Assembly: GCF_018977255.1 (NCBI RefSeq)
Contig: NW_024704742.1
Span: 50,842,001-50,906,000 of the forward strand
Source of the DNA: Callorhinchus milii
Lineage: Eukaryota
Reading direction: 5' to 3'
Length of the DNA stretch: 64,000 nucleotides
Shown here: piece by piece, positions 1 through 64,000 of the stretch
Numbering within the stretch: position 1 is the stretch's first letter
How the letters are laid out: every line of letters starts with the position of its first letter
Translations under genes and position numbers: made by a program
Notes under the pieces: model-generated
Database searches by the model: none
What the model saw: only the letters and a program-made list of their open reading frames with translations
What the model was told of the DNA's origin: nothing

Positions 1-765
1 CTTTCTTCAGTGTATCCAGATGGACATTGATGGCAATCTCTGCTCTGAGCTTGTCAGGAAGATACTTCAAAACTTCTCTTTCATCTACAGCTTTTTTGTT
101 TGTCCACAGGTAGTCAAACCACTTGATAACTCTTTTCTCCAAATCCTTGCTCACTTTTCGGAAGTGCATGTACTGTTTGATAGCATCGATCCTTGACTGA
201 AACTCTGCACGAGCTGCATTCATGTTAGAAATCATGGAGCCAACATTACCGACAATGGTGGCAAAAATCAACACTCCAATCAAGAAATCAGCGACCACAA
301 AGATGTATTCAGAATCCTGGACAGGAGGAGGTGTTTCTCCAATGGTGGTTAATGTCAGCGTTGACCAATAGAGGCTGTAAACATACTTTCTAGCAAGCCG
401 AGAAAATTCTGGAAGAGAGATATTTGGATACACCCATGTGTCTGCTCCAAAACCTATTACTTTGGAAATTGAAAAATACACACAAGCATTCCAGTGGATA
501 ATGATGCATATGTACATGACAAGGTTGGAGATCCTGAACATGTTTGGATAGTTTGTCCGCGTTTCTGTTCTTGAAAAGAACTCAAACAATCGATTAATCC
601 GCAACAACTTGTTTAATCTAATCTCTGGATAACTCATTCCAACGATTAGGTATAGGACATCAGTTGGTATCATTGATACAACATCTAGTTTGAATTGCAA
701 TGTCTTCAAGTATCTTTCTCTGAGTTTCTTTTCATCGGTAATCAATAGTCCTTGTTCCAGATAAC
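1..765 (-). CDS. CNGA1: CNGA1 large terminal coding exon (S2-S6, pore, C-linker), truncated by the window edge
   Basis: Acceptor tgcag| then [19 protein letters not shown]...[58 protein letters not shown]...[21 protein letters not shown]; contains the CNG pore motif TIGETPPP. Confidence 0.96.
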
Positions 766-1876
766 CTGCAGAGGACAGAGTAAAACACTGAAATACAGAG
801 ATCAAAAATAATTCAATACCTGATATGTTTTTAAAAGACTCTCAAATTGGCATTTCAAACATTCATCACTCTTAATTCTAAGAATAGCCAAGCGTCAAGA
901 TATTTTTGACAATGCATTTGTTTGTGTACTATGAATGGCAAAACCAGTTTGATTTTTTTTATTAGTACTACAAGCTGGCAAAGGTACATCACTGACACCA
1001 TTCAATACTTCTGGGAAAAAATATTTCCCATATGAAGAGGAAGAAATATTAGATAGCTATTTTGCTATCTAATATTAATGAAGACGTAATAATCTAATGA
1101 AGAACAACAACTTGCATTTATATAGCCCCCTTCATGCAGGGGATCAACTCAGAGCGTGTAACAGTGGCAGAGTTTGATGCTAAGACAGGAGAAGGGGGAG
1201 GTGATTGTAGGCACAGTCGAAGAGGAAGTTCTTTAGGTGTGATCTGAAGATGGGCAAGGAGGATGTAAGGTGGAGGGATTGAAGCACAGAGTTCCATAGT
1301 TTGGGGAGTGGTGACTGAAAGCACGGCCGCTGATGGTAGAGTGGAGGAGAAGAGGAACGTGCAGGAGTCTGTCAGCAATCCAGAATTCTGGATTGCTTGA
1401 GTTGACCAAAGGGTTGACCAAAGAAAGGTTCATGGACCTGTTTTCTTCAGAAAAACTGCTGCTGTGAACCATGAAAGCACATTTACAGAACACAAAGTTT
1501 CAACATCATCGTTGATAAAACATTGTTGTTGGCTACAAAATGGATTTTCTCAGACATTTTCAGACTTTTCTGACTTGTTCAATACAAACTGCTGGAATCT
1601 TGATAAAGGCGAGGAGATCTTGACAATTATTGGATATTGCTAACCAGAGGATACGATTGACAAGAAGATGCTTTTGTGGAGCTGATGGCCAGATGTCTTT
1701 GTAAGGTCGATGTGTAAAGGAACGGAACTGAGTTTAAAAATTTGTGGAGCTGAATTTTGCAAATGGAATACCTAACAGTAAATAATATCAAAAAAGAGTG
1801 ATATACTACAATCAACATGGATTAACAAGACGATTCCTCATCAAAGCCACTTTATTTGGTCTGATCAATTCATTGT

Positions 1877-2184
1877 GGAGTCCTGTAGCTCAGTGGTTAG
1901 AGCACTCGCTTTGCAAGTGAGAGACCTGAGTTCAATTCCAGGCAGGGCGAAACCTTGGGCAAGTTTCCTTACTCCACACGCCTAATAATAATCCCTCCAA
2001 AACTAAAAACAATAATTAAATTGGTCATTTTCAATCTACGACTGTTTGTGGGACATTGCTGTGCGTAATTGGCTGCCGCGTTCGCCCACAAATATGCAGT
2101 CAATTCACTTTACAGTGTGTTCTGTGAAGCGCTTTGGGACGTCCTCCCGACGTGAAAAGCGCTATATCAAATGCAAGGATTATT
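1877..2184 (+). mobile_element. tRNA-derived SINE, full length; reference copy of the abundant young family
   Basis: Head GGAGTCCTGTAGCTCAGTGGTTAGAGCAC with A/B-box-like motifs; tail gcgctatatcaaatgcaaggattatt; more than 15 related copies or fragments in the window. Confidence 0.9.
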
Positions 2185-2674
2185 GCAGTGAACTTTACTA
2201 ACCTGTCGTAAGCATTAATTTGATTTGATGAAACGTATAACTTTGAAATGCATTGCGAATTTGTGTTAATAAATGTCAATTGATTAAAGAATTTGTGCCG
2301 GTCCTTACTTCACCGGAGGGTAACAAATTGACTTTGTGGGAGAAACACAGCAGCCAATTGCGGACAGCAGTGTCCCACAAACAGTCATGGATTGAGTGAC
2401 CAAATAATAATAATTTTTTTTTGGAGGAATTATTACTCCTGGAAAGGTTCCTACTTACTGCTAGGTAAACAGAGGTGTGAGGAGTAAAGAAACTTGCCAA
2501 AAGGTTCATCCTGCCCGGGAATGTTATTATTTAAAAATGTTTAGAATTGACCAAATGGATCAAAGGTCTTTATATTCTTGTACTTTCTTTTGTTCCTATT
2601 TGTGAAAGAAAACATTTTATTTTATACAAACTGGGAGCTAATACTAGTGGGGAATGGACCACTAATTTATGTTG

Positions 2675-3050
2675 ATAATGATAATAATAATAATAATCCT
2701 TGCATTTGATATAGCACCTTATCACATCTTCGAGTGAAAGCTCTTCACAGAATATACTGTAAAGTTAATTGACTGTATATTTTGTGGGCAAAATGCGGCA
2801 GCCAATTGTGCACAGCAGTGTACCACAAACAGTCGTGGATTGAAGTGTCAAATTTTTTTTTTTGAAGGAATTATTACCCCCGGAAAAGCAATTCACCAAT
2901 CGAGTAACAACCGGGTTCCTACTTACTGCTAAGTAAACAGAGGCGTGTGGAGTAAGGAAACCTGCCTAACATTTCACCCTGCCGGGAATCAAACCTTGCA
3001 ATCCTCTCTCTTGCGCGGTGAGTGGTCTAAGCACTAAGCTACAGGACTCC
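2675..3050 (-). mobile_element. tRNA-derived SINE, longer subfamily
   Basis: Same head and tail plus an internal gcagtaagtaggaacc segment. Confidence 0.88.
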
Positions 3051-3265
3051 GCATACTAAATAATTTCAAGCACTAAATGTTTCATTCTTTAATAAATTTA
3101 AGTATGTGTAGGCTAATCAGTCTAGTTCATTTGGATAAAACTTTTATTTGTGAGAATAAAGGTTAATATATTAGGTTACAGGTTCAGACAAAAAATATTA
3201 TTCATTAGGAATAATATAAACTTATGCCAATCCCCTTGCACAAAATAACAAAAAGTCACACTCAC

Positions 3266-3372
3266 CTGTTCGTGTCCTTAAAAACATATCAAGAATGTAA
3301 ATAACGTCCGATACATAATCAAATGCAAACCAATATGTCAGGTAATCTTCCTGCAATTCTTCAAAGCAGGCT
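3266..3372 (-). CDS. CNGA1: CNGA1 coding exon (107 nt)
   Basis: tttag|A GCC TGC...ACA G|gtgag; encodes [35 protein letters not shown]; phases match both neighbours. Confidence 0.95.
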
Positions 3373-4048
3373 CTAAATAGTAGGTGGAAAACAAAAGTAA
3401 ATACCAAAGTAAATCCTGAGTACCACAAAACCACTTCTTTCTAAGTTTGTAACAGTTTAATAATTTCTCAAAAGTACAACAGACATCAAACCCCTCCAAT
3501 CTCCTTACTTCAACAAAGTACCAGTATATACATAGGGATTAGGGTGATTTGTTTGTAGGTACCTCTTTTGGTTTTATGGCATTTAACTACTTGGTATTTC
3601 AAATCTTGACAGTTGTAGAGGGAATAAGGTTACTTTTTCTTTACACTATTGTGCTATTGAGGTATTCTGAATCACTCTTACTATGTTGCTTTTCCTACAA
3701 AAGCTTCACTTATTCTTTCTGCCAGTTGTGCATAAGATTAAGGTAATTTAACAACACATCTATTTATGTACGTAAAAAGATTTGTGGATTATGTTGCTCT
3801 GTTTCTTCAATTTCATTTCCCTCTTGATAGAGTCCCAGTATTATACATCATTTCCAGCCAAGAAAAGAGATAATCAATCTGCACCCAGAGTACCACACTA
3901 CCAATAACTTTCTATGAGCAACTACTACAAATTGCACAAAAGTAGCCTGGGGAAGCTCCTGCTGGTAGTCCCCCATTTCCTGCATGACAGATATTAATAT
4001 TATAATAATAACGCTTGCATTTGAGACATCTCAAAGCACTTCACAGAA

Positions 4049-4497
4049 CAACAACAACTTGCATTTATATAGCGCCTCTAGCAAAGGGTAGAGTCCCAGA
4101 GTGCTTGACAGTAGCAGAGCACAACACTGAGCCGGGGGAGGGGGAAAGGAGGGAGGTGACTGTAGGCACGGTCGATGAGGAAGGTCTTCAGGCACGATCT
4201 GAAGATGGGGAAGGAAGGGACAAGATGGAGGAAGAGAAGGAGAGTGTTTCAGAGTTTTGGGGTGTAATGGCTGAAAGTGCAGCCACCAATGGTGAAACAG
4301 AGGGCACGAGGGACATGCAGGAGGCCGGAGCCAATTGAGCGGAGGCAGCGGGTTGTCGGTTGGAGGGCAAGCAAGTCAGAGAGGTAGGGAGGTGCCAGGG
4401 CATGAACGGATTTGAAAATGAGTGTGAGGATCTTGAAAACCATCTGTTTGGCGATAGGGAGCCAGTGGAGCCTGGCTAGAATTAGTGTAATGAGGGT
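4049..4497 (-). mobile_element. L2 LINE 3' fragment inserted into a SINE
   Basis: Encodes LARLHWLPI...FKILTL...PPYLSDLL; (TTG)n tail; TSD acagaa at 4043-4048 and 4498-4503. Confidence 0.88.
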
Positions 4498-4815
4498 ACA
4501 GAATATATTGTAAAGTGGATTGACTGTATATTTTGTAGGCGAAGCACCCATAAAATCACAGTATTTCACGCTGACTTTCACGTAACTGACCACTTGGGGG
4601 ATAGCAGGCATTATCCTATATCCAAAAATCCTGTGACATAGCTACCTGGGGATCCTGTTCACTGTGTTTGAGATTGGTAACTCGATAAAATGGACAATAA
4701 AAAGTACAGGAGCTACAGTCTTATGGGGCAGTGAGTTGCCATCACAATGCATTGTGCCACCATGTCACTTAATTTCATATCCTGATATTTAAACATTTGT
4801 TTAGTGTTGTCCTAC

Positions 4816-4920
4816 CTAGCTATAATCATGGTCCAGTTGTACATCACAGGCATTGTGATTACGAAGAGCCAGTTGTAGTACATGTTTCCCGCTGGGTCCA
4901 AGATGAATGCTTTCTTCTCC
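4816..4920 (-). CDS. CNGA1: CNGA1 coding exon (105 nt, S1)
   Basis: ctcag|G GAG AAG...GCT AG|gtagg; encodes [35 protein letters not shown]. Confidence 0.95.
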
Positions 4921-5667
4921 CTGAGTGTAAAATACATGTAATAGAATGTAAATAAACCAATTGGAGATTTATAATACTACATAATAATCCTTGCATTTGA
5001 TATGGTGCTTTATCCTGTCATTGAGATGACTCAAAGCACTTAATAATAATAATAATAATAATCCTTGCATTTGATATAGCGCTTTTCACGTCGGGAGGAC
5101 GTCCCAAAGCGCTTCACAGAACACACTGTAAAGTGAATTAACTGTATATTTGTGGGCAAACGCGGCAGCCAATTGCGCACAGCAATGTCCCACAAACACT
5201 TCACAGGGTTTTACTGTACTGTATGGGATTCATACCACAAAATGAATGTTGCACTGAATTTGGATCATTGAATTCTAAGGTGAATTGAAGACTGTTCTGT
5301 TTTACAGAAACAGGGATAGACTGGACAAGTTACATAACATTACACTGGTTCAATTATGTTACCTTTAACAGAAATAGGATTCCCAATTTACCTTGAAGTC
5401 TACAGATCAGTTTACAATATTTAGAAAGAGGATGAATTTATTATGAATTTGGTGGGAGAGAAAATATGTTAGTTACAGGTTAGGATATTCGATGTAGGTT
5501 GGCATTGCATTTGATATTGAACCTTACCACACAGAAACATTTCAAAGCACTTCATGGCTTTCTGTAAAGTGTAATGACTGTTTATTTGTAAGTGAATGTG
5601 AATGCTGGAAATTAATTTGTGAATAGCTGAAGTTGTTAAACCTAGGATTGTCCTAGACAAAGGTCAA

Positions 5668-5996
5668 ATAATAATAATAATAATCCTTGCATTTGATATA
5701 GCACTTTTCACGTCTTCTAGACGTCCCAAAGCGCTTCACAGAATATACAGTAAAGTGAATTGACTGTATATTTGTGGGCGAACGTGGCAGCCAATTGCGC
5801 ACGGCAGTCATTTGCCCACAAACAGTCGTGGATTGAAACTGACCAATTTATTATTGTTCTGTTTTTTGGAGGGATTATTATTAGGCTCTGTGTGGAGTAA
5901 GGAAACTTGCCCAAGGTTTCGCCCTGACCTGCCTGGAATTGAACTCAGGTCTCTCACTTGCAAAGTGAGTGCTCTAACCACTGAGCTACAGGACTC
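5668..5996 (-). mobile_element. tRNA-derived SINE
   Basis: Reverse copy closely matching 1877-2184. Confidence 0.9.
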
Positions 5997-6252
5997 TGTG
6001 TATGTCTTAAACTGATGCCTTATTCACGAATGTGCAACACACATTCTAGTACCCCAAGTATGTCACACCAACCTGCAGGAACACTGCTCCCAAGTGATCT
6101 ACTCCCAGACTGGAGCGTTTGCAGGTTGAAGGGAATTCTAAGTAGAACCAAAAGCTTTTAACCATCCAGGAATTTGTTTAAGAAATCCCGCAAACTATTT
6201 CTCCTAGGGATCATCATTTCTAAACTGTGTACTGCTAGTTAAGTGTACTTAC

Positions 6253-6414
6253 TTCTCATCTTTCTTATCATCCTTTTTCTTGTCCTTTTTCTCGTCCTTT
6301 TTCTCGTCCTTTTTCTCGTCTTCTTTCTTTTTCTGCTTCCCTTTGTCCTTTTCTTTATTCTTATCTTTTTTCTTTTCTTTATCTTTCTTTTCACCTTTCT
6401 TGCCATCAGATTTG
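6253..6414 (-). CDS. CNGA1: CNGA1 K/D/E-rich N-terminal exon (162 nt)
   Basis: ttgcag|C AAA TCT GAT...GAG AA|gtaagt; encodes KSDGKKGEKKDKEKKKDK...DEK, resembling the lysine-rich N-terminus of CNGA1; phase 2-2. Confidence 0.9.
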
Positions 6415-6515
6415 CTGCAAAATGGATTGAAGTGGAAAATGATGTATGTTAATGACAGGCTCTTGTGTTGTTGTATATGGGAGAAATTTTCATTTTCCAA
6501 TTATTCAAAATTCAC

Positions 6516-6566
6516 CCTTTTTTTTCTTTTTTATTCTTTTTGGATTCTTTCTTCTTTTCTTGCTCC
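6516..6566 (-). CDS. CNGA1: CNGA1 small lysine-rich exon (51 nt)
   Basis: tttcag|G GAG CAA GAA AAG...AAA GG|gtgaat; encodes EQEKKKESKKNKKEKK; phase 2-2. Confidence 0.85.
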
Positions 6567-6856
6567 CTGAAAAAGTAAGATAATTGTTTTGTTTTAAACA
6601 ATAGCCCACAAAACAAACTTAACATTCCACGAATATAGCACAAATTGGAATATTTCACAAAATCCTACAACATTTCAACTTCAGTGGGTTTGATTTTTTA
6701 AAAAAAATCCACCTTTTTAAGTACTGTATAATAATAATGTCAGAAAAATAACTGCTTATCCCAAAATCTTTAAGAATGTGTAATAGCGAAATAAAAGTTA
6801 GAATTACTTTATTCTACGTGAAATCTGAAGCTTTACAAATCAAGTGTGATACTTAC

Positions 6857-6913
6857 TCATCATTGTTATTGCTGTTGTTAATATTTCTAATGTCATCAGG
6901 AAAAGGCTGGTCC
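6857..6913 (-). CDS. CNGA1: CNGA1 coding exon (57 nt)
   Basis: ttcttag|G GAC CAG...GAT GA|gtaagt; encodes DQPFPDDIRNINNSNNNDE, similar to the NVNNSSN motif of CNGA1. Confidence 0.85.
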
Positions 6914-8874
6914 CTAAGAAACAGTAAAATGTAAGAAAATATTAGATGGTTCATTTTCAGTAAGCTTTATTAAATGTACCTTGTGTGTTTTTCTCTTTTA
7001 ACGTACGCAGATTTGTGTGCATGATGGCAATCGAAAGGTGCTCATCAAAGGATGAAACCCCTTACGGTCTTAATGCCATTGTCTTAAAATTTAAGATCAT
7101 GCAGAATTTTGAAAATAATCTTAAAATGTCACTCATTGTTTTTGTTGGTAGCTTTTTTCCACAGTTCCATTTACGAACTGCAGAAAATCAGCTTTGAAAT
7201 CAAAAAAGTTTAAAATTTTCCAATATCCTGCGTAATCTTAAAACAATGGTGTGAAACCCCAAACCATTAGAAATGTCAGGCCTAAGGCTAGCAGCTCCAC
7301 TACTGTTTAATCCATTTAAATATTTTAATAATGTAAATGCCACCTTCCCACAGCAGAGGACACTTTTTTGGTTAAGAATGCCTTTGCTGTACAGTTTTGA
7401 CTCATCTCCTGTGTCATTTATGGCAAAGCAAAGCAATAAATGACAGAGCAGCTGAGTCAAAATTGTACTCCAAAGGCAAACCAGGCCGCTTTGGAATAAA
7501 TTAGCGTGACCTAAATAGCAAAGAAAACATACTTGTGTGGCAACCATTCCATTACTCCGATAGAATTTTCTGTAGAGTAAATCATATTGTACTGGACAAG
7601 AGAATTACTTACGCAAACCCTAAGTAAATTTGGTAAAACAAACATCAAATTTCCTACTTCCTGAGTTCTCAATCTCAGCAAAAGCTGATGACAGCAGTGC
7701 CAGACAGAAGTGAGTCAATTCAATGGAGGTATAAACTATCAAAAGGAAAAGCCTCCGTATACTGTCCCACTTGCTGGTTACTGGTGGGAGGAACAACTGG
7801 CCACAAAACAATCTCACAAATGAAAAATAAATTAAAGAAAAACAAAGCAACCCAACAAGGTGTATTATCTGCAATGTTAAAGTATAACATTTACAAATGC
7901 AGCATAGCATCGTCTAGGCCTAAGATGGACTTCTCTCAAAGCACTGGACTGCTGGCTAACAGGAAGCTGCTTTCCTCTGATCTTTTTGTTTAGTTACATC
8001 AGTATCCTACTAGCCAATACTTAGTGCCTGAGCCACAAGATGGAAGTCAAATACCATGACAAGACTGGCATGGCAAGGCTGGCATCAAGAAAGGCTAATG
8101 GAGTGGGACGCAACTTTAGAACACTTGGCTATTATTGATGTGTTAAATATTAAAAAATAAAGTAACTGCTAGGGTTAAAACATGCAAATATGTAATTACA
8201 AGTTGTCAAAATTTATGCCACTGCTGGTCTAGATTTACTCTATTTGTGTTACATTTTAGAGCATCCAGAGTTAGTAATTTGTTGAATTCAGTCTCAGCTT
8301 TTGAGTCTGTTTTCTGTGTTTCTTTAAAGAATTTACAGAAAATCAACGCCATAAAAAGGACTGTAATTATGAATTTCCCAAATTCTAGGCACTCTGAAAT
8401 GCTACATAAATAGAGTACTTCCTTGGAGGGGGTGGGTAAGTGGGTTCTCCTTAGAGCTGACGTGGCTCTATGGGCACATGCTTGGCTACAGAATATCAGA
8501 ATTGAGCTAACCAGCTTGGTTTTAACTGGTTAGACTCCAGTAGTACCCCAGCGCACACTCAGGTCCCTAAGCATTGGCTCTTGCCAACCTGCACCTAATA
8601 CTCTCCAGAATTAGTTAAGCAGGATGCATCATTCCAGGGGGCAATGCGCATACCTTTTCTAGACACAAGAACTTCCATGTGTCGGTGGGATGCATGGAAC
8701 TCTCAGTTTAGTTTGGATACTCTTAAGCATGGTGATGGGTTTCTGCACGTATCAAACACCCGGTTGACCAAGGAAATTGAGTAAATCTAGATCGGGTGGA
8801 ATTTCTTCCTCTGTATGTTGTGATTTATTATTGAATCCAGTAAAATCTGTCATTCTGAAGTGGTTCTGTCATAC

Positions 8875-8978
8875 CTTCTTTCTCCATTCTCCATCTGTCC
8901 CATCTCATCATCTACTGTTTGTATTACCAGCCGGGGAATGGGTAGTTGGGTCCAATGAGTATTAATGACAGCTGCCAT
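8875..8978 (-). CDS. CNGA1: CNGA1 first coding exon; ATG at 8978, exon begins at 9004 after an acceptor
   Basis: Encodes MAAVINTHWTQLPIPRLVIQTVDDEMGQMENGER, then AG|gtatg; resembles the CNGA1 N-terminus (INT...MENG); polypyrimidine acceptor 26 nt upstream of the ATG. Confidence 0.88.
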
Positions 8979-9726
8979 TTTAGTGTTTATATGGATTCCC
9001 AGGCCTGAAAAGAAAGAGAATTACAACAAAGAATGTTTTACATCTTTAAATAAAATTAGTTTTTTTTAGAGAGAGCAATTTATATATTTATATAAATAAT
9101 AAATATTATTTAGTAATTGTCTGTATATGGAACAGAATTAATTTTACATTTGGGCTTCAGTTTTTCCAATGCCCAACATGCACATTTCTTCAACTGCACC
9201 TGCCACAAACTCCAGATCTCTGCAGCTAGTATCCTCTCCCACACTCCAAGAGCCCATCACCCAATCCATGCCCAATTCCACTGGCTCTCTCTCTCTCAAC
9301 AGATCAATACCCTTGTCCTCACCTTCAAATGTCTCCACAGTCTTGTCTCACCATATCTCTGAGACATTCTACGATCCTTCTCCTCTGATCACTCTCTCTA
9401 CTCTGCCAACTCCAGCCTGCTTCATGACTTCCATCCAACCCTCAATTGCTGAATTTTCAACAGCTTTGCCATGTCATCAGGAGCTCTTTTCCCAAAACCC
9501 TCCATCTTGCTCCTCCCATCTCCCTCCCCCCAGCTCCATGCCATCATGGGCTCAATCTTTCCAAAGCGCTTGTAGAACTTCCCCTAATGTGAAAGGTGCT
9601 ATTTAAATGTAAATCTAAATTGTTGTTCTTGCTCATTTGGACTACTTGTTAATCTCCCAAAAATGTTTGCAGCCCAAGTCATGGTCTTAATCAATAGCTA
9701 TAAAAGGTCACCATGAAGGGTGGTAT

Positions 9727-10148
9727 AATAATAATATAATAGTAACCCTTACTTTTAGTATAGTGCCTTTCACATCAGAAGACATCTCAAAGTGCTTCAC
9801 AGAATATACCGTAAAGTATAATGCATATTTATTTTGTAGGTGAACCTGGCAGTCAATGTATGTATAGCAATGTCTCAAAAACAGCCATATAATTTATTTT
9901 GGGGATTGTTGGCCATGACACCAAGAAGGAATCCTTTCTTTTGAATCATGCCATGGGATCTATAATGTCCACCTGAACAACCAGACAACCTTGGTTTAAT
10001 GTCTGATCCAAAGTTCGGCACCTCCAGCAATGCAGCAACTCCCTACACTGGATTGGAGCTTAGACTATATGAGTTTCAAGTCCCAACATGGGGCTTGAAT
10101 CCACAATCTTCTGACTCAGACACAAGATAGCTACCAACTGAGCCAGGA
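9727..10148 (-). mobile_element. Older Deu-domain SINE (SacSINE1/AmnSINE-like); other fragments near 11100-11460, 18090-18290, 21140-21215, 54383-54705, 60045-60080
   Basis: Central gccatgggatct...gtccacctgaaca...ggtttaa...ggcacctcc...aatgcagca resembles the recalled Deu domain; tRNA-like head; 3' tail shared with the young SINE. Confidence 0.65.
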
Positions 10149-13100
10149 TGACACACAGGAAGCCTGGGTACTAGCTCATTTAAGAACGGTATTTGTGCTC
10201 TAATAGGAAGACAGCTGGATAGGTATTTTGGAAGGATTGGATGAAGGGCTTTCTTCATCTGTATCTTTCTTGTGATCATGTGAGTAGATTTAATAAGTGT
10301 TGCATACCTAGAACCGATAATATTTCACATTTTACTTTATTATACTTTTACCCTGCAGAGAATGCAGAAAACATTTGCTGTCAAGACAATGATTCCTACA
10401 TATAAATACAAATAACAAGCCAGCCTGCCAACATTAGTTGGTCTAATGGTTTGGTAGCCTCAGGTTATGGAGTTGCTGTGAATTTCAATGCCAAGCTCCA
10501 ATGGACATTATCAGTAACCACCACTTAACAAACCAAAATCAGGACTCTAAACGTTTGGGGTGACTAGAGGTTTTATGATATGCAGAAACAGAATACACTG
10601 TGTTGTTGTATAGCGCCTTTCACGTCAGGAGGACGTCTCAAGGTGCTGGACAATCAGGGATTGGACCCGAGTTGGGGGTTGGGATAAGGAGGGGTGGAGG
10701 GCAGGAAAGGTAGGGTTGGAGGAAGGCTGAAGGCGTGGTTAAAGAGGAAGGGCTTGAGGCCTGCCTTGAAGGAGGCAAGGGAGGGAGCAAGCCGAAGGGA
10801 CTGAGGGTTGGAATTCCAAAAGGTGGGGGCAGAGAGGTTGAAGGCCTGAACGCTGATGGTGGAGTGGGCCTCTCGGGGGATGTGGAGCAGGCCGGAGCCT
10901 GCTGAGCGGAGGAACGGACAGAAGCACACACTGTTTTGCTAATATATAGAGTCACTCTTATCCATATTCCGAGAAACTACAAAAGCAAATGGTTCTGATG
11001 GTATGTACCACAAGAGCAAATCTTGAGTAACTTTATGCAATTACTGGAATTCCAGGATTCTGTTACAGAACTGATCTTCTTAATATCTGCTGTATGAGCT
11101 CATGTCTAGGCTGACACTCCAATGCAATGCTGAGGGAACGCCACCTTGTTGGAGGTGCCATCCTTTGGGTGAGACATTAAAGATAGGTGTCAAAGATCTA
11201 ATATTACTACTCAAAGGTCGTCCATAATAATAATTCTTGCATTTGAAATAACACCTGTCATGTCAGGAGGATGCCATGAGGGGCTTCACAGGATATATTG
11301 TAAAGCATGATTGTTTATTTGCAGGCAAGCATTGCTGTGAAATGAGTAACCATGAAGTGATTATTGGGCAGGAACCCTATAGCAAAGCCCTAATCTTTTT
11401 AAATAGAGCCATGGGATCTTTAACGTCCATCTGTTCAGGTGGGACGTCGGTTTAACAATATGTGGCCTGCTGTTTCTGCTAGAACCTCTCCACCTGTTAG
11501 AGTGACTAGACTGCTCTACCAAGTGGTCCTGCTCTTGTGGTCTATGATGCCATCACTTTCTGCCTTGCTTGCCAACAAACCCCAGATAAAATTGGTTGTT
11601 CACTTCATGGATATTTGTGGACTTTTGCTGTGCACAAATTAGCTGCTGCATTTCTTTACAGTCACTACCCTCAACAGTAAAATCCTGTGAAGCACTTTGA
11701 GACAATTCGGCAAAGTGATTAGGCACTATATCAAATCCAAACTATTATTATTATAGTTTAAATCACTCTGTAGAGGTAGTTCCTAAGTGTTTTTCGGTGA
11801 TGGGTCAGCCAAACCAGTAACACTATCACGTAATATTTGAATGGACGTTACTTTTCTTGTTTGATCTTCCTAAAATAACTACATTTTGCAGAAGGTTCAT
11901 ATTTTGTTCACTCGCTATTTTGTCAAGTCATTTCTGAATAGTCTTATCAACAATCTCAGTTGAATTGATGATTATAGGAACCATGTTTGTTTCCTACTGC
12001 TACACACACATTGTAGTTCAATATATTTCCTGATCTTCTCTAGTTCCTTGTTTCTTACGTTGTAATCCATTGGTATAACCACATCAATAATATTACATGT
12101 ACAATATATTTATTTTTTTAATGATAGTATCTGGTTTCTTACAGATTACTGTTCTATCTGTATGTACTTGTGAATCTCAGATTATTGTGATGTTATTTTT
12201 CAGTGTTACTTTTGCTGGTTGATGTTCATACCAGTTGGTCTTTAAATCAATATCAAAGTGTTTAAAATTGTAGAGTGGATATGAAACTGGCTAAGTATTT
12301 GAAGAGAAAGAATATAAAAAATAGGGGGAGAAAAAATCAGGGAATTGGGAACAGAATAGTTAGCTCCAGCGAAGAAGCCAGCACAGGCTCAACTAGAGAA
12401 CATTTTCTGTTATGTGAAATGTTATATGAATTTAAATGAGTGTATTGTTGTTGGTCTTCCAAATTTGGAATTAGAGGAGCTCCAATGGATTCAGAATCAA
12501 TGGACCGAACACCTTCATCCTATGCTATCTATAAATTTCCACAATTCCTGAACTGCCTGAGATTTACCGTCAATTTATTTATGTTGGCTGAAGCCGATTT
12601 AATTTTTGCCATATAATCATTCTCAACTATCCATTGTTCTCTACATACAAGGCAACGCCAGGAGAGTGCTTCCTAGTTGAGTGTGGGTTCACTTATAGCA
12701 TGGTGCACTGTGGGCTCAAACCATACCAGAATTGTGGTACACTTGCTTCGAGTGATGACTGGTTGGCATCCTGTATTTAAAATGGCCACTATCTGGGCTG
12801 TCAATTCATCTCTGGTCTCAATTCACTTTACAGTATATTCTTTGAAGCGCTTTGAGTCATCACAAAGACATGATGAGGCACTATATCATATGCAAGGATT
12901 ATTATTAATGGATTACTCAAACACGCTCCTCGCCAGGCTCCCCCTCTCCACTTTTCAAAAATTCCATCTCATTCAGAATTGTGCTGCCCACATACTTACC
13001 CGGACCAAACTCCGTACCCACATCTCACCAGAACTGGGCAGGCTCCACTGGCTCCTCATCACCGAAAGAATCAACTTCAAGATTCTCACTCTCGTGTTCA

Positions 13101-14229
13101 AATCCATTCACTCCCTGGAACCTCCCTCCCTCTCCGACCTCCTCACTCCCCAATCCATCACCTGGAACCTCCGCTCAACTGGCACCACTCAACACTACCC
13201 TGTGTAGAGCGCGCTATATAAGTGCAAGTTGTTGTATTAAGAGAATTATTGTTTCAGATTTTAGCAATTTGTGCCACAGTCTACATTTATTAATACAAGA
13301 TATCATAAGAAATAGATTGGTGCAGATGGAGTGTTAATTTAAGACTTTTTTATTACCAAATTGTTTGCTATCAGTTTTGGCCCACATTCATGTTAATTAT
13401 TTTATCGACTGTTCACTTGAGTTATAGAATGTTGTATTTGGGGATTTGAAGAATGTTTTCTAGATTAAAAATGAGAAAGAGACCAATTGAATGCAAAGTA
13501 AGTCCAGGTGATACATAATCTTTCAGATCACTAATGTTAGTTGTGATATCGAGATTTGCCAAACTGATGCACTTAATAACAAAGTTGAGTGTTTTACATG
13601 AATACTGTACTGAAAAATCCAAAACGACACACATGGTCGATTAAAATTAACTGAATGGGGTCAGCCCAGGAGAATAACGATATAGTAAGAACAACAATTT
13701 GTGTTTATATAGTGCCCTTCACACCAGACAGCATTCCAGAGCGCTCATAACAACCACTCACATTCTAACGCACCTTTCACTCATAAAAAAGCACTTGACA
13801 AATATTGAGCTGGCCATTGAGCAGGGAGTCAAAAAAGGCCCAGTCAAAGAGATATGTTATTGGGAGGTTGTTGAAACTAGGGAGAGGTACCACAGTAAGA
13901 TACCATAGTAAAATCCTTTCAACTAAAGGTCATCGACCTGAAACGTTAACTGATTTTCCTCTCTCAATAGATGCTGCATGTTCTGTTTTTGTTTTCTTTT
14001 AAGGAGTTGAAACAGAACATAGTTTTTGTGTCATCCTATAAGATCTTATTGTAGGGGTTGGAAAAAAATGATTGTTAGAAATTCTGATGGTTTGTTATGT
14101 GTCCTGAATAAAATTGTATTTTCTGGACTGTTTTTTATCCTTTTTTTTAATCCTTTTTTATTACTTTTTGAGTGCTTTACATGGAAGTTACTACATTAGC
14201 TTCCCAATCTTATAATCATCCTATTAGTG

Positions 14230-14271
14230 AAGTCAAAGGTAATGTTATCACTGGTGATAATCAGCTGATTA
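14230..14271. promoter_or_regulatory. Candidate photoreceptor enhancer
   Basis: Perfect palindrome TAATCAGCTGATTA at 14258-14271; AAGTCA-a-AGGTAA DR1-like nuclear receptor site near 14230. Confidence 0.3.
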
Positions 14272-15721
14272 GCTCAAAACTTCATTCTTCAGATTTATTA
14301 TTTAATAATAATGAATATTATCATTATTTCATACTGATGTTTTAAATACATAATTCCAATGAACACTAATAATCATTTTGTTTCAACGGCTACAATCATT
14401 TTTTTCCATTGTAACCACTCAGGAAGTACACTGTTAGTTCTGTTCATTTTTGGAATAATAGTGAGTGGCCAATTAAACAAATGGCCAATTTCTCCTCGGA
14501 AGTGTTCCTGTTATAAGACACTTCACACTCAACACCAAAGTGAAGTTGAGAAGTCAACGGGTGATGGTAGCATTGGTGTCGAGTGTGACGGGTCTGATGT
14601 CAGGAACTCTTGCTTGAGTTAAAAGACTGGGTGCCCCTTATTTGAATTCTGAAAAATTGTCTTTTTTTATATAATACCAATGATGTCAAGAATGTCCCAG
14701 TGCATTTCACATAGTTCCAGTAAAGGGTAATGTCTGTATTTGTAGATGTAAATTCTTATCACACTTGTCTATGCCAATTTTTTTTACTCATTTTACTTTT
14801 GCTTCATAACTATTTTGTGCTCAATGTACTCAAAATGTTGATATGAGTTATTCCCACATGTATTGCTTTACCAGCCTATTACATTAAAGCACTTGTCAGA
14901 TTCTTGTCAAATACCTAATTCCTGCCAAATAAGTTGTTTAATGTCCCAACACTTTAAGACTATTGGAAGGAGCAATAACTATAGTGTGACCATATGTACC
15001 ACATATAAAAAATGCAAAATCCTACTCTAAACAAGTAACCAAATGATTGCTGGTGTCAGTGATTGGGCATATATTAACATTTAATCTTCCTTTTTATTTT
15101 CGAACAAAATTGAGCTGCTGTTATTATGGTATGCTTTAGTTGACCATGGGTGTTGCGTCATTTTTGTACTTATTAAAAGCAATTACATGTTTCCAATTTA
15201 CTAACTACTCTATTGCTAACAAGATCTTCAATGAGGTGGCATTCTGTTAAGTATTAAAGCTTTGGTGATCATTTCTAAATGTATAGTAGTTTAATGTTTT
15301 TCAGACACACTTATCTGTCATTTCTCCCTTGTCTGGCAGTTAGAGTGTACCACTAATCATACAAAGAGTAATATTTATTGGCTTGCACAATGACAAAATG
15401 CAAATGAATATAACGTTCACTAACTTACTGTAAGAATCAAGTACTCCCTGGCACAGTAGTTTCAATGCCAATGCTGAATATATAAATTTGTACATATCAA
15501 TTGAGAATAAAAAGAAGCTATTGTGACCTCTTCAAGAAGATGTCAATTACATATCCACAGCACATCTAACACACCCGACACTTGGCATCATCCTTCTATG
15601 GTATGATCCTTCTAATCTTCATACTGAGACTGAGGTCATTCCAATGATGGCCTCATTTGGATAACTAACTCATTTGCACACGTGCAACTAATGCAACGTG
15701 ACAATAAGAAGTCAGACTTAC

Positions 15722-15960
15722 TCCTCTGAATGTTTAAGCATCTTGTGGCTGCCGTGTTCCTGCAAATCATTAATATCACACGTTGCACAGTGTGGTTATA
15801 TTCTTTGCAATTACACCAAGTCTGCGCCTGGAAGTGCTGAGAATTAGTTAGCAGCGATCTTTTATCCAGAAGCTGAAAGTCGGAGTACGATTTCAGGAAT
15901 ATTTACAATTTAGTAATCCTATTAAACCTCTGAGACTTCTTAATCTGGTATAATCAGCTG
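15722..15960 (-). promoter_or_regulatory. Candidate CNGA1 promoter and non-coding first exon
   Basis: Minus-strand GTAAGT donor at 15721-15716; TATA-like GATAAAA near 15860-15866; CRX/OTX-type sites TAATCC 15914, TAATCT 15941, TAATCA 15951; Maf half-site TGCTGA 15835; no recognisable repeat here. Confidence 0.45.
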
Positions 15961-17003
15961 GACGCGAAAAGTGATATTTTTATGAGTTCTGCCTCCTTCA
16001 GGAAAGGTACCTAATAAAAACTTGAGCAGTGAAAACATTCACACTGTTGCCACAAACCCTCAATGTTAGAAACATACTATGTTCCTCAGATGTTCATAGA
16101 GTGGCAACGATAGAGGAAGCAGAATCACCTCAAATATTTAAATCAACACTACTATTTGATAATATTGATTTATATTTTCATGTCGGTTTTACAAGATCTA
16201 TTTAATTACAAAAGTAACATTTTAGCATAAATCTGTTTTGAAAATCTAACAGTAGTAGAAAAAGCCCTTGAAGGATATAAGAAAGCAACTATGTTACACA
16301 TTTTCACTGGTCCTTATACTGGGATGGAAAATCAGAAAGGTTCAACTATGATTTTACACCACGAAACATGGCAATCGAGGAAACGACTATCCATTCAAAA
16401 GTGAAAAATGACTTCTAGATGATATGTAAAGAAAAAGTCAAATTTGATTAAACAAAATAAATTTTAAATTTTGTTCAGTCCTATAATGTGATCGGTGTTT
16501 TTCTTTTTCAATACCTTTGGTAAGATATTGGTCCAAATTGCCTACAAAATATATAGTCACCACGTGTTACATTATATCCTGTGAAGCACTTTCAAATGTC
16601 CTGACTTGAAAGGTGATAAATAAAATTTAGAGGCCATTATTACTATTTTCTTATTGTTATTATTATTGTTGTTATTATTATCTCTTCTTATTCCCTTTCT
16701 GAATCCCAACCATCTGGACTTGGGATCAGAGGGTTGGGTTTAATAGGTTTGGTTTCTGGAGGATCCATTGAAGATTATAGATCAGTTTTAAAAAGATTTC
16801 AGTCTAAAATAAAATCTATCCTTCTTTGAGGAGGTAAGCAGGGTCTCCCTTTGGCTGAATTGATTCCAAGGAGACATTGCCTGGGAAAGCCAAGTAGATC
16901 TTGGTAATCCAAGGTATGGCTCATTACTCTCTGGCTCATCAGTATGATTTAGTCATGTAGACATGCATGTAACCCTATGTGGGTTTGAGGCACACATTGG
17001 CTG

Positions 17004-17092
17004 TTGTCCAGCTAGGACTACCCTAGTCATTAGGACTTTGACTGGCAGTAATAGTCAAAGTTCTATTGGGTAGGACAGTCCTAGCTGGACAA
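17004..17092. repeat. 89-nt hairpin-forming inverted repeat
   Basis: Outer arms ttgtccagctaggact/agtcctagctggacaa (16 bp, perfect); inner stem taggactttgact/agtcaaagttcta. Confidence 0.8.
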
Positions 17093-18799
17093 GCACCATA
17101 CATACTATTCATCAACCCATGTACACTCTCCACTCAATACTATGCTCTTGTTTACTCTTGTAGCCACCCCATCTTTCCTCTGGATCTACTCTCCTTATCC
17201 TAGCTCTGAAACATGTTCTCTTTTGTTGCACAGAAAGCTCCTCATATTCCTGTTGTCTCTTTATTCTTTTTCAGATCTTCTTTTCCTTGGATAGACCTCC
17301 AGCAGCAGGTCTGGTCAGCTCTTTGTAAGGCTCTTTCCTTTTTGTTTCCACTGCCTCTAGTGGATCATTGGCTCCATGGTCTTCCTGTCATAAGTTTTTT
17401 TTAGCTTTTATCCACTGCCATTTAGCAATTAGTTATCCAGTCAAGACCACTCTTCCACTGAGGTCTTAGGCATTCAGCTCTACACTTCCAAGTCTCTTTG
17501 ATTAGCTGGTCAACCATCAACAGTGCCTGGACTGCTGTTTATTTCTAATGTTTCTTCAGAGCCAATTTAACTCCTCGGTGATCCTGCCTCACTAAAGAGT
17601 TTATTCCCATCATTTTAAGAAAATGATCTGAACTTCTCTTGTATCCTGACCAACGATCTCCCAGATAAAATTGGCGATTCGCCTCATGGTTGTCTGTGGG
17701 ACATGGATGTGCACAAATACACAGTCACTACACTTTATAGTAAAATCCTGTGAAACACTTTGTGATGTCCTCCCAACTTGAAAGGTGCTATATAATACAA
17801 GGATTATTATTATTATTACTACCCAGCAACCATCCTACCACTGTTCTTCAACAGTAAACAAACTACAGTAAAGATAGACTGCACAAAATTTACAATAAAA
17901 GTGCCTTTTATTTTGCTTTAGAATTTTAAGAATGTTTTATCACATCAGAATATCCCCAAGCACTGCACAGGTAATTACTCTCAAGTGCATGGTCTTGCAG
18001 GCAGACACAGCAGCATGTGAAAGGTCCAACAAACGGATTAATGTGGAGGATTGCTGGCCAATACACACTTGGAGAAATTCTAATCTTTTTCAACAATAAC
18101 ATGGCATCTTTAACATCCACCTGAACAGGCAGATGGAATCTCAGATCAATGCATCATCTGAAAGATAATACTTCCAACATTACTCCCTCCACATCTTATA
18201 CTGCCCCAGACTATGAACTGCCAATATGTGTCTCAAACCCACAATCTTCTGACCCAAAAGCGAGCATAGTAGAAACTGAACCAAGCTGAGAATTACTTTA
18301 CAATATTTTAGTTTGTCTTGTATAATTTAAAAAAAAACTGCTACTGGTTCAATGCTGCCACCGATTGAATTACAAAGTTAACTACATGATTTAGTTTACA
18401 AAAGCACTGTATAGTGGTGCAAATCAAAATGTACAGGATAACCTTAATCCCTCCTGCAGGATTGTCTGCCTGTTATTGTCTCTCTGTTTGACCCTGAGAC
18501 ATTCTGAAATATGAGATAAATAACCAAAGTTTCACAATAAAACTTAATAACCAAGATCTATAACTTCTGAGTTTGTAACTTGTCTAAAACATAACACGTC
18601 ATTCTGGAATAATCATAAAAAACAAGATCATAAGGTAACTGACAGGTGCACTTTGTTGAATAAATACCAAGGCCACAGAGCACATCCAAATATCACATCC
18701 AACATGATTCATAACAATGTTGTAAAACACTAAAACAGATTACATTAAGATTTACATGTTTCTGGGGAGTTTCTGGAAGGGGGGACATAAAACTTACCA

Positions 18800-19055
18800 C
18801 AGTCGAAACAACCTCTTGATGTAAGATACCACACACAGATCCTGGGTACCCAAAACTATCCACATTTATGTCAGCTACAAATGAGATTGTCAATGCAACT
18901 TCAGGCAACTAGGGCAAAATTCCTCAGCCAAGCTGGAGCTGAAACTTGCCACATTATTAGAATAACGGGACACAAAGATGAAGCAACTGTAGCTACGCCA
19001 ACGGAATAACACATCTACAGAACAGTAACCTCAGCAGCATCCTCTCCAGTCTACG
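18800..19055 (+). mobile_element. Decayed Crypton-like tyrosine recombinase fragment
   Basis: Frameshifted peptides GYPKLSTFMS, LQATRAKFLSQAGAETCHIIRITGHKDEAT (18899-18988) and SYANGITHLQNSNLSSILS follow the Crypton YR C-terminal pattern LRAT...TGHK...Y...S.IL. Confidence 0.6.
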
Positions 19056-20591
19056 CCTGTGAACCAGTTACAACCACCTCAGCTGAACATCATAGCCTGC
19101 CCACTAATTATAATACTAATCATCACAACATAATCTCCTCCCTTGCACTAGCTTCACCAATCCCACTGTCGACGAGACTTTTAGTTTACAAATAAATGGA
19201 TAGAAACATAAATCATATCAAAGAAATGGTAGAAACGTTACAGCTAAATATCACCAGAACAACTAATAGTAAATGGTGGTAGGCCACTAAATATTTCACA
19301 GAGTGATGCTGGAAAGATGTATTTGTGCTTTATAGGATTCCTGGCTCCACATACAAAATCAGCCTGTAATATCCTAATGTTCACAATTAGACGCTATTAA
19401 ACACTGGAGATGCTCTTTCTCTGAGCGAGCAGAGCTCATATTATGGAAGTTCAGGTTCAAATATTTTAGCAGATGTAATTTATCATTCTAGATCTTATTA
19501 CTAAGAATGCTAAAGATGAAATAAAGATTGGATATAAGTGAACTTCTCAGAGTAAAACTTTTACTTCCCATAATATTACAATTAAATCAGTTATGATTTA
19601 TCTCTTTCAAACGCAGGGAAACTAATATGTAGTTGTTCAGTCCTTGCTTTGCTTATTCAGAACAGCTGTTTATATTGCTTCCAAAAAAAGTTAAACTGTA
19701 ATTATGTATTGAAAATTAGCAATTGTACTAAGTATGGCAAGTCTAACTGTCTAAAACATGTACCACTTGTCATGACAAACCTCTTTATGTTTTTAAAACA
19801 ACCATTGCTCGATATTTCTGGGCATTATTAACAATTTTAATCGGTATTTTAACAAAAACATATAAATGTAGCTGAGCGACTATAATAAATTGATTTTTAA
19901 ATGTTCATTTTACAAATAATAACCATTCATCTGTGGTCTAGAGTTTTAAAAATTAATAGCAGAATAAAATCAGTGCTAAAGTGTAGTCAGGTTGGAAGTT
20001 TGGTGTCCATGACAACCACTAAAACTTAAACCCTTACAGCTAAGTAGCAGAAAAATACGTGGACCAGAAATCTTCTCCCTCACAAGGCAACTTAACTGTT
20101 ACACAGTGGCCTCTTAAAAGTTTTCGATTCTTTTACACAGCACCTTTGTTACTTTGCCACTACACCCCAAAGCTTTGGAACCCTCTCCCTCAATCCCTCC
20201 TTCCTATCTTTTAGATCACGATTGAAGATCTTCCTCTTCAACCGTGCTTACGGTCACTTCCTCCCTACCCCTGGCATGAGTCGGGCTTCTCCACTGTTAA
20301 TCGTTCTGAGATGCAACCCCACATGAAGGACGCTATATAAATGCAAGTTATTGTTGTTTGCTCAATTTAAGGGATCGTTCAGCTTGGGGTAGCTTAAATT
20401 CGCTACTGCATTCGCCTACAAAAAATAATCACCACACACTTGTCGTCTGTGAAGCACTTTGGGTCATTTCAATTTGACATAAAATTACAAAGTTCTTTCT
20501 TTAATGAGTTCAAAATAAAGAGGGTGAAATACACTTTGGAAATGTGATCTGACAGGAGGAAACATTTTGTTTCACCAAGGCTGAAGATTTC

Positions 20592-20780
20592 ATTATATTT
20601 ATATTATATATAATATTATATATATATATATATATTATATATATATATATATTATATTTATATTATTTATATTATATATAAGATTTATATTATTATATTA
20701 TTATTTATATTATATATAAGATTTCATTATATTTATATTATATTATATTTATTATATTATTATTATATTATATTATATTT
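20592..20780. repeat. AT-rich low-complexity microsatellite
   Basis: Degenerate (TA)n/(ATT)n tract. Confidence 0.95.
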
Positions 20781-23700
20781 CATGTTGTTTTTTAAGAAAA
20801 GTATATTTTTCCAAATGAGGCGACATTAATTAATGTATTTTACTCAAACTAGCAGGCTGCATAGACAACAGTACCAAAAATATCCCCAGAGACTTTATTC
20901 TGCCACAAAGAAAGATGAGATACTACAACATAATAATCCATGCATTTGATATATCACCTAAACGTCAAAATGTCTTTAAGCCTTACATTCTGTAAAGGGT
21001 AGTGTCTGTATTTGTAAACAAACACTGCTACCAATTTTGTACACAGTGAGCTCTCACAAACAGCCATGAAGTGAATGACCAATTTATCTAGAAGATTGTA
21101 GGCTAGGAGATTGAAAAAAACTTCCTTCTCTTTTTGCATAATGGCATGAAATTTTTTTACAGCCACCTGAACAGGGAGAGAGGACCTCAGTTTAACATCT
21201 CACGTAAAGGATACCAATGGATACATGCATGTCATCTTTGTTAGATTTAGCTCCTGTCAATCATGACATTTAAATAAAGAGATGGTATGGCTCACTGAAA
21301 TTTATAATCTCACAAAAAATAGCCAACCGCAAAGCTAATCCCACTGTTGTACATCACGGCTGAACATACAACATAATTCTACTCTCATGAACTCGCTCAG
21401 ATGTGTGGTGGCTGTGACAAGGAGTGCATCTCAGATTCAAATTTGAAACATAGATTTAATTCTTTACCCATTTTTTCCCCAAACCTGCAGACACACCGTT
21501 ATCACATTTCACGTGCAGATGTTAGTTACACAGCCACTGAATTAGGTAACCTTGAGCAATGGGGAATGTTGCACAGTGTTCTTTTACTAGGCCAGATTTA
21601 ATCTAATATGAAAATACTGCTTTGTCAGCTTTCTGTAATCTTTTAAAATCCTATTAGAACTAGCCCTATCTGTAAGCTCTAATCAGTGAAAATAGATTCA
21701 ATGCAAGTTCACTATCCCTTTTGAAACCGTATATCTATGGTCACCTTCTATAACTCCTGAACTTTATTCCTATCGGTCCATATTGTCATTGTAATATTTT
21801 ATTAAACCATTTGCAATATAATAGTTGAATCAGATTGTATTTTATTGTCTGAACTTGAAGCTGAAGCAGAAAGCATCAATGTATTTAAGAAAAAGTTGAA
21901 GCGTACACGAAGGACGATGACAACAGCAACTTACACTTATAAAGCACACTTCACGTAGGATAGCACCTCGGAGCATGAGGGAGAATGGAATAGAGAGGTA
22001 TGGAGAAGGGGTTAGGAGTGGTAAAAGATAAACATCAGCGCAGACTAGTTGGGCTAAATGTACTATTTCTGTGCTGTAATGTTCTATATAATTCTATTAA
22101 GAGGGTAGAGTCCATGATAGGGTGGGTTTTGTGCAAGTCCTGTGGGTCAATCTAATGGATCAATGGCTTTTACTTGTTTGATGCATTCTTATAATCCATG
22201 TTAAATTCTAACAGCTTACCCACTGCTGGAAACGATACACCTCTAGTGCAATGACAGATGAATTTTAACGCCCTTAATTTAGTGAGTCCAGTTAATGGAG
22301 ACTTCAGGTTATATAGAATTACATAAAGCTCTCTGAGACGCTACCCTGTGTGGAGGGTGCTATAAAAGTACAAGTTGTTGTTGTTGTAGACCACTCAACT
22401 TGCAAACGAGAGGACCTGGGTTCGATTCCCAGCAGGGCGAAATGTTGGGCATGTTTCCTTACTCCGCACGCCTCTGTTTACCCAGCAGTAAGTAGGAACC
22501 CAGTTGTTAATCGATTGGCAGTATCGTTTTTTGCTGTGCTCAATTGGCTGCCAGGTTTCGCCCACAGAACACACAGTCAATTCACTTTACAGTATATTCT
22601 GTGAAGCGCTTTGAGATGTCTACAAGACGTGGGATAAGGCGCTATATCAAATGCAAGGATTATTATTTTTATAGATAATTCTGTGACAGTCTCGCTACAC
22701 CCTACCTCTGTGACATCCTCAAACCCAAGTGACCTGGCTGCTTTCTTTGCTCAGCGGCCTGCTTCAGATATGAACATCTTATACACAAGACTGAAATGAA
22801 TCTTGGCACAGCAGGGACCACTTTGGTATGAGTTAATGCCAAAGCTAGCATTAAGTCTGGCACACTATCCTTGATGAAACACAGTGAGTAGATTTCTATT
22901 ACCAGCATATTGCGAGAAACTGTAATTCTGCTTATTTTAATTTAAATTTAAAAAATTTCCAGCTCTATAAGTTTGCCTTCACATGACTCACGTGCAATAA
23001 TTCACAACACAAGCATATCTGCATTATATTATGTATCAAACAACCACAAATGGATAAGCTTCATCTGATTGTTTAACATATTTTTAAAAATGTTTCCAAA
23101 ATGTTATTACTATGTTGAGCTTAATAAACCCCAGAACTATTTAATTGATTGGCATAATAAACCATCCATGTTTCTCTCTTGCTCCTCACTGCCAGTTAGA
23201 TAACAATCTGGATGGTTTTACAATGCTATAATACCATCATAAAATAATATTTATTATTATGACAAGGCTATAATAATCTATCATAATGCTAGGACAGTGA
23301 GTAGAGTGCAAACAGTTTAACAATGTCATTCAGTACTGAGCTGCACATTCTAATTGTTTTATTACTGATGGAAGGATAATGACATATAGTCGGCTATTAC
23401 TTGTGACATTACGAGAAGTGACTTTGCACTATATTGTAATCCTGTCATATCTCTCACTCCAACTTTTCTTCCAGAAATCTTAAGGAACTGTCTTCAAAGC
23501 TGCCATTTGCTTCAAATTAAAGGTTTCATGCAGGTTCAGTTTCTGGAGCACCCATCATCCGTCTACTCCAAAACATACCAGTTTCATAGCATCAACTGCT
23601 GTAAAGAAAATAGAACTTGCCAAAATTAGCAAGTTGGAAAACAGAGGGCATAAATTTAACATTATTAACAAAAAAAATCAAAGGGAGATGTTAGATTTCT

Positions 23701-24750
23701 TTTTAGAAAGAAGATTATTAGAACATGGATTGCCATCCCCAAAATGGGACGGTTTGAAGCAGAATCCACAGCTTTTAAAAGGGAATTAGACAATCAATTG
23801 GAAATAATATGACAAGGTCCATGAGCTTGCACAAACATGAGCAGAATAACTTCCTTCTGTGCTGCATTGTTGTATGATCCCAAGAGGGAAGCTGAAAGAA
23901 ACCTAAGGGTGGTACACTTGACTTATTGCTCACGACATTCATTTAATGCAAAAAAGCAATAAACAGGGCAAACAAGATGCCAGGCTGCATTGCCGAAAGA
24001 GTTGCTTTCAGATCTTCTTCATGATCAAACTATGCACTGCTTTAGTTAAGCTCCACCTGCAGGATTGCGCTTGCCAACATTACTTTGACAGCACTTCCCA
24101 ACCCTATGAACTCCACCATCCAGGTGAACAAGAGGAGTGCTATCATCAACAACAGTATATATATTATATATATTATATATATATGATGGGAACATCACAC
24201 TTACAAATGCCCTCCAAGTCGTTCATCACCCTTACTTATCACCGTTCTTTCATCGTTGCTGTGTCAAAACCCTGGAAACCGGGCCCCCACCCCCTTGTGG
24301 GAACATCATTGCATAAAGACTGAAACACACCACTAACTGCTTAGGGCAATAGCGATGAGCAAGAGATGGGCTGTTTGTAACAATGCTGTGTGTGATTCTA
24401 GTACCAGAGAGGGGGAGGTTCTGGAGATTTGGTTTGGCTCAGGGAGTGTCTTTACACCATTTCCCACATGAAAACTGGGGAGGGAGGAGTCTAATATTCA
24501 AAAATAACAAGTATTTACATTTGTATAGTATCTATCACATCAGTAGGACATACATAGTTGACTGGGGGCACAAGTTGGCAGGGGTTGAAGGTGACTGAAA
24601 TATAGAATAGGTTGTTTGCATAGTTAGTGGTAGAAATGACTTCATGGGATGAAACGACTTTTCTCTTGTTCTTGCCAGTGATGCTAAACAATAATCTCGA
24701 AGTTTAAAATCTGAAATGAAAGTTTGGATGAAATGTGATTGAGTTTATTT

Positions 24751-24768
24751 CACCAGCAGATGGCGCTG
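24751..24768 (+). promoter_or_regulatory. Candidate CTCF site
   Basis: CACCAGCAGATGGCGCTG closely matches the CTCF core consensus; lies between CNGA1 and NIPAL1. Confidence 0.55.
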
Positions 24769-25169
24769 GATCCTGACCTTTTCAAAGAAAAATAAACAAC
24801 ACTGTACCTATCTCTTTTTTAAAACCATTATACTATTTGATAAGAAATACAATCTATTTTTACAACAATATCCAGATAAATAAAACAAACAACATGCGAT
24901 TCAATCAATACAAGCCTTATCCTGGCACACACATCCCGTCAAAGGGCAGGTTGACACTCTTCCTGACTACTGATTAACTAGGTTTGCACCAATATCATCA
25001 AACTAATTTCACTACAGATGACACTGAACACCATTTTTTCTTTTTTTCTGGTAGATTTTGTGTGTTCTTTGGTGTTTGGCAATACTGTTCTACACAAGCT
25101 GCTAGGAAACCCTATTTCTTAGTCAGAATCTTGCCATTAATTTTCAAGCAAGTTAACCCATTTACTATA

Positions 25170-25730
25170 CAACAACCACAACAAGATGACATTTGTATAA
25201 CGCCTTTCATGTCAGGAGGACATCCCAAGGTGCTGCACAGTATACAGCATTTCAGACCCGAGCTGGGATCAGGGAGGGGAAGGGTAGGGGGGTGGCCGAT
25301 GGCATGGTCAAAGAGGAGGGTCTTGAGGTGGCACTTGAAGGAGGCTAAGGAGGGGGCGAGGCAGAGTGATTGGGGGATGGAATTCCAGAAGTTGGGGGCA
25401 GAGTGACTGAAGGCTCTCCCGCCAATGGTGGGGTGGGTGGGTCGGGGGACGTGGAGCAGGCCAGAGCCGGCTGAGCAGAAGGAACGGGCTGGTTGGTAGG
25501 GGGTTAGGAGGTCGCAGAGGTAGGGTGGGGTGATGCCATGGAGGGCATTGTAGGTGAGGACCAGGATCTTGAACTGGATCCTCTGAAGGATGGGGAGCCA
25601 ATGGAGTCAGGCAAGAATGGGGGAGATGGGGTCACAGAGTTTGGTGCGGGAGAGGACACGGGCTGCAGAGTTCTGGATTATCTGCAGCCTGTGGAGGGAG
25701 GAGTTGGGAAGGCTGACAAGCAGGGCATTG
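25170..25730 (-). mobile_element. L2 LINE 3' fragment
   Basis: L2 ORF2 C-terminal homology and TTG-rich tail. Confidence 0.88.
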
Positions 25731-25914
25731 CATTGTACGAATATTGTGTCGTCAATTAAAGCCTCACATGCAGACATTCATGCCTTCTGAAAAATCAAAT
25801 AAATTACATCTACTGGCTCATCTAATCCATTATTTGAGTGATCCCAGAAAGTAATTTAAATGATACATGTTGTTGCTGTTGATTCAGTGACTATGCTGAC
25901 TGCTGTACACACTA

Positions 25915-26640
25915 TATAAGAACATAAGAAATGCTAGTCAGAAAAAGATCAAGGTGCATCTAGTTCACCATCCACCTTCCTGGCGGTCACATGCACATAT
26001 GTCCCAAACTACCTTTGTACTATATCCCATAATGTTATTTCTTAAAAGAAAACTATCTAATCCGTGTCTGAAAGAATCAACACTTCCTGCTTCAATCATC
26101 TCCCTAGTGAGCCTGTTCCACAGGTTCACTATTTGCTCACTGAAATAGTGTTTGCATAGATTAGTTCTGAATTTAACCCCTTCAGTCGCAGGCCATGCCT
26201 CTGGTATTACTATTCTGGACAAGTTGAAACAGCCTGTCATGATCTATATTGCTTAGCCCCTTTAGAATCTTAAAGAGAGTAATCATGTCGCCTCTCAACC
26301 TTCTCTTTTCCAGCGTGAACATACCCAATTCACTTAGTCACTCCTCATAGTTCAGTCCTTCCATCCCCTCAATCATTTTGGTTGCCCTCCTCTGTATCTT
26401 CTCGATTTTTCCAATATCCTTTTTGTACTGTGGCGACCAGAACTGTACACAGTACTCTTAAGTATGTTCTCACCAATGATTTATACAGTAGCAAGATTAC
26501 CCCACTATTTCGGCTTACTATTGATCTTTTGATACATCCCAACATCTGGTTTGCTCTACTCACTGCCACAGAGAATTGTTGGGAGAGTTTCAAGTTATTG
26601 TCAATCAGAACCCCCAGATCTTTTTTATTTTCCATTAAAT
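25915..26640 (-). mobile_element. CR1 LINE 3' fragment
   Basis: Encodes KDLGVLIDNNLK...ANQMLGCIKRSI...LLYKSLVR and KHYFSEQIVNLWNRL; ttcttatgttctta-type tail. Confidence 0.88.
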
Positions 26641-26869
26641 AGAAGGTTGGAATTATCCAGAAAGAACTGTTATTGACGTGTAATCAAATAGTACTTACTT
26701 TAAAGTGCACACTACCAGTCTGGTAATTTTACTGATCAGTAGAGATTAACTCCTACTTTCCCAATGTGTTTATTCAATTTTATTTTCAGAAACATCTCAG
26801 CCTTTCATCCTCCCATTACAGCATCAAGCATTTTTTAAAAAATGAGTTCAGTGTGCTGGCCTGTTTTTT

Positions 26870-27482
26870 TTGATCAACCGGGTGTCTGACATATGTGGAA
26901 ACCCATCACCATACTTAAGAGTATTCAAACCAAACTGAGAATTTCTCACGTTCCATTTACATATGGAAATCCGAGAGATAGATTGCTGGAATGAAATGTG
27001 CCCTCTCTCCCGCAAGGCATCCATCCTGCTTACCTAATCACGGAAAGTACTAGGCAGAGGTTGGCAAGAGCCAAGGCTTGGGGACCCCAGAATGTGCATT
27101 GAAGTGCTGCTGGAGTCTAACCAGCTAAAAGCACCACAACTTGCCATTGATATTGCGGTCCGGTAAGCCTTCCCGCTGTTTGTAAAGCTAGGACCACCCT
27201 ATCCGTTAGGGCTTTGACTTGCAGCACTAATAGGAGCTGAGCATATAATTCCCTGCCCCCAGTGACTGGTCTGCCCTTCCAAGTCCTGCTGATGAGCCAG
27301 GCCGGCTGTGCTGCCATCAGCAGTGCCCTGGAATACTGTGGACCCATCTGGCTCACGAACCAGATTACAGAGACCAACAGTGAGGGCTGGCTCGATTCCG
27401 ATATTCCATTGCCAGGCATGTCATCTTGGAGCCAGATTAGCTCAAGCCGACCCTGCTCATCTCCCCCCCCCCCCCGCCCCCG
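26870..27482. repeat. Longest copy of an unclassified ~600-bp interspersed repeat
   Basis: Shares aaacccatcacc...cttaagagtatccaaac.aaactgag and other blocks with copies at 8428-8775, 28835-28975, 45887-45990, 49820-50020, 59818-60040 and 42232-42500. Confidence 0.8.
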
Positions 27483-27869
27483 GTAATATTATTGTTTATA
27501 TAATAATGATAAATTGGTCAGTCAATCCATGACTGTTTGTGGGACACTGCTGTGCCCAATTGGCTGCAGCGTTTCACCCACAAAATATACAGTCAATTCA
27601 CTTTACAGTATATTCTGTGAAGCGCTTTGAGATGCCTCGAAGGCGTGATAAGGCGTTATATCAAATGCAAAGATTATTATTATTATTATTATCATATGAT
27701 ATAATGCTGTTAAAGACCGAATTACTCTGTAACAAATTCTCTCCGAAGAGATGCAAAAATCATCCATTTTGAAACATGGTTCTGTTCCTTTTGAAATAGT
27801 AAAACACAGAGATTGCTTGTGAACTAGGGTTATGTTTAGTCGCTATCGTAAAGTGAGACAGAACTGACT

Positions 27870-28695
27870 TTACAACAACAACAAGATTTCATTTATAGAG
27901 CGCCTTTCACGTCGGGAGGACGTCCCAAGGTGCTGGACAGTTGGGTTGGGACCCGAGCAGGGGGGAAACGGTCAGGGTGAGGGGAGGGAAGGGAGGGAGC
28001 GAGGAGGGGAGCGAAAGGCACAGTCGAAAAGAAAGGTCTTGAGACTGGCACTGGGGGATGGAGTTCCAGAGCCTCGGGGCTGAGAGGCTGAAGGCCTGGC
28101 CACCGATGGTAGGGCGGTTGGGGTGGGGGATGTGGAGCAGACCGGAGCCAGAGGAACGGAGGGTACGGGCAGGTAAGTAGGGGGATAGTAGGTCGGAGAG
28201 GTAGGAGGGAGCGAGGCCGTGAATGGCCTTGTAGGTGAGGATGAGGATCTTGAATTTATGGTGGCTAGATAATGTAAGTCGCTGCACTATTAGACCCATA
28301 AGCTAGTTCAGAGAGTGTAAGAGCGCATTCATGCATCTAGGGCATTCGATAGGGTGAACAAGGAGAAACTATTTCCACTGGTGGGTGGGTCAGTAACCCG
28401 AGGGCACCAATTTAAAATAGTTGTTAAAAGAAACAGATGGGAGGCGAGGAGAAATTCTTTTACATAGCGAGTTGTTCAGATCTGGAATGCATTGCCTGAA
28501 AGGGTGGTGGAAGCCGATTTGATTTCAACTTTTAAGAGAGAAGTAGATAATTATTTGGGGAGGACAAGTTTGCAGGGCTATGGGGAGGGAGCTGGGGAGT
28601 GGGATTGAATCAGATAACTCTTTCCAAAGAGCTGGCACAGACACGATGGGCCGAATGGTCTCCTTCTGTGCTATATAATTCTATGACTCTATGTA
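27870..28695. mobile_element. L2 fragment (minus, to ~28260) followed by a CR1 3' end (plus, ~28340-28695)
   Basis: L2 peptide FKILILTYKAIHGLAPSYLSDLL; CR1 3' end with attctatgactctatg tail. Confidence 0.85.
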
Positions 28696-31070
28696 AAAGC
28701 GCATTCACGCATCTAAGATGTATTGCCCACTGGAAAAGCTTGTAGTAAGTTCCTGGTACCTACCATCCACCGAGCGAGGGCCAAAACCCGGGCTTGTCAG
28801 ATGTCCAATGACCAACTAATGACTAATCCTCTTGGGGGGAAGGTAAGCAGGGTTTCCTTGGAGCTGAAAATTCCCATGTGTTGGTGGGCTGCATAGAATT
28901 CTCAATTTGATTTGGATACTCTTAAGCATGGTGCCGGATTTCTGCAGGTGTCAGACACCCAGCTAACCAAAATAAAAAGATAGCTTAAGAGTATAAGTAC
29001 GCATTGCCTTGACATTTCAAACACCAGCTGCATTGTGGAATCTCCAGGTGTTTAAGAAACAAACAAGAAGCTGATAACAGGGTAAATCTGATTCATAATT
29101 CAATATTCATTTTGAGAATTCCCTGTGATTGTTCTACCAGGTCACTTGCAGCAATTTCCAAAACATTCATTTTTAATTCCTGGAGACTGCAAGACAATCC
29201 TGGTGGGTTAATAGTAATAATCTTTGCATTGAAAAAGCCTTATCACTTCAAGACGTCTCAAAGCACCTCACAGAAGATACTGTAAAGTGAATTGACTGTA
29301 CACCCCTACATATGGTTAACACCCTACACATAGTTCTGTTTAAAATCTCAAAGGGATGGTCAGCCATGATATTTGTATTCAAATTTGTTTGTTGCCAAAT
29401 GTATGGCTAGCGTAATATAATAATAATTATAACAATCCTTGCATTTGATATAGAGCCTCACCACATCTTCGAGACACTTGCGAAGCGAGGGCTCTAACCA
29501 CTAAGTTCCAGGACTTCACATAATCAAAGTTATTTAAAATGAGACTCCTTACTTTCTTTAATCTAAACAATCAAACTAGATATTGACAGAAAAGTAATTG
29601 AAGACATGCTTGGTGTCATCTGGGCTCATTTAAGAAACAGCTTGATGTTGTAATGGGACAATGGGTATTCTAGATGGATGAGATTAAACCCCTCTATGTC
29701 ACATCATGTAGGTGTGTCCTGACCAGAATACTACATAGCTTGAGTGTAATGTCAGGGGATCTGAATTCCACTGATTTGCAATAAAGCGGAGAATCCTGTT
29801 TGTCTTGTTTATTGTTGCCTCACATTGTTCTGATATAATGAGCAATGTTAAAATCCACATGACACATCTTGATTAGTCAGAACATCCTGAATGCAATTTA
29901 TCCACCCACATAGCCTAGTATCTACAACATACTTCATAATATTACAAGATGTATTCTCCTCCATTATTTATTAATAGTGTGAACAGAGTCAAAGCAGACC
30001 TTGGTTAGTTAATTAGTCAGTCGATCTGTCTGTCTCCTCTTCCACCTACCCAATGTTGCCTTTTGCTTCCTTTGTGTGAACATCTCTCCAAAGTGATCTC
30101 ACGCCACTTGTCTAAATGAGTATCAGATGTCACCTATTCAATTGGATCCTGTGGAATTTTGTGCTAATTTAAAACAAAACGCAGATCAGACTGAATAATA
30201 CTGAAGAGCTAACCCAAAAGAACATTGGCAGCACTAGTATTCTGTGCACCTATTTAATGATTAAATGCTTCTTACAAGTATAAAACAATTAAAAAGTATC
30301 TGATAATTGCTGTTGTGTACAACTGATCAGATTTACTGTGAAATCCAGCGTCTTTAATCAGCTTTTTCTCTATTCCAATGTAGACACTGTACTTTTAATC
30401 TCCAATCAAATAAATGGACCTGTAATGAAGCTCAGCACAACAACAAAACATCTTTCTCTTTTTTCAAAAAGTGGCTATATTAAAAAAAGCTCTATAATTT
30501 ATAGGTGTGAGCAATGTGAGAACCTATTAAATTGTCTGAAAGGCAAGCAAATCTCACAAAACACCCTATAATTGTTCTTTTATAGAGGGCAATGTAGAAT
30601 GGTTTAGGAAAGGTTCCTCAATGTTTATTAGGGATGTATTCCTAAATTGTCTCACCAACACTAAATGCTGTTAGGTACTATGTACTATGTATATTAATTA
30701 TTAAGTACTATGAATCTATGATTGAGTACAATTAAGGTGCACACGGAATGGTGATTTAACTCATTGGGAGCAATACTGGAGATTATACAGATTGAGATAC
30801 AAATACTCTGGTTTCTGTGGTGCAGGGGTGGGGATGGAGAGAATGTGTACAGAGGAGCATAACATGAGTTGAATAGAAACAGAGGAGGCCAGTCAGGACA
30901 TCAAGGCGGTGCTACTGCTCACTATTACTCAATCACAAGTCGGGGATAGATTCATATTCTGGAATTTTTGCTTAGCTATTTCTGATTATCTATGCAGTAT
31001 TTTCCAGTAGATGAGCAGTGGCCAATAAAATATATTTTCTTGATTGAATATTTCTTGATTTATGCCACAT

Positions 31071-31368
31071 GGAGTCCTGTAGCTCAGTGGTAAGAGCACT
31101 CGCCTCACAAGCGAGAGATCTGGGTTCAATTCCTGCAAGGGTGGAACCTTGGGCAAGTTTCCTTACTCCACACACCTAATACTAATCCCTCAAGAAAAAA
31201 TAAAATAAAATAATAATTTGGTCACTCAATCCATGACTGCTGTGTGCAATTGGCTGCCACGTTTCGCCCACAAATATACAGTCAATTCACTTTACAGTAT
31301 ATTCTGTGAAGCGGTTTGAGACATCTAGAAGTCATGAAAAGCGCCATATCAAATGCAAGGATTATTAT
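31071..31368 (+). mobile_element. tRNA-derived SINE
   Basis: Full head and tail. Confidence 0.9.
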
Positions 31369-33226
31369 ATATAAATATTCAATCAAGAAAAATATGAAAA
31401 CAAACTAACGATCAAACTCAAATTTACTTAGACTCGTGCAAATATTCAGAGAGCTGCTTCTTAACAGCCTGTGGCTAGGTGGACCATATTGTGTAAACCA
31501 AATCCAGGGACATATATATAAAAAAAATTGAACTCGCCACAATTCCTGATGTACTGGAGAAGCTTGTTGGATTAACGGCTTTGTTTCTCTGATAAGTGTA
31601 TCTGTTTCAGAATGTTATTTGGGCTTTAGGACGTCCTCCCGACATGAAAGGCGCTCTATAAATGTAATTTTGTTGTTGTTGTTATTGTTCTTACTCCGTT
31701 CATTGAAGATAGGGCAAATTTGGCCAGGAACAGTCTCATCCAGGGACTGTCCCCAGTCAGTCTACCTGCGGGCCACAGGTTGGTCACCAATGAGGCACAG
31801 ATGATAGAGTGGGTGGGGTGAAGTCGACAGCTGGGTAAACTTTGCATGTTCTGAGGAAGGAGCTGCATTTATAACAATAATCCTTACATTTGGTGTAGCA
31901 CCTTATCACATCGTTGAGACATTAAAAAATGTTACACAGAATATACTGAATATACTATACTGCGATTTGAGATGTTTAGAACTGTCTGAATTGGAATACA
32001 TTTTCTAGGAATGTCAATTATCAATTATTGGTCTAGAGTGGTTTACTACTTTGCAATTTTTTCTGCAATTGTTAAAATAGTTGAGAAAGATTGTGCCAGT
32101 TAGTAGCACTCTTTCTTGTGGATTAGAAGATTGTGGACTCAAGTTTAGAGTTGGTACTTGAATCAATTATTGGTCTAGGTTGACATCCCAGAACAGTGTG
32201 TGGGAAGTAAGGATTTTCACTCTGTAATTTGAAGGAGGAAGGGAGGTTTGAGGCTGGTGAGAGAAAGACAAAAAGCTTGTGATGCAGTTAAAGTGAAAAG
32301 TTAAAAGATAGATGTGAAAGAAGCATTTACTTGCAGCTCAGTAGTGTGGAGTCCAACAAAAGTCAGATGCCAGAGCAGAGAGCAACAACAACTTGCATTT
32401 ATACAGCCCTCTTCACACAGGGCAGTTTCTTGGAGTACTAAAAGAATTCCATTTTAATAAAGCAACACCATTTTAATTTACTTCACCACCCAGCCCCACT
32501 CATTTTAAAGAAAGCTGAGCACTTTAAGTCCTTGGACCCATTTGATCCCTTCCTCCATTTAAGGCCTCATAATTTTCAATAACGGCAATCTATTTGATTA
32601 TAAGTAACTTTTTTGTTGTATGATTTGATGGTGAGTTTTCATGTTAAAACATATTAAAAGGCAGTAAACATCTTCTGGTCACTGTTCGTGAAAATTAAGA
32701 CTATGCAAAGATGAGTGTCAATTTAGTATTGAAAAAAATCCTCTTTTTCTTAAGCACATCTGTTTGTGGGACACTGCTATGCGCAATTGACTGCTGCGTT
32801 TCACCCACAAAATATACAGTCACTACACTTTATAGTATATAGTATAAAGTGTACCAAACTCCGCTCCCTGATTACCCCAGTCCTTGCCAGACTGCACTGG
32901 CTGCCTGTCCCAGAAAGGATCGACTTCAAGATCCTCACTCGTCTTCAAATCCCTCCACTCCTCCGCACCCCCCCTACGTCTCTGACCTCCTCTCTCCTCA
33001 CAACAGTGCCCGTTGCCTTTGTTTCACCAGGTCTGGCCTCCTCCTTGTCCCCTGAGTCCTCCGCTCCACCATCGGTGGCTGTGCCTTCAGCCACTATGCC
33101 CGAGGCTCTGGAATTCCCTTCCTCACTCCCTTCTCCTCGCCCCCTCTGTTCCTATTTTCAGGTCTCAGCTGAAGACCTTTCTTTTTGACCGTGCCTTTGG
33201 TCACCTTCCTCCCCCTCCCCCTGGCT

Positions 33227-33740
33227 CTGAACAGAACAGGTTGACAATGTAATTTCACCTGCTTCTGGAAAAAAAGATGCGTGAGGTTCCTCCACCCTCA
33301 AAACAAGGTGCAACTAGATCCGTTACTGTGAAGTGCTCTGAGACGCCCTCCGGCGTGGAGGGCGCTATATAAATCCAAGTTGTTGTTGTTGTTGTTGTAT
33401 ATTCTGTGAAGCTCTTTGAGACATCTCAACAACATGATAAGATGCTAAATCAAATGCCAGGATTATTATTATTATTATTACCAGTAAAGCTTATATCTAA
33501 TAGTAAATCTCTGCTAAAAAAAAACTTTCCGAAAGTTACTATTATTTTTGGTCCACTGGAAAGTGTAATAATTTTGTGACTAACAAATTGACGAGTACAG
33601 ACTGATGTTTCACGCTGAGCTGTCTCTTAAAAACATACCACACGTCATAATAGTTGCACCTTGTTTTGAGGGTGGAGGAACCTCACGCATCCTTTTTTCC
33701 AGAAGCAGGTGAAGTTACATTGTCAACCTGTTCTGTTCAG
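33227..33740. repeat. 90-bp inverted duplication (33227-33316 and 33651-33740)
   Basis: Arms are reverse complements with 2 mismatches; spacer 334 bp. Confidence 0.93.
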
Positions 33741-33864
33741 TGAGACGTGTGACCGGCCCAGAGGGATGGGCTGCCTTAGAAACACATTTCTGTTTTTGTT
33801 GTGCAATTCTAAAGAATGTAACCTTTCAGACAGGGAGGTGCTGGGTTATCATATGGTGGAGAGG

Positions 33865-34773
33865 TGGAGTTAGGCACTGGGGAGGCGGAGCCAGGCACTG
33901 GGGAGGAGGCGTTAGGCACTGGGGAGGAGGAGTCAGGCACTGGGAGGAGGAGTCAGACCTGGGGAGGAGGAGCCAGGCACTGGGGAGGAGGAGTCAGACC
34001 TGGGGAGGAGGAGCCAGGCACTGGGGAGGAGGAGTCAGACCTGGGGAGGAGGAGCCAGGCACTGGGGAGGAGGAGTCAGACCTGGGGAGGAGGAGCCAGG
34101 CACTGGGGAGGAGGAGTCAGACCTGGGGAGGAGGAGCCAGGCACTGGGAGGAGGAGTTAGACCTGGGGAGGAGGAGCCAGTCACTGGGAGGAGGAGTTAG
34201 ACCTGGGGAGGAGGAGCCAGGCACTGGGAGGAGGAGTCAGACCTGGGGAGGAGGAGTCAGGCACTGGGAGGAGGAGTCAGACCTGGGGAGGAGGAGCCAG
34301 GCACTGGGAGGAGGAGTCAGACCTGGGGAGGAGGAGCCAGGCACTGGGAGGAGGAGTCAGACCTGGGGAGGAGGAGCCAGGCACTGGGAGGAGGAGTCAG
34401 ACCTGGGGAGGAGGAGACAGGCACTGGGGAGGAGGAGTTAGACCTGGGGAGGAGGAGTCAGGCACTGGGGAGGAGGAGTCAGACCTGGGGAGGAGGAGTC
34501 AGGCACTGGGGACGAGTCAGACCTGGGGAGGAGGAGCCAGGCACTGGGAGGAGGAGTCAGACCTGGGGAGGAGGAGCCAGGCACTGGGAGGAGGAGTCAG
34601 ACCTGGGGAGGAGGAGCTAGGCACTGGGAGGAGGAGTCAGACCTGGGGAGGAGGAGCCAGGCACTGGGAGGAGGAGTCAGACCTGGGGAGGAGGAGCTAG
34701 GCACTGGGAGGAGGAGTCAGACCTGGGGAGGAGGAGCCAGGCACTGGGAGGAGGAGTCAGACCTGGGGAGGAG
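33865..34773 (+). repeat. G-rich minisatellite of alternating ~20-21-nt units (40-41-nt dimer), directly upstream of NIPAL1
   Basis: Repeated (G)GGGAGGAGGAGTCAGACCT and GGGGAGGAGGAGCCAGGCACT units over ~900 bp. Confidence 0.97.
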
Positions 34774-35054
34774 GTGAAAGGAAAGGAATTGCTCTGGAGC
34801 ACAGTCAGCTGTACACAGACTGGAGGCAGAGGAAAGTACTGACTGCAGTGCAAGCAAAGTATGTGACAAACTCACACACGCCCTAAATAAACGAGCAGCT
34901 CAGGAATTTTGCGCAGTTCTGGGAGAGACAAACCCTCGAGAAGCAACTGAGAGAGACTTGGGACAAAGATTTGGTGCAGAGCCACAGAGAGGACCAAAGA
35001 GGAGTTTGTTGCAGTCAACTTATCCCTTCACTGTTTCTCCATCTGGATTGCTTC

Positions 35055-35097
35055 ATGGATCCACTGCTAACAACAGGAGACCAACAGTGCGTGGAAG
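35055..35097 (+). CDS. NIPAL1: NIPAL1 coding exon 1
   Basis: Encodes MDPLLTTGDQQCVE then G|gtaatg; short phase-1 first exon resembling NIPAL1 ...GEPCREG. Confidence 0.75.
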
Positions 35098-35823
35098 GTA
35101 ATGTCCTTTATGCCTCTGGTGTCTCCAAAAATTTCATTCACTTTGCTGTATTTGCTTTCAGTGTCTGTTTCATATTACCTGTGGGAAGAGCTGTTGTATT
35201 TTACTGCACATCAGGAGCATTGTTTCCACTCGTAAATACTAAATAGTTGTTACCTGGGAGATTTGAAGCAGCATTATGGTATAACTGGTTGTAGCTAATA
35301 GTTTTTACCTGCAAACATAGTCGCTGCTATACGGTAACTCTCGTGTAGTGCATTGAGCTATTTCTGAGACCTGGGTTCAATTCCAGGCAGAGGGCGAAAC
35401 CTTGGGCAAGTTTCCTTACTCCACACGGCTAATAATAATCCCTCCAAAACCAAAAACAATAATAAATTGGTCATTTTCAATCTACGACTGTTTGTGGGAC
35501 ATTGATGTGCGCAATTGGCTGCCGCGTTCGCCCACAAATACACAGTCAATTCACTTTACAGTGTGTTCCGTGAAGCGCTTTGGGACGTCCTCCCGATGTG
35601 AAAAGCGCTATATCATATGCAAGGATTATTATTATTATTATTATTTCAATGATGTGCTAAGTTGCTATAATAAATGCAAGGATATTGGAAGCTATCTAAT
35701 TAACCATTTGTGAAGCAACGTTTCTAAATTAATTTCAGATAATAATAATCTTTGCATTTGATATAGCTCCTTATAACGTCTTTGAGATGTTTCAAAGCGC
35801 TTCACAGAATATACTGTAAAGTG

Positions 35824-36108
35824 GAGCAAAAACAGAAGTTGCTGGGAACACTCACCATGTCAGGCAGCATCTATGGAGAAAGGAAAGCGAGTCAACGTTT
35901 CGGGTCCACGACCCTTTGTCAGAATTTGGGCGTGTTGGGAGGGAGAGGCTTTTAAGGGCTAACAGAAGGGGGAGGGAGGGCAAGGAAGACAAAGGAGAAA
36001 ATGGGGGTAGAGGACAGGGGATGATTAATACTTCATTTTGCATCATTAACACCTCTTTAACTCATCATTTGTTTCAGATTTCCAGCATCTGCAGTATTTT
36101 GAGTTTTG
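35824..36108. mobile_element. Penelope-like short insertion within a SINE, carrying a hammerhead-like motif
   Basis: 14-bp TSD tatactgtaaagtg at 35810-35823 and 36109-36122; minus strand CTGACAA-A-GGGTCgtgGACCC-GAAACGTT. Confidence 0.7.
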
Positions 36109-36759
36109 TATACTGTAAAGTGAATTGACTGTATATTTTGTGGGCGAAATGTAGATTTGATGTAGAACTGCGATCCTGCTCGAACACCCCCTGGTAATGC
36201 CCATTTATAGAGCGGGCTGTTCTGTGGACCTGCGCTAAAACAGCAATGCTTCCTGTGCATATGATCAGCACACTGGAAGTGATTTCAGCGGCACTTTCTG
36301 CAAATAGTGGGTGTGCGCGGCTAATTGAAAGTAACATCATTTGAGGCTATATGATATTGTGTCTCTTTATAACACAAGGTTTATTTTTATAGACCAAACC
36401 ACTATGTTATAATGTGATTGGCTTTACTGTATATTCTGTGAAGACGTGATAAGGCGCTGTATCAAATGCAAGGATTATTGTTATTCTATGAGCACTTTGA
36501 GATGTCTGAATGACTTGGTAAGGCACTATATCAATTGCAAGGATTATTACATTATTACGTTTCCAACATATTTGATTTATTATAACAGCCATTTCGGATG
36601 GAGAAAATGACAACCGATTCATTTTGGAGGTATCTCTATGAAATGACTTACATTGGCTTTATCGTACTCTGACTGCAAACATTGACCTTTTCATTGGGTG
36701 TTTAAATAGGAAGTTTATAGTGTTGCTGATCAGCATGTACAGGGCAACCTTATTATAGT

Positions 36760-37082
36760 GGAGTCTTGTAGCTCAGTGGATAGAGCACTCGCCTCGCAAG
36801 TGAGAGACCTGGATTTGATTCCCGGCAGGACGAAGTGTTGGGCAAGTTTCCTTACTTCATGCTCCTCTGTTTAACAAGCAGTAAGTAGGAACCCAGTAGT
36901 CGATTGGCAGATCGCTTTTCTGAGGGTAATAATTCCTTAAAAAATCAATCCCCAACTGTTTGTGAGACACTGCCGCATTTTGCCCACAAAATATACAGTC
37001 AATTCACTTTACAGTATATTCTGTGAAGCGCTTTACACGTCTCGAAGACATGATAAAGCGCAATATCAAATGCAAGGATTAT
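36760..37082 (+). mobile_element. tRNA-derived SINE, longer subfamily
   Basis: Full head and tail. Confidence 0.88.
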
Positions 37083-37369
37083 AATGTTGTCAATGTTGCG
37101 ATGGGTAGTTGTTAAGGTGGATCTACTGGAAGGATGAAATTATCAGAACCTTTCTTGTGGTTTTGTATAAAGCTCTGATGTCCTACAGACTTTACCAACC
37201 AGAATCAGGGTACACCTGAGTTGCAGTGCTGACTAGCCAACTTTTCGTGCTTAAAAAAAATGCATGATTAGTAGGTAGTCAGGTCCCCATATCAACACAT
37301 TCTGTGTACATGTGCTATGAGGTGTTGTTTTTATGCATAGTCATGTGTGCTTTGCGCACTTGTATGCTT

Positions 37370-38760
37370 TCTTCCACCTCCGACGCATCACCCGTCTCCG
37401 CCAATACCTCTCCCCAAAAGCCGATGAAACCCTGGTCCATGCTTTAGTCACCTCTCGGCTGGACTACTCTAACGCCCTCCTCGACGGTCTCCCATCCACT
37501 ACCATTCATTAAAATCCAAATCATTCAAAACTCTGCCGCCCGCATTCTCACCCGCACAAAACTCCGCTCCCTTATCACCCCAGTCCTTGCCAGACTGCAC
37601 TCGCTGCTTATCCCAGAGAGGATCGATTTCAAGATTCTCACCCTTTTATTCAAGTCCCTGCACTCCTCTGCACCCCCCCTACCTCTCTGACCTCCTCTCT
37701 CCTCAAAACAGTTGCCTTCGTTCCTCTGGGACTGGCCTCCTCCTCGTCCCCCGAGTCCTTCGCTCCACCTTCGGCGGCCGTGCCTTCAGCCACTATGCCC
37801 CGAAGCTCTGGAACTCCCTTCCTTACTCCCTTCGCCTCGCCCCCTTTCTTCCTATTTTCAGTTCTCGGGGTTCTGTTCGACCCTGAGCTGTCCTTTCTCC
37901 CTCATATCCGCGCCACAACTGGCACCGCCTTCCATCACTTCCGGAATGTCGCCAGACTACAACACTACCTCACCCCTCACGCTGCTGAAACTCTGGTCCA
38001 CGCCTTTATCACCTCAAGGCTGGACTATGGGAACTCTCTCCTCGCCGGCCTTCCCGGCACCTCCCTCCACAAGCTGCAGGTCATTCAGAACTCTGCAGCT
38101 CGTGTACTGTCCCGCACCAGGCTTCGGGACCACATCACTCCCACCCTCGCTCGCCTCCACTGGCTCCCCATCCCCCAGAGAATCGATTTCAAGATCCTCA
38201 CCTACAAGGTCATTCACGGCCTTGCTCCCTCCTACCTCTCCGACCTACTATCCCCCTACCTACCTGCCCGTACCCTCTGTTCCTCTGGCTCCGGTCTGCT
38301 CCACATCCCCCGCCCCAACCGCCCTACCATCGGTGGCCGGGCCTTCAGCCTCTCAGCCCCGAGGCTCTGGAACGCTATCCCCCAGTGCCTTCGCCGCCTC
38401 CTCCCTTTCCTCCTTCAAGGCCGGTCTCAAGACCTTTCTCTTTGACCGTACCTTCAGCTCCCCTCTCGACTCTCTACCCCCTCCTCGCTCCCTCCTTTCC
38501 CTCCCCTCACCCTGACCATTTCCCCCTCTGCTCGGGTCCTGACCCGACTGTACAGTGCCTTGGGACGTCCTCCCGACGTGAAAGGCGCTCTATAAATGGA
38601 ATCTTGTTGTTGTTGTTCTCTGTTGAAGACCTTTCTTTTCGACCGCGCCTTTGGTCACCTTCCTCCCCCTGGCTCGGGCCCAGGATCTGCTACTGTGAAG
38701 CGCTCTGAGATGCCATCTGGCGTGGAAGGTGCTATATAAATCCAAGTTGTTGTTGTTGGT
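37370..38760 (+). mobile_element. Nested L2 elements: a younger L2 (37867-38614) inside another L2 subfamily
   Basis: Two runs of L2 ORF2 C-terminal sequence; TSD gttctc at 37861-37866 and 38615-38620; the host 3' end resumes after the insert. Confidence 0.88.
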
Positions 38761-39321
38761 GAGACCTTATGAAGGAAGAAACGTCAGTGGGCATTCAAGT
38801 CCCTGCACTCCTGATGCGTCTGATGCCCAGAGGTTGGTCATTTTTCAGACATCATTAACAACCCGGCGATGAGCTGATGGACCCAGATGACCACACTATC
38901 AGAAGATTTTTCCTGTAGTAATTACACACAGTACTGAATTCATGGGTGTTGCTCCAGTATATAACTAGAACTTAAAAATTGGAATGATCCTTCAATGCTT
39001 GTTGTAGTGATTCACAGAATCCCCCAAATAAAATCACTCACTCACTTCATGGCTGTTTGTGGGATGATGCTATACACAAATGGGCTGCCATGTTTGCCTA
39101 CAAAATACACAGTCGGAATTTACAATGAATTCTGTGAAGTGCTTTGAGATGTCCTGATGTGAAAGACACTGCATCAAATGTAAGGATTATTATTATCAGT
39201 TATCTGGTGAATAAGCTGTACTTTTTCTTAGTTTATTGATTTATCCTACCTCTTTAAAAATGTTTTTGTTTGTTCAGTCTAGTGTCTGATACATGTGGAA
39301 ACATCTGAGCTGGCTCTAAGG

Positions 39322-42231
39322 CAGGGGTGGGCAATTATTTTGGCTGGTGGGTCACTTCATGAGTTTTAGTAAGCTTCGCGGGACACACTCTTAATACAGA
39401 TGCAAATGCTTAATAATAGCTCAAAATTAAGTCTTACACTTGTACATGCATAAAATAAAGTCTATATAATCGACATTCATTAAAATTAGGTTAAATAAAA
39501 ACAACTCATTGAGCAGACATTTATTCACATATTGATGAGAATGTGAGAAGCTCACTCAATGGGAAGAATGAAAGTGCTGATGTGCGTTAACCAGACAATT
39601 GAAGTCAGGCATCGTCTCCATTGTTGCAATGCGGAGTACTGCTGTAAGGTGGTCAGCAGTCATCACAGATCTATGTTTTGATTTATTGAATTTCATCACA
39701 GAAAATGTCTCCTCACATCTGTATGTTGATGCAAACAGCACAAGCATCCTCCGGGCATGAGCCTTTATTTTTGAAAAGGTATATTCATTAAGAGAGGCGT
39801 AAAAACTGGGAAGTGGCATTGATTTGAATTGCTCCGCAAGCAATGGATCACATTGCAGGTCAATAAGCTCGAGGTTGGAGGTCAAATGGGGCTTTGTCAA
39901 CATCAAATGAGAAAGATGAAGAGACCAAAGACAAGTCATTTTTGATCAAATTGAAATCCTGGAATTGGCGAGAAAATTCAGCATGTAAGTCAAGTAGTGA
40001 CGAAGTATACTTTTTAAAGCTTTGATCGTAAACAGTAATCTGCTGCAAAGTTGGAAAGTGGGCAAACAGCCTGCTTCCTATCTGACACGATAAAATAAAT
40101 AATTTTGTCATAAATGACTTGGCACTGCAATCCAAATTGTGCACAAAGGCCCCTTTCCATTGCAGTTTTAAATTCAGTTCATTCATGTGGCCCATGATAT
40201 CAACGGTAAGTGCAAAATCAGAGAGCCAATTTGCATCATTCAGCTGTGGGAAATCCGAATCATTTTGCTTCACGCCCCAAAATAAATCAATCTCTGTTCT
40301 TGCCCTGCTTGTCAGCCTTCCCAACTCCTCCCTCCACAGGCTGCAGATAATCCAGAACTCTGCAGCCCGTGTCTTCTCCCGCACCAAACACTGTGACCCC
40401 ATCTCCCCCATTCTTGCCTGAGTCCATTGGCTCCCTATCCTTCAGAGGATCCATTATCAAAATCCTGGTCCTTGCCTACAAAGTCCTCAATGGTCTCGCC
40501 CCACCCTATCTCTGTGACCGCCTAACCCCCTACCAACCCACCCGCTCCCTCCGCTCAGCCGGCTCCGACTTGTTCCACATCGCCCAACCCACCCACCCCA
40601 CCATTGGCAGGAGAGCCTTCAGTCACTCTACCCCCAACCTCTGAAATTCCATCCCACAATCACTCTACCTTGCCCCCTCCTTAGTCCCGCATCAAAACCC
40701 TCCTCTTCGACCATGCCATTGGTCACCCCCTTTCCCCTCCCCTCACTTCTCCCCCCCCAAGCCCAGCTCGGGTCTGAAATGCTGTACACTTTCCAGCGCC
40801 TTGGGACGTGCTCCTCTACAAATGTAATCTTGCTGTTGTTGTTCTAGTTCCCACGCTCTTTTCAAGACCGTTCCTAAACTAAGCCATCTTACAGTCGTGT
40901 GATACAGAACATCTGTGTGCTCGGATTCCAATTCCTCAAGCAGAGTTACAAATTGCCTGAGGTTTAATCCTCTTGCTCGAATGTAGTTGACCACTTTCGT
41001 AACTGTGTCCATGACATTGCTTAGTTTTAGAACACTCTTACAGAGGACCTCTTGGTGAATAATGCAGTGTAGAAAAACAATATTCTGTCCTGGATTTGTT
41101 TCTTTGACTTGATCTTGAATTCTTTTCAGTAACCCAACATTTTTGCCTGTCAGATTTGGGCTTCCATCGGTGGTCACATTCACCAATTTTTTCCTCTGCA
41201 CTGCTAATTTTAAGATACACTTATTTACTGCCTTCAAAAGGTCTTCTCCAGTTATCTTATCTTTGAATGACTACATTGATGCCAGTTCTTCTGCGAGTTC
41301 AAAATGTTTGGAAATACCTTGAATAAAAATTATCAACTGGGCTGCGTCTTTGATATCACAACTCTCATCGAGTGCCAGTGAAAAATGTGAAAAATTGCTT
41401 ACTTTATTTTGTAACTGCAGATACAGGTTCTCAGAGATATCCTTGACACATCTCACAATAGTTCGCCTTGACAAGCTAATGTTCTCGAACTGTTTTTTTT
41501 TCTTGTCTGGGCATCGAGGCAGAGTCAACCATACATTCCTTTATAAATTCTCCTTCAGAGAATGGTTTGCAGTTCTTGGCGATTTTGTGTGCAATCACAT
41601 AACTCACTCTTGTAATCTCATCCTGGGACGCAAATTGTTTTGTGACAATGCTTTGTTCTTTCTGCATTCGAACAACCATCTCAAGCGTTATATCAAATGC
41701 AAGGATTATTATTATCAGCTTTCTTTGCTTTTTCTTCAGCAGAAATGTTCTTATATTTGCAAGCATGTTTGCTCTCAAAATGGCAATTCAGGTTGTAGTC
41801 TTTGTGCACTGTCACGCTTTCTTTGCAAATTAAGCACACAGCTTTTCCACCCACACTGGTTAAAAAAAATTAGAAGTCTATTCTAGGTTAAATATTTCGG
41901 CCTTCAGCATCCACTTTCCGCTTCTTTGATGAACTCATTTCGAATTAACGTCCTCTTCAGTGAAAAATATTGTCGCGGTTGCCACACGTGTTTGAAAATT
42001 TGCTGATCCGTACATTTCTGGCGTCAGTCTGATTCAACACTTAAGGGAGCGTGCGCACAACTAAGCAGTGTGATTGGCTGATGTTCCCAGTCTGATTCAA
42101 ATACAAAATTTGTGCGACTTTCTGGGACTGAACAAACTATAATTTTTTCTATTGCTAGACACAATGACGGGCTGGATAGAATCATTTGGTGGGCTGGATA
42201 TGACTCGCGGGCCGTATTTTGCCCACCCCTG
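39322..42231 (-). mobile_element. hAT DNA transposon (Buster/Charlie/SPIN-like, GTF2IRD2-type transposase) with both ends and a decayed ORF
   Basis: 13-bp TIRs CAGGGGTGGGCAA at both ends; 8-bp TSD ctctaagg/ctctaaga with central TA; transposase fragments from MSSSKKRKVDAEGR (ATG 41938) through FSLALDESCD, TTDGSPN, HCIIH, VRWLS, ASTYRCEETFS to the stop at 39556. Confidence 0.93.
40301..40845 (+). mobile_element. L2 fragment inserted into the hAT transposase
   Basis: Splits transposase WEL/TEIDLF; tgttct duplicated at 40295-40300 and 40840-40845. Confidence 0.88.
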
Positions 42232-43222
42232 CTCTAAGACGACGTGCTTGGCAATGCTACTTTGGCATCGAGTGAACTTTGTGATGGTCTCGATAGTCTG
42301 GTTCTTGAGCCACACAGATTCTCAGTGCTCCATAGCACTGCTGAAAACAGCTCAGCTTAGCCAGCCTGGCTATCGGCAAGAATTGGAGGAGCAGCCAGTC
42401 ACTGAGAACAAGGATTCTTCCCACAGTAATTTTTGTATTGCATTAACCCTGCAAGTCAAAGCCCTAACAGGTAGGGTGGTGCCGTTGAACAAGGTTGCCA
42501 GATAGTGCTCTCAACAGCATGTCATACAATTATAACGGGTTAAACTTCAGCAGTATCCCAAAGCATATTCCCCAAGAGTTGGCTCTTGCTAACCTTGAGT
42601 GTTCAAACCAGACAGAAGTCCACATTTGCATATTGTTTATGTATGGAAATATCTCTGGTCTGGAATCAATGTAGTCGAAACGCTCGTCCACGCCTTCATC
42701 ACTTTTCCAATGCCCTCCTCACTGGTCTCCCCAGCTCCAATATTCACAAAATTCAATCAATCCAAAACTCACCCGCACAAACCTCCGTACCTCTATCACA
42801 CTCAGGCTCCACTGGCTCCCAATCACCGAAAGGATCGATTTCAAGATCCTTTCACTCGTTTTCAAATCCCTTCATGTACTCACACCTCCCTACCTCTCTG
42901 ATCTGCTTAATCCCCCACTCTCCCACCCACTGCCTCCCTCGGCTGCCTCTGGCCTTCTGGTTGTCCCTCCACCCCTCCGCTCCACCATCAGTGGAGGGAG
43001 GAAGAAATGAAACAAATGCTCATTTTTCTAATAGTTATGTGACCAGCTATAAAGCAAAACTATTTTTATTCCTGAACAAATAGTATAATTAGCCTGCAAA
43101 ATATGGTCACTACACTTTACAGTAAATCCCGTGAAGCACTTTGAGATGTCTTCCCAATGAGAAAGGAGCTGTATCAAGTGCAAGGATTTTATTATTCTAA
43201 TTCTTTCTTGTTTACCTTCCAG

Positions 43223-43479
43223 GTGCCATCTTTTCTTTACCCTGCCCGACCTCCACTCAGAAGGCCTTATGTCGGATTATTAATGTAACCAACAGAGAAG
43301 CCAATCACGTCCACAGCATCTCCAACACATTAAATGGAACACACACAGGATCAGAAAACAATTCAGTTTGTATATTGGTTTGTTCCTAGCAGTCATTTCC
43401 AGTCTCTTCATTGGATGCAGCTTTATATTTAAGAAGAAAGGCCTCTTGAGATTGTCAGAAAAAGGGATTACCAGAGCTG
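43223..43479 (+). CDS. NIPAL1: NIPAL1 coding exon 2, with an apparent 1-nt deletion near 43360
   Basis: ttccag|[30 protein letters not shown]...GSEN, then in a shifted frame [40 protein letters not shown]|gtaagg; 257 nt where a phase 1-1 exon needs a multiple of 3. Confidence 0.9.
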
Positions 43480-46466
43480 GTAAGGGTTCCTTCTATGTTC
43501 GAAATGACAGTGTGTAAGTTTAACGAGGTGTAATTGTTCAGGCATAATCTACCTGAAATATAGCTCTTTGAAAAAGAAATTAGTTGACAGTAAATCACTT
43601 GGATGTTAGTCAAGTGTTCCTCAGTATTTTTTTGGTGCACTGCAAGATGTAAAATGTGACCAATGTAATTAACTTTCCTTTTGAAGTGTTTGCATGCCTG
43701 ATGCTCTGAAGCGTTGTGAAAAATAAAAACACTTTACTGAGTGCAATAGGTTCGTGACCATAAAGTGCAGTTTAGATTATTCACATGATTTTGCTGTGTT
43801 GCACTGAACATGCAAATCGAGCTGTATTTGCCTATATTGGTCATTAAGGCCTACAGAAGTCACAAAAACAAACTAGACCCACGGCAGTTCGGAACAAGAC
43901 CTGACTTTTTGGCACTTAGTCCACTCCATGTACAGAGGAAAGTTTCCACAGTGAGAGGAGGATGAGAGGGGATGCTGAGGGCTAGGGGCACAGTCCTCAT
44001 TCCTAGCATTTCCCAACCTCTCCACCTGCTCACACCACCACTATTTGGCCAACTTTGCCTATCTATGGTCATTTCCCCTTTCTCCCCTTTGCCTTGGTGT
44101 CAAACTCCGCCATTGTTCAACGCTCCGAGACCTTACCCAGCATGAAGGGTGCAAAATAAATGCAAGTTGTCAGTGTTGAAGAGCTTTCCATAACTGACAC
44201 TTCATTCCATTGTTATGTAAGCCTTCTTGACCATGTGATAATGTGCTATATTAAATGCAAGGATTATTTATTGCCCTTTTGTAAATTCCTTCAATATTTT
44301 TTGTACTGAACTGTAATTTTACACCCAGCTAAAAGTAGATCCCACTTGATATTAACTAATCTGTCAGAAGTAAGTAGTAGACAAAGAAAATAACTTGAAT
44401 TTATAATAATAATAATCCTTGCATTTGATACAGCACTTTTTACCTCTTCTCGACGTCTCAAAGAATAGACTGTAAAGTGAATTGACTGTATATTTGTGGG
44501 CAAAACGCAGTAGCCAATTGTGCACAGCAGTGTCCCTCAAACAGTCGTGGATTGAAAATGCCCAATTTATTATTGTTTTTGTTTTTGGAGGGATTAATAT
44601 CAGGCGTGTGGAATAAGGAAACTTGCCCAAGGTTTCGCCCTGCCTGACTATTATACAACAATAGTCTGATGAATACAAATGCTATTGTTAAACTCTGGAA
44701 TGCTCTGCCTCAATCCTTCCGCATTGCCCTGTTTTACCCGAATTCAAAATACACCAGAAAACCATCCTCTGCGACTGTGCTTTCTGTTTCATTCGCGCAA
44801 TAATCACATCTAGGCTCGACTACGCCAACTCCCTCCTTGTCGGCCTTCCCAACTCTTCCCGCCACAAGCTGCAGATTATCCAGAACTCTGCAGCACATGT
44901 CCTCTCCCACACCAGGCTCCATGATCCCATCACCCTCACCCTCGCCCTGCTCTACTGGCTCACCATCCCCCAGAGGATAGAGTTCAAAATCCTCGTCCTC
45001 GCCTTCAAGGCTCTCCACGTCCTTGCCCCTCCCTACATTTGGGACCTGCTGACCCCATATCAACCTCTTTGTCTCTTTCATTCAGCAGGCTCTGGCCTGC
45101 TCCATGTACCCAGCCCACTCCACCATCGGCAGCTGGGCCTTTAACCTTTCTGCCCCCACCCTATGGAACTCCACCCCATCCTATTATCTTCTCAATTCAG
45201 CCAGTAATTTGCTCTGTAAAGGTTGGGTAGGACCCAGGAACAGAGGGAGACAGAGACAGTAAATTTCCTTTTTATAATTCTATTTATTCCTTTAACATGC
45301 ATGTTAGTCATTAATATCCTTCAACTACATTTGCTATGTAATAGATAAAATACACGATCTGTCTCGTGTTGACATCTGTTTTGTAGGAGGTGAGGCAGCC
45401 AGCACCCATCTTGACTGTATGGTTATGCAATCACCTCTTCCTTGCTTACCTTGTTGTTTATTACTATATGCCTGTACAATTCATTGCTTTATTTGGAAAT
45501 CATATGAAAAAGCTGAATACAAGTAGTCTATTCTTCAAATCACAAGTTACTGTTTTGGGCATCTGGTATGACTTCAATATCCCAACAGTGTCACTATTCA
45601 GTTCCTCATTTAATTTCAGACTAACAAGCAATTCATTTTGCATACAACATTAGATTTAACAACAGCATTTATAATTATCACAACACTGTTGTATAAATGC
45701 AAACTATTGCCTTTGTCTACTATTTACACATGAGTCATGACAGATCAGTCAATATCAAGTAACATATGCTTTTATTTAGGTGTAGCATTACAGATCAGTA
45801 CAAAAAATGTATCATCATATGTTAAATTGCTCTTTTGGAGCACTTTCTAAGTACTTCCTGTATTTATCCTCCTTAGTTTTTTTTTCTTGGTCAACCAGGA
45901 GCCTGACACATGTAGAAACCTATCACCATGCTAAAGAGAATTCAAACTAAACTGAGATTTCCATGCATCCCACCTATACATGGAAATTTGTATTGCTATA
46001 TAAAAAAAATATATAATTATATTGCTTGCGCCACAAAAGGGAAACATCAGAAACATAATCCAACAATGGAGATGGATTACTTGTGTTCTGTGCCACTACT
46101 GATTGCACATTGGGAGTAAACTCTTCACCAGTTTGCATTCTGTCCAGTTCAGCTGAATGCCAAGGATTTCAAGGTCAAAAACAGTGTAATGCTTTGTTTT
46201 CTGTAAATACAAACCTGTATGTTTTGTATAACTGAAGATCTGTAGCGCAACCTTGAGTATTTGTGAACCATATAACATGACTTCAGTAACTCAGCCAAAC
46301 TCCCTTCATCGATTCCTAGTGAGCACAGGTGGTTTCTCTGTCTGGCTTTCTGCCAGGAAACACTATGCAAATTTGTATTGAAGCTATTAAAATGTTGATA
46401 ATGTTTAGAAAAATATTTCTTTGACAATTAGTAAATATAATTCTTAAATACAGCTTTAATTTTGAA

Positions 46467-46571
46467 ACAAAAACAGAAGTCGCTGGGAACACTCAGCAGG
46501 TCAGGCAGTATCTATGGAGAAAGGAAAGTGAGTCAACGTTTCGGTTCCACAACCCTTCATCAGAATTGAAC
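46467..46571 (-). mobile_element. Penelope-like terminus with an intact hammerhead core
   Basis: 10-bp TSD taattttgaa at 46457-46466 and 46572-46581; minus strand CTGATGA-AGGGTTGTGGAACC-GAAAC-GTT. Confidence 0.7.
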
Positions 46572-46974
46572 TAATTTTGAAGCCGTTTTTCTGTCATTTT
46601 CTTTTAAAGGCTACAGGAAACCAGCTTCAAAGTTGAGACTGAATTCAATAATTTGCCACATTCTGGACCTCTATGTTAATAATAGATATCATATCCATCA
46701 TATGAAACAATTAAATCATACACAGGGATACGGCACCGAAACAGGCTATTTGGCCCAAATAATCAGTGCTGGTATTATACTCCACACGAGCCTCCATTCT
46801 CCTATTCCCCGTTTCCTCATGTATGCATTAAGTTTCCTCTTAAATACATTGGTGTGTTTTTCTTCAACCACAGCTTCTGGAGGTTATTGGCCTTTGTTGC
46901 CCCACTGACATCAGCTCCAAATTGGCCCTGACGCTGAATCCATCAAATGAATTGACTTCTGTTTATCTTTACAG

Positions 46975-47031
46975 GTCAAGGAGGGTATGCATACCTCAAA
47001 GAGTGGCTGTGGTGGACAGGTTTGATCTTTA
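46975..47031 (+). CDS. NIPAL1: NIPAL1 coding exon 3 (57 nt)
   Basis: ttacag| GQGGYAYLKEWLWWTGLIF A|gtaagt. Confidence 0.95.
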
Positions 47032-47682
47032 GTAAGTGATGTTTTTAATTAAAATAATAGTGACCAAAGGCAAGAATTAGTTAACATGAAGATCATTTTC
47101 TTTTAAAGTTCATTTAATTAAATTGAAACCTCCTTAGCACATCTCGGCCTTAGGCTTCGAGTTCTGCACATTCCGTTGTATGTCTTCACACATGTATTTA
47201 TTGCTCAGATACCTACCTTACCTTTAAGTGCCTCCATGGTCTTGCTCCATTCCTTATCTTTGTGATTTCCTGCAATCCTACTCCACTGGCCACATCCTGT
47301 GCACAGGTACATTTGGCTTGTTTTAGGGCCCACTATATATTTATATGAATGCAATTTGTTATTGATCCACCCTGCCATTGACAGAGAAGCTTTCAGCTAC
47401 TTTTCCAAAATTCTTCTGTTAACAAAAGCTATCTGAAAACCCTTTTTGACTGCACTTTGACCACCTTCCTCCTACCACCTCCATCTTCCTCCCAACTCAG
47501 GCTAACACTTTCTTTGTAAAGTGCTTTGAGATGTTCTTCCTACATGAAAGGTGCTGTGTAGGTGCAAATTGCTATCGTTGTTGAAGATTGTTAGTTTCAT
47601 TTTAAAAACACACAGGTTGAGAAGACTAAAGCTATCGAAAACAGCTTTGATAGTTTGCATTGACTTCAGATACTGAGACTGA

Positions 47683-47865
<183 letters not shown>

Positions 47866-48619
47866 TAATTGCATGTATTTTGAACATGTATTTTTTTTCA
47901 AAACTTTCAATTTCAATCCTTGTCCTTTTACATACTAGGAAAGCACTCTATTTACTTGGCATATAGGGAGCAATCAAACACTCAATTTTGATCTTTAAAG
48001 AATAAATTAGAACATAAATTTTTATTCAAACTCTCAATAGAATTCGATTCTTTGATTCAACAAGTTCACCAATTATTTAAAAAAAGTGTAATGCTGTGAT
48101 GGCAGGAGTACAGCAGGGAGGGTATTCTGGAAAGGTCAAATGTCATTTTCAATGAATAATAATAATAATCATTGCATTTGATATAGCGCCTTTATATCAT
48201 GTCTCAAAGGGCTTCACAGAATATACTGTAAAGTAAATTGACTATATATTTTGTGGGTGAAATGCAGCAGCCTGTTGGACACAGAAGTGTCCCACAAACA
48301 GTCATGGATTGAGTGACCAAATTTATTATTTTCATTTTTTTTTGGAGGGATTGTTACCCCACCCCCCACCCCCCAAAAGTGATCTACCAATCGACTAACA
48401 ACCGGGTTCCTACTAACTGCTAGGTAAACCTGTGTCCTCTTGCTTGTTAACTCTGGATTTTTATTTGAATAATTTGCCGAAGATCTTTTCGATATAATAA
48501 TTTCATTCTGCAAATACAGTATTTTCTGTGTGTGTAGTGCTAAGAAAATAACATGTTCAAGGCAAAAATTAGAGACTGGATTATTTTATCGATTTTTGTT
48601 CTACTGGCATTTAGATTGA

Positions 48620-49800
48620 ATTGTAAATGGACGTTCCAAGGTGCTGGACAGTGTATAGCATTTCAGACCCGAGCTGGGGTCGGTAGTGGGGAAGGGAGAG
48701 GAAGGGAAGGGGGGTGGCCGATGGCATGGTCGAAGAGGAGGGTCTTGAGGCGGGACTTGAAGGAGGGGTCGAGACGGAATGACTGGGTGATGGTATTCCA
48801 GAGGTTGGGAGCAGAGTGGCTGAAGGCTCTCCCGCCAATGGTGGGGCGGGTGGGTCGGGGGACGTGGAGCAGGCCAGAGCCAGTTGAGCGGAGGGAATGG
48901 GCGGGTTAGTAGGGGGTTTAGAAATTTGCAGAGGTAGGGTGGGGTGAGGCCATGGAGGGCTTTGTATGTGAGTATCAGCATCTTGAACTGGATCCTCTGA
49001 AGGATAGGGAGCCAATGGAGTTGGGCGAGAATGGGGGAGATGGGGTCACGGAGTTTGGTGCGGGAGAGGTCACGGGATGCAGAGTTCTGGATTATCTGCA
49101 GCCTGTGGAGGGAGGAGTTGGGAAGGCTGACAAGCAGGATGTTTGCATAGTCAAATCTGGAGGTGATGAAGGCATGAACAAGAGTTTCAGTGGCCTGAGG
49201 GGTGAGGTATTGGCGGAGTCGGACGATGTTACGGAGGTGAGGGAAGGCAGAGCAGGTTATGGTTTGAATGTGGGGGAGAAAAGACAGTTGACGGTCGAAC
49301 AAGACACCCAGGTTCCTGACTGGTTTGGTGAGTTGTAGTGTGCAACCATGGAGGCTGATGCTGCCAGAGCCTGAGGTGCTGAGGCACTGGCACAAGCCAA
49401 TCAGGAGGGCCTCAGTCTTGTTCACATTCAACTGTAGGAAATTTGCCCTCATCCAGGATTTGATGTCCGACAGACAGTCTGTCAGGACAGCAGTGGTCCT
49501 GGAGTTGAAGGTGGAGGCAGAACGATAGAGTTGGGTGTCATCCGCATACATGTGGAAGTTGACCCCATGTCTGTGGATGATGTCACCAAGGGGAAGCATA
49601 TAGATATTAAAGAGGAGAGGGCCAAGGACAGAGCCCTGGGGGACGCCAGATGTGACAGTGCGGGGGCTGGAGGAGAAACCGTTAGAGGCAACGAAGTGGA
49701 GATTGTGAGAGATAGGAATCGAACCAGGCAAGGGAAGGTCCACGAAGATTGAGTAAAGCGGAGAGGCAGTGTATGAGGATGGAGTGGTCGACAGGATAGG
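48620..49800 (-). mobile_element. L2 LINE, 5'-truncated, with the C-terminal half of RT
   Basis: Encodes [17 protein letters not shown]...HMYADDTQLY...FLQLNVNKTE...LHWLP. Confidence 0.93.
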
Positions 49801-50404
49801 ATTGTACTGGCATTTTTTGGGGGTTAGTCGGATGTCTGATAAAATGCGGAAACCCATCACCATCTTTAAGAGTATCCAAACTAAACTGAGAATTCCAAGC
49901 ATCCCACCTACACATGGAAATTCCAGCGATAGATTGTTGGAATAGAATGCACACTCTTTCTGGAGGGTTGCATCCTGCTTTACCTAATTCCAGAAAGTAT
50001 TAGGCACAGGTCAGCAAGAGGAGTAGGAATTACATGAGAACATTACAGAAGCTCTGTTGAAGTTATTGTTTTATACGCTGGAGAGCCACAAAGCTCCATC
50101 AGGAGCTTTGCTCTGCACCTAAGCCCTTGCACCTGTAGCTAACATTTGGGTGTTGCCCAAGTGCTCTGAAAAGCTACCCTGCGTGGAGGATGCTATATAA
50201 GTGCAAGTTGTTGTTGTTACTGTTGCCAACCAAAGATTTTGTTTGTGGAGTTTTCCATTCCCTGTCATTGATATCCTAAAATTACTGAGCATAAATATTC
50301 ACTCAAAATATAGATTTTTGTATAGAGTTTTAAAAAAGTGCACCTTCAAAGGATGCATCTTATTGAAATGCAGTGCTAACTCTTCCTTTGTACATCACAA
50401 CCAG

Positions 50405-50565
50405 TGCAGTGCTTTCATCATATATCTTAAATGAGCGACTTAATATTCATGGAAAACTGGGCTGTATGCTGAGCATCGTGGGTTCAACAGCAATGGTAAT
50501 CCACGCTCCACAAGAGGAAGAAGTCCAATCCTTGCAGGATATGGAAGAAAAGCTCAAAGATACCG
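50405..50565 (+). CDS. NIPAL1: NIPAL1 coding exon 5 (161 nt)
   Basis: ccag| [54 protein letters not shown]|gtatg. Confidence 0.95.
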
Positions 50566-51528
50566 GTATGTTCCCTTTTATTGTTTATTTTATTTTTTTA
50601 AAGAACAGAAAGTGCAGAATTCTGAAAGGAGATCTCATTTTAGCAAGATTTGCAGAAGGATTTGTGAATGTGAGGTAGGAACAGACGAGGCACATGGCAT
50701 GCTGGGCTATATTGGTAATGAGTTGGGCTCAGATTCTCAGAAGTCCGACTGGAGCTCTATAGCTCTGGCCTCCTGCTTGTTCCTCATCCCCTCTGCTCCA
50801 CCATCGCTGTCTATGGTTTCAGCCACTGAGCCCCAAAGCTTTGGAACTCTTTCCCTCAACTGCTCCGCCCTGCCCCCTCCTTCCCCTCTTTTAGATCATG
50901 ACTCAAGATCTTACTCTTTAACCGTGCTTTCAGTCACCTTCTCTCCTCCCAGCTCGGCGTCAGGCTCTGCTACTGTTGAACGCTCCAAGACACTGCTCCG
51001 TGTGACACCAGACCAGAGCACTGTATATTTTAAAAGGATTACGAAAATAAACTCAGAGGCCAGAACACTGGGCTAATTTTTTTTTGAAAAACAGCTTGAT
51101 GGTATGATAGGAGGACAGTAGGGTAGGTAATCTGGAAGGATGAGATCAAATGGGTTGAAGGATATGAGATGGCTGACATTCTGTAACTCCACTCAGATGA
51201 CAAACCTGAGATTGTGTCTGAACAGAGATTGAGGCTTGGCCTTGAAACATCGAGATTCTCTATTTCCAAATCTTTTTACGAGTCTCCCAAAGAGCACCCA
51301 TGGACTCTTTCCAGAAAGCATTGCTTCTCTTTGCAGGAACAGCCATCAGAATAGTCCTGTGTTTTATTCCACTTTTGTAAAGTACCTTAATTTTAATTGA
51401 TGGACTGCATTCTTGTCTTCATGTAATGCTAATTGGAAATATTCAGCCCAACTTCACAGTATGCTGGCTAGAAGTATTGTTTTTTGAAAATGATAATCTT
51501 ATTTTATTGTATCTTCTCTTTCCTCTAG

Positions 51529-52178
51529 GATTCATCATATTTGCCAGTGTCACAGTTATGGTTATTGTGGTACTGATTTTCTTTGTGGCCCCCAAAATGG
51601 GACACAGCAATATCTTGGTCTATATTTCCATCTGCTCACTGCTTGGGGCCTTTACTGTATCCTCTGTGAAGGGACTAGATATTGTTATTAAAGAACTACT
51701 TGAAAAGAAACCGGTAGCAACCAACCCATTGACTTGGATTCTATTGTTCACCTTGGTGATTTCCACAAGCACTCAAATCAACTACCTAAACAAAGCACTT
51801 GACGTCTTCAACATCTCTATAGTGACCCCTGTTTACTATGTATTTTTCACTAGTGTGGTCATAACTTGCTCTGTAATATTTTTCAAAGAATGGAACAGCA
51901 TGGACATTAAGGACACCATTGGGAATATCAGTGGGTTCTGTACCATAATCATTGGCATCTTTCTACTTCATGCTTTTATGGATGTTGAATTTACCTGGGA
52001 ACAGTTAACATCTCTCATTAAGAAAGATAGAGCACAAATGAATGGATTTGGGCATGATGACCACCAAGTCTTACTGGAGAACATGGGCAGCCCATCAATT
52101 AATTATAATGATGAAGCAAATATATTCTTTAACTCTACCGGAGCAAATATTTTGGATGACGCCAATCTAAGTAAGTAA
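51529..52178 (+). CDS. NIPAL1: NIPAL1 terminal coding exon 6
   Basis: ctctag|GA TTC; FIIFASVTV...NILVYISICSLLGAFTVSSVKGL...QINYLNKALDVFN...VLLENMGSPSINYNDEANIF...stop; C-terminus is NIPAL1-like; an AATAAA lies at 52731. Confidence 0.95.
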
Positions 52179-53764
52179 CCACACACACTATGTATGGCTT
52201 TCAAAAAAACCTCCAGGACTTTAACCCTTTGAAGTCCGCTGAAGTATTTTTTGTGCAATATCCAAACCATTCTCCAGGCTGCATAACAAATGTACAATTA
52301 TTTGTCTATTTTTGTTTGTACTGTTTTCAGAGACTTCTTTAGGGCCAAAGGTGATGTAAAAGCATCTAATTTATAAGATACACAGAAAGGATTTATAAAT
52401 GGTGAATTATGTATGTGTCTCTATTCAGTCAGTGCTTCTTTTAGGATTTCCATGAAATCGGCATTTGACTAGCATTCCAGAGAGTTGGAATTGACTCGTC
52501 CAGGATTTGCTATTTACAAATCCTTTCATGCCTATCATTGAAATTACCCATTTCCAGTCCTCAAATGGTTGTGAGACAATTGTCTGGTGAAAAGACAACT
52601 GTTCAAAAACAAACTGGTCAGCAGAACACAGAGGGCTGTTTGACACCTCATCTGGTGATGCAATCCAAATGGTTGTACTGAAAAGTATGCTGCATAGTAT
52701 TTTTTTAAAAAGCGGTATTGTTTCTTTAGAAATAAATGTATGTGTTGAAACTGTTACTTGTAAAGATCGAGAGAAGCATCGCAAACATAGCACCTGACTC
52801 CTTGGTGAATAATTCTTACATTTCATATCATTATGCATTGGTGATATTTATATAAATTAAGAAAGCACTGTAATCACTGACTGGGGTACTTAAAACAGTT
52901 GTAAACCTCTGCTTATACCAATCTTTGTAAAGCTTTCACATTAATATGTATAGTGATGTAATAGTACGTAACTGGTTAGCTATATAATGACTGTGTTGCC
53001 CTGGTTATTATGAAACAAATGTTAACCTTTGTGCTGTTAAATGTATGCATATAAAAGCTTTTTAAAAGTTTACAAATGAGTTTTCAGAAAATGTTTATAC
53101 ACTTATGTTATGCTGACTATTTTCTAGGAATATTTCACCAAATATTACTGGATACGTGAGCCTTTTTCTGTCTTTGTTTGTCTGTCTGTTTATAATGGTC
53201 ACTATGTGCTATACCTGGAGTTGAGTAGCCTTTTGTCCATTTGTCAGCAGAAAAAAGTTTACTAAATGGGATTGTTCACCTTTTGCACTATTAAGAATTA
53301 CTGGGCAACTTTCTCACCCCATGTAAATGGTTTGTGTAAGAAACAGAAGGTGGGCTTCAGAGTCTGGTTAAATGTGCACATTGCAGACACCGGGGAGAGA
53401 GTTTATCTTCAACCTGTGCTGTACGTGTCTTGTGAATGCATAAGTTGATTGTACTGGAAGTTTTGCATTCCCTAGCAGAAAAGTATATCAGTTTTTAGTT
53501 CTTTATAAGATTGATGTCCTGGAATGGACCAACAGCATAGACCACTCTTACTCATTCTGTATGAATACCATTATCATGTAGTTTCTATACTATTATTGAT
53601 ATTTAAATAAACTACAAATGAAACATATATACATTGGTATTGTATTGGTGGAAAACTGATTAAAGACCAAGAAAAAACTTTGACTCTGAATATTGACGTG
53701 GTTGAACATTTTGTCTTACAATTTAAGATAAATTTGCAGTGTTGTATAACATGTTCCTTTTTCT

Positions 53765-53981
53765 GGTATAAAACACAGACGTTTCTGGGAACATGCAGCA
53801 TGTCAGGCAGCATCCATGGAGAGAGGAACATGATTTAACGTTTCAGGTCAATGATCTTTTGTCAGACAACCTTTTGGCTAGTTCTGGTCATTGACTTGAA
53901 ACGTTAACTCATTTTCCTGCTGCGTGTTCCAGCGACTTCTGTGTTTATACCAGATTTCCAGCATCTGCAGTACTTTGCCTT
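53765..53981. mobile_element. Penelope-like insertion made of two inverted halves
   Basis: 14-bp TSD atgttcctttttct at 53751-53764 and 53982-53995; inverted halves each have a decayed ...GAAACGTTAA motif. Confidence 0.7.
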
Positions 53982-56900
53982 ATGTTCCTTTTTCTTATCA
54001 TGCAAGGAATGGGTTATAAAATATTTCACTGCTAAGTACCATTCCAGGAAAACCACAGGGAATAACTGAAGATCGAGGCAAGAATCCAGTTTGATATCAG
54101 TTTCTATTCATTACAGTGAACGATAAAACCCCAGACAGTATCCTTAGATATAATTCAGTGTTGCTATGTTACAGTCTACAATTTGTACCTGAGTGTCATT
54201 ATTGCATTCTCTTTACTCTTACCTGTATTTCAGTATTCATTGCCGTGATGAACAAACCAGATACATGCTGCAATACAAAAGATGTCATGCAACATGGAAG
54301 ACAATTGCAGTTGAAATATGGGGGGAAAGCTTCTAATGAATTCAACCGAAAATTACTAGCAGCAGAAAAGAGAGTAATTTAAAATAATAATAGTCCTAGC
54401 ATTTGATATAGGGCCTTATCACGTCGTTGAGACATCTCAAAGCCCTTCAAAGAATATGCTATAAAGTGGATTGACTATATTTGCGGGCAAAATGTGGTAG
54501 CCAGTGTCCCACACACAGGCATGGAGTGAGTGACCGATTCATTTGGGGAATTTATTGCCAAAAAAAGTTGCTTCTCTTTTCAAATAGTGCCATGGGATCT
54601 TTAACGTCCACCTCAACAGGCAGACGGGACCTCAGTTTAAACTCTCATCCAAAAGACAGCACCTCTGACAATGAAACAACCCTGCAGCACTGCATTGGAG
54701 TATTAAAATAGTTAGCAAACAAGTAAAGGGGGAGTCAGGAGAATTTTGTTTCATGTCGAGTAGTTAGGATAAGCTGAGAGGCTTTGTACCTGAGTGTCAT
54801 TGATTCTACCTGATTCTACCTGAGTTGAGGTAGAATCCATATTAGCTTTCAAAAGAAAACAAAACAAATATTTTAAAAAAAGTAAAGTCTAGGGGTATGG
54901 GGAAAGGGCAGGTATATAGGACTGAAAAGATAGCTCTTCAAAGAGCTAGCACAGATAGTGGGCAGCATGGCCAGCTGCTGTGCCTTAAATTTCAATGGTT
55001 CTAAGAATCACAGGATTATTCCAAAGTGTTAATTGGAGAAATGTGAGAATTCAATCTCAGGCTGGAGAGGCACCTCTTCACACCCCCTCTTTATGCTCTC
55101 TATTTTACTCCATTTGACTTTCATAATTTGTTTTATATCCTATAGAGCAGAAACCTGAGCACATCTGACAACTGCACCTGACAACAATAACAACAAATTG
55201 CATTTGTATAGCGCCTTTCATGTCAGGACAGCATCCCAAGGTGCTGGACAATCAGGGATTTGGACAACAACAATTTGCATTTATATGGAGTAGCATCCCA
55301 GAGTGCGAGCATGGGGTTGGGATCAGGAGGGATGGAGGGCAGGGAGGGTAGCAGTAAAAGGGTGAGAGTCGAAGTGGAGGGCTTTGAGCCAAGCCTTGAA
55401 GGAAGCAAGGGAGGGATCTAGGCTAAGGGACTATGGGATGGAGTTGCATAGGTTAGGGGCAGAGAGGCTGACATTCACAATGCAAACTGTAGAAAGAGTG
55501 AACAGTACAAATTGTACCTTACCACCCAGGGCATCATATTCTTGCACTCCTTTATTTCACACTTGCATAAATGGACAATGCCAGGGATCACATCCGGAGG
55601 CAAATCATGTTCAGCCTTACTCAGCATTATATTCCTTAAACACAGGGGCTAAAATCTTTAGCAAAATGGGAGAGAGAACCCAATTGTCCAGCGCTTTGGG
55701 ACATCCTCCCGACGTGAAAGGCACTCTATAAATGAAATCTTGTTGTTGTTGTTGAGAAGGATGATTTGCCATGTTGTAGCCAATTAAGATGTGGAATTAC
55801 TACAGGATTGTACAGGAAGGGTGGCTGAGGGGTATGGGTGGGGATAGAGAGGGAGGGGAGATTACTTTGGGTGGAGGCTCACAGGGAGTATAAAATACTT
55901 GCATGGATTAGTTTGGCCAAATGATCTGCTTTGTTGCTGTAGATTCTAAATGATTCTATGTAATATTTATTTTATCAGTTTCGAGAGAGAATCAAGCAAA
56001 GCTCTGTGATAACAACAGTGAATGCTGCTGTTTTGCATTGAAATTTATTTAATGAGTTTGTGACACATGTAAGTTGACTCTCCTCTCCCCCTCCCCTCCA
56101 CCCACTCGAGCTTTACAACTGGTCCACAAGCTGCTGTCTCGTTACCATCTTGTTACATTACTAAGAGCAGGCGTTTCATATAGTATATTAACATCCTCCA
56201 TTTGTCTTCTCTTGGCAAAGATAAAAAAAGATAGGGCTTAGGAAGTAATCTTTCTTTTACAACGCAGACTGAAGTCAAAGAGATAGAGAAGCAGTCTGTC
56301 CCTTTGGAAAAAAAACAGTTATTTTAATTAAGTGCCATTTGGTAGACCACAAATACAAGAGCTCAGTGATTAGCCTGAGGTCCATCACCACTTTGATAAT
56401 AACATCACATTTGACAAAACAACAAAAAGATAAAAGAGCAGCATCAGGTAAGATTGTAAATAGTGTACCAGAAAAAATGATTTGTCGTATCATTATTCCT
56501 CAAGAACAATGTACAGAAAATTCTATGAGTGTAACATTCGTTTTTTTTTTAAACATTTAGCCTTTGTGTGTATTTTTCTCTTTTTGATTGAAATGATGGT
56601 TAAAATGATTGCCTGAAGCCTGGGATAAGCATATTTTCTGTGCTGTTAAAGCTGCATCATCAGTTTGCCAGTAATGGAAGCCACAGCAGAGACCAACAGA
56701 GCAAATGAAAAACATCATTATATTTAAAGAATTTGAGTTGTGAATATTAAGTAAAGTACAATCTCTCAAATGGCAAGCATCAAGCAGAGGGAACATAAAT
56801 ATCTGTGGCTGTTGAATTAAACATTTTTTCTTGAATAGCAGAGGTTGTAGCTAAGGTTCATCTTTCAAATACAGTATGATGAAAAATGAGTCTACATACT

Positions 56901-57524
56901 GTGTGCTGCGGTTAGTGATAAATATATCAAATATGCTCTTATTTCCCCTTTACAGAAATATTGCAAACAGGATTGCAATCCTGTTTTACAGATGAACATT
57001 TTAAAACTGTCCAAAAATTTCCATGTTGAAACGTTTTATACTAATACAAGAGAAAAAATTTCTCTGCAATAGCAATTCAGTGGGAAAATAATTCATTATC
57101 ATTATTTCATTAATATGCTGTTTAGGTACGCGAGTTTTAATATATTATTATCATCAATAGGCAATATCATGAAGAGAACGTTTTACGAGAGATGATTTTA
57201 TTTTAAAAAACATTATCCATTTGCTTCTAAGCTTTTGCCTCAAATGCTTGTAGCAGAAATAATATCATTTTATGTTGCTTTTCCAAATTGAGAGATATGG
57301 GCTCAAAATGTACACTTTGTGTTAAATGTAATAGTGACATGTTCAAAGTGCCTGTGGTGACATGTTCTATGTGGAGCTGGCTGAGGGAAGTGAAATATCA
57401 GGCTATCAATACTATTTTATAAGCGATTGAAGCATGAATAAGGCACAAGCATGAGTAATCTGATAACACCTACCCTCTCATGGAACAGGGTTGGGGTGAA
57501 CGGGTTGTCTTGTGCCTTTGCTAC

Positions 57525-57634
57525 TTATAGTGAATTTGTATGGGCTATTTTGCTATATTCTGTGGGATAAACTTAGCAAACGTGAATTTTGCAATAGCAA
57601 ATAGAGGAGAATAGCCCATACAAATTCACTATAA
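57525..57634. repeat. MITE-like hairpin with perfect 25-bp inverted arms
   Basis: ttatagtgaatttgtatgggctatt (57525-57549) is the reverse complement of 57610-57634. Confidence 0.85.
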
Positions 57635-58352
57635 AGAAAGCTCTAATAAGTTCTGCTTTAATAGCTAAAGTGAGGGTTGTATCTGCACCATAGTGAAAAC
57701 AATGAGAAGTCTTAATACTTAAAAAACTTCATTCATAGAATATAATTAGAAAGACAATTTCTTTAGGATTTGAAATACTGCACTTTATAATATTTGACAT
57801 TTAACTACAGTTTTCCCCAATGTCATTGTTGATTTCCATATATAGCCATAAGAAAACATAAAGACTGTAGAAGAACCAGGTAATGAATCTCTCACACATC
57901 TATCTCTCTGCATGTTGATCCATGTTGAGGTGTATGTAGTGTTATCCCATCACATATCGCATCCACCAACCCCATAGTTTCAAAATATAAAGTTAGCAAA
58001 TAGCTCAGGAGAATGTTTTTAGTAGAATGGTCATCAATATGTGGAATAAACTGCCATCACTGTCCGAGAAAGGAGGAAATATAAACGGTTTCAAGTAGGA
58101 ACTATTAATGTGCCAAATGAATACGTGAGGAAGTTAACTCAATATTTTGAGTGAGCTAGGTGACAATGTGGTCTGCACCTGCTTGTAACTGTTACTATCT
58201 TGCTCTAATACAAGTTCTCCTTTATTTAAAGCAGTACAATATATACGTTCAGATTATTAGAATGCAAATTCCTCTTTAAGCAGATTAACCTGTAAAGCTA
58301 GTTGAACTGTATTTTTCTGTTTAACCTACAGCACGAGAGAGATCTGCATAAA

Positions 58353-59033
58353 ATGAAAATTGAAGTAAAAAATATTTCTTTTACATCAGCCTTGGTTTCC
58401 TGGTCTCCTCCTCAGCGTAGCTGCCTCAGGAATTTCTACCAGATCATGTATAGACCTAACTGGAATAGGATTCTCTCTGGAATTTCGAGGCAGAACTTTC
58501 CCCGTGAGAAGCTGGTTCCTTTGAGCCACACCTCCATAACATTGAAGGCATTGACACCCAGCACACAGTATATTTTTTGTATGGCATGCCAGGGTACGCA
58601 TCTTTCTAGAGATCAGTGCACCACCTTTCACACCATGGCCAAAGAGACTGTGGTCGTAGGTGGTAAGAAGCTTGACCTGGCCATGATTGTTTGGCTAACA
58701 AGTAGCACTCTTCTCATTATAATTGTCATCATTCTACTTTATGGTTGCTTCAAGATGTGGGTTAAAAGGTGCAAGAGGAATGCCAAGGGATACAATCTTA
58801 GCCATAGCACTACTGCCAATAGAGAAGCTAGCCAAGCCTGGCACGTGGGCAATGCTGAAACTGCCCTGGTTGAAGTTCAGTTTGAAGTGCCCACGCTGGC
58901 ACTACTTGATCGATTTGCAGAATCCAAATCTGATGCTCTAATTGAAAAAGCTTTCAGCGGGACAAAGAATTTGCTGTCACAGAAAAGGGACAGTGATAAA
59001 AGGGCTATTTTACCACAGAGTGGTTATGAATAA
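58353..59033 (+). CDS. FNDC9-like fibronectin type III plus single TM protein, 226 aa, one coding exon
   Basis: MKIEVKNISFTSALVSWS...YQIMYRPNWN...LTPSTQYIFCMAC...CTTFHT, TM LAMIVWLTSSTLLIIIVIILLYGCF, C-terminal AILP; strongly resembles FNDC9 (MNIEVGNISYTGAIISWS...YHIMYRPNWN...AILP); acceptor ctacag| at 58331 implies an upstream UTR exon. Confidence 0.9.
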   Translation: MKIEVKNISFTSALVSWSPPQRSCLRNFYQIMYRPNWNRILSGISRQNFPREKLVPLSHTSITLKALTPSTQYIFCMACQGTHLSRDQCTTFHTMAKETVVVGGKKLDLAMIVWLTSSTLLIIIVIILLYGCFKMWVKRCKRNAKGYNLSHSTTANREASQAWHVGNAETALVEVQFEVPTLALLDRFAESKSDALIEKAFSGTKNLLSQKRDSDKRAILPQSGYE

Positions 59034-60077
59034 CAAAAGGGTCATCTTGCTTTTGGTGACGTGCATTCAATTACTAGTAAATGTTAAGAGATGTTATAGA
59101 TTCATAATGTAATGTATGAACATACTACAAATTGTTCAGAGAATTGGTGCAAGTAAATGCGACTCTGACAGATGTTTAAATGTCAGATAAATATATCATA
59201 TCTACAATATGTGTTCTATCTTTTGTTTTGCTGTAGCTTAATCATCGTAATCTGCTGTTATATCACAATAGGAATTGTACTTATTAGGTATTATGATGCA
59301 TGAATATAAAGTCTGCAACATATTAAGTCAGATTATAGTAAATTTTGCTGCTTGTTTTAAAAAAGCACCATTTCTGCAGAGAGTTGGGTTGAGATTGTAT
59401 AAAATGTTACCTTGGATTTAGTGACCAACAATGGCTGTGTTGTTCTTGCTTCACTAAAGATAACACCTTTTTGTTTCACTTATTTAATTGTTTTAGTGTT
59501 GAATGCAACATTGAAAGGAAGTGTTATCAAGCTATGAATGCATTTAAAATTTAGAATACAACATTTTATGCAATAACAGAGGAGTCATTAAGCTTATTGT
59601 TTTCAGACTGGTGAAGCTGGTGACTCCCTTACTGAAGCTAATCCTGTTCTCATGCTCTTTCTCCATTCCCCTCATCTCCACCCTCTAATATGACTTTTCC
59701 TTAAGTATTAGCCAATTCCCAATTAAATGCTGTTATAAATTCTGTGTAATTTGTGGTAAACCACACTGTAACAATTGTGTATAAAAAATGAATTTTCTAA
59801 CCTCAGTTAATTTATTTTTGGTCAGCCGGGTGTCTTACATGTTCGGAAACCCATCACCGTGCTTAAGAGTATCCAAACCAAGCTGAAATTTCCATGCATC
59901 CCACCTACACATGGAAATCCCAGAGATAGATTATTGGCATGGAATTCTCACTCTCTCCCTGGAGGGACTCATCCTGCTTACCTAATTTCAAACAATATTA
60001 GGCACTAGTTGGCAAGAACAAAGGCCCAAAGTGTGCATGCTGCAGACAGGACCTTGGTTTAACATCTCATTGGAAGG

Positions 60078-61475
60078 ACAACAAAATTACATTTATAGAG
60101 CGCCTTTCACATCGGGAAGACGTCCCAAGGCGCTGGACAGTCAGGGGTCAGGACTGGAGCATGGGGGAGGGGTGGGGTAGGGGTGATAGAAGGCAGAGAG
60201 GTGGGAGGGCGACTGAAGGCACGATCGAAGAGGAGGGTCTTGAGACCGGCCTTGAAGGAGGCAAGGGAGGAAGCGAGGTAAAGGGACTGTGGGATGGAGT
60301 TCCAGAGTGTGGGGGCAGAGAGGCTGAAAACTCGGCCACCGATGGTAGGGCTGGTCGGGTGGGAGACATGGAGCAGGCTGGAGCCCACTGAACGGAGGGA
60401 GCGGGCAGGTTGGTAGGGAGTCAGCAGGTCAGAGAGGTAGGAGGGAGCAAGGCCATGAATGGCCTTAAAGCTGAGAAAGAGGATCTTGAATTCGATCTTC
60501 TGAGGGATGGGGAACCAGTGGAGTCGGACGAGGGTGGGAGTGATGGGGTCACGGAGCCTGGTGCGTGAGAGTACACGAGCTGCAGAGTTTTGGATGATCT
60601 GCAGCTTGTGAAGGGAAGAGTTGGGAAGGCCGATGAGGAGGGAGTTTCCATAATCGAACCTTGATGTGACAAATGCGTGGGTGAGGGTTTCGGCAGCCTG
60701 AGGGGTGAGGCAGTAGCGGAGTCTGGCAATGTTGCAGAGGTGGTGGTAGGCAGTGCTGGTCACGGCGCGGATATGGGGGAGAAAGGTCAGTTCAGGGTCA
60801 AATAAGAAACCCAGGTTCCTGACTGGCTTAGTGAGGTTGAGTGTGCAGCCGTGGAGGCTGATGCTGCCAGTGTCCAAGGTGCGAAGGCGCTGGTGTGAGC
60901 CAATCAGGAGGGCCTCGGTCTTGCTGACGTTGAGTTGGAGAAAGTTGTCCCTCATCCAGGACTTGATGTCCGACAGGCAGTCGGTCAGGACAGCAGTGGT
61001 CCTGGAGTTGAGGGTGGAGGCAGAGAGATAGAGTTAGGTGTCATCCGCATACATGTGGAAATTTACCCCATGTCTACAGATGACATCACCAAGCGGGAGC
61101 ATGTAGAGGGTGAAGAGGAGGGGACCGAGGACAGAGCCCCGAGGAACACCGCACAAGATTGTGCGGGGGCTGGAGGAGAAGCTGTTTACTGAGACAAAGT
61201 GGAGGCGGTGTGAAAGGTAGGACCTGAACCAGTCAAGGACAGAACCTTGGAGGTTGAGGTGGGAGGAGAGGCGGTGGAGGAGGATTGAATGGTGGGCAGC
61301 ATGGAAACCTGATTGGAGGGGCTGATGGAGGGAGTGAGAGGAGAGGAAAGAGCGAAGCTGGGAGGCAACGGTTCTCTCAAGGACCTTAGACAGAAAAGGG
61401 AGGTTGGAGATGGGACGGTAGCTGGATAGCTGTGATGGGTCAAGGGAAGGTTTCATCAAGGTGGGGGTGATAGTG
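60078..61475 (-). mobile_element. L2 LINE, 5'-truncated, with RT
   Basis: Encodes [15 protein letters not shown]...[13 protein letters not shown]...MYADDT; inserted within a Deu-type SINE. Confidence 0.93.
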
Positions 61476-62599
61476 GTTGTTCTTCCGACAATGCAGCACT
61501 CTCCCAGACCACAACAATCTTTTATGAAACACCACTTTTGAAAAGGAAATGATTCACCAATGAAGAAATAAATATTATCTTTTGATCCATAAAATAAATA
61601 AGTTTCTTGTATCAACACTGGACAACTTTTTAAAGTGAGACATATGGAGCTGCATTGTAAAAATACAAAAGGAAAAAGTGGGTCTAAAATCACAACAAGC
61701 ATCCAGGACATTGTCATTTGTATTCATTGGGTATAGACAAGAGAAAAACAACTTCATCCAAACGTCAAGTCACTTGTATTATTATTCCACATTGGATTTC
61801 TAAGAGTTCCAAGTAGATTGATTTATCTGATGACTCAAACCACTCTGAACATATTATCGCCCATCAGTTGTGCTTTGTTTCTGACCACCATGTGGAGCTA
61901 GCTGGTAAAGTAAATATACTCTGAACTGCAGAGGTGGAAATGACACCTCCGACAATGCAGCACTCTCTCAGATTACAATAATCTTTTATGAAGCACCACT
62001 TAGAAGCATCACATTATGGTTACAGCACTCGCCTCGCAAGCGAGAGGACCCAGGTCGATTCCCGGGCAGGGCAAAAGTTTCCTTACTTTGGACGCCTCTG
62101 TTGATCTAGCAGTAAGTAGGAACCAGGTTTCTACTGGATTGGCAGATCGCTTTTTGGGGGTAATAATCTCTTAAAAAATAAATAAAATAATAATTTGGTA
62201 ACTGTTTGTGGGTCACTGTTGTGCGCAGTTGGCTGTCGCATTTTGTCCACAAAATATACAGTCAATTCACTTTACACCATATTCTGTGAAGCGCTTTGAG
62301 ACGTCTCAATGACATGATAAGGCGCTATATCAAAAGCAAGGATTATTATTATGTTTCCATCTACATTTACAAACAGAAAAACTGGAGGGAATTAACTCTC
62401 ACAGATAGAAACTAAATGAATGAAATATAACAACAACAAAATTATATTTGTACAGCGCCTTTCACATCGGGAGGATGTCCCAAGGCTGAAGGATGTAAAT
62501 TATTTATTAAAATCAATATGCTAAGTTAGTCATGGTAATGGCCAGTGAGTGGCAGCACAAACCTGTGCACCACAAGTGAAAGGACAGGAAGTTTGCTAT

Positions 62600-63690
62600 A
62601 CTGAATCTATACTGATTCCCCCACTAGTGGAAATAGCTTCTCCCTATTAACCTTGTCAAATCATAATGTTGTACACCTCTAACAAGTCCTCTCTCAACCT
62701 TCTCTGTTCCAATGAAACAGACTCAACTTTTCCAATTCTCTCATCACAACAGTAACCCCTCATCCCTGGTATCATTCTTGTATATCTTCTCTGCACCTCC
62801 TCCAAGGCTTTAACGTTCTTCCTGAAGTGAGGTGAGGTGACCAAAACGTAATGCAGTACTCCAGTTGGAGCCTAACCAATGATTTGTACAAACTGAGTAT
62901 TAGTACTGCACTTTTTTACTCTGTGGAGTCCTGTAGCTTAGTGTTAGAGGACTCGCCTCGCAAGCGAGAGGAGCTGGGTTTGATTCCCGGGAAAACTTTA
63001 GGCAAGTTTCCTTACTCCACACTCTTCTGTTAACCTAGCAGTAAGTAGGAACCCAGTTGCTAGGGGATTGACGGCTCGCTTTTCCGGAGATAATAATCCC
63101 TCCAAAAAAATGAATAAAAATAATACATTTGATCACTCAATCCACGACTGTTTGTGGGACACTGCTGTGCACAATTGGCTGCCGTGTTTCTCTCACAAAA
63201 TATATAGTCAATTCACTTCACAGTATATTCTGTGAAGCACTTTGAGACCTGTCAAAGACGTGATAAGGCGCTATATCAAATGAAAGGATTATGATTATTA
63301 TTATTATTTTTATGTCCCTGTGTATAAAACACAGATTACCATTAGCGTTTTTCACAGTGCTTTCCACTTGCATTGCCACTTTCAAGGACGTATAATAATA
63401 TATCACCAAGAAGTAGTTATTCATAGGTTTTTTTATGTCCTGTTCATCTTTTTCAACCGCCTTTCAGTCCTTAAAGTTTTTACTATCTTCCCTGACTACC
63501 CTCATTTTGTTATAATATTGAAAGAATTGTTTTGCATTATGTTTTACATTTGCTGCCATGTTCCTTCCCAATACTCTCTTGTATGGTGTATACTCATCCC
63601 AATGGATACCCTTTCCTTTATCCTTACAAGCTTTGTAAATCTTCAGTAGTATTCTGTTACTGGGAAGCACCCCTTTTAGTTATGTCACTG
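62600..63690 (-). mobile_element. CR1 LINE fragments interrupted by a SINE
   Basis: Peptides ALEEVQRRYTRMIPGMRG...SLEQRRLREDL and ANVKHNAKQFFQY. Confidence 0.75.
62925..63307 (+). mobile_element. tRNA-derived SINE inserted into a CR1 fragment
   Basis: Full head and tail; CR1 ORF2 peptides on both sides. Confidence 0.88.
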
Positions 63691-63907
63691 GGAGGCCCAG
63701 AAGACCAAAATTCTATCAAGTGCTACCCTACAAAACTATTTTGACTTAAATGCTAAGATAGAACAGAATTGTGAAAAATACTTAAATTCAATCTCAATTT
63801 GAAAGTTGTGTTTTTTTACTAAACTGAACCACAAACAGAAGTTGGATTCTTGTCCACCTATTAGATGTGGAATGCAGAACACAGAGAGACTGTTTAGCAA
63901 AATAAAA

Positions 63908-64000
63908 GAACTCGACTTGGTGATCACCCGGGGCCTCAGTGTCTCGGATGTCACTATCACCGACAAGGCCATCTCCGACCACCACTTCATCTCCTTCACC
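63908..64000 (+). mobile_element. L2-like LINE fragment (end of the endonuclease domain), running off the window
   Basis: Reads LDLVITRGLSVSDVTITDKAISDHHFISFT, containing the APE SDH motif. Confidence 0.75.

Follow-up and report, generated by a model that had tools for sequence, protein, structure and literature searches.

A host-less FNDC9-family gene beside NIPAL1 in Callorhinchus milii, a probable product of genome duplication

The window gene and its neighbours

The window analysed here, a 64,000-nt stretch of the Callorhinchus milii genome (C1:50842001-50906000; C1, C4, C13, C15 and the like are contigs of this genome), carries a gene of the FNDC9 family on its plus strand at 58353..59033. 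This gene, referred to below as the window gene (protein P0002), lies between a NIPA-family gene and two Tec kinase genes located beyond the right edge of the window. Positions are those of the window unless a contig is named.

2..700, minus strand: CNG channel gene, part of the large coding exon (CNGA1 by position; Pfam Ion_trans, E 1.8e-26)
43371..52178, plus strand: NIPA-family gene, NIPAL1 type (PF05653 matches; N-terminal extension; flanks as in paralogon 15A in the available text of Lamb 2021, PMC8040251)
54248..54373, plus strand: extra coding exon of the public 275-aa model P0005, a probable prediction artefact (its first 42 residues map 42/42)
56098..56447, plus strand: probable non-coding first exon, without ATG, ending in CAG/GTAAGA (contig 56098-56424 of run X2, depth 18)
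56448..58331, plus strand: probable intron of 1,884 bp, GT...AG by sequence (no X2 cover; an X1 contig of 210 bases inside)
58332..58352, plus strand: 5' untranslated stretch of the coding exon, by sequence
58353..59033, plus strand: CDS of the FNDC9-family protein, single exon, 226 aa (P0002; ORF, fn3 match, homologues)
58353..58640, plus strand: FN3 domain, aa 1-96 (Asn7 sequon and Cys24/76/79/89 invariant; clade-specific one-residue insertion after Trp17)
58668..58754, plus strand: transmembrane helix, about aa 106-134 (Trp114 and Cys132 invariant; five Lys/Arg after the helix)
58803..59030, plus strand: predicted disordered tail, aa 151-226, with AILPQ at its end (pLDDT under 50; tail motif)
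59034..59727, plus strand: probable 3' UTR (X2 contigs to 59083 and at 59145-59329; ATTAAA at 59722)
C1:50917364-50933399, minus strand: Tec kinase, TXK type by domain content (SH3, SH2 and kinase exons; no PH/BTK exons found)
C1:50947504-50994252, minus strand: Tec kinase, TEC type by domain content (PH and BTK motif)

The gene order on C1 is CNG(-), NIPA(+), window ORF(+), Tec kinase without PH/BTK(-), Tec kinase with PH and BTK(-). The leucine zipper (CLZ) of the CNG gene is located just left of the window (C1:50841435-50841647). Exon matches of the NIPAL1-type gene fall at 43371-43499, 46971-47030, 47758-47853, 50388-50594 and 51507-51983; its stop at 52178 lies 6.2 kb before the window ORF. 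The names CNGA1, NIPAL1, TXK and TEC were given from domain content together with the available part of the Lamb table (PMC8040251), whose supplement, as far as available, has NIPAL1 and TXK adjoining in gar, chicken and human. The original prediction took the neighbour for NIPAL1 and not NIPAL4, and the flanks bear this out, with the TXK- and TEC-type genes that were to be looked for present downstream. It had also seen no CYFIP exons nearby. When 204 kb of C1 were searched with a 1253-aa CYFIP model, indeed no domain match reached E<0.01 (the best had E 0.68), compared with 30 such matches on C4, and genome-wide the CYFIP Pfam family matched C4 and C13 only, with no match on C1. Multi-copy sequence makes up about 30% of the C1 region; by eye, most of the remaining long ORFs of the window (37795-38515, 48601-49902, 60107-61717 and others) resemble fragments of LINE reverse transcriptase.

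The window gene is genuine, intact, conserved and previously auto-annotated. The 226-aa ORF had been placed at 58332..59033; it is intact, but its ATG lies at 58353, and 58332 is the first base past the acceptor AG (58330-58331). The features that had suggested FNDC9 were all recovered in the encoded protein. Pfam fn3 matches residues 3-77 above the cut-off (E 1.2e-6), hydropathy windows over 1.6 cover residues 106-140 as the single hydrophobic segment, no hydrophobic segment occurs within residues 1-40 by hydropathy and model (best 19-residue mean 0.34), and AILP occupies residues 218-221. A precomputed domain match to FNDC9_C (PF28127), an Atlas score of 0.99 against FNDC9 clusters and a match to platypus FNDC9 at E 1.5e-29 were also found. 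With an N-terminal FN3 domain, FNDC9_C and full-length similarity, and one helix without a signal peptide, the window gene belongs to the FNDC9 family. Over its full length the protein is 61% identical to lungfish XP_043917348.1 and 51% to axolotl XP_069487805.1, both orthologues by tree, which rules out a chance ORF. The guess that the gene might already be annotated was correct: the protein cluster includes the public C. milii FN3 protein XP_007891030.1 (P0005), which is the window gene.

An AlphaFold model from a 50-row alignment (pTM 0.46) predicts seven strands in a domain that begins at residue 3, followed by a helix over residues 106-149; pLDDT stays below 50 in the tail. Fold searches matched FN3 domains (best Z 12.1, rmsd 2.0, 85 aligned); the hits were generic FN3 domains, and no solved structure of an FNDC9-family member was among them. 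Run X1 carries a G>A at 58757 that would turn Met135 into Ile just past the helix (one contig, depth 4).

The public 275-aa model (XP_007891030.1) adds 49 N-terminal residues, a start that we rejected as homologues in all three groups of the family start at most three residues from the Met at 58353. The candidate UTR donor pointed out at 56447 (CAG/GTAAGA) is present, and the 6.1 kb that separate the NIPAL stop from the acceptor contain no other AGGTRAG; chance alone would yield about 0.6 such 7-mers in that length, so that the motif by itself is weak evidence. Contigs of run X2, presumed to be RNA, cover 56098-56424, 58682-59083 and 59145-59329 and nothing between the first exon and the coding exon, in agreement with one coding exon preceded by a non-coding one. 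Run X1, whose RNA nature is a guess, covers 57279-57488 and 58307-59087, the latter beginning within the intron, 25 bases before its end, as would be expected of DNA or of RNA that was not spliced; run X3 gives one long contig across the stretch, and run X9 gives zero cover of it. A 56447-58332 splice junction is not listed in these four runs. ATTAAA at 59722 is the only AATAAA/ATTAAA within 2 kb of the ORF. Buffalo FNDC9 has two exons in the available text of PMC8615036. A non-coding first exon and one coding exon are plausible for the window gene, not proven.

FNDC9-family and CYFIP loci elsewhere in the genome

Searches of C. milii by tblastn, with the window protein and with platypus FNDC9, returned two strong matches each, namely the window and C4:78313200; weak matches fell on C5, C7, C9, C657 and elsewhere on C1 (E 0.01-0.2). 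A profile run over the examined C. milii blocks found two FNDC9-family genes only. The second gene is located as follows.

C4:78313200-78313865, plus strand: FNDC9-family C4 copy (P0006, 221 aa), antisense inside a 25,882-bp CYFIP intron

The neighbours of the C4 CYFIP gene are two NIPA genes and a gamma-tubulin complex gene, which we take to be the NIPA1-NIPA2-CYFIP1-TUBGCP5 layout. In the exon before the host intron, the C4 gene shares 27/29 residues with human CYFIP1 (3p8c_A) and the C13 CYFIP gene 20/29; in the exon after it the values are 41/48 and 37/48. Judged by sequence, the C4 host is CYFIP1 and the C13 gene is CYFIP2. The C13 gene (1253 aa) is placed after a Tec kinase with PH and BTK and before a NIPA gene, and it shares 3/3 exon boundaries quoted for human CYFIP2 (c.207, c.388 and c.2386) in the available text of PMC10532311.

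The C13 CYFIP2 intron after c.2673, following coding exon 22, is 88 bp long and empty. If human CYFIP2 has one non-coding first exon, its coding exon 22 is exon 23, and the next intron presumably matches the 88-bp intron of C. milii. Human FNDC9 lies within CYFIP2 intron 23 (PMC10532311, available text), and the C4 FNDC9-family gene sits in the CYFIP1 intron homologous to it. The nested position thus predates the CYFIP1/CYFIP2 split, because the equivalent intron holds a gene in C4 CYFIP1 and in human CYFIP2. A separate FNDC9 had been expected within CYFIP2. C. milii has no CYFIP2-nested FNDC9; its second copy sits in CYFIP1.

In the available text of PMC8040251, paralogon 15 comprises blocks A (NIPAL1/TEC/CNGA1), B (NIPAL4/ITK), C (NIPA2L/BTK) and D (NIPA2/BMX/CNGA3), branching as ((A,B),(C,D)). 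A fourth NIPA2/NIPAL-type gene of C. milii, detected by its last exon alone (C15:323988-324452), is sister to the C4 NIPA2-type copy (98/98) and fits NIPA2L of that scheme; all four NIPA ohnologues appear to be present. A search of the 100 kb surrounding this NIPA gene on C15 found no FNDC9-family copy (best E 4.7). In the tree of NIPA last exons, once rooted, C1 and C13 are not sisters.

CYFIP2 of C. milii (C13:19390800-19402910) is very compact: its 30 coding exons fit into about 12 kb, whereas CYFIP1 extends over about 75 kb. The C13 NIPAL4-type gene (C13:19409929-19410651) lies on the same strand as CYFIP2 and is directed away from the CYFIP2 3' end; the C1 and C4 NIPA genes are directed toward the (former) CYFIP 3' end. 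Block B probably underwent a local inversion long ago.

Protein clades and predicted membrane topology

A tree of 37 proteins, taken from the 120 listed of 228 matches, and four query proteins splits 100/100 into a window clade and a C4 clade, with axolotl in both. The window clade comprises chimaera, sturgeon, lungfish, a caecilian and three salamanders, to which a further search added bowfin and protein P0130 added paddlefish. The C4 clade comprises chimaera, five sharks, coelacanth, bichir, axolotl, frogs, turtles, crocodilians, birds and marsupials. Among the matches listed there was no placental member of the C4 clade, no cyclostome or invertebrate member of the family, and no window-clade member from sharks, teleosts, frogs or amniotes; the last absence is weak evidence, as bowfin surfaced only on further search. 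The gene is kept in the chimaera lineage, as had been proposed, but is not confined to it: a window-type gene also occurs in sturgeons, paddlefish, bowfin, lungfish, a caecilian and salamanders. On the sequences compared, the duplication that separated the two clades is older than the split between cartilaginous and bony fishes, since both clades span chimaera to tetrapods. Existing names do not follow the clades. Window-clade proteins P0007 and P0009 are plain 'FNDC9' in NCBI naming, C4-clade proteins are called FNDC9 or FNDC9-like, and the public 'FNDC9-like' labels are automatic and do not tell the three groups apart.

Mammalian FNDC9 was sampled by platypus alone (XP_028907996.1, P0124; two isoforms), which has a long branch (1.55) and whose CYFIP2 location is assumed from its name; nesting of C4-type genes was checked only in C. 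milii. Grouping of the window protein with canonical FNDC9 had been named as the outcome that would speak for a relocated orthologue, and the answer depends on the region compared. A 22-row full-length tree places platypus outside the window clade (support 81/92), and topology tests reject platypus with the amphibians, though only at p-AU 0.03, and platypus with a marsupial C4-type protein at 0.002. In the tree of FN3 plus transmembrane segment, the window clade does not resolve, and the topology test fails to reject three positions of platypus within it (p-AU 0.17, 0.24 and 0.36); joining both C. milii copies is rejected (p-AU 3e-38). As far as these alignments go, the trees prove the split between the window and C4 clades, not one between the window clade and mammals.

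Individual characters also bear on the position of platypus FNDC9. A one-residue insertion, W-x6-C, occurs in 14/149 proteins, all of the window clade (three of them the window gene's own), and W-x5-C in 132/149 including platypus FNDC9; 3/149 matched neither pattern. At four clade-diagnostic columns platypus has the window-clade state in none and the C4-clade state in two. A tail motif was counted in 12/147 proteins, with a pattern devised after the sequences had been viewed and therefore of little weight.

In the public paddlefish model XP_041131327.1 (P0130, 457 aa), the N-terminal half of a NIPAL1-like transporter is fused in frame with a window-clade protein; the fusion may reflect genuine read-through or an error of gene prediction. 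The NIPA part of P0130 carries the N-terminal extension that is found in the C1 and C13 genes and unmatched on C4. Three of its four core exons are nearer to C1 than to C13 (31/43, 28/31 and 41/58 against lower values; the short exon gives 14/18 against 15/20). Identity of the core to the C4 NIPA2-type gene is similar, and it is the N-terminal extension that sorts it. P0130 indicates that NIPAL followed by an FNDC9-like gene on one strand is an order that a ray-finned fish has as well.

Asn7 and the four FN3 cysteines are invariant in 50 alignment rows, an N-x-S/T sequon lies within the first 14 residues in 49/50, and basic residues number three before the helix and five after it. This pattern suggests that the FN3 domain is outside and the tail inside, with the helix as a signal-anchor. 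The window protein would then be a glycoprotein that spans the membrane once and whose insertion involves no cleaved signal peptide; its FN3 domain would bear the sequon and two likely disulfides, and a basic, probably palmitoylated juxtamembrane segment and the disordered tail would lie on the inside. The helix is better conserved between the window and C4 clades than any other part (62%, against 47% for FN3 and 11% for the tail); for the window gene itself, helix identity is 66% to the window clade and 62% to the C4 clade, whereas the tail falls from 43% to 11%. Between the window gene and platypus FNDC9 the helix is 21% identical. The protein is predicted to be a small adhesion or accessory subunit whose partner is bound through the FN3 domain and the conserved helix, a role for which we see even chances.

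Mammalian FNDC9 (platypus XP_028907996.1; human) resembles the window gene in its N-terminal FN3 domain without signal peptide, four invariant cysteines, Asn7 sequon, one helix, similar tail-end motif, short two-exon layout and paralogous flanks. It differs in sequence (31-36% identity, 21% in the helix), in lacking the W-x6-C insertion and in being nested antisense in CYFIP2 intron 23, whereas the window gene is host-less and adjoins NIPAL1. The CYFIP1-nested C4 copy has the same architecture as the window gene, with FN3 47% and helix 62% identical, but belongs to a separate clade (100/100), has a tail 11% identical without AILP and is still in its host in C. milii.

Studies that touch on FNDC9 are few. 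In their available texts, fndc9 marks brain cells in pipefish, the FNDC9 paralogue being unspecified (10.1101/2024.04.08.588518), owl feathers show co-expression of an FNDC9-like gene and pigment genes (PMC11799826), Fndc9 is among the genes tabulated in a bone-density screen in mice (PMC7822523), and a cancer review has no data for FNDC9 (PMC9750624).

Origin of the window gene and of the family

The window gene is likely a genome-duplication copy of FNDC9 in the NIPAL1-TXK block that survived loss of its CYFIP host. In this the original prediction of a retained ohnologue stands, with an FNDC9 paralogue in the CNGA1-NIPAL1-TXK-TEC block and the CYFIP host gone; the copy is, however, one of three likely copies and not the second of two. 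The flanks agree with such an origin. CNG, NIPA and Tec kinase genes lie on C1, NIPA, Tec kinase and CYFIP on C13, and NIPA, CYFIP and CNG on C4, and the NIPA and BMX families are consistent with 2R in the available text of Lagman et al. (PMC9803222). C4 has the order NIPA(+), CYFIP(-) with the nested gene(+), and human 5q33 and C13, when flipped, have CYFIP(-) then Tec kinase(-). The window order NIPA(+), gene(+), Tec kinases(-) equals this block minus CYFIP. No CYFIP remnant was found on C1, where we infer the host to have been lost.

Before the doublings, one gene would have lain antisense in the CYFIP intron after residue 891/892, within a block NIPA(+), CYFIP(-) enclosing FNDC9(+), Tec kinase(-). 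Block D would have retained CYFIP1 with its nested copy. Block B would have retained CYFIP2 with FNDC9 in mammals, the intron having shrunk to 88 bp and emptied in C. milii. In block C no FNDC9-family copy was found near the NIPA gene. In block A, that of the window, CYFIP would have gone and the nested gene remained at its original place and orientation, a survival made possible by a likely promoter and first exon of its own on the strand opposite to CYFIP. The family thus likely consists of three genome-duplication copies, one nested in CYFIP2 (mammalian FNDC9), one nested in CYFIP1 (sharks to birds and marsupials) and one host-less. That the host-less copy was lost in mammals, as had been proposed, stands as an absence from incomplete searches.

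Alternatively, the window gene could be the true orthologue of mammalian FNDC9, in which case the family would have two members. A single gene would then have passed from one of the sister blocks, A and B, to the other, either through a translocation or through exchange or gene conversion among homeologues not long after the second doubling. We regard this as unlikely, by either route. It would explain why C. milii CYFIP2 lacks FNDC9, is compatible with the FN3 plus transmembrane trees and fits the fact that no genome with both a window-clade gene and a CYFIP2-nested FNDC9 was seen; C. milii, which was searched, does not have both. Platypus FNDC9 also falls on the window-clade side of the tree and shares a common start, a YRPNW motif and the tail motif with that clade. 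Such closeness, however, is predicted equally by the sisterhood of blocks A and B (PMC8040251, available text), and platypus lacks the window-clade insertion. Moreover, the gene would have had to jump into the exact intron whose CYFIP1 counterpart already houses a paralogue or else, before the split of sharks and bony fishes, to the exact paralogous spot by NIPAL1. The case against orthology with mammalian FNDC9 is the weak point of the argument, as it rests on position, orientation and one indel and the trees do not firmly exclude orthology.

It is much less probable that, in an early jawed vertebrate, a CYFIP-nested copy gave rise to the gene by small-scale duplication or by retroposition and that the product landed by chance near NIPAL1, at a site that never held a CYFIP gene. 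The single coding exon, the lack of any CYFIP trace on C1 and the lack of notable DNA similarity to the C4 host intron (three short matches) fit such an event. Place and strand, however, are those predicted for a nested gene minus its host, the two-exon layout is that of mammalian FNDC9 (two exons in buffalo; PMC8615036, available text), and a recent duplication within the chimaera lineage is rejected by the topology test. That the ORF is a functionless relic, or the mere 3' part of NIPAL1 read-through transcripts as the paddlefish model and its presence in no run on record as RNA, with no junction seen, might suggest, is very improbable given 51-61% full-length conservation and invariant cysteines over more than 400 million years and a separate upstream segment covered in the presumed-RNA run.

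If a retained ohnologue is the correct reading of the window gene, the family would have a patchwork of losses. We put forward with some hesitation, as a view that may well fail, that its three members include two, the host-less and the CYFIP1-nested copies, that keep an ancestral, strongly conserved partner-docking helix, a motif that mammalian FNDC9 lost. Were this true, many 'FNDC9' genes of sharks, frogs and bichirs would not be orthologues of human FNDC9, and the ancestral function would best be studied in the two copies so far unseen in placental mammals. Hardly any work exists on FNDC9, and its automatic names lump together at least two and likely three paralogues; telling these apart alters which animal data bear on the human gene. 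The history of the window-gene family is apparently unpublished. We found no paper on FNDC9 paralogue history, though orthology tables, paywalled papers or supplements may already list the genes, and FNDC9 and CYFIP are absent from the available part of the Lamb supplement (PMC8040251).

The processes involved are already known; the locus adds a clear example of them and corrects the history of the family, without pointing to a new mechanism. According to the available text of Uvarov et al. (PMC3933685), clawed frogs keep lrrtm3 without ctnna3, and ctnna1 without lrrtm2, with an intron of 434 bp. As is likely for FNDC9/CYFIP, these are genome-duplicated pairs of host and nested gene in which one host was lost with the nested gene left in place, and the loss of lrrtm2 from ctnna1 parallels C. 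milii CYFIP2, in which the nested gene was lost and the intron shrank (434 bp against 88 bp). The gene families are different, and the loss of ctnna3 is amphibian-specific, whereas loss of the FNDC9 host would predate the split of cartilaginous and bony fishes. The C. milii genome by itself holds a nested-gene series, with host and passenger at CYFIP1, the host alone with its 88-bp intron at CYFIP2 and the passenger alone in the window, which marks the likely site of a lost CYFIP copy.
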